In this document: positions 1 through 42,492 of the stretch, piece by piece
Numbering within the stretch: position 1 is the stretch's first letter
How the letters are laid out: every line of letters begins with the position of its first letter
DNA from: an uncultured Ruminococcus sp.
Lineage (GTDB): Bacteria > Bacillota > Clostridia > Oscillospirales > Acutalibacteraceae
DNA: 42,492 bases
Reading direction: 5' to 3'
Assembly (NCBI GenBank): GCA_964385735.1
Contig: CAYLQF010000001.1
Location: 1 to 42,492, forward strand
Program-made: the position numbers and the translations under genes
Notes under the pieces: generated by a model
Told to the model about the DNA's origin: nothing
Database searches by the model: none
Seen by the model: the letters and a program-made list of their open reading frames with translations, nothing else

Positions 1-3
1 ACC

Positions 4-49
4 TTATTAAAAATGCGTAAGAAGCAAAAATAACGCTTCTTACGCATTT
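4..49 (-). terminator. Rho-independent terminator downstream of the AraC-family gene (possibly bidirectional)
   Basis: Perfect 15-bp stem AAATGCGTAAGAAGC (11-25) / GCTTCTTACGCATTT (35-49) with a 9-nt loop. On the - strand it is followed by TTTTTAATAA, and on the + strand by TTTCGTCTTTT. Confidence 0.6.
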
Positions 50-63
50 CGTCTTTTGCAGCC

Positions 64-915
64 TTAAAGCTTTGCCTTGAACCGGTATTCGGTGGGGGTG
101 AGCCCTGTATGCTTTTTGAATTGCTTGGCGAAGTAGTGGGAGGTTGAAAAGCCCAAAAGCTCCGCAAGCTCTGCAATCGAAAGCTCGCTGTCTTTTAAAA
201 GCTCTTTTGCCTTTGTAATTTTCAGCCTGTTAAACATAGCCATTATTCCGCAGCCGTAACGCTCCCGAAAGGCGGTTTTCAGTGTGGTAATGCTAACGGC
301 AAGGGTTTGACTTAAAATTTTAAGATTAAGCTGTGCGGAAAGGTTGCTTTGCAAAAAAGCGTATGTTTTTTCGGCAAGAGGCATGGCGGTGCTGCTTTGA
401 AGGGCTGACTGAGTATCGCTTTCATTCTTCTTCGAGCAAAGCATTGAAAGCAAAAGCAGCTCTAATTTGTTTTTAATTATCTGAAGCTGAAAATCGGAAA
501 CACCGTCCTTTAGCTTAAGGCCGTCTTTAACGGCATCGAAAAGCGGCATCCCCTCCCTTAAGGCATCAAAAAACAGCTTCTTTTCATCTAAGCTCGGATG
601 GGTAATTACTCCATCTAACAGCTTAAGCTGCGGCGAATTTGAAACGAAGCTTATAATCCCCATGCTTTTGCCCACATTATCGGGAATGCCCAAATGAAAT
701 ACATTCGGCATATAAAGAAGCATATCCCCTTCATTAAGAAGGAAAGGCTTTTCGTCAAGCTTTATGGTTATGGGTCCACGGTCTATGTAAACAAGCTCGT
801 AAAAATCGTGCTTTTCGCCGCCGTCGGGGTCAAAGCTGCGGCAGTTGAAATAATAAACCGTAACAAGCTGTGAAACCTCTATAGGGCTTTTTAAATCGGT
901 TTTAATATATTCCAT
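64..915 (-). CDS. AraC-family transcriptional regulator (cupin-like N-terminal domain + AraC HTH)
   Basis: 283-aa ORF. The C-terminus carries the AraC double-HTH signature (SIAELAELLGFSTSHYFAKQFKKHTGLTPTEYR). It is divergent from the oxidoreductase/permease pair. Confidence 0.85.
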   Translation of the reverse strand: MEYIKTDLKSPIEVSQLVTVYYFNCRSFDPDGGEKHDFYELVYIDRGPITIKLDEKPFLLNEGDMLLYMPNVFHLGIPDNVGKSMGIISFVSNSPQLKLLDGVITHPSLDEKKLFFDALREGMPLFDAVKDGLKLKDGVSDFQLQIIKNKLELLLLSMLCSKKNESDTQSALQSSTAMPLAEKTYAFLQSNLSAQLNLKILSQTLAVSITTLKTAFRERYGCGIMAMFNRLKITKAKELLKDSELSIAELAELLGFSTSHYFAKQFKKHTGLTPTEYRFKAKL

Positions 916-1111
916 AAAATCACCGCTTTGATTTTACACCTATTTTTCGGCTTAGTCAAATAAAATACAGCTTTAAAAGACAAAAAAGCCCGAAAGTGTT
1001 TATAATTTGCCCTTTTTTACATTTTAAATTACCGATATCTATTGTATATTGGTGGCAGACTTAAGGCTTTAAGTAAAAATATTTTTAAATTTAAAGGAGA
1101 AACAGTGGATA

Positions 1112-2260
1112 ATGGGCGAAAGTACATTTTTAAATGATTTGCAATCCGATATTGATGTTAAAAAAAGAGGTAAGGAGCTTTTCGATGAATTTATGGGTAA
1201 GAAAAAGGACCCGAGATTTGTCCGTGTGGGTCTTGTGGGGTGCGGTCAAATGGGCGGCGCTCATATAGCAGGGCTTAACAATCTTACAAATTGTCACTTT
1301 ACCTGCACCTGCGACCTTTATATTGACAGAGCTGAAAAGGCGGCAAAGGTTTTAGGTGCGGAACACGCCTTTACCGATTATAAGGATATGCTCCCGTATG
1401 TTGATGCGGTTATGATTGTTTTACCCCACAAGCTTCACTACGAGGTAAGTAAATTTTTCATTGAAAACGGCAAGCATGTTTCCTGTGAAAAGCCGCTTTG
1501 TATGAATGAAGAGGAATGTCTGTCTCTTGTAGCTGCCGCAGAAAAGGCGAAGGTTAAGCTTATGTGCGCCTATCCCGTTCCGCATTGGCCTGCGGTTAAG
1601 CTTATGAAAAGGTTTATTGATGAAAAAACCTTCGGTGAGGTTATACAGGCTTCTATTTGGACAGAACAGTATACCAACTGTTATCTTGAAACCGGTATTC
1701 CCGATTACTGCTCTATAGAAAAGCTCGGCGGCGGTCAGCTTTTTTCGCACGGCTGTCATTACATAGATGTTCTGTTAAGGCTTTTAGGCAACCCTGTTAC
1801 GGGCGTTCATTACGGCAGCAGAGTGGGGACTCCGTGGATTGAAGGAGAGGGCACCTCTAATGTTCTTATGAACTTCGAAAACGGCGCTATGGCTTATCAC
1901 TTTGCCACATGGGGCGCAAAGGGCTCAAGAAACCGCTATACCTTCCAAATTCATTTTACCGATGCCTTCTTAAACTATGAGGCATATGACGAAACTATGA
2001 CAATTTCGAAATTCTGGGGACCGGACCTTTCTATGCAGGAGCCCAGAGAGATTAAGTTTACCTTTGAAAAGGACGGCGAGAACAAGCACTATACCCAGAT
2101 TGAAAATCAGGACTTTATATTTGCTATTCTCGATGACAGAGAGCCTATAGTAACCGGCAGGGATGCCATACAGAGCCTTCGCATTATATGGAAGCTTTAC
2201 GAGGCGGAGAAAAAGGGCGAAATCGCCGACCTCAGAGGTATGGGCTTTCAGTCAAAATAA
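1112..2260 (+). CDS. Gfo/Idh/MocA-family NAD(P)-dependent oxidoreductase
   Basis: 382-aa ORF. It has a Rossmann N-terminus (VGLVGCGQMGGAH) and an EKP motif (SCEKPLC) typical of the family. An AAAGGAG SD lies upstream. Confidence 0.8.
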   Translation: MGESTFLNDLQSDIDVKKRGKELFDEFMGKKKDPRFVRVGLVGCGQMGGAHIAGLNNLTNCHFTCTCDLYIDRAEKAAKVLGAEHAFTDYKDMLPYVDAVMIVLPHKLHYEVSKFFIENGKHVSCEKPLCMNEEECLSLVAAAEKAKVKLMCAYPVPHWPAVKLMKRFIDEKTFGEVIQASIWTEQYTNCYLETGIPDYCSIEKLGGGQLFSHGCHYIDVLLRLLGNPVTGVHYGSRVGTPWIEGEGTSNVLMNFENGAMAYHFATWGAKGSRNRYTFQIHFTDAFLNYEAYDETMTISKFWGPDLSMQEPREIKFTFEKDGENKHYTQIENQDFIFAILDDREPIVTGRDAIQSLRIIWKLYEAEKKGEIADLRGMGFQSK

Positions 2261-2281
2261 GGATTGGAGTAATGCTTTAAA

Positions 2282-3172
2282 ATGACGACCGGACTTATAA
2301 TGGCGGTTGTATACTGCTTCAGGGCAATTCAGAAATATGCCGCTAAAAAAGCAAGCACGCTCCTTAACGAAAAATTCACGGTTGCGCTTTTTTGCCTTTA
2401 TCAGTTTGCGCTTTCGGCAGTACTGAGCATAATTCCGGTGCTGTTTTCAAGCGGCTTTGCGACTGTTGACCTTGCAGCGGCTTTTTACGGCACACTATCC
2501 GGCATAGCCATACTTTTAAGCACCGTTTGCACACTGATTGCCATGAAAAACGGCACGGTCACCTTGGTTACGCTTTTCGGTATGGCGGGGCTGATAGTTC
2601 CCTGCCTTGCAAATCAGCTTTTCTTCGGCAGACCGATGAGCCTTATGCAGTGGGTGGGTATACTTATATTCCTTTCGGCGGCATATCTGCTTGTTGCTTC
2701 CTCTAAAAATGTCTTCGGAGGATTTTCCTTTAAAACGCTGCTGCTGCTTATCGCAGCGTTACTGTCAGAGGGATTTACTATGTTGTTCCAACAGCTTTTT
2801 GTAGATTTCTCACCGAGCTCGGATATTTCGCTTTTTACATTTGTTTCGTTTTTTGCGGTAACGCTTTTGATGCTCCCCGTGCCGTGGCTTGTTTCATCGG
2901 GCGAGAGTAAGGACTCAAGGCAGATAAGCAAGGGGCTTATATTTCAAGGGGCTGCTGCGGCGGTCTCGGTTTTGGCTATAAGTATGCTTGTAACCTATGC
3001 GGTATCGCTTTCATCGCCGGTTATCGTTTTCTCTCTTTCCGCCGGCGGAGGTATGATAATATCCGCATTGGTGGGGCGGATATGCTTTAAGGAAAGGCTT
3101 ACGGCGTCCGGTTATGCGGGGATTCTGCTCGGAATTGTAGCTATGATATTTTTAAAGGCCTTTGAGATATAA
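2282..3172 (+). CDS. DMT/EamA-like integral membrane transporter
   Basis: 296-aa ORF, almost entirely hydrophobic with about 10 predicted TM segments in two halves. It starts 21 nt after the oxidoreductase stop. Confidence 0.6.
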   Translation: MTTGLIMAVVYCFRAIQKYAAKKASTLLNEKFTVALFCLYQFALSAVLSIIPVLFSSGFATVDLAAAFYGTLSGIAILLSTVCTLIAMKNGTVTLVTLFGMAGLIVPCLANQLFFGRPMSLMQWVGILIFLSAAYLLVASSKNVFGGFSFKTLLLLIAALLSEGFTMLFQQLFVDFSPSSDISLFTFVSFFAVTLLMLPVPWLVSSGESKDSRQISKGLIFQGAAAAVSVLAISMLVTYAVSLSSPVIVFSLSAGGGMIISALVGRICFKERLTASGYAGILLGIVAMIFLKAFEI

Positions 3173-3186
3173 GTGTATTAAAGTCG

Positions 3187-3233
3187 AAAGTGCGCAGGAA
3201 GATGAAAATTTACTTCCTACGCACTTTTATTTT
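3187..3233. terminator. Bidirectional intrinsic terminator between convergent genes
   Basis: Stem AAAGTGCGCAGGAAG (3187-3201) / CTTCCTACGCACTTT (3213-3227) with one C-A mismatch, followed by TTTTATTTT. It lies between the DMT gene (+) and the PPIase gene (-). Confidence 0.7.
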
Positions 3234-3247
3234 CTGAAAGGCCGAAG

Positions 3248-3919
3248 TCAATCGATAACGGTAATGGCTTCGATTATCGGCTTTGAACCGGTTTTTACGG
3301 TGCCGTTACTGTCCGTAACGGGGGTTTCCTCCGCTATTTTGTCTACTATGTCCATACCATCTGTAACCTTACCGAAGGCGGCATACTGACCGTCTAAAAA
3401 GGTTGAGTCCTGATGAACTATAAAGAACTGCGAGGAGGCACTGTCGGGGTCGGTGCTTCGTGCCATAGAAATAACACCTCTCAGGTGCGAAATATTGTTT
3501 TCAACACCGTTTTCGGAAAACTCACCCTTAATGGTATTTTTGCTTCCGCCCGTTCCGTTGCCCTTGGGGTCACCACCCTGTATCATAAAGCCTGATATTA
3601 CTCTGTGGAAGGTAAGACCGTCATAAAAGCCCTCTTTTGCGAGCTCTAAAAAGTTTGTAACCGTAATGGGGGCGGTATCGGCATCCAATTCTAAGGCTAT
3701 CGTTCCCATGTTCTTAACGGTTATTTCGGCGTGGTGTATGCCGGAAAGGTATTTTGCTTCGTCATCCGAAGAGCCATCGGATTTAGAATCCCCTGTATCA
3801 CCGCAGGCTGATAAGGCTGTCAGCATAGCTGCACAAAGCGTTAAAGCAAATATTTTTTTAATAACGGAAATCATCTTCATAGTAATTTTTTTCTTCCTTT
3901 CTTTCGTTGTAGGGTACAT
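3248..3919 (-). CDS. Cyclophilin-type peptidyl-prolyl cis-trans isomerase, lipoprotein
   Basis: Carries the cyclophilin signature FHRVISGFMIQGGDP and a lipobox (LTALSAC/GD). The start is ambiguous: ATG at 3919, or the internal ATGs at 3880/3874 that give MKMISV... All candidate starts overlap the 3' end of the upstream carboxypeptidase gene. Confidence 0.85.
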   Translation of the reverse strand: MYPTTKERKKKITMKMISVIKKIFALTLCAAMLTALSACGDTGDSKSDGSSDDEAKYLSGIHHAEITVKNMGTIALELDADTAPITVTNFLELAKEGFYDGLTFHRVISGFMIQGGDPKGNGTGGSKNTIKGEFSENGVENNISHLRGVISMARSTDPDSASSQFFIVHQDSTFLDGQYAAFGKVTDGMDIVDKIAEETPVTDSNGTVKTGSKPIIEAITVID

Positions 3920-5222
3920 ATTTCACCCTGCGTTTTCTTGATTTTTTTGAATTCATCCTTATAACCGCAACCGCAAATAAAATTATCGCAAGTGCTATAA
4001 TGATATAAAGTAAAATCATATAGCTTGAGGTGAAAAATCGTTTTAGAGCATCCAAAACAGTTAAAATCGAGCTTTTTTTAACCGACTGCCCCGCAACGAG
4101 ATTAACGGTTCCTATAACCTCCTCGGCATATATAACATCTGCCGTTCCGAGAATATCTCCTTTTTTAACGGGAGCCTTTACGGATTTTGATTTAAGATGG
4201 GGCTCTATGGTTATTGTTGAAGCGTCTGCCTCCTTCGGCAGAACGGTAACAAAGCTTTTTTCGACATACAGCGGCACAAAATCCGCTTCGAGAGATAGGT
4301 CAACGGCGATTTCGCAAACGGGATTTTCACTGTTCGCCACCTCTTTAAACTCAAAATTGTTGAAGGCCCAACGGTAAAGGTTTTTGCTGTCGATGAATTC
4401 ATACCTCTGAGCCCCTCTCGGGGTACATCCGAAAAGAATACATATATAGTTGTAGCCGTTATAGCTTGCGGTTGTTACAAGGCATCTTCCCGCCTCATCG
4501 GTATACCCCGTTTTAACGCCCTTGGCATAGGAATAATAGTAATTCGTTGTTTTATCCTGAAGAAAATTCGTGGTAGAGAGGGTTCGTGCCGGAGAAAGAT
4601 TGGTTGCCGGCATAGAATATCTGTCGGTTTCGCAAACCTTTTTAAAGGTTTCGTTTTTAAGAGCGACCTGTGTCAGTATTAGGGTATCCCGTGCCGTGGT
4701 GTAATTTTGCTCGTCGTGCAGACCTACGGGGTTTGCGTAATGAGTTGAGCTAAGACCGAGCTGCTTCGCACGCTCGTTCATCATATCCACAAAGCCTTCA
4801 ACTGACCCGCCGTATTTTATTGCGGCGAGATATGCACAGTCACCGTAGGATGACATAAGCACAAGATAAACAAGATCAAGCTCGGTTATTTCTTCACCGC
4901 TCTTAAGCCCCGAAACCGAGCTTCCCGTTCCCGATACCAGCTTAAGAACCTCGCTTGTCATTGCGATTTTCGCCTCGGGATTGTAGCTTTCGCTCTCAAG
5001 CATAAGCATAACGGTCATAATCTTGGTTATCGAAGCGGGATAAACCCTTTCGTCTGCCCCCTTCTCATAGAGCGTTTCGCCCGTGTCAAGGGATACGAGC
5101 AGGGCGTTTTTCGCATTCAGCGTAAAGCCGGAGGGCTCGTAAGCGGAAACGGAAAATGCAGGTGAAATACAGAAAAATGCGATAACCGCCGTAAGTAATA
5201 AGGAAAATATACGCTTTGTCAT
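3858..5222 (-). CDS. dacB: Serine-type D-Ala-D-Ala carboxypeptidase (peptidase S11, PBP5/6-like)
   Basis: 454-aa ORF with a signal peptide, an SxxK motif (PASITKIMT), a KTG motif (VKTGYT) and a C-terminal hydrophobic anchor followed by a basic tail. Confidence 0.85.
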   Translation of the reverse strand: MTKRIFSLLLTAVIAFFCISPAFSVSAYEPSGFTLNAKNALLVSLDTGETLYEKGADERVYPASITKIMTVMLMLESESYNPEAKIAMTSEVLKLVSGTGSSVSGLKSGEEITELDLVYLVLMSSYGDCAYLAAIKYGGSVEGFVDMMNERAKQLGLSSTHYANPVGLHDEQNYTTARDTLILTQVALKNETFKKVCETDRYSMPATNLSPARTLSTTNFLQDKTTNYYYSYAKGVKTGYTDEAGRCLVTTASYNGYNYICILFGCTPRGAQRYEFIDSKNLYRWAFNNFEFKEVANSENPVCEIAVDLSLEADFVPLYVEKSFVTVLPKEADASTITIEPHLKSKSVKAPVKKGDILGTADVIYAEEVIGTVNLVAGQSVKKSSILTVLDALKRFFTSSYMILLYIIIALAIILFAVAVIRMNSKKSRKRRVKYVPYNERKEEKNYYEDDFRY

Positions 5223-5232
5223 ATAAATCTCC

Positions 5233-5261
5233 TTGCCAATATGATTAAAATACAGTATAAT
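5233..5261 (+). promoter_or_regulatory. Candidate sigma-A promoter for the metallophosphoesterase gene
   Basis: TTGCCA (5233-5238), 17-nt spacer, TATAAT (5256-5261). The -10 box sits in an 8-bp inverted repeat AGTATAAT-ggt-ATTATACT that also supplies a TATAAT on the - strand (5265-5270) facing dacB. Confidence 0.5.
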
Positions 5262-5350
5262 GGTATTATACTATAAACAATGTCGAATTAAAAGAGAAAA
5301 ATAAAATTTTTTGAAGGGCGGGTTGCGGTACGGTATATGTTACGGGTGAT

Positions 5351-6049
5351 ATGCACGGCTGTCTTGACAGACTTTACGACCGTGAGTTCCGCAAGCTTAA
5401 AAAAGGCGATGTTCTGATAGTTTGCGGCGATTTCGGGTATATTTTTGACGGCTCGGATACCGAAAAACAGGTCATAAACTATCTTGCCGAAAGAAAATTC
5501 GTTACTGCGTTTATCGAAGGCACCCACGATAATCTTGATACTGTAAACAGTTCGAGAGTAACCGTTTGGAAGGGCGGTAGGGTACACAGAATAAAGGGAA
5601 ATCTGCTTCATCTTATGAGGGGTCAGATATTTGATATAGAGGGCTTCAGATTCTTTACATTCGGCGGCGGAGAAAGCGTTGATAAGGATATGAGGATAGC
5701 CTCCGGTCACTGGTGGAGACAGGAGGAGCCGTCGCCTGCGGAGATGGCGGAGGGCGCAAAGGCACTTGACGAGGTAAACGGCACGGTAGATTTTATTATA
5801 ACTCACGAGCCGCCGTCAAAGGTTAAAAGCGCAATGCTATTAAGAAAGGGAAGTGCGGACAGGGTAAATAAGCTTAACGGCTATTTTGAGGAAATAGGCA
5901 GATTTTGCGATTACAGACATTGGTATTTCGGCTCTCTGCATGAGGATAGAAAAATAACCGAACGCCATACCTGCGTATTTTCCAAGCTGCTTCCTGTTAC
6001 GGATACAAAAAACGGCAGCGGCAGAGGAATATCCGAAAGAGCAAACTGA
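5351..6049 (+). CDS. Calcineurin-like metallophosphoesterase (N-terminus problematic)
   Basis: Metallophosphoesterase motifs are present: (GD)MHG, VCGDFGY, EGTHDN, ITHEPP. The first motif Asp is encoded at 5348-5350, upstream of the first ATG (see findings). Confidence 0.7.
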   Translation: MHGCLDRLYDREFRKLKKGDVLIVCGDFGYIFDGSDTEKQVINYLAERKFVTAFIEGTHDNLDTVNSSRVTVWKGGRVHRIKGNLLHLMRGQIFDIEGFRFFTFGGGESVDKDMRIASGHWWRQEEPSPAEMAEGAKALDEVNGTVDFIITHEPPSKVKSAMLLRKGSADRVNKLNGYFEEIGRFCDYRHWYFGSLHEDRKITERHTCVFSKLLPVTDTKNGSGRGISERAN

Positions 6050-6052
6050 TAC

Positions 6053-6081
6053 TTGTAAAATTTGCCGAAATATGCTAAAAT
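6053..6081 (+). promoter_or_regulatory. Candidate sigma-A promoter with extended -10
   Basis: TTGTAA (6053-6058), 17-nt spacer, TGcTAAAAT (6073-6081), about 100 nt upstream of the kinase-like gene. Confidence 0.5.
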
Positions 6082-6180
6082 CAAACTGTGTATGTCGTTT
6101 TGACAACGATTTGCTTCATTGTGAGAGCGATTCGCCGATATTAAAGGCGCTTGCACTTAACAAATTTTCAGGAGGATGCT

Positions 6181-7905
6181 ATGATGGATCCCGAAAGAAT
6201 TTGCCCCTCGTGTATGGGTGATAATGCGGGGGAACGCATTTGTCCGCTTTGCGGATTTGACGGCGACAATAAAAACCCGCCCGAGGCACTTGCCGTAAAA
6301 ACGGTGCTTTTAAACAGATTTTTTGTGGGAAAGGCCGTTTCGAGGGACAGCGAGGGCGTAACCTACATAGGGTATGACGGGCAAACCGAAAGCAGAGTGG
6401 ATATAAAGGAATATTATCCGGCTGCGGTCGCAATAAGAAATTCGAACGGCTCGGTTTCCTGCGTACAGGAGTCTAAATTTTCTTATAATGAGGGACTTAT
6501 GGAGTTCCTTGAAATAAATCGCACCTTAAGTGAGGAAAAGCTTGCGGCAACCGCTTCGGTGGTTGCGGTTTTCGAGGAAAACGGTACTGCCTATGCCGTA
6601 ACCGAAAGGGTGAGCGGCATAACCCTTGCCCAGTTTCTCGAAAAGAACGGAAATACGCTTAAATGGGAACAGGCAAGGCCGCTTTTTCTGCCTCTTGTCG
6701 ATACCCTTATAGCGCTACAGCAGAAAAGAATATATGTGCTTGGAATAGCTCCGCAAACGGTTATTGTCGGCAGAGATGCACGGCTTAGATTATCTTCAAT
6801 ATGTGTCAGAAGCAGCAGAAGCGTTGCAAATGATGTAAAGCCGAGCCTTTTTGACGGTTATTCCGCTCTTGAGCAATACGGCTACGAGGGCCTTAACATA
6901 GGAGCCTATACCGATGTTTACGGTCTTTCGGCAACTCTTTTCAGAACTCTTATAGGAATGGTTCCGCCTACGGCTACCGAAAGGGTCGAGAACGACGGTA
7001 TGACTATTCCGGCACGCTTTGCGGATGAGCTTCCGAGGCAGGTGCTTGTTGCTCTTGCAAACGGCTTGCAGGTTATGCCCGAAGGCAGAACCGCCTCGGT
7101 GGAAATCTTTAAAAACGAGCTTGTATACGGGGAGGCGCAGGAAAATGCAAGAAAAGCCGCACTTGCGAGAAAGGCGGCAAGGCAGGCGGAGCTTGAAAAG
7201 GAGGTAAGCTCGGATAGCAGAAGAGAGGAAACTCTCAGAAAGCAGGCTGAAAAGCAGGAGAAAAAGGAACGCCCGACCTCTCCGGCAAAATATGCCGTTA
7301 TTTCGGCTGCCTGTACGGCAGGCTTCTTCCTTGTTATAGCGCTGATACTCTGTCTTACTGTATTCAGAGCTGCCATATTTAAGACTTCAACAACCACAAG
7401 CGAGAGCGAGCCGAACAAAATGCCGAGCGTTGCTTCCATAGGCGATGTCGATGCGGATGCCGATAAGGCCTTGACAAAGCTTTATCATGTTCCGAGCTTT
7501 GTCGGGAAATATTATTCGCAGATATCGACAGATGACGAATATGAAAATCTTGAATTTGTCATAACGGGGAAGCAGTATTCCGATAAGGTTGCAAGGGGTG
7601 CGATAGTCTCGCAGTCCGTTGCGGCGGAATCCGATGTTGTAAAGGGAACAACGGTTGAGCTTGTTATAAGCCTCGGTCCGAAGGAAATTAAAATAGCCAA
7701 TGTAGTCGGTCAGACTAAGGAGGAGGCAGTCCTCGAGCTTTTAAAGCAGGGCTTTATATACGAAAACATAACGATTGAGGAAAAATACGATTCAACAAAA
7801 AAATCCGGTGTTGTTCTTTCCCAAACTCCGAAATACGGTGCTTCGGTTAATACCGAAATAGCAATTACCGTATATATTAACTCATATACGGAGAGCTCGG
7901 AATAA
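6181..7905 (+). CDS. Zinc-ribbon / Hanks-kinase-like (probable pseudokinase) / TM / 2x PASTA membrane protein
   Basis: GGAGG (6171-6175) lies 5 nt before the ATG at 6181; the track start at 6151 is a TTG without an SD. It has a CPSC...CPLC zinc ribbon. The kinase-like fold keeps VDIKE and SALEQ/TDVYGLSATLFRTLIG but lacks HRD and DFG. One TM helix is present (YAVISAACTAGFFLVIALILCLTVF). Two C-terminal PASTA repeats span nt 7480-7884. Confidence 0.75.
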   Translation: MMDPERICPSCMGDNAGERICPLCGFDGDNKNPPEALAVKTVLLNRFFVGKAVSRDSEGVTYIGYDGQTESRVDIKEYYPAAVAIRNSNGSVSCVQESKFSYNEGLMEFLEINRTLSEEKLAATASVVAVFEENGTAYAVTERVSGITLAQFLEKNGNTLKWEQARPLFLPLVDTLIALQQKRIYVLGIAPQTVIVGRDARLRLSSICVRSSRSVANDVKPSLFDGYSALEQYGYEGLNIGAYTDVYGLSATLFRTLIGMVPPTATERVENDGMTIPARFADELPRQVLVALANGLQVMPEGRTASVEIFKNELVYGEAQENARKAALARKAARQAELEKEVSSDSRREETLRKQAEKQEKKERPTSPAKYAVISAACTAGFFLVIALILCLTVFRAAIFKTSTTTSESEPNKMPSVASIGDVDADADKALTKLYHVPSFVGKYYSQISTDDEYENLEFVITGKQYSDKVARGAIVSQSVAAESDVVKGTTVELVISLGPKEIKIANVVGQTKEEAVLELLKQGFIYENITIEEKYDSTKKSGVVLSQTPKYGASVNTEIAITVYINSYTESSE

Positions 7906-7921
7906 AAAAGTAAAAAAACAC

Positions 7922-7949
7922 TTGATTTTACCCGAAAATGTGGTATAAT
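7922..7949 (+). promoter_or_regulatory. Candidate sigma-A promoter of the rimP-nusA-infB operon
   Basis: TTGATT (7922-7927), 16-nt spacer, extended -10 TGgTATAAT (7941-7949). Confidence 0.6.
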
Positions 7950-7974
7950 CAAAGAGTAGAAAGTAAGCAGAAAG

Positions 7975-8006
7975 GTGAGTGGGATATCCCGCTCACTTTT
8001 GTTATT
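7975..8006 (+). terminator. Terminator-like leader hairpin (putative attenuator) upstream of rimP
   Basis: GTGAGTGGG (7975-7983), loop ATAT, CCCGCTCAC (7988-7996): a 9-bp stem with one G-U pair, followed by TTTTGTTATT. It lies between the promoter and the rimP SD (GGAGG 8014-8018). Confidence 0.55.
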
Positions 8007-8025
8007 ACGGTTCGGAGGTGGGTTT

Positions 8026-8478
8026 ATGGGCAAAATTGCCGACGGTGTTTATGAGCTTGTAAGGGATACGGTTGAGTCACAGGGCGTTATGCTTTGGGAT
8101 GTTGCCTTCGTAAAGGAGGGAGCTTCTCGGTATCTTCGCATATTTATAGATAAAGAGGGCGGAGTCAGTATAGACGATTGCGTAAATGTTTCCCATGCGG
8201 TGGACCCTATTATAGATGAGGCTGACCCGATAAGCGAGTCTTATTGCCTTGAGGTATGCTCCCCCGGGCTTGAAAGAGAGCTTACAAGGCCCGAGCATTT
8301 TAAAACGGCAACGGGTAAAGCCGTTACTGTTAAGCTCTTTAAGCCGATCGACGGTAAGAAGGAGCTTTCCGGTATTTTGGGCGGGCTCTCGGAGGATTGT
8401 ATTCTGCTTTCCGTCGACGGTGTTGAAACGGAGATAAAAAGAGCCGACGCTGCAAGGGTAAGACTTAAGGATTTTTAA
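8026..8478 (+). CDS. rimP: Ribosome maturation factor RimP
   Basis: ATG at 8026 lies 7 nt after GGAGG. It is first in the conserved rimP-nusA-ylxR-L7Ae-infB gene order. The track ORF start at 7975 lies inside the leader hairpin. Confidence 0.85.
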   Translation: MGKIADGVYELVRDTVESQGVMLWDVAFVKEGASRYLRIFIDKEGGVSIDDCVNVSHAVDPIIDEADPISESYCLEVCSPGLERELTRPEHFKTATGKAVTVKLFKPIDGKKELSGILGGLSEDCILLSVDGVETEIKRADAARVRLKDF

Positions 8479-8521
8479 AAACGGCATTTGTTGCGTATAT
8501 TATATGGAGGTAATTCGGAAA

Positions 8522-9610
8522 ATGGCTAAGGCAAAGAAAATGACAGCAAAGGAAAAAAAGGATAATAAGGAATTCTTTGAGGCTTTGAGCCTTATGGAGC
8601 AGGAAAGGGGTATCCCGAAGGAATTTATTGCCGAAAAGATAGCGGAGGCTATAATCGTTGCGGCAAGAAAGGATTATGGCGATAATAATACGGTTTCCTG
8701 CACTATAGATCCCGAAAAGGAAATATTTCTTGTTACCGCAAGAAAGGAAATCGTAGATACCGTTGAGGACCCCTACACTCAGATATCCAAGGAGGAAGCG
8801 GCAGCTATAGATCCGTCCTCGCTTGAGGAGGGCTTCATAAGCATAAAGCTTGATCCGAAGAAGTTCGGAAGAATAGTTGCTCAAAATTCCAAAAACAATT
8901 TCCGTCAGGGCGTAAGAGAAGCGGAAAGGGGTCAAACTCTGGCAGAGTTTCAAAGCCATAACAGAGAGCTTGTTACGGCGATAGTAGAGCGTATAGACCC
9001 CAAAACGGGGAATGCGATTTTAACCATAGGAAATAATGAGGCCACCCTGCCGAAGATAGAGCAGGTTCCGGACGAGGTTATAGCCGAGGGTGACCATATA
9101 AAGGTTTATGTTGTTGATGTTAAGGAAAGCGAGAGAGGACCACGCATAATGCTTTCACGCACCCATCCCGGTCTTGTTAAACGACTGTTCGAGGCAGAGG
9201 TTCCCGAAATATTTGACGGTACGATACAGATAAAGAGTATTTCCCGTCAGGCAGGACTTCGCACGAAAATCGCCGTATGGTCCGATAACTCCGAGGTCGA
9301 CCCTATAGGCGCCTGCATAGGTCCTAAGGGCACAAGAGTGAACAAGATAGTAGAAGAGCTCGGCGGAGAAAAAATAGATATAGTTAAATACAGCGACGAT
9401 CCCGCAACCTTCGTTGCCGAGGCGCTTTCTCCCGCAAGGGCAGTATCGGTTGAGATTGAAAGCACAGAGCCGAAGCTCTGCAAGGTAAGCGTTCCCGAGG
9501 CTCAGCTTTCCCTTGCAATAGGAAACAAGGGACATAATGTAAAGCTTGCCGCAAAGCTTACGGGCTGGAAGATAGACATTCATCCCGAAAGCGGCTTCTT
9601 CGGCGAATAA
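8522..9610 (+). CDS. nusA: Transcription termination/antitermination factor NusA
   Basis: Has the N-terminal FFEALSLMEQERGI motif, an S1 domain and two KH domains with GxxG (IGPKGTRV, IGNKGHNV). The start could be 8522 (after GGAGG 8506-8510) or 8504. Confidence 0.9.
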   Translation: MAKAKKMTAKEKKDNKEFFEALSLMEQERGIPKEFIAEKIAEAIIVAARKDYGDNNTVSCTIDPEKEIFLVTARKEIVDTVEDPYTQISKEEAAAIDPSSLEEGFISIKLDPKKFGRIVAQNSKNNFRQGVREAERGQTLAEFQSHNRELVTAIVERIDPKTGNAILTIGNNEATLPKIEQVPDEVIAEGDHIKVYVVDVKESERGPRIMLSRTHPGLVKRLFEAEVPEIFDGTIQIKSISRQAGLRTKIAVWSDNSEVDPIGACIGPKGTRVNKIVEELGGEKIDIVKYSDDPATFVAEALSPARAVSVEIESTEPKLCKVSVPEAQLSLAIGNKGHNVKLAAKLTGWKIDIHPESGFFGE

Positions 9611-9632
9611 TTTTCGGGGAGGTAGCCTAAGG

Positions 9633-9905
9633 GTGACTGTTAAAAAAACGCCTATGCGTATGTGTCTTGTATGCAGAGAAATGAAGCCGAAGCAGGAGCT
9701 TTTAAGGGTAGTTAAGACCAAGGACGGCAAAATTTTTGCCGACCCCTCCGGCAAAGCCGGCGGAAGAGGGGCTTATATCTGCAAAAATTCCGTATGTATA
9801 GAAAAGGCGGCAAAAACAAGCGCTTTAAGCAGGTGCTTTTGCGCTCCGGTTGCACAGGAGACATACGAGCTGCTGAGGGAGGCAACCGAAAAAGTTGAAG
9901 GATAA
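9633..9905 (+). CDS. ylxR: YlxR/RnpM-family (DUF448) RNA-binding protein
   Basis: 90-aa ORF with RMCLVCREMKPKQELLRVV and GRGAYIC motifs, in the conserved position after nusA. GTG start follows GGGGAGG. Confidence 0.85.
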   Translation: MTVKKTPMRMCLVCREMKPKQELLRVVKTKDGKIFADPSGKAGGRGAYICKNSVCIEKAAKTSALSRCFCAPVAQETYELLREATEKVEG

Positions 9906-9909
9906 AGTG

Positions 9910-10221
9910 ATGACCTTGCTCGGCTTTGCGGCAAAGGCGGGCAAGCTATCGTACGGGCAGGCGGCGGCGATTGAGTCGGCGCAAAGAAAAAAAGCGAGGC
10001 TTATGGCGGTGAGCGGTGAAATATCGCCGAAAAGTCTTAAGGAAATTAAATTTTATGCGGATAAAGCGAGCATAAAAACGGTAGTTTTAAAGGATACTTC
10101 TATAACCGCTCTTTCAGCTGCGGTAGGCAGAAGCTGCGGCGCACTCAGCGTAAATGACGGTTCTTTTGCCGAGGCAATAATAAAGCAATTGTCTACAGGA
10201 GGAAATGCTAATGACGAATAA
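9910..10221 (+). CDS. L7Ae/L30e-family ribosome-associated protein (YlxQ-like)
   Basis: About 103 aa ([16 protein letters not shown]...), in the conserved position between ylxR and infB. GAAGGA lies 6 nt before the ATG at 9910. Alternative starts are GTG 9907 and TTG 9895. Confidence 0.8.
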
Positions 10222-12811
10222 ATACAAAATAAGCGAGCTTGCAAAGGATTTTGGGATACCCTCTAAAGATATAATCGCCTTAATAAAGGAGCTTACAGGC
10301 GAAGAGAAAAAATCGGGAGCGGCCTTAAATGAGGCGGAAACCGCTCTTGTTTTCGATGCTCTTACAAAGAAAAACAGCGTTAAAAGCTTTGATGCATATT
10401 TTGCCGCAGGTGAGGAAACCAGAAAAAAGGCGGCTAAGGAGCATGAGGAGCGGAAAAACAAAAAGCTTGCCGAGCAGATGGCAATATTAGAGCAGCTTAA
10501 GGCGGCGGCAGACGGTCAAAAGCCGGAGGCTGCCGAAAGCAAGGAAAAGACCGAGAAAAAGCCGCAGCAGGCAAAGAGCAAGGCAAAATCCGCCGAAACA
10601 AAGGTAGCGGCATCGAGGTCGGCTGACGAAAAATCGGCAGAGTTAAGGCCTGATGACAAGGCCGAAAAGAAAACCGAGAAAAAATCGGCATCGGCTGCGG
10701 AAAAGACTAAAAAGCAGGCTGCGACCTCCGAAAAGAGCGAGGGTAAGAAGACGGAAAAGGCCGAAAAGCCTTATACGGGCCCGCTTGTAGCCCCTCCGAA
10801 AAAGGAGAAAAAGGGCGGCGAGGCTCCAAACAGAGGTCCGGCTCAGCTCAGGCATGTTGACACGAGAACCGTTAATGTAAACATAGATAAATATAACGAA
10901 AAATATGAAACCATAGCGCCTGCAAGCACTATGAAGGATAACTTTACACGCAAGCAGAAAATTAAGCAAAAATCTCAGGATTATCGCAGACCTAAGGGTG
11001 TAAAGAGGGAGACCGAGGCGGATAAGCTCAGAAGAATGCAGCTTGAGCGTATAAAAAAGACCCCGATAACCGTTACCGTCGGCGAAGAGATAACCGTCGC
11101 AGAGCTTGCTGCTGCACTTAAGAAAACCGCTTCCGAGGTTATTAAAAATCTTATGAAGCTCGGAATGATGGCAACCGTAAATCAAGTTATCGATTATGAT
11201 ACGGCAGAAATAGTCGTAACCGAAATGGGAGCCAAAATTCAAAAAGCGGTAGTTGTTACAATAGAAGACAAAATAATGGATGTTACCGAGGATACCGCCG
11301 AGAGCCTAAAGCCGAGAAGTCCTATAGTAGTTGTTATGGGCCATGTTGACCACGGTAAAACCTCCTTGCTGGACGCCATCAGAAACACAGCGGTTACCGA
11401 TACCGAGGCCGGCGGAATCACGCAGCATATCGGTGCCTACAGGGTAAACTGCAACGGTCAGGATATAACCTTCCTTGATACTCCCGGACACGCTGCGTTT
11501 ACCGCAATGCGTCAAAGAGGAGCAATGGCAACCGATATAGCGGTGCTTGTTGTCGCTGCGGATGACGGTATAATGCCTCAGACGGTTGAAGCGATAAATC
11601 ACGCCAAGGTCGCAGGAGTTCAGATTATAGTTGCGATAAACAAAATGGATAAGCCCGAAGCCAATCCGGACCGTGTTTTACAGCAGCTTACGGAATACTC
11701 GGTTGTTCCCGAGCAGTGGGGCGGCGATGTTATATGCGTTCCTGTTTCCGCAAGAACGCATGACGGTATAGATAAGCTTCTTGAGAATATACTTCTTGTT
11801 GCGGAAATGCTTGAGCTTAAAGCAAATCCCGACCGTAAGGCGAGGGGCGTTGTTGTTGAAGCAAGGCTTGATAAGGGCAGAGGCCCCGTTGCAACGCTGC
11901 TTGTTCAAAACGGCACCCTGTATGCAGGTGACATTATAGTTGCGGGAACCGCTGTCGGCAGAGTAAGACTTATGACCGATGAAAACGGCAGGCAGGTAAA
12001 GCAGGCAGGTCCGTCTGTTCCGGTAGAGATAACGGGTCTTGCCGAGACACCGAGCGCAGGTGATAATTTTGATGCGGTTTCGGACGAACGCCTTGCAAGA
12101 GAGCTTGTTGAACAGCGTAAGGAAAAGATAAAGAACGAGCAGTTTAATGCAAAGCAGAAGGTAACTCTCGATAATCTGTTCAGTCAGCTTTCAGAGGGTG
12201 AGCTTAAGGAGCTTAATGTTATAGTTAAGGCGGATGTTCAGGGAAGCGTTGAGGCCGTTAAGGACAGTCTTGTCAAGCTCTCTAACAATGAGGTAAGGGT
12301 AAGCGTTATACACGGCGGCGTAGGAGCGGTAAACGAATCGGATGTTATGCTTGCTCAAACCTCCGGTGCGATAATAGTAGGCTTTAATGTAAGACCCGAC
12401 TCGGTTGCTGCGGCAGCTGCCGAAAAGGACGGCGTAGATATCCGTATGTACAGGGTCATTTACGACTGCATTGAGGAAATAGAAGCCGCTATGAAGGGTA
12501 TGCTTGCTCCGAAATACAGAGAAAGCATTCTCGGAACAGCGGAGGTAAGAAACACCTATAAGATTTCAAGCGTGGGAACTATCGCCGGCTGTTATATAAC
12601 AAACGGTAAGGTAACCCGCTCCTGCAAGATAAGGGTGGTAAGAGACGGTATAGTTATCTGTGAGGATGCTATAGCCTCGCTCCGCAGATTTAAGGACGAT
12701 GTAAAAGAAGTGGCACAGGGCTACGAATGTGGTATAGGACTTGAAAAATTTGCCGATATTAAGGACGGCGATGTATTCGAAGCCTTTGTTATGGAGGAGT
12801 ACAGAGATTAA
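10211..12811 (+). CDS. infB: Translation initiation factor IF-2
   Basis: G-domain motifs [17 protein letters not shown] and NKMD, plus a K/E/A-rich N-terminal region. AGGAGG (10197-10202) favours the ATG at 10211 over 10205. Confidence 0.95.
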
Positions 12812-13162
12812 ATGGCAGGATATAAAATCGGTCGTGTAGCCTCGGACATAAAGCTCTGCTTATCGGAGCTTTTAAAAGAGGTTAAGGACCCGAGAGTAAG
12901 CAGGCTTATAAGCATAGTTAAGCTTGATGTATCGGGAGATATGTCGTATGCAACCGCTTATGTCAGCGCAATCGAGGGGAGCGAGGCAACCGAGCAATCG
13001 GTTAAGGCGCTCAACAAAAGTGCGGCAGGCTACCTTCGCAGGGAGCTCGGCAGGCGTCTTTCGCTCAGAAAGGTTCCCGAGCTTCGCTTCGTTGCGGATA
13101 ATTCAATAGAAAACAGTGCCCATATTTCAAGAATAATCGAATCGTTTTCGAAAGAGGATTAG
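12812..13162 (+). CDS. rbfA: Ribosome-binding factor A
   Basis: 116-aa ORF starting 1 nt after the infB stop, with RbfA-like sequence (RVASDIKLCLSELLKEVKDPRV...). Confidence 0.9.
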   Translation: MAGYKIGRVASDIKLCLSELLKEVKDPRVSRLISIVKLDVSGDMSYATAYVSAIEGSEATEQSVKALNKSAAGYLRRELGRRLSLRKVPELRFVADNSIENSAHISRIIESFSKED

Positions 13163-13177
13163 TCAGGAGGTTGTTTT

Positions 13178-14176
13178 ATGAAAGAAAAGACCTGCGGCTG
13201 CAACGAGCTTACTCTAAAGCAGACGGTTAAATTTCTGAAAAACCACGATAATTATGTTATTTTAACCCATTCCTCACCTGACGGTGATACTCTCGGTGCC
13301 GCTTACGCTCTGTATTACGGGCTTAAGGAAACGGGTAAGGAGGCCGCTGTTATATGTCCGGAGGTTATTCCGAGCAAATATGATTATTTTGTATGCGAAA
13401 CCGACCATATAGCAAAAGAAAAAGCAACGATTATTGCGGTTGATGTTGCCGATAAAAAGCTTTTGGGCTCTTTAGAGGAGGAGTTCGGTGATAAGGTTGT
13501 CCTTAATATAGACCACCATATATCGAATGTCCGTTATGCCGAAAATTTATGCCTTGTTGCCGATGCCTGTGCAACCTGCGAGATTATATATGATATTCTT
13601 TGTATGATGAAGGTAAACATAAACAATACGACCGCAAAGGCGCTCTACACCGGTATTGCAACCGATACCGGCTGCTTTAAGTATTCAAATGTTACCGCAA
13701 AGACTCATCTTACGGCGGCTGCGCTTTACGAGTACGATATAAATGCTTCGGAAATAAACCGCATTATGTTTGATACAAAATCGAGAAAGCTTCTTGAGCT
13801 TGAAAGAATGGTGCTTGACACCGCCCGCTATTATTTTGACGGAAGGTGTATTATGCTTACGGTAACCGCAGAAATGCAGGAAAAAACCGGCTGCTCCGGC
13901 TCTGAGCTTGAGGGTATAGCGGTTATATCGAGAAGTGTGCTGGGAGTGCTTATCGGTCTTACCCTAAAGCAGACCGATGATAACGAATATAAGCTTTCCG
14001 CCCGTACATATTCTCCCTTCGATGCCTCTGATATCTGCCGCAGACTCGGCGGCGGCGGTCATAAGGCGGCGGCAGGTGCTCTGTTAAAGGGTAGTCTTGA
14101 CGAGGTCAGAGAGAAGGTTCTTTCGGCTGTAAGGGAGGCTATGGAGGAGAAAAATGCAGGGACTGATATTGCTTGA
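13178..14176 (+). CDS. nrnA: DHH/DHHA1 phosphoesterase (NrnA-type oligoribonuclease / pAp phosphatase)
   Basis: Motifs HSSPDGDTLG, NIDHH and GGGGHKAAAG. An AGGAGG SD is present. Confidence 0.85.
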   Translation: MKEKTCGCNELTLKQTVKFLKNHDNYVILTHSSPDGDTLGAAYALYYGLKETGKEAAVICPEVIPSKYDYFVCETDHIAKEKATIIAVDVADKKLLGSLEEEFGDKVVLNIDHHISNVRYAENLCLVADACATCEIIYDILCMMKVNINNTTAKALYTGIATDTGCFKYSNVTAKTHLTAAALYEYDINASEINRIMFDTKSRKLLELERMVLDTARYYFDGRCIMLTVTAEMQEKTGCSGSELEGIAVISRSVLGVLIGLTLKQTDDNEYKLSARTYSPFDASDICRRLGGGGHKAAAGALLKGSLDEVREKVLSAVREAMEEKNAGTDIA

Positions 14177-15050
14177 TAAGCCGTCGGGCATAACCTCCTT
14201 TAGGGCTGTTGCAACGGTAAGGCGCTTAACCGGCGAGCGCAGGGTCGGTCATACGGGAACGCTTGACCCTATGGCAACCGGAGTTCTTCCGGTGCTTATA
14301 GGCAGAGCTACTGCTCTTTCCTCCTTTTTGCTGGACGGTGATAAGGAATACACCGCCGTTATAAGAACGGGAATAAAAACCGATACCGACGATATAACGG
14401 GCACGGTTATACAGCAGTCCGACAAAACGGTGTCATATGAGGATATGAGGGCGGCTGTTGAGAAATTCACGGGCGTTATAGAGCAAAGGGTGCCGGCATA
14501 TTCGGCTGTAAAGCAAAACGGAGTCAGGCTTTATGATATGGCAAGAAACGGCGATACGGTAGAGCCTCCGCTCAGAACGGTTACGGTTTATTCGGCAGAG
14601 CTTTCGGACAGACCCTGTGAAAATGAGTTTGAGGTTAAATTCAGTGTTTCAAAGGGTACTTATATAAGGTCTCTTGCCAGAGATATAGGTGATTATTTAG
14701 GCTGCGGTGCAGCTCTTTCCTCTCTTTCGAGAACAAGGGCTTCGGGCTTTTCTCTTACGGACTGTACCCGACTTTCCGACATAAACAGTGAAAATATATG
14801 CGAATTTTTAAGGTCGGAGGAAGAGGCGGTTTCGCATTTTCAATGTGTTTATGTAACCGAAAAGCAGGCAATAAGATTTTCAAACGGCGGCGCACTCGGT
14901 CTTGAAAGATTGAAGCTTACAAGCCCTGTGCAAAGCGAAATATTCAGGGTTAAATGCGGCGAAAGCTTTTTAGGCCTCGGAGAGATTAGCCTCTCTTCGT
15001 GCGAGCTTAAAGTAAAATGTGTTATAAATTTTTTTAAAGCCGGTAACTAA
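14154..15050 (+). CDS. truB: tRNA pseudouridine(55) synthase TruB
   Basis: LLDKPSGITSF and GHTGTLDPMATGVLPVLIG (catalytic Asp). It overlaps nrnA by 23 nt. Confidence 0.9.
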   Translation: MQGLILLDKPSGITSFRAVATVRRLTGERRVGHTGTLDPMATGVLPVLIGRATALSSFLLDGDKEYTAVIRTGIKTDTDDITGTVIQQSDKTVSYEDMRAAVEKFTGVIEQRVPAYSAVKQNGVRLYDMARNGDTVEPPLRTVTVYSAELSDRPCENEFEVKFSVSKGTYIRSLARDIGDYLGCGAALSSLSRTRASGFSLTDCTRLSDINSENICEFLRSEEEAVSHFQCVYVTEKQAIRFSNGGALGLERLKLTSPVQSEIFRVKCGESFLGLGEISLSSCELKVKCVINFFKAGN

Positions 15051-15072
15051 AGGGTCGAACAGGAGGTGACGG

Positions 15073-15924
15073 TTGCTTATGGAAAATGCGGTTATACTCG
15101 GTACCTTTGACGGTGTTCACTTAGGGCACAGAGCTGTTATTGAGGGCGCAAGGGGCTGTAATATAACGGCAATCTCGTTTGAGCTTCCGCCGAGAGCCTG
15201 TGTCGAGGGTAAGACCGAGCTGCTTATGACTCCCGAGGACCGAGCGGATGCTCTTTGCGGCTGCGGCGTTAAGGAAACGGTTTTTTTAAAATTTTCCGAG
15301 GTAAGGGATATATCGGCAGGGGCTTTTCTCGGTATTATAAAGAAAAAATATTCTCCCTCGCTTATATGCTGCGGATATAATTACCGCTTTGGAAAAAACG
15401 CCTTGGGCGATACCAAGCTGCTTCGGGAATTTTGTAACGATAACGGCATAAAATTAAAGGTGGCGGACTGTGTCTTTAAAAGCGGTGAAGCAGTATCCTC
15501 CACAAGAATAAGGCGGGCTGTGAAAAACGGCAGCATAGAGCTTGCAAACGCCTGCCTTTTTAAAAAAATCGGGTTTAAGGCAGAGGTTTTCAGCGGCGAT
15601 AAGAGAGGAAGAACCATAGGCTTTCCGACGGTAAATCAGTTCTATCCTAATTTGCTTATAAAGCCTCCCTTCGGGGTTTATGAATCCGAAATTACCGTAA
15701 ACGGCGTTTTGTACAAGGGCGTAACTAACCTCGGAATACGGCCGACCTATAAAACCGATTATGTTTCCTGCGAAACATATATCATCTCTTACAGCGGTAA
15801 TGCTTATGGAAGCTCGGTCGATTTAAGGCTTTGCCGATTTATAAGACCGGAGCGTAGGTTTGAGTCTCTTGAAAAGCTTAAAAGTGCTATAGACGCCGAT
15901 GTTCGAAGCGTTTGTACACCTTAA
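15073..15924 (+). CDS. ribF: Bifunctional riboflavin kinase / FMN adenylyltransferase
   Basis: GTFDGVHLGH nucleotidyltransferase motif and C-terminal riboflavin kinase motifs (GDKRGRTIGFPTVN). TTG at 15073 lies 6 nt after AGGAGG; the alternative is ATG at 15079. Confidence 0.85.
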   Translation: MLMENAVILGTFDGVHLGHRAVIEGARGCNITAISFELPPRACVEGKTELLMTPEDRADALCGCGVKETVFLKFSEVRDISAGAFLGIIKKKYSPSLICCGYNYRFGKNALGDTKLLREFCNDNGIKLKVADCVFKSGEAVSSTRIRRAVKNGSIELANACLFKKIGFKAEVFSGDKRGRTIGFPTVNQFYPNLLIKPPFGVYESEITVNGVLYKGVTNLGIRPTYKTDYVSCETYIISYSGNAYGSSVDLRLCRFIRPERRFESLEKLKSAIDADVRSVCTP

Positions 15925-15946
15925 TATTATTATGGGAGCGGTGCTT

Positions 15947-16681
15947 ATGAAAAAAACAGTAAAGCTATTATCGCTTATGGCAGCGGTGGTTATTGCGCTG
16001 TCATTTGCGGGTTGTTCTGCGGTTGAAAAGGCAAACGAGAACGAAAATACCACCCTTTCGGCAAAAAAGGACCACTCAAATATTGAAATTCCGGAAATTA
16101 AATCAGAGGATGAGGTTATGCCCATTTATCTTGATTTAAGCATTTACGATGTTGAAAACTATGCCGATGTTTATCTCGGTAAAAGCTTTGATTATAAGAT
16201 AAGCTATGCGGGCTGTGAGCTTTCGCTTCCTACAACTGCCGATGAAATGTCGGAAAAGGGCTGGAGCTTTATGCCCGATGAGACGATAACGGCAGAGTCG
16301 GATGTTATGGCAGGTAAATATCAAAGAGCGCAGTTTATAAACAGCGACGGAACGCAGATTACGGCGGTTTTTTACAATTCGGATAAGTCCTCAAGGGAGC
16401 TTTTTAAATGTAATATAGTTAAGCTCATAGTGTCCGAAAATAATTTAAACAATCCTTCGAGCGTTTACGGTGAATTCAGGGTGAGCGGCGTAAGCAACAC
16501 CTCCGCCATAACCGATGTTATAGAATATCTGGGAACGCCGTCTCATTTTTATGCTGTATCGCCCGATAATTATTATCTGGATTATTTCCTGACTAAAAGC
16601 GATAAGCGAAGCAAAATCAGGGTTTATGTGAATATCTCAGATGATAGTGTAGAGGCTATAGAGCTTTCGAGATTTGAATAA
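15947..16681 (+). CDS. Hypothetical lipoprotein
   Basis: MKKTVKLLSLMAAVVIALSFAGC lipobox, with the start at the internal ATG 15947 after GGGAG. I recognise no family. Confidence 0.6.
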   Translation: MKKTVKLLSLMAAVVIALSFAGCSAVEKANENENTTLSAKKDHSNIEIPEIKSEDEVMPIYLDLSIYDVENYADVYLGKSFDYKISYAGCELSLPTTADEMSEKGWSFMPDETITAESDVMAGKYQRAQFINSDGTQITAVFYNSDKSSRELFKCNIVKLIVSENNLNNPSSVYGEFRVSGVSNTSAITDVIEYLGTPSHFYAVSPDNYYLDYFLTKSDKRSKIRVYVNISDDSVEAIELSRFE

Positions 16682-16684
16682 AGG

Positions 16685-17899
16685 ATGTCCTTAAAAATGA
16701 AAAATAAAAATTACTTCTTTCCGGCAGATATCCTTATTCCGAAAGCCGAGCTCGGCAAATGGTCGGTAATAGCCTGTGACCAATATACCTCAGAGCCGGA
16801 ATATTGGGAAAGGGTGAGGGAGCTTACAGGTGGTGCTCCGAGCGCACTTGATATCATTTTGCCCGAATATCGTTTAAGAAACGACAACAGCGAGGCCGTA
16901 AAGGAAATAAACGAAAAAATGAACCGTTACCTGAGTGAAGGCGTTTTTGAGGAATATAAAAACGCAACGGTTTATATTGAACGAATTCAAAGCGACGGTA
17001 AGCTCAGATGCGGTGTGCTCGGCTGTATAGACCTTGAGCAGTACAGCTATGAGCAGCAAACCGATGCCCCTATAAGGGCAACCGAGCAAACGGTTGTTTC
17101 AAGAATACCCCCGAGGGTTGAAATCAGAAGAGAGGCTCCTCTTGAGCTCCCGCACATAATGCTTTTGATAGACGATATCAAGAGGGAAATAATCGAACCG
17201 CTGTCGACAAAAAAGCAGGGCTTTAAAAAGCTCTACGATTTTGAGCTTATGCTCGGAGCGGGCCATATAACCGGCTATCTTATAGATGATGAAACCGTAA
17301 AGGAGCTTCAGCGAAAAATAAGCAGGCTTGCCGAGGACAACGGCGGACTTGCGTTTTGTGTGGGGGACGGCAATCATTCCCTTGCAACCGCTAAGGAATG
17401 CTACAGCAAAAGCTCCTCGGAGCTTTGCCGTTATGCGCTTTGCGAATTTGTTAATATTCATTCCGAGGCGCTTTGCTTTGAGCCGATATACAGGGTTGTT
17501 TTCGGTGCTGAGCCGGAGGCATTGATAGATGAATTCGTAAGCTATTGCGGCGGAGAATACTTCGGGGCGGAGGCTCAAAAGCTTACCGCCTTTTACGGGG
17601 GCTGCGAGCGTAGGCTTTCAGTAAGACCGAAATATAAGCTGAGTGTAGGAACGCTGCAGGCTTTTCTTGATGCTTACTGTGCGAATAATCCGAAGGCTGA
17701 GATAGATTATATTCACGGTGAGGAATCGCTTAAAAAGCTTTCTCGGTCAAACGGGGCGGTAGGCTTTATATTCGACGGTATGAAAAAGGAGGAGCTTTTC
17801 CCCGCTGTTTTAAAGGACGGCTCTCTCCCGAGGAAAACCTTTTCGATGGGTCATTCCGATGACAAGCGGTTTTATCTTGAAGCGAGAAAAATAAAATAA
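16685..17899 (+). CDS. DUF1015-family protein
   Basis: 404-aa ORF. The N-terminal FFPADILIP...WSVIACDQYTSEP resembles the conserved DUF1015 opening as I recall it. Confidence 0.65.
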   Translation: MSLKMKNKNYFFPADILIPKAELGKWSVIACDQYTSEPEYWERVRELTGGAPSALDIILPEYRLRNDNSEAVKEINEKMNRYLSEGVFEEYKNATVYIERIQSDGKLRCGVLGCIDLEQYSYEQQTDAPIRATEQTVVSRIPPRVEIRREAPLELPHIMLLIDDIKREIIEPLSTKKQGFKKLYDFELMLGAGHITGYLIDDETVKELQRKISRLAEDNGGLAFCVGDGNHSLATAKECYSKSSSELCRYALCEFVNIHSEALCFEPIYRVVFGAEPEALIDEFVSYCGGEYFGAEAQKLTAFYGGCERRLSVRPKYKLSVGTLQAFLDAYCANNPKAEIDYIHGEESLKKLSRSNGAVGFIFDGMKKEELFPAVLKDGSLPRKTFSMGHSDDKRFYLEARKIK

Positions 17900-18035
17900 A
17901 AAATCAATTTGTTATAATTAAAAAATCCTTTATAATTGTGATTTTTAGCTAACTGAATTTTAAAAAACAGACAGATTCGTATCAATCTTGTTTAAAATGC
18001 ATAAAAAATCCCATTTCGAGTCAAACAGATAATAC

Positions 18036-18064
18036 TTGAAAAAAGTAAAGGAATAATGTATTAT
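18036..18064 (+). promoter_or_regulatory. Candidate sigma-A promoter for glgP
   Basis: TTGAAA (18036-18041), 17-nt spacer, TATTAT (18059-18064) preceded by TG. Confidence 0.5.
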
Positions 18065-18169
18065 AGAAATGTAAAGAATAATTATGGGCGATGTAGGCTT
18101 GAAGCAAGGCCATACGGTCGGCCCTGCATTATTCTTGTTCTACCGAAAATCAAATAAAGGGGATTATTT

Positions 18170-20572
18170 ATGACCAATTATACCATTGCTCAGCTTACCT
18201 CTATGATAGAAAGAAAGCTTTCTCATAATTTCGGTGTAGCGCCGGAGCAGGCATCGGATGAGATTTTTTACAAGGCCTGTGTGCTTGTTTTGCTTGAAAT
18301 TATGGGTGAACGCAAGGCACAATTCAGAAAATCTGAGGTTGAACAGGGCGCAAAAACCGTATATTATCTGAGTATGGAATTTTTAATGGGGCGTTCACTA
18401 AAGAACAACCTTTATAATCTTGACCTTACCGATAAAATGGCAAAGGCGCTTGCAAAATTCAAGGTAAAGCTTGATAAGCTTTACGAATTTGAGCCGGATG
18501 CGGGTCTTGGTAACGGCGGTCTCGGAAGACTTGCCGCCTGCTTTCTTGATGCTCTTTCAAGCGGTAATTACAGCGCTATGGGCTATTGCATTAAGTATGA
18601 GCTCGGTATATTCAGGCAAAAGCTTGTTGACGGCTGGCAGACCGAAATGCCCGATTTTTGGCTTCCTGGTGGCAGCGTATGGCTTGAGCAGCGGCACTCT
18701 TCGGCAGTTGATGTTAAGTTTGACGGTCATATAGACGAATGGTGGGACAATAATTATCACCATGTTGAGCACAGGGATTACCAAACCGTTCATGCGGTGC
18801 CGTATGATTTAATGGTAGCCGGTAAGGGCGGTAAAACCGTTAATGTTTTAAGACTCTGGAGCGCAGAATGTCAGGACTTCGATATGACGGCATTCAATCA
18901 GGGAGATTATGTAAGAGCCCTTGAGCAGCGTGCCAACACAGAGGCTATATCAAAGGTTCTTTATCCGGAGGATAATCATATAGAGGGTAAGTCGCTGAGG
19001 CTAAGGCAGCAGTATTTCCTTGTTTCGGCTTCGGTTCAGGATATACTTGCCCGTCATATGAGAAGATACAGCACCCTTGATAATCTTCCCGAAAAGGTTG
19101 CTATTCATATAAACGATACCCATCCTACTCTCGCTATACCCGAGCTTATGAGGCTTTTGCTCGATGAATGCGGATATTCGTGGGAAAAGGCATGGGATAT
19201 AGTAAGAAGAACGGTTGCTTATACAAATCATACCATAATGTCGGAGGCTCTTGAGTGCTGGCAAATAGGTCTTTTCAAGCAAAGACTTCCGAGAATATAT
19301 CAGATAGTATGCGAAATAGACAGGAGATACCGTCAGGATGTGATAGCTCTTACAGGTGACGGAGAGCTTGCCGAGCGTACCGCTATTATACAAAACGGCG
19401 TTGTAAGAATGGCAAATCTTTGCGTTGCCGCCTGTCATACGGTAAACGGAGTTTCAAGACTTCACAGTAATATAATAACCGATGAGCTTTTCAACGATTA
19501 TTATAAGATGACTCCCGATAAATTTACCAATGTTACAAACGGAATTGCCCACCGTCGCTGGCTGTGTCAGGCAAACCCCGAGCTTTCTGCTTTTATAACC
19601 GAGCTTATAGGTAGCGGTTTTGTTAAGGATGCCTCCGAGCTGTCTAAGCTTTCTGCCTTTGAGAACGATAAATCGGTTCTTGAGAGGCTTGCCGCCATTA
19701 AGCGCTCGAATAAGCTTAGGCTTGCGGAATATATAAAGGACAATTGCGGGCTTTTGATGGATCCCGATTCGATAGTTGATATGCAGGTTAAGAGGCTGCA
19801 CGAGTATAAGCGACAGCACCTTAATGCTTTGCATATAATAACCGAATATCTTTATCTTAAAAACAATCCGAATGCTCCGTTCACACCCAAAACCTATGTT
19901 TTCGGTGCAAAGGCGGCCTCGGGATATCTCTTTGCAAAAGAGATAATTCAGATGATTTATAAGCTTTCGTGCGTTATAAACAACGACCGTACCGTAAACG
20001 ATAAATTAAGGGTAATATTCCTTGAGGATTACCGTGTTACCCTCGCCGAGCTTATGATTCCGGCTGCCGAAATAAGTGAGCAGATATCGCTTGCTTCAAC
20101 CGAAGCAAGCGGAACAAGTAATATGAAGTTTATGCTTAACGGAGCCATAACCCTCGGCACGGAGGACGGTGCAAATGTTGAAATACACGAGGCTGTGGGC
20201 GACGATAACATTATAATCTTCGGAATGAGGACACCGGAGGTTTTAAGACTTCAGAAGAACGGCTACAATCCGCTTTCCTATTATAATAACAATGCCGAGC
20301 TAAGGCAGGCTCTTGATTTTATAGGCAGAGGAATAGACGGTAAAAAATTCGATAATATTTATAATACCCTTAAGAATGTTGATCATTATATGGCACTTGC
20401 GGACTATGCGGATTATTGCTTGGCACAGAGGAAGGCAAGCGAGCTTTATTGCGATAAGCAGCGCTGGAACCGTATGTCGCTTAAAAATATAGCAAGCTCC
20501 GGAATATTCTCGGCTGACCGTTCCATTGCCGATTATGCCGACAACATTTGGGGTATAAAGCCGGTAGAGTAA
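18170..20572 (+). CDS. glgP: Glycogen/maltodextrin phosphorylase (GT35)
   Basis: 800-aa ORF with GLGNGGLGRLAACFLDA, the PLP-lysine motif EASGTSNMKFMLNGA and a RLHEYKRQ motif. Confidence 0.95.
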   Translation: MTNYTIAQLTSMIERKLSHNFGVAPEQASDEIFYKACVLVLLEIMGERKAQFRKSEVEQGAKTVYYLSMEFLMGRSLKNNLYNLDLTDKMAKALAKFKVKLDKLYEFEPDAGLGNGGLGRLAACFLDALSSGNYSAMGYCIKYELGIFRQKLVDGWQTEMPDFWLPGGSVWLEQRHSSAVDVKFDGHIDEWWDNNYHHVEHRDYQTVHAVPYDLMVAGKGGKTVNVLRLWSAECQDFDMTAFNQGDYVRALEQRANTEAISKVLYPEDNHIEGKSLRLRQQYFLVSASVQDILARHMRRYSTLDNLPEKVAIHINDTHPTLAIPELMRLLLDECGYSWEKAWDIVRRTVAYTNHTIMSEALECWQIGLFKQRLPRIYQIVCEIDRRYRQDVIALTGDGELAERTAIIQNGVVRMANLCVAACHTVNGVSRLHSNIITDELFNDYYKMTPDKFTNVTNGIAHRRWLCQANPELSAFITELIGSGFVKDASELSKLSAFENDKSVLERLAAIKRSNKLRLAEYIKDNCGLLMDPDSIVDMQVKRLHEYKRQHLNALHIITEYLYLKNNPNAPFTPKTYVFGAKAASGYLFAKEIIQMIYKLSCVINNDRTVNDKLRVIFLEDYRVTLAELMIPAAEISEQISLASTEASGTSNMKFMLNGAITLGTEDGANVEIHEAVGDDNIIIFGMRTPEVLRLQKNGYNPLSYYNNNAELRQALDFIGRGIDGKKFDNIYNTLKNVDHYMALADYADYCLAQRKASELYCDKQRWNRMSLKNIASSGIFSADRSIADYADNIWGIKPVE

Positions 20573-20575
20573 GCT

Positions 20576-22438
20576 ATGCAGTATTATCCGTTTGATTCGA
20601 GAAATCCGCTTTATTCGAAAAGTATAGGAGCCTTGGCTTCGGGGGAAACCCTGAGGCTGAGGCTGTTGCTGCATAATGACGCTCATTGCCATAATGCCTA
20701 TGTGGTTTTACAGCGTGACGGAGAGCCTCCGTGGGAGGTAAGGCTTGAGCCGAAGGAATGGCTTGAGGACTACAGATTTTACGACTGTGCCGTGCCTCTC
20801 GGTGAGGGGCTTTATTGGTACTATTTCAGATACGAAAGTGATTACGGCGAATTTTTGGTTACTAAAACCGAAGCCTCTCTCGGCATTGTTTCAAGGGACG
20901 GTGCAAAATGGCAAAAAACCGTATATGACAGCGATTATGAAACACCCGACAGGCTCAGCGGGGGGATAATTTATCAGATTTTTCCCGACAGTTTTTTTTC
21001 CTCCGGCTCCGCCAAAAAGGGTGTACCCGAGGATAGATTTATAAAAACGGACATATTATCTCAGCCCGAGCACCGACAAAATAACGGCCCATGCAGCCTC
21101 GGAAACGATTATTACTGCGGTGATTTAAAGGGGATAGAGGAAAAGCTTGATTATATAGAAAGCCTCGGCGTCAGCATAATTTATTTAAATCCTGTTTTCG
21201 AAGCACATTCGAATCACAGATACAACACGGCGGATTATATGAAAATCGACCCTATGCTCGGAGATGAAAGCGACCTTAAGTCTCTCTGTGCAGCAGCGGA
21301 AAAGCGGGGTATAACCGTTATTTTGGACGGTGTTTTTTCCCACACGGGTGACGACAGCGTTTATTTTAACAAATATCGCCGTTACGGAGACGGCGGCGCC
21401 TATAACGACCGAAGCGGCGAATATTCCAAATGGTATACCTTTGTGAATTATGAGTGTGGCTACAAGGCTTGGTGGGGAGTTCCCTCACTACCCGAAACAA
21501 ATGAGGAGGACCCCTCTTTTTCGGAATTCATAACGGGTGAAAACGGCGTTTTAAGGCATTGGCTCAGGCTTGGTGCGGGCGGCTGGAGGCTCGATGTTGC
21601 CGATGAGCTTCCGGACGGCTTTCTCGATAAAGTCAGGTCTGCCGTAAAGGCAGAAAACAGGGAAGCCTTTATCTTAGGTGAGGTTTGGGAGGATGCTTCC
21701 AATAAAATCAGCTACGGAGCTCGTAGGAGATTTTTAAGAGGCAGGCAGCTTGATTCGGTTATGAATTATCCTTTTGCCGAGGCTGTAATTTCCTTTGTCT
21801 GCAAGGGCGACAGCTACGGCTTGAATAACACCGTGCTTGATATAACGGAAAACTATCCGCCGCAATCGGTAAGGCTTTTGATGAATCATATAGGAACTCA
21901 CGATACGGCAAGGGCAATAACCGCAATAGCGAGGTATTCGCAGTACTGCGGAGACAGGCAGTGGCAGTCCGAGCAAATACTGAGCGAGGAGGAATATTTA
22001 AGGGCTGTTGTTCTTCTTAAGGCTGCGGCGGTAATCCAGTATACTCTTCCGGGTCTGCCCTCTCTTTATTACGGCGACGAGGCTGGTCTTTCGGGCTACG
22101 GAGACCCGTTTTGCAGGGCTGCCTATCCGTGGGGCAAGGAGGATAAAGCTCTGCTTGAATTTTATAAGGAGCTGGGAGCATTCAGAAGAAATACCGAGGC
22201 GTTTAAGAACGGCGGATATACGCCCCTTTGCTGCTCAGACGGCTTTATTGTTTTTCTTCGCAGTTTTGGCGACAGTGCTGCGGTTACTGCGGTAAATGTT
22301 TCAAACGAAGAAAAAGTCTTCTCCCTTTCAGATAAAATGTCAAAATACAGCTCATACCTCGGCTGCCGACCCGAAAACGGCGTAATAGCTCTCGGCTACG
22401 GAGAGTACTGCATTCTGAATATAGAGCTTTACTCTTGA
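20576..22438 (+). CDS. GH13 alpha-amylase-family enzyme (neopullulanase/cyclomaltodextrinase-like)
   Basis: GH13 conserved regions are present: DGVFSHTG, GGWRLDVADE, ILGEVWED, MNHIGTHDT. It starts 3 nt after the glgP stop. Confidence 0.85.
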   Translation: MQYYPFDSRNPLYSKSIGALASGETLRLRLLLHNDAHCHNAYVVLQRDGEPPWEVRLEPKEWLEDYRFYDCAVPLGEGLYWYYFRYESDYGEFLVTKTEASLGIVSRDGAKWQKTVYDSDYETPDRLSGGIIYQIFPDSFFSSGSAKKGVPEDRFIKTDILSQPEHRQNNGPCSLGNDYYCGDLKGIEEKLDYIESLGVSIIYLNPVFEAHSNHRYNTADYMKIDPMLGDESDLKSLCAAAEKRGITVILDGVFSHTGDDSVYFNKYRRYGDGGAYNDRSGEYSKWYTFVNYECGYKAWWGVPSLPETNEEDPSFSEFITGENGVLRHWLRLGAGGWRLDVADELPDGFLDKVRSAVKAENREAFILGEVWEDASNKISYGARRRFLRGRQLDSVMNYPFAEAVISFVCKGDSYGLNNTVLDITENYPPQSVRLLMNHIGTHDTARAITAIARYSQYCGDRQWQSEQILSEEEYLRAVVLLKAAAVIQYTLPGLPSLYYGDEAGLSGYGDPFCRAAYPWGKEDKALLEFYKELGAFRRNTEAFKNGGYTPLCCSDGFIVFLRSFGDSAAVTAVNVSNEEKVFSLSDKMSKYSSYLGCRPENGVIALGYGEYCILNIELYS

Positions 22439-22520
22439 TTAAAATTGCCGTATGTGATATCATATAATGAGATGTTGTGTAAAAGGTATTAAAGCCGGTA
22501 GGCAATTTTGGAGGAGTAGT

Positions 22521-23339
22521 ATGTCTGATAACAGACCCATAGGCATTTTCGATTCCGGTCTTGGGGGCCTTACGGTAGTAAAGGAAATATCAAAGCTTTT
22601 GCCTGAAGAGGATATTATATATTTCGGGGATACCGGCAGAGTGCCTTATGGTACAAAGGGCGATGAAACTATCAGAAAATATGCTTTGCAGGACGAGAGG
22701 TTTCTCGCCTTAAAGGGCGTTAAAATTATTGTTGCCGCCTGCGGAACGGTATCGTCGGTAGCACCTGATACGGCAAGTGCTTTAAGCGTTCCCTTTGTTG
22801 AGGTTATCTCACATTCGGTAAATGCCGCAGTTAAGGCAACGAAAAACAAAAAAATAGGAATTCTCGCAACTCCGGCAACCGTAAACAGCGGTGCACACAA
22901 AAAGAAAATACTTTCTCTTATGCCTGAGGCCGAGGTTGTCGAGAGCGCCGCAGCGCTCTTGGTTTCACTCGTCGAGGAGGGCTGGGTATCGGCAGAGGAT
23001 TTAACCGTTAAGGAAATTACAAGGCGGTATCTTGAGCCGATGATAGCTGCAGGTGTTGATACGGTTATTCTCGGATGTACGCATTTTCCGGTGCTTTCCG
23101 AGGTTATACAAAAAATAATGGGAGACGGTGTTTGCCTGATAAATATGGGCTGCGAAACCGCAAAGGCGGTTTACGCTATGCTCAGCTCAAGCGGCAGTCT
23201 TTGCGAGGGCGGAAGGCTCGGAAGACACAGCTTTTTTGTTTCGGACAGACCGCAGGCCTTTAAAAAAACCGCTGCGGTTTTGTTAAACGAAGAAATAGAT
23301 GATAAAAAGGTAATACAGGTGGATATAAATTCGATATGA
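22521..23339 (+). CDS. murI: Glutamate racemase
   Basis: IGIFDSGLGGLTV, the AACGT Cys motif and GCTHFP. ATG at 22521 follows GGAGG; the track start at 22467 has no SD. Confidence 0.9.
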   Translation: MSDNRPIGIFDSGLGGLTVVKEISKLLPEEDIIYFGDTGRVPYGTKGDETIRKYALQDERFLALKGVKIIVAACGTVSSVAPDTASALSVPFVEVISHSVNAAVKATKNKKIGILATPATVNSGAHKKKILSLMPEAEVVESAAALLVSLVEEGWVSAEDLTVKEITRRYLEPMIAAGVDTVILGCTHFPVLSEVIQKIMGDGVCLINMGCETAKAVYAMLSSSGSLCEGGRLGRHSFFVSDRPQAFKKTAAVLLNEEIDDKKVIQVDINSI

Positions 23340-23758
23340 AAAAAGAAGTTCTTATAAACATAAGCTCAAGGCAGCTTACAGCAGGTCAGAGGGATAATTC
23401 AGAGCTTTCGCTTTGCGGGCAAATGGAGGAAGAAAACGGAGAGCTAAGGCTTATTTATGATGAAAGCAAGGCCTTAGGCGAAAAAAATGTTTTAACAACC
23501 GTCTCTTTCCTTGAAAACGGTACGGCGGTTATTGAAAGAAACGGAAGCCTTTCGACAAGGCTTGTCTTAGAGCCGGGGAAGCGTAATAATTCGCTTTACA
23601 GTACGCCCTACGGTGATATGCTGATAGGGGTTTTTTGTAACTTTATTACAAATGAGCAGACCGTGCTCGGAAGAAAAATAGTTATGGATTACACGATTGC
23701 TTCAAACTGCCGAGAAATAAGCAAAAACAGCGTTACAATAAGAATAAAAGAGGTATAG
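23336..23758 (+). CDS. DUF1934 (YwiB-like) protein
   Basis: 140-aa ORF with an ATGA overlap onto murI, immediately upstream of argS as is typical in Firmicutes. Motif TRLVLEPGKRNNSLYSTPYGDMLIGV. Confidence 0.7.
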   Translation: MKKEVLINISSRQLTAGQRDNSELSLCGQMEEENGELRLIYDESKALGEKNVLTTVSFLENGTAVIERNGSLSTRLVLEPGKRNNSLYSTPYGDMLIGVFCNFITNEQTVLGRKIVMDYTIASNCREISKNSVTIRIKEV

Positions 23759-23761
23759 CAT

Positions 23762-25450
23762 ATGTCAGTTCTGGTTGAAAAAGCCAAAAATCAAATAGAA
23801 GCGGCGCTTATTAAGGCGGCCGAGAGCGCTATGAAAAAAGGAGAGCTTGAGGAAAAGGAGCTTACCGCATTTGCGGTAGAGGCTCCGGCGAACAGAGCTA
23901 ACGGTGACTATGCGGCAAATGCGGCGCTTGTTTGGGCTAGGGTTTTTCATAAGGCTCCGGCGCAGATAGCCGAAATTTTGCTTAAAAACCTTGAGCTTTC
24001 GGGACTGTATGCGGTAAAGGTCGAGTGTGCAGGCCCGGGGTTTATAAATTTTTTCCTTTCAGATGCCTATTATGCCGACATTCTTTCCGATATAGAAGCA
24101 AAGGGCTCGGATTACGGCAGAAGTGATTACGGTAAGGGCAAAAGGGTTTTGGTTGAGTTCGTTTCGGCAAACCCCACGGGACCTATGCATATAGGAAATG
24201 CAAGAGGCGGCGCCTTGGGAGACTGTCTTGCTGCGGTTATGGAGGCAGCAGGATATTATACCGAGCGGGAATTTTATATAAATGATGCCGGAAATCAGAT
24301 AAACAAATTTGCTCTTTCGTTGGATATCAGATACCGTCAGCTTTACGAGGACGGGATTGAGATGCCCGAGGATAGCTACCACGGTGACGATATCGTTGCT
24401 CATGCAAGGGCATTTGCCGAAATAAACGGCGACTCCTATATGAATAAGCCCGAAGATGAGCGCAGAGCGGCACTTGTCGAATTTGCGTTGCCTAAAAATA
24501 TACAGGGTCTTAAGGATGACCTTAAGAAATACAGAATAGAATACGATACATGGTTTAATGAAAGCTCGCTGCATAAAAACGGTGAGACAAAAAGAATTAT
24601 TGAGCTTTTGAAGAAAAGCGGGTATACCTACGAGAGTGAGGGTGCATTGTGGTTTAAGGCTACCGATTTCGGCTGTGATAAGGACTTTGTGCTTGTAAGG
24701 GCTAACGGTGTGCCTACATATGTTGTACCGGATATCGCTTATCATTACAATAAGCTTGAAATAAGAAAATTCGATAAGGCGATAGATGTTCTCGGGGCAG
24801 ACCATCATGGCTATGTTCCCCGCCTTAAGGCAGCACTTACGGCACTCGGCGTTGATGCACAGCGCCTTGATGCGGTGCTTATGCAAATGGTTCGTCTTGT
24901 AAGGGACGGCGAGGTTATTAAGGCCTCAAAGCGTTCGGGCAAGGCCATAACGCTTGTAACTCTTCTTGATGAGGTTCCGATAGATGCCGCAAGATTTTTC
25001 TTTAATCTAAGAGAGCCCAACAGCCATTTCGATTTTGATCTTGACCTTGCGGTAAGCGAGTCCTCAAGCAATCCCGTTTACTATGTTCAGTATGCTTATG
25101 CGAGAATATGCAGCATTTTCAGAAATCTTGAGGCTGAGGGAATAAGCACAAGAAAAGCTACAAGGGACGAGCTTATGCTTCTTTCAACACCGGAGGAAAG
25201 AGAGCTTATTCTTCATCTTGCGGCATATACAGGCGAGATTATACAGTCTGCAAGGGCTTATGACCCCGCAAGAATTACCCATTATGCGTTAGAGCTTGCA
25301 ACGAAATTCCATAAATTTTACGCTTCATGCAGGGTAAAGGGCATAGATGAAGGACTTATGAGTGCAAGGCTTTCGCTTTGCAGAGCTACGGCAACGGTTA
25401 TTAAAAATGTTCTTGATATGCTCAAGGTTTACGCACCCGAGAAAATGTAA
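23762..25450 (+). CDS. argS: Arginine--tRNA ligase
   Basis: 562-aa class I aaRS with the HIGH-type motif PTGPMHIGNARG and an ArgRS C-terminal anticodon-binding region. Confidence 0.95.
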   Translation: MSVLVEKAKNQIEAALIKAAESAMKKGELEEKELTAFAVEAPANRANGDYAANAALVWARVFHKAPAQIAEILLKNLELSGLYAVKVECAGPGFINFFLSDAYYADILSDIEAKGSDYGRSDYGKGKRVLVEFVSANPTGPMHIGNARGGALGDCLAAVMEAAGYYTEREFYINDAGNQINKFALSLDIRYRQLYEDGIEMPEDSYHGDDIVAHARAFAEINGDSYMNKPEDERRAALVEFALPKNIQGLKDDLKKYRIEYDTWFNESSLHKNGETKRIIELLKKSGYTYESEGALWFKATDFGCDKDFVLVRANGVPTYVVPDIAYHYNKLEIRKFDKAIDVLGADHHGYVPRLKAALTALGVDAQRLDAVLMQMVRLVRDGEVIKASKRSGKAITLVTLLDEVPIDAARFFFNLREPNSHFDFDLDLAVSESSSNPVYYVQYAYARICSIFRNLEAEGISTRKATRDELMLLSTPEERELILHLAAYTGEIIQSARAYDPARITHYALELATKFHKFYASCRVKGIDEGLMSARLSLCRATATVIKNVLDMLKVYAPEKM

Positions 25451-25464
25451 GGAGGAGCTGTGAT

Positions 25465-26931
25465 ATGGTTAGGGACAACAGAAATCTTACAATGATAATG
25501 GACCTGTATGAGCTCACTATGGCAAACGGAATATTCAAAAGCGAGCTTAAGGACGATATTACATATTTTGATATGTTCTTCAGGCGTATTCCGGATGACG
25601 GCGGCTATGCCATTATGGCGGGTGTTGAACAGCTTATCGAGTATCTTAACAACCTGCATTTTAATGATGACGATATCGAGTATTTAAAGGGTCTTAACCT
25701 TTTCTGTGATGAATTTATCGATTATCTTAAAAGCTTTAAATTTTCCTGCGATGTATGGGCTGTACCCGAGGGCACTCCGATATTTCCGCATGAGCCGATT
25801 GTAACCGTAAAGGGTCCTGCAATGCAGGCTATGATGATAGAAACTATGCTTCTTTTAACGATAAATCATCAGTCGCTCATAGCAACTAAGGCAAATAGGA
25901 TAGTAAGGGCAGCACAGGGCAGACCTGTTATGGAGTTTGGAGCACGCAGAGCCCAAGGAGCGGATGCCGCATATTACGGAGCAAGAGCGGCGATAATAGG
26001 CGGCTGTGTAGGAACCTCCGACATAAGAACTGCTAAGGATTACGGTGTTCCTGCTTCGGGCACTATGGCGCACAGCTGGGTTCAGCTGTTTGACAGCGAA
26101 TACGAGGCCTTTAAGACCTATGCCGAAAATTATCCGGATAGCTGCCTTCTGCTTGTTGATACATTTAATGTTATACATTCGGGTATACCGAATGCAATCA
26201 AGGTGTTTAACGAGGTTTTAAAGCCTCTCGGAAAGCATCCACTCGGAATAAGGATAGACAGCGGTGATATAACCTATATTACCAAAAAGGCAAGAAAAAT
26301 GCTTGACGATGCCGGCTATCCGGACTGTAAAATATGCGTTTCGAATTCTTTGGATGAATATCTTATTCGTGATATGATATTTCAGGGAGCAAGGGTTGAC
26401 AGCTACGGTGTCGGCGAAAGGCTTATAACCTCTTCGAGCGAGGCGGTTTTCGGCGGTGTTTACAAGCTTGCCGCAACCGAAAAAAACGGAGTTATCACGC
26501 CGAAGATAAAGATAAGCGAAAACACGGCGAAAATAACCCTGCCCGGTGTTAAAATTCCGTGGCGACTTTACGACAGGCAAAGCGGAAAGGCGATAGCCGA
26601 TGTTATAACCCTGAATTACGAAAAAATAGATTCCTCCGAGCCTTATGAAATATTTGACCCCGACCATACATGGAAGCGAAAGGTTGTTAAAGGCTTTGTT
26701 GCAAGGAAGCTTCAGGTAAAGATATTCGAAAAGGGAGCGCAGGTTTACGAATCACCTTCGGTAAGTGAGATATCGAAGCGCAGAGAGCAGGAGGTTGAGT
26801 CTCTCTGGGATGAGGTTAAACGGTTTGAAAAGCCTCATACATATTATGTTGATTTATCGGAAGACCTTTGGCAGCAAAGAGATGCCCTTTTAAATGAGCT
26901 TTCCTACAGGCAAATGCTTGAAAATAAATAA
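25465..26931 (+). CDS. pncB: Nicotinate phosphoribosyltransferase
   Basis: 488-aa ORF with an NAPRTase-like N-terminus (MDLYELTMANG) and the GTMAHSWVQ motif. An AGGAGG SD is present. Confidence 0.9.
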   Translation: MVRDNRNLTMIMDLYELTMANGIFKSELKDDITYFDMFFRRIPDDGGYAIMAGVEQLIEYLNNLHFNDDDIEYLKGLNLFCDEFIDYLKSFKFSCDVWAVPEGTPIFPHEPIVTVKGPAMQAMMIETMLLLTINHQSLIATKANRIVRAAQGRPVMEFGARRAQGADAAYYGARAAIIGGCVGTSDIRTAKDYGVPASGTMAHSWVQLFDSEYEAFKTYAENYPDSCLLLVDTFNVIHSGIPNAIKVFNEVLKPLGKHPLGIRIDSGDITYITKKARKMLDDAGYPDCKICVSNSLDEYLIRDMIFQGARVDSYGVGERLITSSSEAVFGGVYKLAATEKNGVITPKIKISENTAKITLPGVKIPWRLYDRQSGKAIADVITLNYEKIDSSEPYEIFDPDHTWKRKVVKGFVARKLQVKIFEKGAQVYESPSVSEISKRREQEVESLWDEVKRFEKPHTYYVDLSEDLWQQRDALLNELSYRQMLENK

Positions 26932-26948
26932 AATAAAGGACTGATAAT

Positions 26949-27545
26949 ATGAAAAACATTAAAGTCTGCGTAGCTTTAATAATGTGCCTTGTTATTTGCG
27001 GGAGCCTTGCTGCCTGCGGCAGTGAAAAAACCGAGAGGATAGGCGTTGATGTTTCGTATTATGCCAATCTCGGAAAAATAAAGGAATGTGATTTTGCATT
27101 GGGCGATAACGGCGAAGCACTTGTTGCGCAAATCAACGAAAGGATTTCTTCTCAGGAGGATAGCGAGGATGAGCTGCACGAGCATTCCGATGCCGATAGT
27201 GACGAAATAGAATACTGCAATACCTATGAGGGTGATGGTTATGTTTCGGTTGATATTCCGGGGATGACCTTCAGATATGACAGTGAAAGCAAAAAAATAT
27301 ACCGTATTGCTTCTATGAAGGAGGCATATGGCTTTAAAATCGGAACCGTATCAATAGAAATACAAAAGGCTATGAGCTCATACGGTCTTGATTCCGAGGA
27401 AAGAAGCCTTACCGAGGAGGAACGCCTTATGGTGGCAGGTGCCGAAAGCGATACCTGCCTTGAATACAAATTCGGTGATAATTATGTGCTTTTCTTTTTC
27501 TCGGAAAACGCTCTTTATGCAACGGTAATTTACAGCGGTGAATAA
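26949..27545 (+). CDS. Hypothetical lipoprotein
   Basis: Lipobox VICGSLAAC/GS. 198 aa, acidic, with no family I recognise. Confidence 0.55.
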   Translation: MKNIKVCVALIMCLVICGSLAACGSEKTERIGVDVSYYANLGKIKECDFALGDNGEALVAQINERISSQEDSEDELHEHSDADSDEIEYCNTYEGDGYVSVDIPGMTFRYDSESKKIYRIASMKEAYGFKIGTVSIEIQKAMSSYGLDSEERSLTEEERLMVAGAESDTCLEYKFGDNYVLFFFSENALYATVIYSGE

Positions 27546-27546
27546 T

Positions 27547-29949
27547 ATGACTGAAAAAAGCGAAGTAAATATATTGCCCCTTATTCCGTTAAGGGGTATG
27601 GTGGCTTTTCCCCATATGGGGATGACCCTTAATATAGGCAGAAAAAAATCCGTGGCTGCGATTAAAAGAGCTATGGATAGGGACGGACTTGTTTTTGTAA
27701 TAGCACAGCGCAATGTCGAAATCCAAAACCCCAAGGTAGAGGATATTTATGAAATGGGCTGCGTGTGCAAGGTGCGCCAATGCTTTAATACACCCGATGG
27801 GTGTACTGCCTTTGTTGAGGGTATTTCCAGAGCAGAGCTGATCTGCTTTTTGGACAACGGCGATTACATAACCTCCACGGTAGAGGTTATGAAGGAGCAG
27901 GCTTATAAAGGCAAAGCCTCCTATGAAGCTGCGCTTCTTCGAAAAATCAAGGAAAGCTTTGAGGCTTACAAAGAGGTAAATACGGCAGTTCCCGAGGATA
28001 TAGCCTTAGCGGTTGCCGCTTCAGATAATTTGCCGAAGCTGTGCGATTATATTGCCTTCAGTTTGCCTGCTCCGTTTGACGACAAGCAGTTTGTTCTTGA
28101 AAAAACAAATATTTCCGCAAGAGCAAAAACGGTTTTACGGCTTCTTTCAAAGGAAACTCAGATAACCAAGATAGATCACCGTATATCCGAGCAGACTAAG
28201 GAGCGGATAGATGACTCTCACAGAGAATTCTACCTTAAGGAACAGATAAAGGCCATAAACGAAGAGCTTTACGGCGATGATAGCGGACCGGACGATATTG
28301 ATAAGCTTTTTGAGGCTGTTGAAGGTCTTAATGCAAACGACGGCGTTAAAGAAAAGCTCAACGATGAAATAAAAAAGCTCTTCAAAGCTCCCGCCGGCTC
28401 GCAGGACGGTGCGGTTTTGAGAGCATGGCTTGATTTGTGTCTTGCTCTGCCGTGGAACAATATGAGCAAATCAAGGGTTGACATAAATAAGGCACGGAAA
28501 ATTCTTGACCGTGATTTTTACGGAATGGAAAGGGTTAAGGAAAGAGTGCTTGAAATGCTTTCGGTTTACGCTCTTTCTCCCAATATAACGGGTCAGATAC
28601 TCTGCCTTGTGGGCCCGCCCGGTGTCGGTAAGACCTCTATCGGAAAAACGGTGGCGGAATGTATGGGAAGAGAATTTGCGAGGGTGTCTCTCGGCGGTCT
28701 TTACGATGAGGCCGAAATAAGGGGACACAGACGCACATATGTAGGCGCTATGCAGGGAAAAATAGTATCTGCCCTTAAAAACTGTAAAACCTCTAATCCT
28801 GTTATTCTTCTCGATGAAATAGACAAGGTCGGGAGAGACGGCAGGGGTGACCCCTGCGCTGCCCTGCTTGAGGTTCTCGACCCCGAGCAGAACGCTGCCT
28901 TTGTTGATAATTATGTTGATATACCGGTTGATTTGAGTAAGGTTGTTTTTATGACAACAGCTAACGATACCTCCCCTATACCTGCCCCCTTGCTTGACCG
29001 TATGGAGGTTATAAGTCTTGAGGGCTACACAAGGGAGGAAAAGCTTTGCATAGCTAAGAAGCATCTTATTTCAAAGCAGCTAAAAAAGCACGCTCTTACT
29101 AAGACCTTATGCAGAATATCCGACGGTGCGATTTACTCACTTATAGATTTTTACACAAGGGAGGCCGGCGTAAGAAGGCTTGAAAGAAGCATAGCCTCGC
29201 TTTGCTCAAAGTCGGCAAAGCTTATAGCCTCGGGAGAGAGGACGAGCGTAACCGTTAACGAAAAATGTGTTGAAGAAATGCTGGGTAAGAAAAAATACCG
29301 TCCCGAAAGTATACTTGAAAGCGATGAGACCGGAATAGTAAACGGCCTTGCATGGACGGCCGTGGGCGGAGAAATAATGCAGCTTGAGGTGCTTGCTTTA
29401 AACGGCAGCGGCAAAACTGTGCTTACCGGCTCTCTTGGAGAGGTTATGAAGGAATCGGCACAGGCAGCAGTAACCTTTGTAAGAGCAAACGCAAAAAAAT
29501 ACGGTATTGACGAAGACTTTTTCAAAACCAAGGATATTCATATCCACGCAACCGAGGCTGCCGTTCCGAAGGACGGTCCGTCTGCCGGAATAACCATAGC
29601 AACCGGTATTGTTTCCGCACTTACCGGTAAGAGGATAAAAAGGGAAATTGCAATGACCGGTGAAATAACCATAAAGGGCAGAGTGCTTCCGATAGGCGGT
29701 CTTAAGGAAAAGGCAATGGCTGCATACAGAGGCGGAGTTAAAGTCGTTTTCATTCCCAAGGAAAACATACCGGACCTTGAGGAGGTTGACGAAGTCGTAA
29801 GAAAGGGGCTTACCTTTATTCCCGTTGCCTTTGCGAGTGAGGTGCTTGAAAGGGCCTTTGCTTCTCAGGTTGAGGAAGCAACCGAAGAAATGCCTAAGGA
29901 AAGTGCTGTAATACCGTCGGTAACGAATAAAAGGAGAGCTACGGTATGA
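27547..29949 (+). CDS. lon: ATP-dependent Lon protease (LonA)
   Basis: Walker A GPPGVGKTS, catalytic Ser motif KDGPSAG and Lys motif GGLKEK. ATG at 27547 lies 5 nt after GGTGA and 1 nt after the upstream stop. Confidence 0.95.
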   Translation: MTEKSEVNILPLIPLRGMVAFPHMGMTLNIGRKKSVAAIKRAMDRDGLVFVIAQRNVEIQNPKVEDIYEMGCVCKVRQCFNTPDGCTAFVEGISRAELICFLDNGDYITSTVEVMKEQAYKGKASYEAALLRKIKESFEAYKEVNTAVPEDIALAVAASDNLPKLCDYIAFSLPAPFDDKQFVLEKTNISARAKTVLRLLSKETQITKIDHRISEQTKERIDDSHREFYLKEQIKAINEELYGDDSGPDDIDKLFEAVEGLNANDGVKEKLNDEIKKLFKAPAGSQDGAVLRAWLDLCLALPWNNMSKSRVDINKARKILDRDFYGMERVKERVLEMLSVYALSPNITGQILCLVGPPGVGKTSIGKTVAECMGREFARVSLGGLYDEAEIRGHRRTYVGAMQGKIVSALKNCKTSNPVILLDEIDKVGRDGRGDPCAALLEVLDPEQNAAFVDNYVDIPVDLSKVVFMTTANDTSPIPAPLLDRMEVISLEGYTREEKLCIAKKHLISKQLKKHALTKTLCRISDGAIYSLIDFYTREAGVRRLERSIASLCSKSAKLIASGERTSVTVNEKCVEEMLGKKKYRPESILESDETGIVNGLAWTAVGGEIMQLEVLALNGSGKTVLTGSLGEVMKESAQAAVTFVRANAKKYGIDEDFFKTKDIHIHATEAAVPKDGPSAGITIATGIVSALTGKRIKREIAMTGEITIKGRVLPIGGLKEKAMAAYRGGVKVVFIPKENIPDLEEVDEVVRKGLTFIPVAFASEVLERAFASQVEEATEEMPKESAVIPSVTNKRRATV

Positions 29950-30548
29950 TATGGGCAAATGCGGTTTTTGAAGCGGCATACGGCACGGCGGAGCAGCTGC
30001 CGGAATCCGATATTCCGGAAATATGCTTTTCGGGGCGCTCGAATGTGGGAAAATCCTCGCTTATAAACAAGCTTCTCGGTAGAAAGGCTCTTGCAAGGGT
30101 GAGCGCAACCCCCGGCAAAACGGTAACGGTAAATCTTTACCGTATTCCGAACGGAGAAGGCGATATTCGTCTTGCGGATCTTCCGGGGTATGGCTATGCC
30201 AAGGTTCCCTTTGAGGAAAAAAGCCGTTGGTCCGAGCTTATGGAGAGCTACTTCGGCTCGGGTCGCAGAATAGCTCTTTGCTTACAGCTCATAGATATGA
30301 GAAGGTCGCCTACGGATTTTGATATTTCCATGCTTAAATTTTTAAGGCATTACGCAATACCCACTGCCGTTGTTATGACAAAAAGCGATAAGCTGAACAA
30401 AACAGAGCTTTCGGTACAGACCGAGCTTATAAAAAAAGAGGTTGAAAAAATATGCCCGAATGCTCCCGTGCTCCCCTTTTCCGCACTTAAGGGAACGGGT
30501 GTTCAGGAGATAAGGGAAGCGATTTTGGCGGCTGTAGGCGCCAAATAA
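29946..30548 (+). CDS. engB: Ribosome biogenesis GTPase EngB/YihA (YsxC)
   Basis: G1 GRSNVGKSSLIN, G3 DLPGYG, G4 TKSDK. ATGA overlap with lon, matching the conserved lon-ysxC pairing. Confidence 0.9.
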   Translation: MIWANAVFEAAYGTAEQLPESDIPEICFSGRSNVGKSSLINKLLGRKALARVSATPGKTVTVNLYRIPNGEGDIRLADLPGYGYAKVPFEEKSRWSELMESYFGSGRRIALCLQLIDMRRSPTDFDISMLKFLRHYAIPTAVVMTKSDKLNKTELSVQTELIKKEVEKICPNAPVLPFSALKGTGVQEIREAILAAVGAK

Positions 30549-30552
30549 GGGG

Positions 30553-30581
30553 TTGACAACCCTAAAAACAGATGATATAAT
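30553..30581 (+). promoter_or_regulatory. Consensus sigma-A promoter of the asnS-asnA leader
   Basis: TTGACA (30553-30558), 17-nt spacer, TGaTATAAT (30573-30581). Confidence 0.75.
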
Positions 30582-30587
30582 TTTACC

Positions 30588-30868
30588 GTACTTAAAGGCT
30601 ATGACGGAGAAAAGTATCGGCAAAGGCGATGTAAAGTGAGCCGCAGGCAGTGGAAATGCGGTGATGCGCAGGTCGTGAAGAACACTCTCGATGCCGCAAT
30701 CCGAACCCTCTAAGGCTTTTCAAGGGGCAGTAGGTGCGCCGTATTTAATGCGTTAAATTAAGCGTCGGTCTTATGGCTGATAAGAGAGGTCGCTTTTGCG
30801 ACAAATCGGGTGGCACCACGGATAATGCGTCTATTCGTCCTGATGATAGGGACCTATAGACGCTTTTT
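30588..30868 (+). promoter_or_regulatory. T-box riboswitch leader, Asn specifier (AAC)
   Basis: Conserved T-box sequence AAATCGGGTGGCACCACGG (30803-30821). Candidate specifier AAC-A at 30681-30684 sits on the 3' side of Stem I (CGGCA 30618-30622 / TGCCG 30692-30696). A terminator lies at 30827-30868. An Asn-related operon lies downstream. Confidence 0.85.
30827..30868 (+). terminator. T-box expression-platform terminator
   Basis: GCGTCTAT (30827-30834) / ATAGACGC (30856-30863) with an inner GTCC/GGAC pairing, followed by TTTTT. Confidence 0.8.
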
Positions 30869-30899
30869 GTATATTTTTATATATTTACGGAGGAAAAAT

Positions 30900-32276
30900 A
30901 TGAAGCATACGGATATTGTCGACATTTTAAAGGACAAAGCATATATCGGAAAAAAGGTTACTGTTTGCGGTTGGGTTCGCACCTCAAGAGACTCTAAAAA
31001 TATGGCGTTTTTAGAGCTTAACGACGGTACTTCATTAAAGCATCTGCAAATAGTTATCGATAAAGCGAAAATTTCGGAAATTTCAGAATATATGAAGCTC
31101 GGAGCCTCTCTTAAGGTAGAGGGAGAAGCGGTAAAATCGGTAGTTGCCGAGGATTCGGTTGAAATAAACGCAGAGCAGATAAGCGTTTTGGGAGTATGCC
31201 CGCCGGAATATCCTCTCCAGAAAAAGAGACATACGCTTGAATATCTGCGCACCATTCCCGCACTCAGGGTAAGGACCAACACCTTTAATGCGGTATTCAG
31301 GGTACGCTCGGTTGTTTCGGCATCAATTCACGAATTTTTCCAAAGCAGACACTATACCTATATTCATACGCCTCTCATAACCGCAAGCGACTGTGAGGGG
31401 GCAGGTGAGATGTTCAAGGTTACAAGCATAGGCTTCAGCAATGAATATAAAACCGAGGAGGAATACAACGAGGCTGACTTTTTCGGCAAAAAGGCAGCGC
31501 TTTCGGTATCGGGTCAGCTTGAGGGCGAGGTTGCCGCAATGGGACTCGGTAAGATATATACCTTCGGTCCCTCCTTCAGAGCCGAAAAGAGCAATACTCC
31601 CCGCCATGTTGCCGAGTTCTGGCATGTTGAGCCCGAGGTTGCCTTTGCCGAGCTTCCCGATATAATCGAAATAGCCGAGGCGCTTATAAAGCATATAATA
31701 AATTCCGTTCTTGAAAAATGTCCCGAGGAGCTTAGATTTTTCGATGCCCATTTTGAAAAAGGGCTTATAGATAAGCTCACCTCTGTTGTAAGCCACGATT
31801 TTGCGGTTATGACCTATACAGAGGCAATAGAAAGGCTGAAGGCGTGCGGAGAAAAATTCCAGTATCCCGTTGAATGGGGCTGCGACCTTATGACAGAGCA
31901 CGAGAGGTATATTTCGGAGGTAATCTGCAAAAAGCCTGTGTTCCTTACTGATTATCCTAAGGAAATAAAATCGTTTTATATGAAGCAAAATCCCGACGGT
32001 AAAACCGTTGCGGCAACCGATTTGCTGGTGCCGGGGGTAGGAGAAATAATAGGCTGCAGCGAAAGAGAGGCCGACCTTGATAAGCTGCTTGAGGCTATGC
32101 GCTCAAGAGGTATGTGTCTTGACGATTATAACGACTATATATCTTTGCGCCGCTTCGGAAGTGTTCCGCACAGCGGCTTCGGTCTCGGACTTGAACGCAT
32201 AATTATGTATGTTACCGGAGTTTCAAATATAAGGGATGTTATTCTTTATCCTCGCACGGTAGGCAATATTTCCTGA
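30900..32276 (+). CDS. asnS: Asparagine--tRNA ligase
   Basis: ATG at 30900 follows GGAGG (30889-30893). Class II motifs include TFGPSFRAEKSNTPRHVAEFWHVEPE (AsnRS-type) and GFGLGLERI. The track start at 30810 is a GTG inside the T-box sequence. Confidence 0.9.
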   Translation: MKHTDIVDILKDKAYIGKKVTVCGWVRTSRDSKNMAFLELNDGTSLKHLQIVIDKAKISEISEYMKLGASLKVEGEAVKSVVAEDSVEINAEQISVLGVCPPEYPLQKKRHTLEYLRTIPALRVRTNTFNAVFRVRSVVSASIHEFFQSRHYTYIHTPLITASDCEGAGEMFKVTSIGFSNEYKTEEEYNEADFFGKKAALSVSGQLEGEVAAMGLGKIYTFGPSFRAEKSNTPRHVAEFWHVEPEVAFAELPDIIEIAEALIKHIINSVLEKCPEELRFFDAHFEKGLIDKLTSVVSHDFAVMTYTEAIERLKACGEKFQYPVEWGCDLMTEHERYISEVICKKPVFLTDYPKEIKSFYMKQNPDGKTVAATDLLVPGVGEIIGCSEREADLDKLLEAMRSRGMCLDDYNDYISLRRFGSVPHSGFGLGLERIIMYVTGVSNIRDVILYPRTVGNIS

Positions 32277-32293
32277 TAAGAGGGACTTTTAAT

Positions 32294-33283
32294 ATGGAAA
32301 AATATATTAAAAAGCTTGATGTTCTCGAAACACAGAAGGCTATAAGGTCTTTAAGGCACAGATTTGAGGAAAATTTGTGTGACGGACTTAATTTAAGCCG
32401 TGCCTCGGCTCCGCTTTTTGTTAAAAAGGGAAGCGGAATAAACGATGATTTAAACGGCGTTGAACGCCCTGTTTCTTTTGATATTCTCGAAACGGGTGAC
32501 GATATGGAGGTTGTTCATTCGCTTGCGAAATGGAAGAGAATGGCTCTCGGGAAATATCACTTTCCTATGCATACGGGGCTTTATACTGATATGAACGCTA
32601 TCCGCAGGGATGAGGTGTGCGATCCCATACATTCGATATATGTCGATCAATGGGATTGGGAAAAGGTGATATCCAAGGAGGATCGCACCGTTGATTATCT
32701 TAAGGATACCGTTTACAGAATTTATTCTGCTATTTTAAACACTGCCGACGGTGTGGAAAGGCTCTATCCTCAGCTTGATAGCTATCTTCCGAGGAAAATT
32801 AAAATGATAACTACCTACGAGCTCGAGGAGCGTTATCCCGAGCTTACACCGAAGCAGAGAGAAAATGCCGCCGCAAAGGAATACGGAGCGCTGTTCCTTA
32901 TGCAGATAGGCGGCAGACTTAAAAACGGCGAGAAGCACGACGGCAGGGCTCCCGATTATGACGATTGGAGCTTAAACGGTGACATAATAGTTTATAACCG
33001 TGTTACCGATGCGGCATTTGAGCTATCCTCTATGGGAATAAGGGTTGATAAGGAAGCTCTTGTAAGGCAGCTTGAAGCCGAAAATATGCTTGACAGACTG
33101 AAGCTTCCGTTCCATAAAGCGCTTATGAACGATGAGCTTCCCCTCACTATAGGCGGGGGAATAGGGCAATCAAGGCTGTGTATGCTCTTACTGCAAAAGG
33201 CTCATATAGGGGAGGTTCATGCCTCTGTTTGGCCACAGTCGCAGATAGCTTACTGTAAAAAAATAGGCGCTGAGCTGCTTTAA
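32294..33283 (+). CDS. asnA: Aspartate--ammonia ligase (asparagine synthetase A)
   Basis: 329-aa ORF with AsnA-type motifs (LNGVERPVSF, DQWDWEKVI, GGGIGQSRLCMLLL). Confidence 0.9.
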   Translation: MEKYIKKLDVLETQKAIRSLRHRFEENLCDGLNLSRASAPLFVKKGSGINDDLNGVERPVSFDILETGDDMEVVHSLAKWKRMALGKYHFPMHTGLYTDMNAIRRDEVCDPIHSIYVDQWDWEKVISKEDRTVDYLKDTVYRIYSAILNTADGVERLYPQLDSYLPRKIKMITTYELEERYPELTPKQRENAAAKEYGALFLMQIGGRLKNGEKHDGRAPDYDDWSLNGDIIVYNRVTDAAFELSSMGIRVDKEALVRQLEAENMLDRLKLPFHKALMNDELPLTIGGGIGQSRLCMLLLQKAHIGEVHASVWPQSQIAYCKKIGAELL

Positions 33284-33291
33284 GCCGTAGC

Positions 33292-34056
33292 TTAGTGCTC
33301 GGTAAAGCGCTTATAAGCGGCGGGAGAAGCTTTTTCGGCTTTTACAAAGGTCTTATACATATGCGAATAATCGGAAAAGCCGCATTCCTCGGCTATGTTT
33401 TCCATAGAGGTGTCGGAGGCCTCCATAAGTGCCTTGGCCTTGTTAATTCTTAATTGACTGAGGTATTTCATAGGCGTTACACCGTAAAAATCGGAGAATA
33501 TTTTTATAAGGGTATTTTTGGTGTAATTGTATTTAACGCAAAACTGCTCAAGTGTTAATTTTTCACTTAAATGCTCTGACATATCCGCTGCCATATTTCT
33601 TGCAAGCTCTTCCGACGGGCTTGTCGGCTGAACTCGAAACAGCTTAGTAACAATGCCGTAGAAAATACCCGTTTTTATTACATTCGGCATATCTGAGCCT
33701 TGGGCACGCTCAAGGTTTTTTATATCCGGCATAATATCATATTCGGAAAAGCTGCCCCGTTTTTTAAGAAACGGGGCATTTTCTGTCCATTCACCTAAAA
33801 ATTCTATGTAAAAATATTTGGGATGCTCGCTTGGAATACGCCCCTCTTGAAGCAGACCGTGCCTTTGAATATAATATTCACCCTGTGAAAGGCTTATATC
33901 CTCGCCGTCCTCGGTAAAATGCAAGACACCGCCGAGCATAAGAATTAAAACATCAAAGCCGAAGCGTCTGTTTACATGGCGCTCGTTTTCATTGAAAAAT
34001 CGCATAGATGAAATTCTGTATTTTAGAGGATAGCTTAAGCTTAAACCCGATTCCAT
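33292..34056 (-). CDS. AraC-family transcriptional regulator
   Basis: 254-aa ORF with a cupin-like N-terminus and a C-terminal AraC HTH (MENIAEECGFSDYSHMYKTFVKAEKASPAAYKR). Divergent from the glycosidase-like gene. Confidence 0.85.
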   Translation of the reverse strand: MESGLSLSYPLKYRISSMRFFNENERHVNRRFGFDVLILMLGGVLHFTEDGEDISLSQGEYYIQRHGLLQEGRIPSEHPKYFYIEFLGEWTENAPFLKKRGSFSEYDIMPDIKNLERAQGSDMPNVIKTGIFYGIVTKLFRVQPTSPSEELARNMAADMSEHLSEKLTLEQFCVKYNYTKNTLIKIFSDFYGVTPMKYLSQLRINKAKALMEASDTSMENIAEECGFSDYSHMYKTFVKAEKASPAAYKRFTEH

Positions 34057-34171
34057 ATAATCACCGCCTTTATTTTATAACAATACTGTGATATTTGCAA
34101 TGATTTATTCGATTTTTTCAATGGTATTCGGAAAAACTGTGTGATAATATCAATGTGAAAGGAGCGGTTGT

Positions 34172-36535
34172 ATGAAAAAACGCCTTTTAAAAACGATATC
34201 TGTTTTATTGGTGGGTGTCTTTATGCTTTCGGGCTGTGGGGAAAATAAAGAAAAAAAGAAAAATGTAAATTCGGTGCAGTCAGGGGAAGCAACTGCGGTA
34301 AATCCTCTTGACGGGATAAGCTTTTATGCTTTAAGCGCCGGAGAGGTGCAGGCCGAGGGCTGGCTTAGAAATCAGCTTGTGCTGCTTGCGGAAAATATGG
34401 CAGCTGATTTTGAAAGCATTTCGCCTACTGTGAAAGCAACCGGTGATGACCGCTCCGGCTGGCTCGGAGGTACGGGCGAAAGCTGGGAGCGCAGTGCGTA
34501 TTATGTGAGGGGTCTTGTTTCCTTAGGCTATACCTTAAACGATGAAAAGCTGAAAAAGCAGGCGCAGAAATGGTTGGATTGGACGCTCGAAAGTCAAAGT
34601 GAGTCCGGTCTGTTCGGGCCCTATGCGAATAACGAGGAGCAGTTTGACGACTGGGCTGTTATGCCTATGCTTTTGGCTTTAGAGGAATATTACGATGCCT
34701 CGGGTGATGAGCGGGTTATACCTTTTCTTCAAAAATATTTTAAGTATCAGTCGGAAAATATAGGCAGCATTATAGAGACGGGCTCGTGGGCTTATTGGAG
34801 AGCTTGCGATAATATATATGCCGTATGGTGGCTTTGGAACAAAACGGGTGACGATTCTCTCAAGGATTTATGTATAAGGCTTGAAGCCAAGGGCTATAAA
34901 TGGAGCACCGCCTACCGTGAAAATATTTTCGATAAGGAAAATAACTACCATATAGTAAATATACATCAAGCCCTCAAGCTGTATCCGACTATGTATGCCC
35001 TAACCGGCAAGGAGGGGTATCTTACATCTTATTACGAGGGACTTGAAAGCCTGTATATATCCTCCGTTCGGCAGGACGGTATGTCCAACGGCGATGAATA
35101 TCTAAGAGGCAATTCCGCAACCTACGGAACCGAGACCTGCGCTGTGGCGGAGCGTATTCTTTCGGATAAAATTTCACTTCTCTTTACCAAAGACCCTACA
35201 GTTGCGGACAGCCTTGAAAATGTTGCGTATAACTGTCTGCCTCAGCAATTGCTGTCCGACGGTAAGGGATATGCGTATTTTACAATGCAAAATCAGATAG
35301 ATGCTTCACTTGGCAGCAAGGGCTTTCTCACCGAATACGGAACCGGCTTATGCTACGGTACTCCGAGCGGATGTCCCTGCTGTGCGCATAATTATCTTAT
35401 GGCTTGGCCGGAATTTGTTCAGAGTATGTGGATGAAAACCAGCGATAACGGGCTTGCGGTAGGCTCCTACGGCCCGAACACCGTAACCGCCGACCTCGGA
35501 GATAAGGGCAGGCTTACGGTTAAAGAGGAAACGAATTATCCCTATGAGGAGACCGTTAAGCTTACAATCACTCCCGAAAAGGACGGCACCGAATGTCCGC
35601 TGTATCTCAGAATTCCCGAGTGGTGCGAGGGAGCTTCACTTAAAATAAACGGCAAGACGGAGGATACGGTGCTTCGTGCAGGAGAGTATGTAAAGCTTCT
35701 GCGAGGCTGGAAAAGCGGCGATACTGTAGAGCTTGTATTTCCTATGAGCTTTAAGGCTACCTTTACCGAAAACAACAGTGTGAGCATAAAATACGGAGCG
35801 GTTTTGTTTGCGGTAAAAATAGACGAAAGCAAGCAAAAAACAACCTATACGAATAATTATAATAAGGATTATGATTATCTCGGCGGCAAGTATTTGAATT
35901 ATAACATTACCGCCGTCTCCGATTGGAATTTTGCTCTAAAGGACTTTAATTTTAATGATGTTGCTTCTAATTTTACCGTTTCGAAAAAATCGATAACCGA
36001 TAATATGAGCTATGAGCAGTCCGAAGCGCCTATTGTGCTTACGGCAAAGGGTATTAAGGTAACAACATGGTGCGCAAATTCCAAAAATGTTGCCGAAAAG
36101 CCTCCGGTTTCTCCGGTTACAGGTGAAAATCTCGGAGAAAGCTCGGATATAACCCTTATACCTTATGCCTTTTCAAGGCTTCGTATCACTATGATACCGT
36201 GGACGGGGTCGAGCGCTGTCGAATACACGGCCGACAAAAGCTACAGCGATGAGAGTAGCATAAGTCTAAGCGGAATTATAGTACCGGACAGCTCGGATTA
36301 TGACGGTAGGATAACCTTCTTTATTTCCTATCAGTCGAGCAGCGACCTTTATTTGCGCCTTTATATAAACAAATCGGAAAATTCTCAGATTTTGAATTTT
36401 AAAAAGGGCGAAAATACGATTGAAATATCATATCCTTATGAAAGCTGCTTTGAAAAAAACAATCTTCTTAAATTTGAAACGGTTGACGGCTCGGCGCTCC
36501 CTGAGGATTTTACCGTATCCGTTATGGTAGGATGA
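34172..36535 (+). CDS. GH127/GH146-like (DUF1680) putative beta-L-arabinofuranosidase, lipoprotein
   Basis: Lipobox MLSGC/GE. Cys/Glu-containing motifs GTETCAVAE and GCPCCAHNY resemble the Zn-Cys catalytic centre motifs (E-x-C ... C-C) of GH127 as I recall them. 787 aa. Confidence 0.55.
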   Translation: MKKRLLKTISVLLVGVFMLSGCGENKEKKKNVNSVQSGEATAVNPLDGISFYALSAGEVQAEGWLRNQLVLLAENMAADFESISPTVKATGDDRSGWLGGTGESWERSAYYVRGLVSLGYTLNDEKLKKQAQKWLDWTLESQSESGLFGPYANNEEQFDDWAVMPMLLALEEYYDASGDERVIPFLQKYFKYQSENIGSIIETGSWAYWRACDNIYAVWWLWNKTGDDSLKDLCIRLEAKGYKWSTAYRENIFDKENNYHIVNIHQALKLYPTMYALTGKEGYLTSYYEGLESLYISSVRQDGMSNGDEYLRGNSATYGTETCAVAERILSDKISLLFTKDPTVADSLENVAYNCLPQQLLSDGKGYAYFTMQNQIDASLGSKGFLTEYGTGLCYGTPSGCPCCAHNYLMAWPEFVQSMWMKTSDNGLAVGSYGPNTVTADLGDKGRLTVKEETNYPYEETVKLTITPEKDGTECPLYLRIPEWCEGASLKINGKTEDTVLRAGEYVKLLRGWKSGDTVELVFPMSFKATFTENNSVSIKYGAVLFAVKIDESKQKTTYTNNYNKDYDYLGGKYLNYNITAVSDWNFALKDFNFNDVASNFTVSKKSITDNMSYEQSEAPIVLTAKGIKVTTWCANSKNVAEKPPVSPVTGENLGESSDITLIPYAFSRLRITMIPWTGSSAVEYTADKSYSDESSISLSGIIVPDSSDYDGRITFFISYQSSSDLYLRLYINKSENSQILNFKKGENTIEISYPYESCFEKNNLLKFETVDGSALPEDFTVSVMVG

Positions 36536-36537
36536 GT

Positions 36538-36584
36538 AAAACGAAAATCCGATTATCAAATGTGATGATCGGATTTTCGTTTTT
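36538..36584 (+). terminator. Rho-independent terminator after the glycosidase-like gene
   Basis: AAAACGAAAATCCGAT (36538-36553) / ATCGGATTTTCGTTTT (36568-36583): a 16-bp perfect stem running into a T tract. Confidence 0.85.
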
Positions 36585-36631
36585 GTGCACAAGCTGAAAT
36601 TACGATTTCGATAATTATTCTGCTGTGCTTT

Positions 36632-36672
36632 TTCAAATTTTTCAATCATTTTTCAATATTCTGTGCTATAAT
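36632..36672 (+). promoter_or_regulatory. Promoter with phased direct repeats (putative response-regulator box) upstream of the RR gene
   Basis: TTCAAATTT (36632-36640), TTCAATCAT (36641-36649), tt, TTCAATATT (36652-36660), 6 nt, then extended -10 TGcTATAAT (36664-36672). Confidence 0.55.
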
Positions 36673-36765
36673 GGTTGTTGAAAATTGAAATGAATATAGA
36701 AAATACCTTTAAGAGCTTCGACATTTTATAATCATTATAATAGGACATAATCGGGAGGTGTCGGT

Positions 36766-37449
36766 ATGCGACTTTTACTTGTCGAGGATGAAAAAAGAAT
36801 GGCACAGGCATTGTGTGAAATCTTGCGCCTTGAAAAATATGAGGTTGACCATTACACAAACGGTCTTGACGGCTTGTCCGCAATCGAAAGCAATGTTTAC
36901 GATATTGTAATTCTTGATGTTATGCTTCCGAAAATGAATGGGTATGAGATTGCAAAAATAGCCCGCAGCAAAGGCGTTACAGCTCCGATTTTAATGCTTA
37001 CCGCCAAGGCAGAGCTTGACGATAAAGTAATGGGGCTTGACAGCGGTGCAGATGATTACTTGACAAAGCCGTTTATGACTAAGGAATTACTTGCTAGGCT
37101 TCGTGCGCTCAGCAGGCGAAGGCTCGGCACAACCGACGGGATATTATCCTTTGCGGATATTACCCTTGATATAAGCACGCTGATTTTATCCTGCACAAGC
37201 AACGGTCAAAGTGTTAGACTCAGTGAAAAGGAATACCGTATTCTTGAATATTTAATGTCTAACAGTGGTCATATTTTAACCCGTGAACAGCTTGCGTTAA
37301 AAATTTGGGGATTTGAAAGCGAAGCCGAGTACAATAATGTGGAAGTATATATGTCGTTTACCCGTAAAAAGCTTGCGTTTGTCGAAGCAAGGACCGAAAT
37401 TAAAGCCGTGCGTGGAATCGGATATGAATTAAGGTGCGACAATGTTTAA
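36766..37449 (+). CDS. OmpR/PhoB-family response regulator
   Basis: Receiver domain (MRLLLVEDE..., DIVILDVMLP, LTAK) plus a winged-helix C-terminus (VEVYMSFTRKKL...VRGIGYEL). GGGAGG SD. Confidence 0.9.
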   Translation: MRLLLVEDEKRMAQALCEILRLEKYEVDHYTNGLDGLSAIESNVYDIVILDVMLPKMNGYEIAKIARSKGVTAPILMLTAKAELDDKVMGLDSGADDYLTKPFMTKELLARLRALSRRRLGTTDGILSFADITLDISTLILSCTSNGQSVRLSEKEYRILEYLMSNSGHILTREQLALKIWGFESEAEYNNVEVYMSFTRKKLAFVEARTEIKAVRGIGYELRCDNV

Positions 37450-38692
37450 GAAATCAAGACGAAAAATCGTTACGGCAATTATGTCCATACTTGTGGCTTT
37501 ATGGGTGGGAACACTCGGTGTTATCTATGTATCCAGCTATTTCGAAATGACAGGACAAAACGAACAAATGCTTCAAACACACGCCGAGCTGTATGTGCTT
37601 CCTCAAGCATTTGAGGAAACGCTTCCGCCAGAAAAGCCTGTTCCGGACAGTAATAAAAATACCACTCCCGACTTTGAAGAACAGTCGCCGAGGTTTCGGC
37701 TGTCCACTTTTTATACCGTTGCAATGTCGTATGACGGAGAAATTCTTGAGATAAAGAACGAACAGCCGACTATACATACCGATGCTGAGCTGGAAAATAT
37801 GGCGCAAAGCATTATTAAGAGCAATAAGAGTGCCGGCAGCAGCGACAATCTTGCTTTCTGTAAAACGGATAAGGGCGGATATCTCCTTGTTACCTTTATG
37901 GATAATACCGTTATCAATGAAAGCGCTATGACTTTATTTCGGTACACACTTATTTTCGGTTGTGTGGCAATGGTGCTGTTTTTCTTTCTGTCGGTATTTC
38001 TTGCGAGGAAAATCGTACATCCGCTTGAGGAAAGCTATCAAAAGCAGAAGCAATTTATATCCGATGCCGGTCATGAGCTGAAAACACCGGTATCGGTGGT
38101 TAGTGCCAATGCCGAGCTTTTGTCCCGTGAGCTCGGTGATAATCAATGGCTTCAAAACATTCAATACGAAAACGAACGGATGGGCATACTTGTAGGGCAG
38201 CTTCTTGAGCTTGCCCGAACTGAAAAGCTTACGCCGCAGACAGAGCATATTGATTTCAGCCGGCTTGTTGCCGGAGAAACGCTTCCGTTTGAAAGTGTGG
38301 CCTTTGAAAAGGGAATGGTTTTGAACAGCGATATTACTAAGGGCATTGCTGTAGAAGGCAACAGCACACAGCTTAAACAAATTGTAGCTATACTTCTTGA
38401 TAATGCTATTCGTCACAGCAAGAAGCCTGGTGAAGTGTATTTATCCTTAACAAGGGAAAGCAATCTTGCCAAGCTTTCCGTTATCAATAACGGCGATGAA
38501 ATCTCTACGGAACAGCGTGAGCGGATATTTGAACGCTTTTATCGACTTGATACTGCCCGTAGCGAAGAGGATAAGCATTACGGTCTGGGCCTTGCCATAG
38601 CCAAAGCAATAGTAGCTTCGCACAAGGGTCGAATCGAAGTGCTTTGCTATAACGGACTTGTGGAATTCAGAGTGCAAATTCCGGAAAGCTGA
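37442..38692 (+). CDS. Sensor histidine kinase (two TM helices, extracytoplasmic sensor, HisKA + HATPase_c)
   Basis: H-box SDAGHELKTP, N-box LLDNAIRHS, G-box GLGLAIAK. TM1 is at about aa 9-31 and TM2 at about aa 165-187. It overlaps the RR gene by 8 nt. Confidence 0.9.
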   Translation: MFKKSRRKIVTAIMSILVALWVGTLGVIYVSSYFEMTGQNEQMLQTHAELYVLPQAFEETLPPEKPVPDSNKNTTPDFEEQSPRFRLSTFYTVAMSYDGEILEIKNEQPTIHTDAELENMAQSIIKSNKSAGSSDNLAFCKTDKGGYLLVTFMDNTVINESAMTLFRYTLIFGCVAMVLFFFLSVFLARKIVHPLEESYQKQKQFISDAGHELKTPVSVVSANAELLSRELGDNQWLQNIQYENERMGILVGQLLELARTEKLTPQTEHIDFSRLVAGETLPFESVAFEKGMVLNSDITKGIAVEGNSTQLKQIVAILLDNAIRHSKKPGEVYLSLTRESNLAKLSVINNGDEISTEQRERIFERFYRLDTARSEEDKHYGLGLAIAKAIVASHKGRIEVLCYNGLVEFRVQIPES

Positions 38693-38705
38693 AAAATTTA
38701 ACAAT

Positions 38706-38738
38706 TTCAATATTACTTCAATATTCCTCCTGTACAAT
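38706..38738 (+). promoter_or_regulatory. Putative RR-dependent promoter of the VTC-DUF4956-CotH operon
   Basis: TTCAATATT (38706-38714), ac, TTCAATATT (38717-38725), 7 nt, TACAAT (38733-38738). There is no good -35. The architecture matches the box upstream of the RR gene. Confidence 0.5.
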
Positions 38739-38768
38739 GATATCATTAAAGTACAGGAGGATTTTTAT
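38726..38768 (+). terminator. Terminator-like hairpin after the histidine kinase gene (overlaps the putative downstream promoter)
   Basis: CCTCCTGTAC (38726-38735) / GTACAGGAGG (38751-38760), a 15-nt loop containing the palindrome AATGATATCATT, followed by ATTTTTAT. Confidence 0.5.
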
Positions 38769-38798
38769 GCGAAGGCTGAATGAGAAGGGAGTGAAGAG

Positions 38799-39470
38799 AT
38801 GAAATACCGACACGAGTGGAAGCATGAGATAAGCTACGGTGATATGCTCGTTCTCCGGCAGCGTTTATCTGCTGTTATGAAGTGTGATGCTCACGCTGTT
38901 GACGGCAAGTATTTGATCCGAAGTTTGTATTTCGATAACGCATACGATAAGGCACTGAGAGAAAAGCTTGACGGTGTGAATATTCGTGAAAAATTCCGAA
39001 TTCGATATTATAACGGTGATACATCCTTGATTCATCTGGAGAAGAAAAGCAAGGTGAACGGCTTATGCCTGAAGGACAGCACGGTGCTGACCGAAGAACA
39101 GGCACAGTCGATTGTAAAGGGTGACTATACTTGGATGGTAGACAGTGGTGCTCCGTTGATTCAGGAGCTGTACAGTAAAATGCTGAGTCAGGGACTGAGA
39201 CCTAAAGTCATCGTAGATTATTTAAGAGAGCCTTTTGTGTTCGCACCGGGCAATGTAAGGGTTACTATTGACTATAATATTCGCACGGGAATGAATTGTA
39301 CGGACTTTTTAAATTCCGACTGTGTTACGGTTACTGCGGGTGATGCTCCCATAATCCTTGAAGTGAAATGGGATGAATATCTGCCGGATATTATCCGTGA
39401 TGTTGTACAGCTCCCTAATTGCCGAGTGGGTGCTTTTTCAAAATATGCCGTATGCAGAATATACGGCTGA
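38799..39470 (+). CDS. VTC-domain (polyphosphate-polymerase-like, triphosphate-tunnel fold) protein
   Basis: 223 aa with no TM helix. It shows the alternating charged beta-strand motifs typical of CYTH/VTC tunnels: YRHEWKHEI, EKFRIRYY, IHLEKKSK, IILEVKWDE. Confidence 0.7.
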   Translation: MKYRHEWKHEISYGDMLVLRQRLSAVMKCDAHAVDGKYLIRSLYFDNAYDKALREKLDGVNIREKFRIRYYNGDTSLIHLEKKSKVNGLCLKDSTVLTEEQAQSIVKGDYTWMVDSGAPLIQELYSKMLSQGLRPKVIVDYLREPFVFAPGNVRVTIDYNIRTGMNCTDFLNSDCVTVTAGDAPIILEVKWDEYLPDIIRDVVQLPNCRVGAFSKYAVCRIYG

Positions 39471-39499
39471 AGCAATTTAATTTATAAGGAGTAAGTATT

Positions 39500-40171
39500 A
39501 TGACCTTCAATGACATTTTCAAATCAAGCTTTTTGGAAAATATTACAAGCGTGAGCATTCTCGATATGGCGCTTGCTTTAGTCCTCGCCTTTGGCGTAGG
39601 GATGTTTATTTTTCTTGTATATAAAAAGACCTATCAGGGTGTAATGTATTCTTCGAGCTTCGGAACAACACTTGTTGCCCTTACGATGATCACCACCGTT
39701 GTTATCCTTGCGGTAACCTCCAATGTGGTTCTTTCTCTCGGTATGGTAGGCGCACTTTCTATTGTTCGTTTTCGTACCGCCATTAAGGAGCCTCTTGATA
39801 TTGCTTTTCTTTTCTGGTCAATTGCGGTAGGCATCGTATTGGCGGCGGGTATGATTCCTCTTGCCGTAATCGGCAGCGTTATCATCGGAGTAATCCTTCT
39901 TGTATTCGTGAACAGAAAGTCTTACTGCAACCCGTATATTCTTGTTCTTTCCTGTGCCGATGCCACGGCAGAAAAGAAAGCAGTTGATTTTCTAAAAGGA
40001 AATGTTCAAAAATGTGTTGTTAAGAGCAAAACAGCAGCTAAGGGCTTAATTGAACTTAATCTTGAAATTCGTATGGCGAATGACAGCACCGATTTCATCA
40101 ATGCTCTCAGCGCCATGTCCGGTGTAAACAGCGCAGTTCTTGTAAGCTATAACGGCGAGTATATGGGCTAA
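39500..40171 (+). CDS. DUF4956-family membrane protein
   Basis: 223 aa with four predicted TM helices, the conserved-looking basic motif LGMVGALSIVRFRTAIKEPLD, and a soluble C-terminal domain of about 85 aa. AAGGAG SD. Confidence 0.65.
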   Translation: MTFNDIFKSSFLENITSVSILDMALALVLAFGVGMFIFLVYKKTYQGVMYSSSFGTTLVALTMITTVVILAVTSNVVLSLGMVGALSIVRFRTAIKEPLDIAFLFWSIAVGIVLAAGMIPLAVIGSVIIGVILLVFVNRKSYCNPYILVLSCADATAEKKAVDFLKGNVQKCVVKSKTAAKGLIELNLEIRMANDSTDFINALSAMSGVNSAVLVSYNGEYMG

Positions 40172-40182
40172 GGAGGTACGCT

Positions 40183-42330
40183 ATGTCAACACATAAGCAT
40201 TTTGATAAAATTTGCTGTGTTGTTCTTGCCGTCACGCTGCTTCTTACTGTATTGTTTATGAATGCCGAAAAATTCGGCGTGCAAAAGACCTCCACGGTAA
40301 TGGGATATGAAAACAAGCTGTTTGACATCTCTACTGTCCATACGATAGATATTATTATGGATGATTGGGATACCTTTACGGCAAATTGTAAAAGTGAAGA
40401 ATACTACCCCTGCTCGGTTGTGATTGATAATGAAGCTTATAAAAATGTTGCAATACGAGGTAAGGGTAATACTTCGCTGACTCAGGTTGAAGCCTATGGA
40501 AATGACCGTTACAGCTTCAAGCTTGAGTTTGACCATTACGACAGCACCAAAACCTACTACGGGCTAGATAAATTGTGTCTGAACAATATCATTCAGGACA
40601 ACACCTATATGAAGGATTATCTGACCTATCAGATGATGAATGAAATGGGTGTGGCTTCTCCTCTTTGCAGTTATGTTTATATTACCGTTAACGGTGAGGC
40701 TTGGGGACTTTATCTTGCGGTAGAGGGCGTTGAGGAAGCTTTTCTGCAACGCAATTACGGAAATAATTACGGTGAGCTTTATAAGCCTGACAGTCAGAGC
40801 ATGGGCGGCGGCCGAGGAAACGGTGAAAAATTCGATATGGATGAATTTTTAGGCGGTTCCGACTCCGAGAGCGCAGACAATATTCAAAGCAGTGATATCG
40901 ATAACGGTAATCAAATGCCGAGCGGAAATATGCAGGGCGGAACAATCCCTCCGGAGCTACCAAGCGGAGGAATACCCCAGAGCAATAATGCACAAGGCGG
41001 TATGAGACCTTTCGGCAATTCGGCAATCACAGACGGTTCATCAACCGATACCGACAGTCGGGCGCAGCAAGGCGGTATTGCTTCGGAAATCGGAGGACAA
41101 ATGCCTGAGGGCAGTATGCGTGACGAAGCTAAAGGCGGAATGACAAACGGCAGCGATGATGTATTGCTGAAATATATTGATGATGAGCTTGAAAGCTATG
41201 TAAATATCTTCGACAATGCTAAAACCGATGCCTCTGACAGTGATAAAAAGCGATTGATTGCAGCTCTTAAAAGCTTGAACAGCGGCGAAGACCTGAAGAA
41301 CACCGTTGATATTGAGAAGGTGATTCGTTATTTCGTTGTGCATAATTTCGTTTTGAACTTCGACAGCTATACCGGTTCGATGATTCACAACTATTATCTT
41401 TACGAAAAAGACGGACAAATGCAGATGATTCCGTGGGACTATAACCTTGCCTTCGGCGGCTTTCAATCTATGAGAGATGCTACAAGTCTTGTGAACTATC
41501 CGATAGATTCTCCTGTATCCGGCGGTAATGTCGAGGACAGACCGATGCTTGCATGGATATTTGAAAATGAGGAATACACAGAACTTTATCATCAATATTT
41601 TGCGGAATTCATAACTGAGTATTTTGACAGCGGTTATTTCTCGGAGATGATAGATGACATAAACGCAATGATTTCTCCTTATGTTGAAAATGATCCCACC
41701 AAGTTCTGCACCTATGAAGAATTTGAAACGGGTATTGCAACACTTAAAGAGTTCTGCTTACTTCGTGCCGAAAGTATAAGCGGTCAGCTTAACGGTACCA
41801 TCGGATCAACCTCCGACACACAGACAAGCGATACTCTTATTGATGCGGGCGATCTGCAAATCGACGATATGGGCTCTATGAACAACACGATGAGCGACGG
41901 TATGCAGTTCGGCGGAAATATCCAAATTCCGAATGCGGACGCAGCCTCTAACGGTGAACAGCTTTCCGGTATAGGTAAAAGCAACGAAGCTATAGAGCCT
42001 GCCGCAAGCACACCTGATAGCTCCAAAAGCGATGGGGCAACAGGCAGACTGATGACACAAATGCCTAACGGTAATCAGGGTGGCTTTAACGGAGGGCAGC
42101 TGCAAGGCGAAGCACCGCCCGATTTTGCCGAAGGCGAAAACGGACAGCAGGGTGATTTCGGCGGTCAAATGCAACCGCCTGACGGAAACGCTCAAATTGA
42201 CAATAATAAACAAATGCAGCAGCAAGGGGAAAGCACTGTAGATATTTTCTCATGGCTTGCGGTCGGTATAAGCACGGCAATTCTTGTATTGGGACTTGTG
42301 TTTGCGTTCAGATTCAAAAGGCGAAAATAA
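40183..42330 (+). CDS. CotH-family atypical kinase, membrane-anchored at both termini
   Basis: CotH-like motifs YSFKLEFD, GELYKPD, HNYYLYEKDGQMQMIPWDYNLAFG. N-terminal TM at aa 10-26 and C-terminal TM at aa 688-709 followed by RFKRRK. AAGGAGG SD. Confidence 0.75.
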   Translation: MSTHKHFDKICCVVLAVTLLLTVLFMNAEKFGVQKTSTVMGYENKLFDISTVHTIDIIMDDWDTFTANCKSEEYYPCSVVIDNEAYKNVAIRGKGNTSLTQVEAYGNDRYSFKLEFDHYDSTKTYYGLDKLCLNNIIQDNTYMKDYLTYQMMNEMGVASPLCSYVYITVNGEAWGLYLAVEGVEEAFLQRNYGNNYGELYKPDSQSMGGGRGNGEKFDMDEFLGGSDSESADNIQSSDIDNGNQMPSGNMQGGTIPPELPSGGIPQSNNAQGGMRPFGNSAITDGSSTDTDSRAQQGGIASEIGGQMPEGSMRDEAKGGMTNGSDDVLLKYIDDELESYVNIFDNAKTDASDSDKKRLIAALKSLNSGEDLKNTVDIEKVIRYFVVHNFVLNFDSYTGSMIHNYYLYEKDGQMQMIPWDYNLAFGGFQSMRDATSLVNYPIDSPVSGGNVEDRPMLAWIFENEEYTELYHQYFAEFITEYFDSGYFSEMIDDINAMISPYVENDPTKFCTYEEFETGIATLKEFCLLRAESISGQLNGTIGSTSDTQTSDTLIDAGDLQIDDMGSMNNTMSDGMQFGGNIQIPNADAASNGEQLSGIGKSNEAIEPAASTPDSSKSDGATGRLMTQMPNGNQGGFNGGQLQGEAPPDFAEGENGQQGDFGGQMQPPDGNAQIDNNKQMQQQGESTVDIFSWLAVGISTAILVLGLVFAFRFKRRK

Positions 42331-42390
42331 TTAAGAGGGCCGGAGCTAGTTTCTGCGGTATGCTATTCTCTTTACAGGTAAAAGCATAAA

Positions 42391-42430
42391 AATAAGTGCG
42401 TTAGGTCTTGAATTACCTTTTGCACTTATT
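42391..42430. terminator. Possible (bidirectional) terminator hairpin after the CotH gene
   Basis: AATAAGTGC (42391-42399) / GCACTTATT (42422-42430) with inner AGGT/ACCT pairing. The T tract is better on the - strand (TTTTTATGCTTTT) than on the + strand. Confidence 0.35.
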
Positions 42431-42492
42431 ATAAAACCTTTTTTACCGCAATTTATTTGCAAATTTTGCTTGACAAAAATGTGCTTAAATTA

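Follow-up and report, generated by a model that had tools for sequence, protein, structure and literature searches.

The pho box of the Escherichia coli regulator PhoB consists of 7-bp direct repeats with an 11-bp period, which replace the -35 element about 10 bp 5' of the -10; the signal is phosphate limitation, and the regulator activates its own operon. In Streptococcus, promoters of the regulator CiaR carry the repeat TTTAAG-N5-TTTAAG with the proximal hexamer 10 nt before the -10, which has served as a search rule (Halfmann 2007, as cited in Marx et al. 2010, PMC3091779). The latter source gives the CiaR operator as NTTAAG-N5-TTTAAG with an essential final G, the recognition helix of S. 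pneumoniae CiaR as VVEVYVSKVRKKL, and the stretch VVEVYVSK(V/I)RKKL as nearly invariant among streptococcal CiaR proteins (PMC3091779). In Bacillus anthracis, the regulon of the CiaRH-like two-component system (TCS) BAS0540-BAS0541 was predicted from a phased hexamer repeat, and the system binds upstream of its own gene (PMC4938410).

Genes for a VTC-domain protein, a DUF4956 membrane protein and a CotH-family protein have been described together as an accessory gene set of Gram-positive pel operons (PMC7112168) and in the NELoc-2 pathogenicity locus of C. perfringens (PMC2879425). Neither source gives a function or a regulator for them. Such sets are widespread in Firmicutes and have no assigned function, and a literature search on the regulation of VTC-DUF4956-CotH found no paper describing it. 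The window analyzed here, i.e., the whole stretch of 42,492 nt, contains a VTC-DUF4956-CotH operon downstream of a TCS, and a box of phased repeats occurs in front of both. We consider it likely, from comparison of related loci, that the adjacent response regulator uses this box as its operator, through which it would activate both the TCS operon and the VTC operon, and that the VTC promoter is nested in a terminator.

The locus and its two repeat boxes

The genes of the locus are as follows:
36766-37449, + strand: OmpR-family response regulator (RR), with Pfam Response_reg PF00072 (3e-27) and Trans_reg_C PF00486 (1e-20); recognition helix NVEVYMSFTRKKL
37442-38692, + strand: histidine kinase (HK), with Pfam HisKA and HATPase_c only; 8-nt overlap with the RR gene
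38799-39470, + strand: VTC-domain protein (polyphosphate-polymerase-like), first gene of the target operon; Pfam PF09359, E 7.6e-38
39500-40171, + strand: DUF4956 membrane protein, second gene of the operon; Pfam PF16316
40183-42330, + strand: CotH-family kinase-like protein, third gene of the operon; Pfam PF08757, E 4.2e-63

An earlier note on this DNA, made from the letters alone, had placed the adjacent regulator in the OmpR/PhoB family, which agrees with the Response_reg and Trans_reg_C domains found in 36766-37449. The NCBIfam PhoB model matched RR with 1e-52, below its cut-off. No NCBIfam equivalog was found to name the TCS, for which the best hits were RppA/RppB, below cut-off, and no NCBIfam model matches VTC or CotH. 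HK has two hydrophobic segments, residues 7-34 and residues 161-195, and between them a sensor loop of some 125-135 aa in which no Pfam match was found; the extracytoplasmic sensor domain of about 130 aa described earlier is in line with this. Hydropathy analysis revealed no hydrophobic segment in the VTC protein. DUF4956 has overlapping hydrophobic segments over residues 11-141, which we interpret as some four membrane helices, with a soluble C-terminal part after them. The CotH protein carries hydrophobic segments at both ends (residues 6-31 and 684-712), and the CotH domain between them probably faces outward. Upstream of RR lies a GH127 gene, with a terminator-like hairpin after its stop codon. 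An Rfam search of 36400-38900 found no family, and its two weak hits correspond to this GH127 terminator hairpin.

Repeats are found 5' of RR and 5' of VTC:
36632-36640, + strand: third TTCAA-type copy, out of phase, 5' of the RR box (from sequence reading)
36641-36657, + strand: RR-promoter box, TTCAAT (36641-36646), 5 nt, TTCAAT (36652-36657); predicted site of the adjacent RR
38706-38722, + strand: VTC-promoter box, TTCAAT (38706-38711), 5 nt, TTCAAT (38717-38722); begins 14 nt past the HK stop codon

On the RR side, the order is TTCAAATTT (36632-36640), TTCAATCAT (36641-36649), tt, TTCAATATT (36652-36660), ctgtgc and TATAAT (36667-36672). On the VTC side, it is TTCAATATT (38706-38714), ac, TTCAATATT (38717-38725), cctcctg and TACAAT (38733-38738). 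All strings that had been quoted 5' of the two genes were recovered at the positions reported for them. The two sites had been described as carrying an identical box. The proximal 9-mer is indeed identical, but the distal 9-mer differs, and the shared unit is TTCAAT; in the logo, this hexamer is the conserved unit, and positions 7-9 vary, most after the distal repeat. Two repeats at a spacing of one helical turn, as proposed, are present at both sites in the form TTCAAT-N5-TTCAAT, with a period that is constant in all orthologues. The third adjacent copy that had been noted at 36632-36640 is also present, but its distance to the next repeat is 9 bp instead of 11 bp, which puts it out of phase with the 11-bp period. 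Likeness to this copy at the same 9-bp offset is readable in L003, L005, L012 and L017/L018, and the logo columns 5' of the RR box are weakly conserved.

The exact pair TTCAAT-N5-TTCAAT was found twice in the 42 kb window, against 0.01 expected. The paired 9-mer pattern of the earlier note, with at most two mismatches, matched the RR and VTC sites only (0.11 expected), and none of 100 shuffles reached two matches. Neither the single 9-mer TTCAATATT with one mismatch (20 matches, 23 expected) nor the relaxed paired pattern with two mismatches (3 found, 8 expected) was enriched in the window. The signal is therefore carried by the exact phased pair only.

Each box is followed by a -10 element:
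36664-36672, + strand: extended -10 of the RR promoter, TGcTATAAT, 9 nt past the box
38733-38738, + strand: -10 hexamer of the VTC promoter, TACAAT, 10 nt past the box; without TG and without a -35

At a 17-nt spacer from these elements, the hexamers of the two window promoters match TTGACA at 0/6 and 2/6 positions, and a promoter scan of the window gave no sigma-70 match using either -10 hexamer. The earlier observation that neither site has a good -35 is thereby confirmed.

Conservation of the boxes and of the regulator helix

Species-representative genomes were scanned with the window VTC protein, which yielded 80 loci with VTC proteins 71-90% identical to that of the window. All are metagenome-derived except Petralouisia muris and Hominifimenecus sp., and the assembly titles name Acutalibacteraceae, Oscillospiraceae and Lachnospiraceae among others. 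The order RR-HK-VTC-DUF4956-CotH is kept in approximately 45 of the 80 loci. With at most one mismatch, the VTC-promoter box was found in 49 genome loci and the window (consensus TTCAATaaAACTTCAATCTTCCTcCTGTAcAATG), and the RR-promoter box in 34 genome loci and the window (consensus TTCAATcatttTTCAATcTTTtnTggTATAAT). The logos of both promoters have hexamer columns near 2 bits, and the DNA 5' of the box is poorly conserved. Exact boxes number 74 in the window and the 80 loci together (868 kb, both strands). Of these, 72 lie on the coding strand at most 260 nt 5' of an RR or VTC start, and the remaining two (L007:3196, 5' of RR, and L038:5110, 5' of VTC) have longer leaders. Of the checks proposed in the earlier note, the alignment of orthologous loci came out in favor of the box, since the repeats are kept at a fixed distance from the -10 (49 VTC-side and 34 RR-side loci plus the window). 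The frequency of the motif, assessed within the 868 kb of window and orthologous flanks, likewise favors it: all 74 exact copies stand 5' of RR or VTC genes. L049 and L066 differ between their two promoters, with TTCAAT in front of RR and TTCAAG in front of VTC. The RR-side box is absent in eight syntenic loci with readable upstream sequence, which suggests that autoregulation is frequent but not universal, and dispensable.

The RR promoters share the geometry box-N9-TATAAT, the hexamer being TATAAT in 29/35 (34 loci and the window). The VTC promoters have the geometry box-N10-TAnnnT in 50/50 (49 loci and the window), with TACAAT in 34/50. In nearly all loci, the distance from box to -10 is fixed at 9 nt for RR and 10 nt for VTC. 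A TG at -15/-14, which makes an extended -10 (TGnTATAAT), occurs in 25 of the 35 RR promoters, in contrast to none of the 50 VTC promoters. Phased repeats, a fixed distance to the -10 and the missing -35 support the OmpR/PhoB-type activated-promoter architecture that had been suggested, and the geometry equals that of experimentally defined CiaR promoters (PMC3091779).

Regulators and boxes fall into three classes, each recognition helix going with a half-site of its own; classes B and C are paralogous TCSs next to VTC operons, with their box in a similar position:
Class A, the window and syntenic loci: helix YNNVEVYMSFTRKKL (YNNVEVYxSFxRKKL); box TTCAAT
Class B, divergent TCS (L053, L054, L061, L062, L065, L074): helix ENHVEVYVGFLRKKL; TTCAGC-type repeats, N5, then N9 and TAnnnT
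Class C (L009, L058, L067): helix VVWVYISYLRKKL; TTTAAG-like repeats

The window helix NVEVYMSFTRKKL is conserved in class A orthologues. Class B regulators are 43-47% identical to the window RR. Their box stands before VTC in 6/6 loci, with one hexamer reading TTCAGT or TTCAGA in three of them, and it is also found before the class B RR gene, on the other strand, in L054, L061, L065 and L074. A metagenome scan with the motif revealed, among the matches listed, at least 12 RR genes with a box in front, as well as modules of box and hairpin. Among the same listed matches, 12/12 of the regulators retrieved through the motif carry EYN[NV][VI]EVYx[ST]FxR(K/R)KL, including six that are only 44-51% identical to the window RR. 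This covariation is the pattern expected if the adjacent RR reads the box, and it would be hard to reconcile with an unrelated regulator. The box is very probably the docking site of the adjacent RR, as predicted from these comparisons. Box conservation, specificity and helix covariation also lend support to the earlier proposal that RR-HK and VTC-DUF4956-CotH make up one autoregulated regulon. The three pairs of helix and half-site (TTCAAT, TTCAGC and TTTAAG) represent a small natural data set on specificity shifts in the OmpR family.

Several other explanations of the boxes were considered. The bare pattern is not rare in metagenomes, where about 100 of 120 stretches among the matches listed look like chance hits in unrelated A+T-rich DNA. 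The probability that the two window boxes are likewise a chance resemblance in A+T-rich intergenic DNA is nevertheless negligible; this explanation is refuted by their enrichment in the window (two found, 0.01 expected), by the specificity over 868 kb, and by a position, strand and spacing kept in dozens of species-level genomes and visible in the logos. A regulator encoded elsewhere, to which the nearby TCS would be incidental, could account for loci in which box and hairpin are retained without an adjacent TCS. In L008, the TCS is lost except for the last codons of the HK gene, and in L019 and L070 unrelated genes lie upstream, so adjacency of the TCS is not obligatory. Such a regulator is very improbable all the same: 34 loci and the window carry the box in front of the RR gene itself, the half-site tracks the helix of the adjacent RR in all three classes, and the regulators found through the motif alone all have the class A helix (among the matches listed). 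In addition, the 3' HK remnant kept in L008 indicates that the TCS was lost there recently. The adjacent RR might also act at the box as a repressor, covering the -35 region and blocking RNA polymerase, and so turn both operons off or release them. A protein at about -39 to -23 could occlude the polymerase, and the extended -10 of the RR promoter (TGnTATAAT in 25/35) can work without a -35 or an activator. The VTC promoter, however, has no TG (0/50), a weaker -10 and no -35; unaided it would be nearly silent and leave nothing to repress. The spacing is, moreover, that of CiaR-activated promoters and of the PhoB-activated promoters of textbooks. Repression is quite unlikely on these grounds, and activation by the adjacent RR is the reading that we prefer.

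A hairpin around the VTC -10

An inverted repeat and a short ORF lie between the VTC-promoter box and the VTC gene:
38726-38766, + strand: RNA hairpin and T-run, a putative intrinsic terminator; arms CCTCCTGTAC (38726-38735) and GTACAGGAGG (38751-38760), T-run 38762-38766
38767-38802, + strand: short ORF, MRRLNEKGVKR and stop, downstream of AGGAGG in the 3' arm; overlaps the VTC start with its stop codon

This hairpin is absent from the earlier note. In the window, its arms are separated by 15 nt and ATTTTT follows the 3' arm. The VTC -10 hexamer straddles the junction of stem and loop, with three bases at the end of the 5' arm and three at the beginning of the loop. The fold has a free energy of -20 kcal/mol (z -6.4), and RNA from the predicted VTC start (about 38745, in the loop) one of -7.4 kcal/mol (z -0.7), i.e., it is unstructured. 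Across loci the distance from arm to arm is 12-17 nt, which is long for an intrinsic terminator. An inner helix of 3-4 bp shortens the loop in the window and is weakly supported elsewhere, with only about 84% pairing across loci (3-bp helix). A simple promoter/terminator scan missed the hairpin because of its loop (>8 nt) and found neither promoter because both lack a -35. The short ORF was considered as a leader peptide and rejected, as an ATG is missing at this place in 27/50 loci; that its stop codon runs into the VTC start is due to the ATGA found there.

In an alignment of 45 distinct loci, the pairing of the hairpin is kept in 98% of cells, and five of the 10 pairs show compensatory change on both sides. 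None of 500 shuffles reached any of these measures, and controls slid along the alignment dropped to 33-51% pairing. One-sided changes are U-G wobbles on the + strand in 13 cells versus C-A or A-C in four; this excess of U-G points to a coding-strand RNA and not to a protein operator. A T-run (at least four T within 9 nt) follows the stem in 44/45 loci. The AAT of the VTC -10 sits in the loop, on which a terminator puts no constraint, and yet it is conserved in the 45-locus alignment, which supports the hexamer as a -10. From these data we infer that the hairpin terminates the RR-HK transcript and that the regulated VTC promoter is nested inside it. The syntenic class C loci L067 and L072 instead have a separate, ordinary terminator between HK and the box, which would be consistent with a need for insulation. 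In the class B loci, the TCS is divergent and no transcript enters the intergenic regions; no such hairpin was seen there, a further point in favor of this reading.

The 3' arm also relates to translation signals. In L070 and L077, its GGAGG is 7-11 nt away from the VTC start codon that follows; in L073, an in-frame ATG comes 7 nt after it; and in L103, L105, L146 and L147 (read from metagenome sequences), the gene downstream starts 6-10 nt after it. In the window lineage, about 30 nt separate this GGAGG from VTC, which has a GGGAG of its own. The combination of box and hairpin is found in other gene contexts as well. In the metagenome scan, locus L081 has RR-HK-(box and hairpin)-lipoprotein and, further on, VTC-DUF4956-(box and hairpin)-lipoprotein. 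This second module follows a VTC-DUF4956 pair behind another kinase gene, which itself lacks a box; the hairpin must therefore do more than insulate against RR-HK read-through. Locus L103 has the order RR (75% identical)-HK-(box and hairpin)-VTC of a second subfamily-DUF4956-Cthe_2159-type lipoprotein. Box and hairpin together look like a reusable module, and it appears that regulons of this RR family can hold more than one target promoter.

Instead of forming an RNA terminator, the inverted repeat at the VTC -10 might work as DNA, either as a cruciform or as the operator of a dimeric protein. Its overlap with the -10 and the predicted start puts it at the classical place of a repressor, and its arms are conserved in sequence to a degree unusual in a terminator. 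We regard a DNA-level function as unlikely in view of the compensatory changes, the ratio of U-G to C-A/A-C cells and the T-run described above; furthermore, the 3' arm doubles as the Shine-Dalgarno sequence of the next gene in L070, L077, L103, L105, L146 and L147. The terminator reading is the one followed below.

Proposed mechanism and comparison with known systems

We propose that phosphorylated RR binds both hexamers of a box as a head-to-tail dimer, one helical turn apart and at about -39 to -23. Bound RR would then bring RNA polymerase to promoters with a -10 and without a -35. One box would drive the RR-HK operon of the regulator itself; this promoter probably holds a basal level that RR boosts, because it has a consensus extended -10 (TGnTATAAT). 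The other box would drive VTC-DUF4956-CotH, and this operon should depend strictly on RR because its -10 is weaker (TACAAT) and lacks the TG. RNA coming in from RR-HK would hold both arms of the hairpin and should terminate at the T-run. RNA begun at the VTC promoter would start in the loop, without the 5' arm, and run on.

We further suggest, tentatively and with some doubt, that a whole CiaR-like TCS family in gut Clostridia uses box, -10 and hairpin together as a portable promoter-in-terminator module, with doubly gated expression. In such a module, the 5' arm (CCUCC, an anti-Shine-Dalgarno sequence) would be present in read-through RNA only, where it would both terminate the transcript and mask the GGAGG of the 3' arm. 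In RNA started in the loop, the GGAGG would be free to serve as the ribosome-binding site of the next gene (L070, L077, L103, L105, L146, L147) or as a 5' element. VTC-DUF4956 and a surface protein, either CotH or a Cthe_2159-type lipoprotein, would thus be gated twice by RR. As a speculation, cytoplasmic polyphosphate made by the module could be passed through DUF4956 and be the phosphoryl donor for the extracytoplasmic CotH kinase domain.

The regulatory design appears to be of a known kind, a CiaR/PhoB-like activator box. What is added here is the nested promoter-terminator and a first regulatory handle on a widespread, uncharacterised operon. A predicted operator, a dedicated kinase and a promoter that should be strictly RR-dependent provide a way to ask when this operon is expressed, and the box makes it possible to predict the regulon for each genome within these families. 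Should the nested promoter-terminator be confirmed, it would offer a compact means of insulation that could be used as a genetic part.

In comparison with PhoB, the window system has the same box logic of phased repeats replacing the -35. The repeat sequence differs, and nothing found here ties the kinase to phosphate, though the target is polyphosphate-polymerase-like. The closest known system is CiaRH: both have an OmpR-family RR, a 5-nt spacer with an 11-bp period and, in the window at the VTC promoter, a 10-nt offset to the -10 (PMC3091779). Both also have a kinase with two membrane segments and an extracytoplasmic loop. The recognition helices, VVEVYVSKVRKKL in CiaR and NVEVYMSFTRKKL in the window, are identical at 9/13 positions. 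The half-site here is TTCAAT instead of TTTAAG, and nearly all class A loci have a T in place of the final G that CiaR requires. The targets here are VTC-DUF4956-CotH and not htrA and csRNAs, the host belongs to the Clostridia, and one target promoter is predicted to be nested in a terminator hairpin. CiaR is closer to the class C systems with their TTTAAG-like boxes (L067, L068, L072) than to the window system. A helix shared at 9/13 positions only and a half-site without the essential G argue that the window RR is not a CiaR orthologue; by analogy, the window system seems to work like CiaR without being its orthologue.

The B. anthracis system BAS0540-BAS0541 differs in that its consensus is TTTAAG and its targets do not include VTC/CotH genes (PMC4938410). 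The VTC, DUF4956 and CotH sets of pel operons and NELoc-2 resemble the window operon in that the three protein families are contiguous. They are attached to pel or belong to a pathogenicity locus, with no regulator described, whereas the set in the window is a free-standing operon behind a dedicated TCS.

Leader regions and the nested hairpin

Three features of the window concern the stretches between the promoters and the genes that they precede (positions on the forward strand).
36673-36745: leader segment of the response regulator (RR) gene, about 70 nt long and following its -10
38726-38766: conserved hairpin followed by a T-run, enclosing the VTC -10
38767-38802: 11-codon ORF (MRRLNEKGVKR*), directly after AGGAGG

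The RR leader segment is absent from the related locus L001 and from most loci, and two extra TATAAT strings were found within the window leader at about 36734-36749. Long RR leaders were also observed in L003, L012 and L073, together with a second -10 near the RR gene that is not accompanied by a box and reads TGnTATAAT in L003. This second -10 may represent a separate constitutive promoter.

The hairpin carries CCTCC in its 5' arm and GGAGG in its 3' arm, the latter doubling as ribosome-binding site for the downstream gene in several related loci. With the VTC -10 inside, it resembles a terminator that encloses a promoter. The stop codon of the short ORF overlaps the VTC start as ATGA. An ATG is missing at the position of this ORF in 27 of the 50 orthologous loci, and it is therefore probably a by-product of an insertion that separated VTC from its old ribosome-binding site.

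The box and hairpin at decayed loci and other genes

Two loci retained the box and hairpin upstream of VTC despite a decayed two-component system (TCS). The kinase gene is reduced to its last codons in L008 (5800-5900), and in L047 (5517-5891) the RR gene survives as its first 91 codons, with a short C-terminal kinase remnant closely behind. The box and hairpin of the window also occur in the metagenome loci L103 (7868-11149) and L081, where they are predicted to drive a second VTC subfamily with DUF4956 and, instead of CotH, a Cthe_2159-type lipoprotein. Two such modules, each preceding a lipoprotein gene, lie on the reverse strand of L081 (at 1777-1870 and 6782-6860 in oriented coordinates).

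In the window, CotH (40183-42330) has terminal hydrophobic segments (residues 6-31 and 684-712) and long low-complexity stretches rich in Gly/Gln/Ser, and its kinase-like domain is probably oriented to the cell exterior. VTC lacks hydrophobic segments, and DUF4956 is a membrane protein. Together these features suggest, as pure speculation, a route for polyphosphate export.

Regulator classes and their repeats

In the higher-G+C relatives L049 and L066, the VTC box is TTCAAG-N5-TTCAAG with TATGAT, and the CCTCC hairpin is absent upstream of VTC. Their RR promoter retains TTCAAT, unlike the VTC box, and the RR recognition helix differs by one residue (YNHVEVY).

L053, L054, L061, L062, L065 and L074 carry a divergently transcribed, paralogous TCS (RR 43-47% identical; helix ENHVEVYVGFLRKKL). 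In all six, TTCAGC-type repeats in the intergenic region point toward VTC (at 6001), and in four they additionally face the TCS's own gene. In L061 a further copy, followed by TATGCT, stands mid-way in a 460-nt spacer, and no gene is apparent downstream of it.

A third class, with TTTAAG-like repeats upstream of VTC and the RR helix VVWVYISYLRKKL, was found in L067, L072, L068, L063, L009 and L058. An ordinary terminator between histidine kinase and box replaces the nested hairpin in L067 and L072. The TTTAAG-like repeats of this class are CiaR-like.

Follow-up and report, generated by a model that had tools for sequence, protein, structure and literature searches.

The 3' end of the window (the whole stretch of DNA analysed here, 42,492 nt from an uncultured Ruminococcus sp.) contains three co-directional genes, encoding a soluble Vtc4-like triphosphate-tunnel enzyme (38799..39470, 223 aa; Pfam VTC, PF09359), a DUF4956 membrane protein (39500..40171, 223 aa; PF16316) and a CotH kinase-fold protein (40183..42330, 715 aa; PF08757). 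All the features reported here lie on the plus strand. The genes are separated by gaps of 29 nt (VTC/DUF4956) and 11 nt (DUF4956/CotH), and Shine-Dalgarno sites (GGGAG, AAGGAG and AAGGAGG, respectively) are located 7-12 nt upstream of their start codons. Profile-HMM searches assigned the three proteins to their families with 130.8 (VTC), 40.6 (DUF4956) and 214.2 bits (CotH), all above the Pfam gathering cut-offs (23, 30.6 and 23.8 bits). The gene order, gaps, individual Shine-Dalgarno sites and flanking hairpins described in the first-pass annotation were all borne out, and every motif quoted there (EWKHE, FRIRYY, LEKKSK, LEVKWD and SIVRFRTAIKEP) was found in the translations. That annotation called the trio correctly but overlooked an upstream two-component system that is part of the same unit.

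Organization and regulation of the cassette

The complete unit is a five-gene cassette (response regulator, histidine kinase, VTC, DUF4956 and CotH) under predicted two-component control, located on the chromosome of a member of the gut Clostridia. The novel elements here include the five-gene unit itself and the presence of the same regulator box ahead of both its promoters. The response regulator (36766..37449, 227 aa) belongs to the OmpR/PhoB family, with Pfam matches to Response_reg (95 bits) and Trans_reg_C (74 bits), and scored under the cut-off of every NCBIfam equivalog. Its gene overlaps by 8 nt with that of the sensor histidine kinase (37442..38692, 416 aa; Pfam HisKA and HATPase_c), in which hydropathy analysis outlines two hydrophobic spans (residues 9-27 and 170-188) separated by an external domain of ~125 aa.

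An exact TTCAAT-N5-TTCAAT tandem box is present upstream of the response regulator gene (36641..36657), followed 9 nt downstream by a TATAAT hexamer (36667..36672) preceded by TGc. By analogy with PhoB-dependent promoters, this geometry suggests that the hexamer is the -10 element of an autoregulated promoter. A second exact box lies upstream of the VTC gene (38706..38722), and these are the only two copies in the 42 kb window. The second box is unchanged across an alignment with related loci, and both boxes recur at corresponding positions in six out of six such loci. Across species, an exact hexamer repeat with an 11-bp period was detected upstream of VTC in 34 of 76 loci, compared with 2.0 ± 1.3 in shuffled sequences and 0-5 for other periods, and a two-component system adjoins the trio in 34 of the 66 loci in which this could be judged. 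The restriction of the box to these two sites, their counterparts in six loci, the enriched 11-bp period and the adjoining two-component systems support regulation of the cassette. A regulator combining receiver and winged-helix domains and direct repeats spaced by a helical turn ahead of its putative targets are the features expected of an OmpR/PhoB-type regulon, and the regulator may act on the cassette through the tandem boxes as its predicted operator.

Two hairpins delimit the trio. The upstream hairpin (38727..38761; -22 kcal/mol, z -5.5 versus shuffles) is followed by a U-run, has stem arms that are invariant in four loci and is likely the terminator of the regulator-kinase transcript; it also encompasses a TACAAT hexamer (38733-38738) that may provide the -10 element of the trio promoter. 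The downstream hairpin (42391..42430; -15.8 kcal/mol, z -3.8 versus shuffles) precedes a T-run and is likely the operon terminator, and showed no conservation in related loci. Both were passed over by a generic terminator scan, since their loops exceed its limit, and were evaluated by folding against shuffled sequences. No Rfam match to a riboswitch or leader RNA was obtained in the intergenic regions at E <= 0.1. PADLOC, used to explore a role in anti-phage defence, returned no match to any protein of the trio.

Predicted properties of the trio proteins

The match of the first gene product to the Pfam VTC domain spans model positions 2-229 of 235. A single-sequence search against the PDB was too weak to be informative (E 0.24 to Vtc2), and a profile search with its family retrieved Vtc4 (3g3q, E 2.5e-8) with the tunnel residues aligned. 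The eight best Foldseek matches of its AlphaFold2 model (pLDDT 89, pTM 0.85) correspond to Vtc4 (E 5e-13 to 2e-11, TMq 0.64-0.76), ranking above the inactive Vtc2/3 and other tunnel enzymes; the scores of ygiF and CYTH proteins fall behind by four to five orders of magnitude. Using the catalytic set reported for Vtc4 (10.1101/2023.01.27.525886), five of the nine active-site residues could be aligned: R264, R266, K281, Y359 and R361 map to R67, R69, K83, Y141 and R143, which present no variation in alignments of 22 and 51 sequences. The remaining four (K200, E426, S457 and K458) were unaligned by sequence, and sub-profiles of the N- and C-terminal regions yielded SecA noise or nothing. In Vtc4, E426 binds Mn, K458 marks the active protein and the S457-K458 pair distinguishes it from inactive Vtc2/3 (10.1101/2023.01.27.525886). 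The invariant K8, E188/K190 and S214-K215 are plausible counterparts of K200, E426 and S457/K458 at the level of residue pattern rather than of alignment to Vtc4. The Pfam match, the model, the Foldseek matches and the five invariant residues thus agree with the initial assignment of this protein as a VTC tunnel with basic residues; the aligned residues and the Foldseek ranking support a Vtc4-like enzyme and make it a candidate polyphosphate polymerase. We know of no biochemical characterisation of a VTC-domain protein from bacteria.

All 58 aligned relatives of the second protein also match Pfam DUF4956, and the family presents a signature of its own (...GALSIVRFRTAIKDP.D...). The AlphaFold model (pLDDT 87) displays five membrane helices, instead of the four originally proposed, and a C-terminal ACT-like domain, predicted to be cytoplasmic, with a beta-alpha-beta-beta-alpha-beta arrangement. 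The basic motif SIVRFRTAIKEP is present but belongs to the non-helical loop that connects helix 3 to helix 4 rather than to the interior of a helix, and the basic loops and the ACT-like domain fall on the same side of the membrane. Single-sequence searches of DUF4956 against the PDB returned nothing and profile searches only noise. The best Foldseek match of the model was the C-terminal domain of MgtC (2lqj, TMt 0.60), and gene 2 matched the NCBIfam YhiD model (PRK09977; E 6.8e-7, 29 bits versus a cut-off of 214) and Pfam MgtC (12.2 bits versus 31.4) below both curated cut-offs, with weak Pfam MgtC matches in 45 of the 58 family members. As judged from sequence and model comparisons, DUF4956 is a remote MgtC/YhiD relative, sharing with MgtC/YhiD/SapB proteins an architecture in which five membrane helices precede a cytoplasmic ACT-like domain and differing from them in its signature and in its pairing with a VTC gene. 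Proteins of the MgtC family are known as regulators that act through protein contacts, not as transporters or channels. The proposal of a "split bacterial VTC" with a homologous channel is not supported by these results: no Pfam match to DUF202 or SPX was found in any cassette protein, and among the 50 Foldseek matches listed for gene 2 there were no VTC membrane chains and no solved channel matching its membrane part. A relationship between DUF4956 and the VTC channel is therefore not supported.

The third protein matches CotH in the PDB (5jd9, E 9e-15) and presents hydrophobic helices at both ends, an N-terminal signal-anchor (residues 10-28) and a C-terminal transmembrane helix (691-709), a low-complexity insertion (about 206-325), a G/Q-rich linker and, after the transmembrane helix, an RFKRRK tail with five basic residues. 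Hydropathy agrees with the earlier prediction of an extracellular domain bounded by membrane helices, and the CotH domain should hence face outward. Its NFD (D394) and PWD (D419) motifs align with Bacillus cereus CotH, and each of the two aspartates is retained in 95% or more of 49 orthologues; in Bacillus subtilis CotH, the catalytic and metal-binding aspartates are D228 and D251 (PMC7821199). The conserved fold and aspartates make this protein a candidate CotH kinase. It shares both features with the spore-coat protein of Bacillus, but is predicted to be a membrane-tethered ectodomain, carries about 120 low-complexity residues within the kinase domain and is encoded in a putatively regulator-dependent operon.

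Distribution and relationship to described systems

Among 80 species-level loci, chosen through DUF4956 only, VTC lies directly upstream of DUF4956 in 79, well beyond chance and in agreement with the anticipated co-occurrence of the families. DUF4956 also follows VTC in all five distant lineages inspected, and the pairing extends to at least several hundred gut and rumen Firmicutes species, as well as to Bacilli and Actinomycetota. The VTC-DUF4956 pair is thus the fixed, almost obligate core. In third position, CotH is encoded in 60 of the 80 loci and a Cthe_2159 beta-helix in 17. Third-gene proteins of both types have a conserved N-terminal anchor in common, with the tail MST.K.ID(K/R)IC and a helix exit reading T.LFMNGE. 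Since a non-kinase beta-helix with the same anchor replaces CotH in 17 of 80 loci, phosphotransfer by a surface CotH, as advanced in the first-pass annotation, cannot be the role that unites the third-gene proteins. Long DUF4956 representatives, considered as possible VTC-DUF4956 fusions, turned out to be truncated and chimeric, carrying pieces of CotH or VTC that probably stem from frameshifts or assembly errors.

No pel, glycosyltransferase or other polysaccharide genes were found in the 38 kb upstream within the window, nor were there any in the 8-10 kb flanking 86 related loci, some of which were reached through close VTC homologues. No recurrent extra neighbour family was detected in the related loci; the neighbour clusters obtained comprised only antisense-ORF artefacts and generic ABC ATPases. 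The flanks of these loci are unrelated to each other and some carry mobile-element genes. The GC content of the cassette (41-43%) differs from that of its flanks (44-47%) too little to constitute a standalone argument for transfer. At the 90% clustering level, the proteins of the window were singletons. The trio does occur within a cluster of glycosyltransferase, acyltransferase and pyruvyltransferase genes on a Pseudobutyrivibrio plasmid, and in Planococcus it adjoins genes for HEAT-repeat proteins and glycosyltransferases.

The first-pass annotation was right that the trio has no assigned function, but the trio itself has been described before. It was reported in the NELoc-2 locus of Clostridium perfringens (Lepp 2010, PMC2879425) and as genes accessory to the pel operons of Gram-positive bacteria (10.1101/768473, 2020; 10.1101/2024.04.20.589940, 2024), exemplified in Streptococcus intermedius by SIR_1594 (CotH-FN3), SIR_1593 (VTC-like) and SIR_1592 (MgtC-like, 4TM+ACT) (Whitfield 2020, Raju 2024). 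The pel trio likewise unites these three families in a single operon and shares with our cassette the predictions of a secreted CotH that retains its catalytic residues, of a tunnel enzyme with a basic lining and of an MgtC-like membrane protein that includes an ACT domain. It differs in its order (CotH-VTC-DUF4956, versus VTC-DUF4956-CotH here), whereas our cassette has no pel genes within the window, encodes its own two-component system and has a CotH protein that lacks FN3 and is tethered at both ends. Those authors reported being unable to locate the trio anywhere but in pel operons (Whitfield 2020, Raju 2024); contrary to this, many of the related loci analysed here carry it without pel genes. 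In NELoc-2, as in our cassette, each VTC-domain gene is followed by that of a 222-226-aa membrane protein and then by CotH. The small membrane proteins are annotated there as "tubulin/FtsZ", and their size and position suggest that they are DUF4956. Unlike our cassette, NELoc-2 also encodes a HEAT-repeat protein, a chitin-synthase-like glycosyltransferase and a polysaccharide deacetylase, and is linked to a sigma/anti-sigma pair instead of a two-component system.

The yeast VTC complex (Vtc4/Vtc3/Vtc1) combines a channel of 3-TM Vtc1-like subunits with an SPX domain (10.1101/2023.01.27.525886). Common to both systems are a tunnel domain with basic residues, a soluble catalytic face near a membrane partner and a basic cytoplasmic membrane surface. 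In contrast, the bacterial cassette presents neither SPX nor 3-TM DUF202-type subunits, its catalytic domain stands alone as a soluble protein, and its membrane partner is an MgtC-like protein with five helices and an ACT-like domain, from a family other than that of the yeast subunits.

Candidate roles of the cassette

We tentatively propose, at somewhat less than an even chance, that the cassette couples two-component-induced polyphosphate synthesis to passage or presentation by DUF4956 and to use or binding by an ectodomain. An envelope signal would lead the regulator to switch on both promoters, and the soluble Vtc4-like enzyme would polymerise polyphosphate from ATP at the inner membrane face, docked on the ACT-like domain and conserved basic loop (R90, R92, K96) of DUF4956. 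The latter, probably oligomeric, would pass or present the chain at the outer face, where the tethered ectodomain, CotH in this cassette and the polyanion-binding Cthe_2159 beta-helix in sister cassettes, would bind or use it, resulting in an inducible shift in surface phosphate or charge. The VTC-DUF4956 pairing and the shared anchor motifs of the third-gene proteins support coupling, and the one-sided location of the basic loops and ACT-like domain, with the basic CotH tail, supports the topology. The regulatory nature of MgtC relatives and the lack of a solved channel among the listed structural matches count against export; the four unaligned Vtc4 positions and the lack of a reliable VTC-DUF4956 fusion count against the mechanism, as does the fact that CotH keeps ATP-type catalytic aspartates, and we know of no CotH that uses polyphosphate. 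Also counting against it, Raju et al. reported the four additional, accessory genes to be dispensable for Pel-dependent aggregation in S. intermedius and suggested that polyphosphate may remain cytoplasmic (10.1101/2024.04.20.589940).

This suggestion points to a different arrangement, which we regard as rather unlikely, in which polyphosphate stays inside the cell, DUF4956 is an MgtC-like tether or regulator of VTC or of ATP/phosphate balance, and the ectodomain acts separately, for instance as a carbohydrate-binding sensor or adhesin signalling through its tail. The MgtC relationship of DUF4956 and the lack of a channel-like structure among its listed matches favour it, as do the conserved short cytoplasmic tail of the third-gene proteins and the replacement of CotH by a carbohydrate-binding beta-helix, which suggests that binding may be the shared role. 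It does not explain, however, why a cytoplasmic polymerase should require a membrane partner of its own in 79 of 80 species, always beside a surface protein. The conserved basic loop at the membrane face, which is reminiscent of the basic vestibule in the yeast channel, and the recurrence of the trio next to exported polysaccharide systems also speak against it. This recurrence, with the trio contiguous with pel operons, within the Pseudobutyrivibrio cluster, beside HEAT-repeat and glycosyltransferase genes in Planococcus and NELoc-2 and near the NELoc-2 deacetylase, would fit the modification of an exopolysaccharide or wall polymer encoded elsewhere, with CotH phosphorylating the glycan or a surface protein and VTC-DUF4956 providing either the donor of the phosphate or an anionic counterpart to a polysaccharide made cationic by deacetylation. 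The affinity of Cthe_2159 for cellulose and polygalacturonic acid is in line with such a role, yet the 38 kb upstream and the surroundings of the 86 related loci contain no polysaccharide genes and the dispensability reported in S. intermedius speaks against it; we consider it improbable.

The enzyme might also be a triphosphatase or nucleotide cyclase-type tunnel enzyme for which the NCBI label "polyphosphate polymerase domain" is misleading. Bacterial tunnel enzymes are for the most part hydrolases, the N-terminal R-H-E-x-K of gene 1 is similar to the ExExK signature typical of CYTH enzymes, and four catalytic positions are unaligned. Nevertheless, sequence and structure lie nearer to Vtc4 than to any hydrolase, and the invariant S214-K215-Y216 fits the S457-K458 pair at the pattern level, making this alternative very unlikely.

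Bacterial polyphosphate is thought to be made by PPK enzymes and to be cytoplasmic. A Vtc4-like polymerase with a near-obligate membrane partner and a surface protein points instead to membrane-coupled synthesis, and the cassette may represent a so far undescribed way in which bacteria produce polyphosphate and display it. A broader proposal, which we advance with considerable doubt, is that of a third bacterial route beside PPK1 and PPK2, comprising a Vtc4-like polymerase, an exporting MgtC-like protein and a dedicated two-component system, spread horizontally among gut Clostridia and partnered by Cthe_2159, which would hold the polymer, or by CotH, which would use it as an extracellular phosphate donor. 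If export takes place, it would provide gut bacteria with an inducible anionic surface layer, with a bearing on biofilm matrices (Pel, and NELoc-2 of necrotic-enteritis strains), on resistance to cations and peptides and on host effects of bacterial polyphosphate; if polyphosphate serves as donor, it would account for secreted CotH kinases acting without ATP. Deletion of the pel-linked versions reportedly gave no phenotype; compact, self-regulated, free of polysaccharide genes and equipped with a defined predicted operator, the cassette offers a cleaner handle on these processes than those versions.

Gene organisation and genomic surroundings

The three genes of the trio were located on the forward strand of the window, with ORFs for a VTC-domain protein (gene 1, 38799-39470), a DUF4956 protein (gene 2, 39500-40171) and a CotH protein (gene 3, 40183-42330) matching the corresponding Pfam models above their curated cut-offs (130.8, 40.6 and 214.2 bits, respectively). 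As the first-pass annotation had described, the ORFs are co-directional, separated by gaps of 29 nt (genes 1 and 2) and 11 nt (genes 2 and 3), and each is preceded by a purine-rich ribosome-binding site. The two hairpins reported to bracket them fold far better than shuffled sequence, both upstream (38727-38761; -22 kcal/mol, z -5.5) and downstream (42391-42430; -15.8 kcal/mol, z -3.8). The trio thus stood as annotated, but not as a complete unit, since an OmpR-type response regulator gene (RR, 36766-37449) and a histidine kinase gene (HK, 37442-38692) directly upstream had been left out.

The resulting five-gene block, RR-HK-VTC-DUF4956-CotH, recurs around homologues with 87-90% VTC identity, the closest relatives being found in gut and rumen MAGs assigned to Oscillospirales and Lachnospiraceae. 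In blastn comparisons, the DNA shared with related loci spans 36754 to about 42334 at ~80% identity, between unrelated flanks. In some close loci these flanks consist of mobile-element genes (tyrosine integrases, MobL relaxase, RepA_N, TnpV), and in others of housekeeping genes, which suggests that the block moves as cargo and is carried on integrative or mobilisable elements. The GC content of the cassette differs little from that of the host, and the argument for mobility therefore depends on the changing flanks. Mobile-element neighbours were observed at L001:2499-7773, L002:946-2391 and 9412-11720, and L004:7023-7893, together with HTH_17 and DUF6809 genes.

The window has the gene content of an ordinary Firmicutes chromosome (nusA, infB, truB, lon, argS, lysS-type, asnA, glycogen phosphorylase and a GH127-like enzyme), and no polysaccharide-synthesis genes were found in the 38 kb upstream of the trio. 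The GH127-like protein (beta-L-arabinofuranosidase family; 787 aa, 34172-36535), with a lipoprotein-type N-terminus, is encoded immediately upstream of the cassette and adjoined by a divergent AraC-type regulator (33292-34056); in other loci this pair showed no link to the cassette. Both the ArgS (23762-25450) and the CotH of the window are singletons of their 90%-identity clusters among ~15 billion proteins, and the host species seems not to have been sampled elsewhere.

Conservation of the core and exchange of the third gene

The association of the three families was assessed in 80 species-level loci picked through DUF4956 alone, from at least 599 matches. VTC lies directly upstream of DUF4956 in 79 of them, and the third gene encodes CotH in 60, with a beta-helix protein of the Cthe_2159 family (PF14262) taking its place in 17; no further recurring neighbour families were detected beside the loci examined. 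The co-occurrence anticipated in the first-pass annotation was hence recovered, and the three genes clearly act together. The VTC-DUF4956 pattern also holds at 27-42% VTC identity in five distant lineages: a Pseudobutyrivibrio plasmid (CotH-VTC-DUF4956, within an exopolysaccharide cluster), a Planococcus plasmid (VTC-DUF4956-CotH, followed by hypothetical, HEAT and glycosyltransferase genes), Nonomuraea (VTC-DUF4956-CotH), Paenibacillus (VTC-DUF4956-Cthe_2159) and an E. faecalis plasmid (VTC-DUF4956 and, further on, CotH). The E. faecalis locus (L091:7294-9515) presents ~2.2 kb between DUF4956 and CotH, and may contain an inserted extra gene. Apparent DUF4956-CotH and VTC-DUF4956 fusions in the metagenome proteins P0131, P0209 and P0166 have truncated domains and were set aside as probable frameshift or assembly artefacts.

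The third-gene proteins of the Cthe_2159 family have an N-terminal tail and helix as in CotH, and a similar C-terminal linker and TM helix. Both families share a cytoplasmic tail, MST(H/S)K.ID(K/R)IC, and a helix exit, T.LFMNGE, which marks the anchor as a specific module that probably contacts the VTC-DUF4956 core. Cthe_2159 is known to bind cellulose and polygalacturonic acid, and its exchange with CotH argues that the two kinds of third component share a role in binding or presentation, rather than in kinase chemistry. Instances of Cthe_2159 in the CotH position include L012:2352-4376, L024:8712-10388, L061:2018-4132, L067:8680-10563, L083:8707-10491 and L089:7416-9350; Paenibacillus shows this replacement too.

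Putative regulator boxes

The 42-kb window contains just two exact copies of a TTCAAT-N5-TTCAAT repeat, one upstream of the RR gene (36641-36657), 9 nt before TGcTATAAT, and one upstream of the VTC gene (38706-38722), 10 nt before TACAAT. A spacing of 9-10 bp between box and -10 hexamer is also the geometry of PhoB-activated promoters. Both sites are kept in all six close loci, where the HK-VTC spacer is 88% identical and the box and hairpin arms are invariant. The second -10-like hexamer, TACAAT, sits within the upstream hairpin, which would end the RR-HK transcript, while the regulator would start a new transcript from inside it, at a predicted position near 38745.

Upstream of VTC, an exact hexamer repeat with an 11-bp period was identified in 34 of 76 species-level loci (shuffles, 2.0 +/- 1.3), with other periods near 11 bp accounting for 0-5 loci each and with half-sites differing among loci (TTCAGC, TTCAGT, TTCACA and others). 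A two-component system, co-directional or divergent, adjoins the cassette in 34 of the 66 loci that could be judged. Together, the repeats and the adjacent two-component systems argue that control by an OmpR-type regulator is a general trait of this cassette clade.

Predicted products and earlier reports

The assignment of gene 1 as a VTC-type tunnel enzyme was borne out by both profile and structure comparisons. A profile built from 22 bacterial homologues matches the Vtc4 catalytic domain (3g3q, E 2.5e-8), and the AlphaFold model (pLDDT 89, pTM 0.85) has Vtc4 as its nearest structures (E ~1e-12 to 1e-13, TMq up to 0.76), ranking above Vtc2/3 and far above ygiF, CYTH proteins and thiamine triphosphatase. 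The Vtc4 active site defined by cryo-EM comprises K200, R264, R266, K281, R361, K458, S457, Y359 and the Mn-binding E426, with K458 setting active Vtc4 apart from inactive Vtc2/3 (10.1101/2023.01.27.525886). In the profile alignment, with numbering from the full-length chain 8i6v, Vtc4 R264/R266, E279/K281, Y359/R361 and R373 correspond to R67/R69, E81/K83, Y141/R143 and R154 of gene 1, all invariant in bacterial alignments. K200, E426 and S457-K458 could not be aligned by sequence to gene 1, and hence we infer their counterparts, plausibly the invariant K8, E188/K190 and S214-K215. On sequence and predicted structure, gene 1 is a well-supported candidate polyphosphate polymerase.

DUF4956 is a large family (5,650 representative clusters at E <= 0.001) with the signature ...SN..LSLGMVGALSIVRFRTAIKDP.D..F.FW... 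and invariant Y41, G81 and R90. The gene 2 model (pLDDT 87, pTM 0.76) starts with a short helix at the N-terminus, followed by membrane helices at 20-44, 52-74, 76-88, 98-115 and 119-138, and an ACT-like beta-alpha-beta-beta-alpha-beta domain at 145-216. The C-terminal domain described previously was thus recovered, but the model has five membrane helices instead of four, and the conserved basic motif, described as intramembrane, lies in loop 89-97. Basic residues in loops 41-51 and 89-97 and in the segment after helix 5 point to the cytoplasmic side, so that the ACT-like domain would face the soluble VTC enzyme.

DUF4956 had been put forward as the missing VTC channel. In Foldseek, the gene 2 model scores best against 2lqj, the C-terminal domain of MgtC. 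Gene 2 also aligns nearly end to end with the NCBIfam YhiD model, far below the cut-off of that model (E 6.8e-7), and Pfam MgtC is weakly matched by 45 of 58 DUF4956 members. These three lines tie the family to MgtC/YhiD. With no VTC membrane chain among the Foldseek matches listed, DUF4956 is a partner non-homologous to the VTC channel, and a putative channel role would be possible only for an oligomer.

Gene 3 matches B. cereus CotH (5jd9, E 9e-15), with catalytic motifs NFD (D394) and PWD (D419), each aspartate showing at least 95% conservation across 49 orthologues. In the B. cereus protein the aligned pair is spaced by 23 residues, in keeping with D228 and D251 of B. subtilis, at which mutations leave the kinase inactive (PMC7821199). 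A G/S/D/N/Q-rich low-complexity insertion of ~120 residues (about 206-325; window 40798-41157), gappy and variable among orthologues, breaks the kinase domain, and the C-terminal part consists of a G/Q-rich linker, likewise variable, and a TM helix with an RFKRRK tail. By the positive-inside rule, the five basic residues past the last helix would put the C-terminus on the inner side and the kinase domain on the outer side, and the CotH domain is likely extracellular, in agreement with the first-pass annotation. Export of polyphosphate through DUF4956 and its use by CotH are still hypotheses; the literature search returned no paper linking CotH to extracellular polyphosphate.

The trio is known from C. 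perfringens NELoc-2 (PMC2879425) and as accessory genes of Gram-positive pel operons (10.1101/768473, 10.1101/2024.04.20.589940). For S. intermedius SIR_1592-1594, domain predictions were essentially as here, and the authors reported no success in finding the trio away from pel operons (10.1101/2024.04.20.589940), whereas many loci in the present set carry it outside them. New elements are the self-regulated, pel-independent cassette form with changing flanks, the putative regulator boxes before the RR and VTC genes, the exchange of CotH and Cthe_2159 modules on a shared anchor, and the MgtC-like character of DUF4956. In NELoc-2, CP4_0461 and CP4_0464, 222-226-aa membrane proteins labelled 'tubulin/FtsZ GTPase' and each encoded after a VTC gene (PMC2879425), are probably mis-annotated DUF4956 proteins, judging by size and position. 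Without discussion in either report, the DUF4956 gene BT3498 (B. thetaiotaomicron BT3498-BT3499) appears together with a DUF2490 gene, at -7.6, in an iron-dependent stimulon table (PMC10434189), and S. mutans SMU_1946 (DUF4956) at 2.5 in an sppR-mutant table (PMC13454231).
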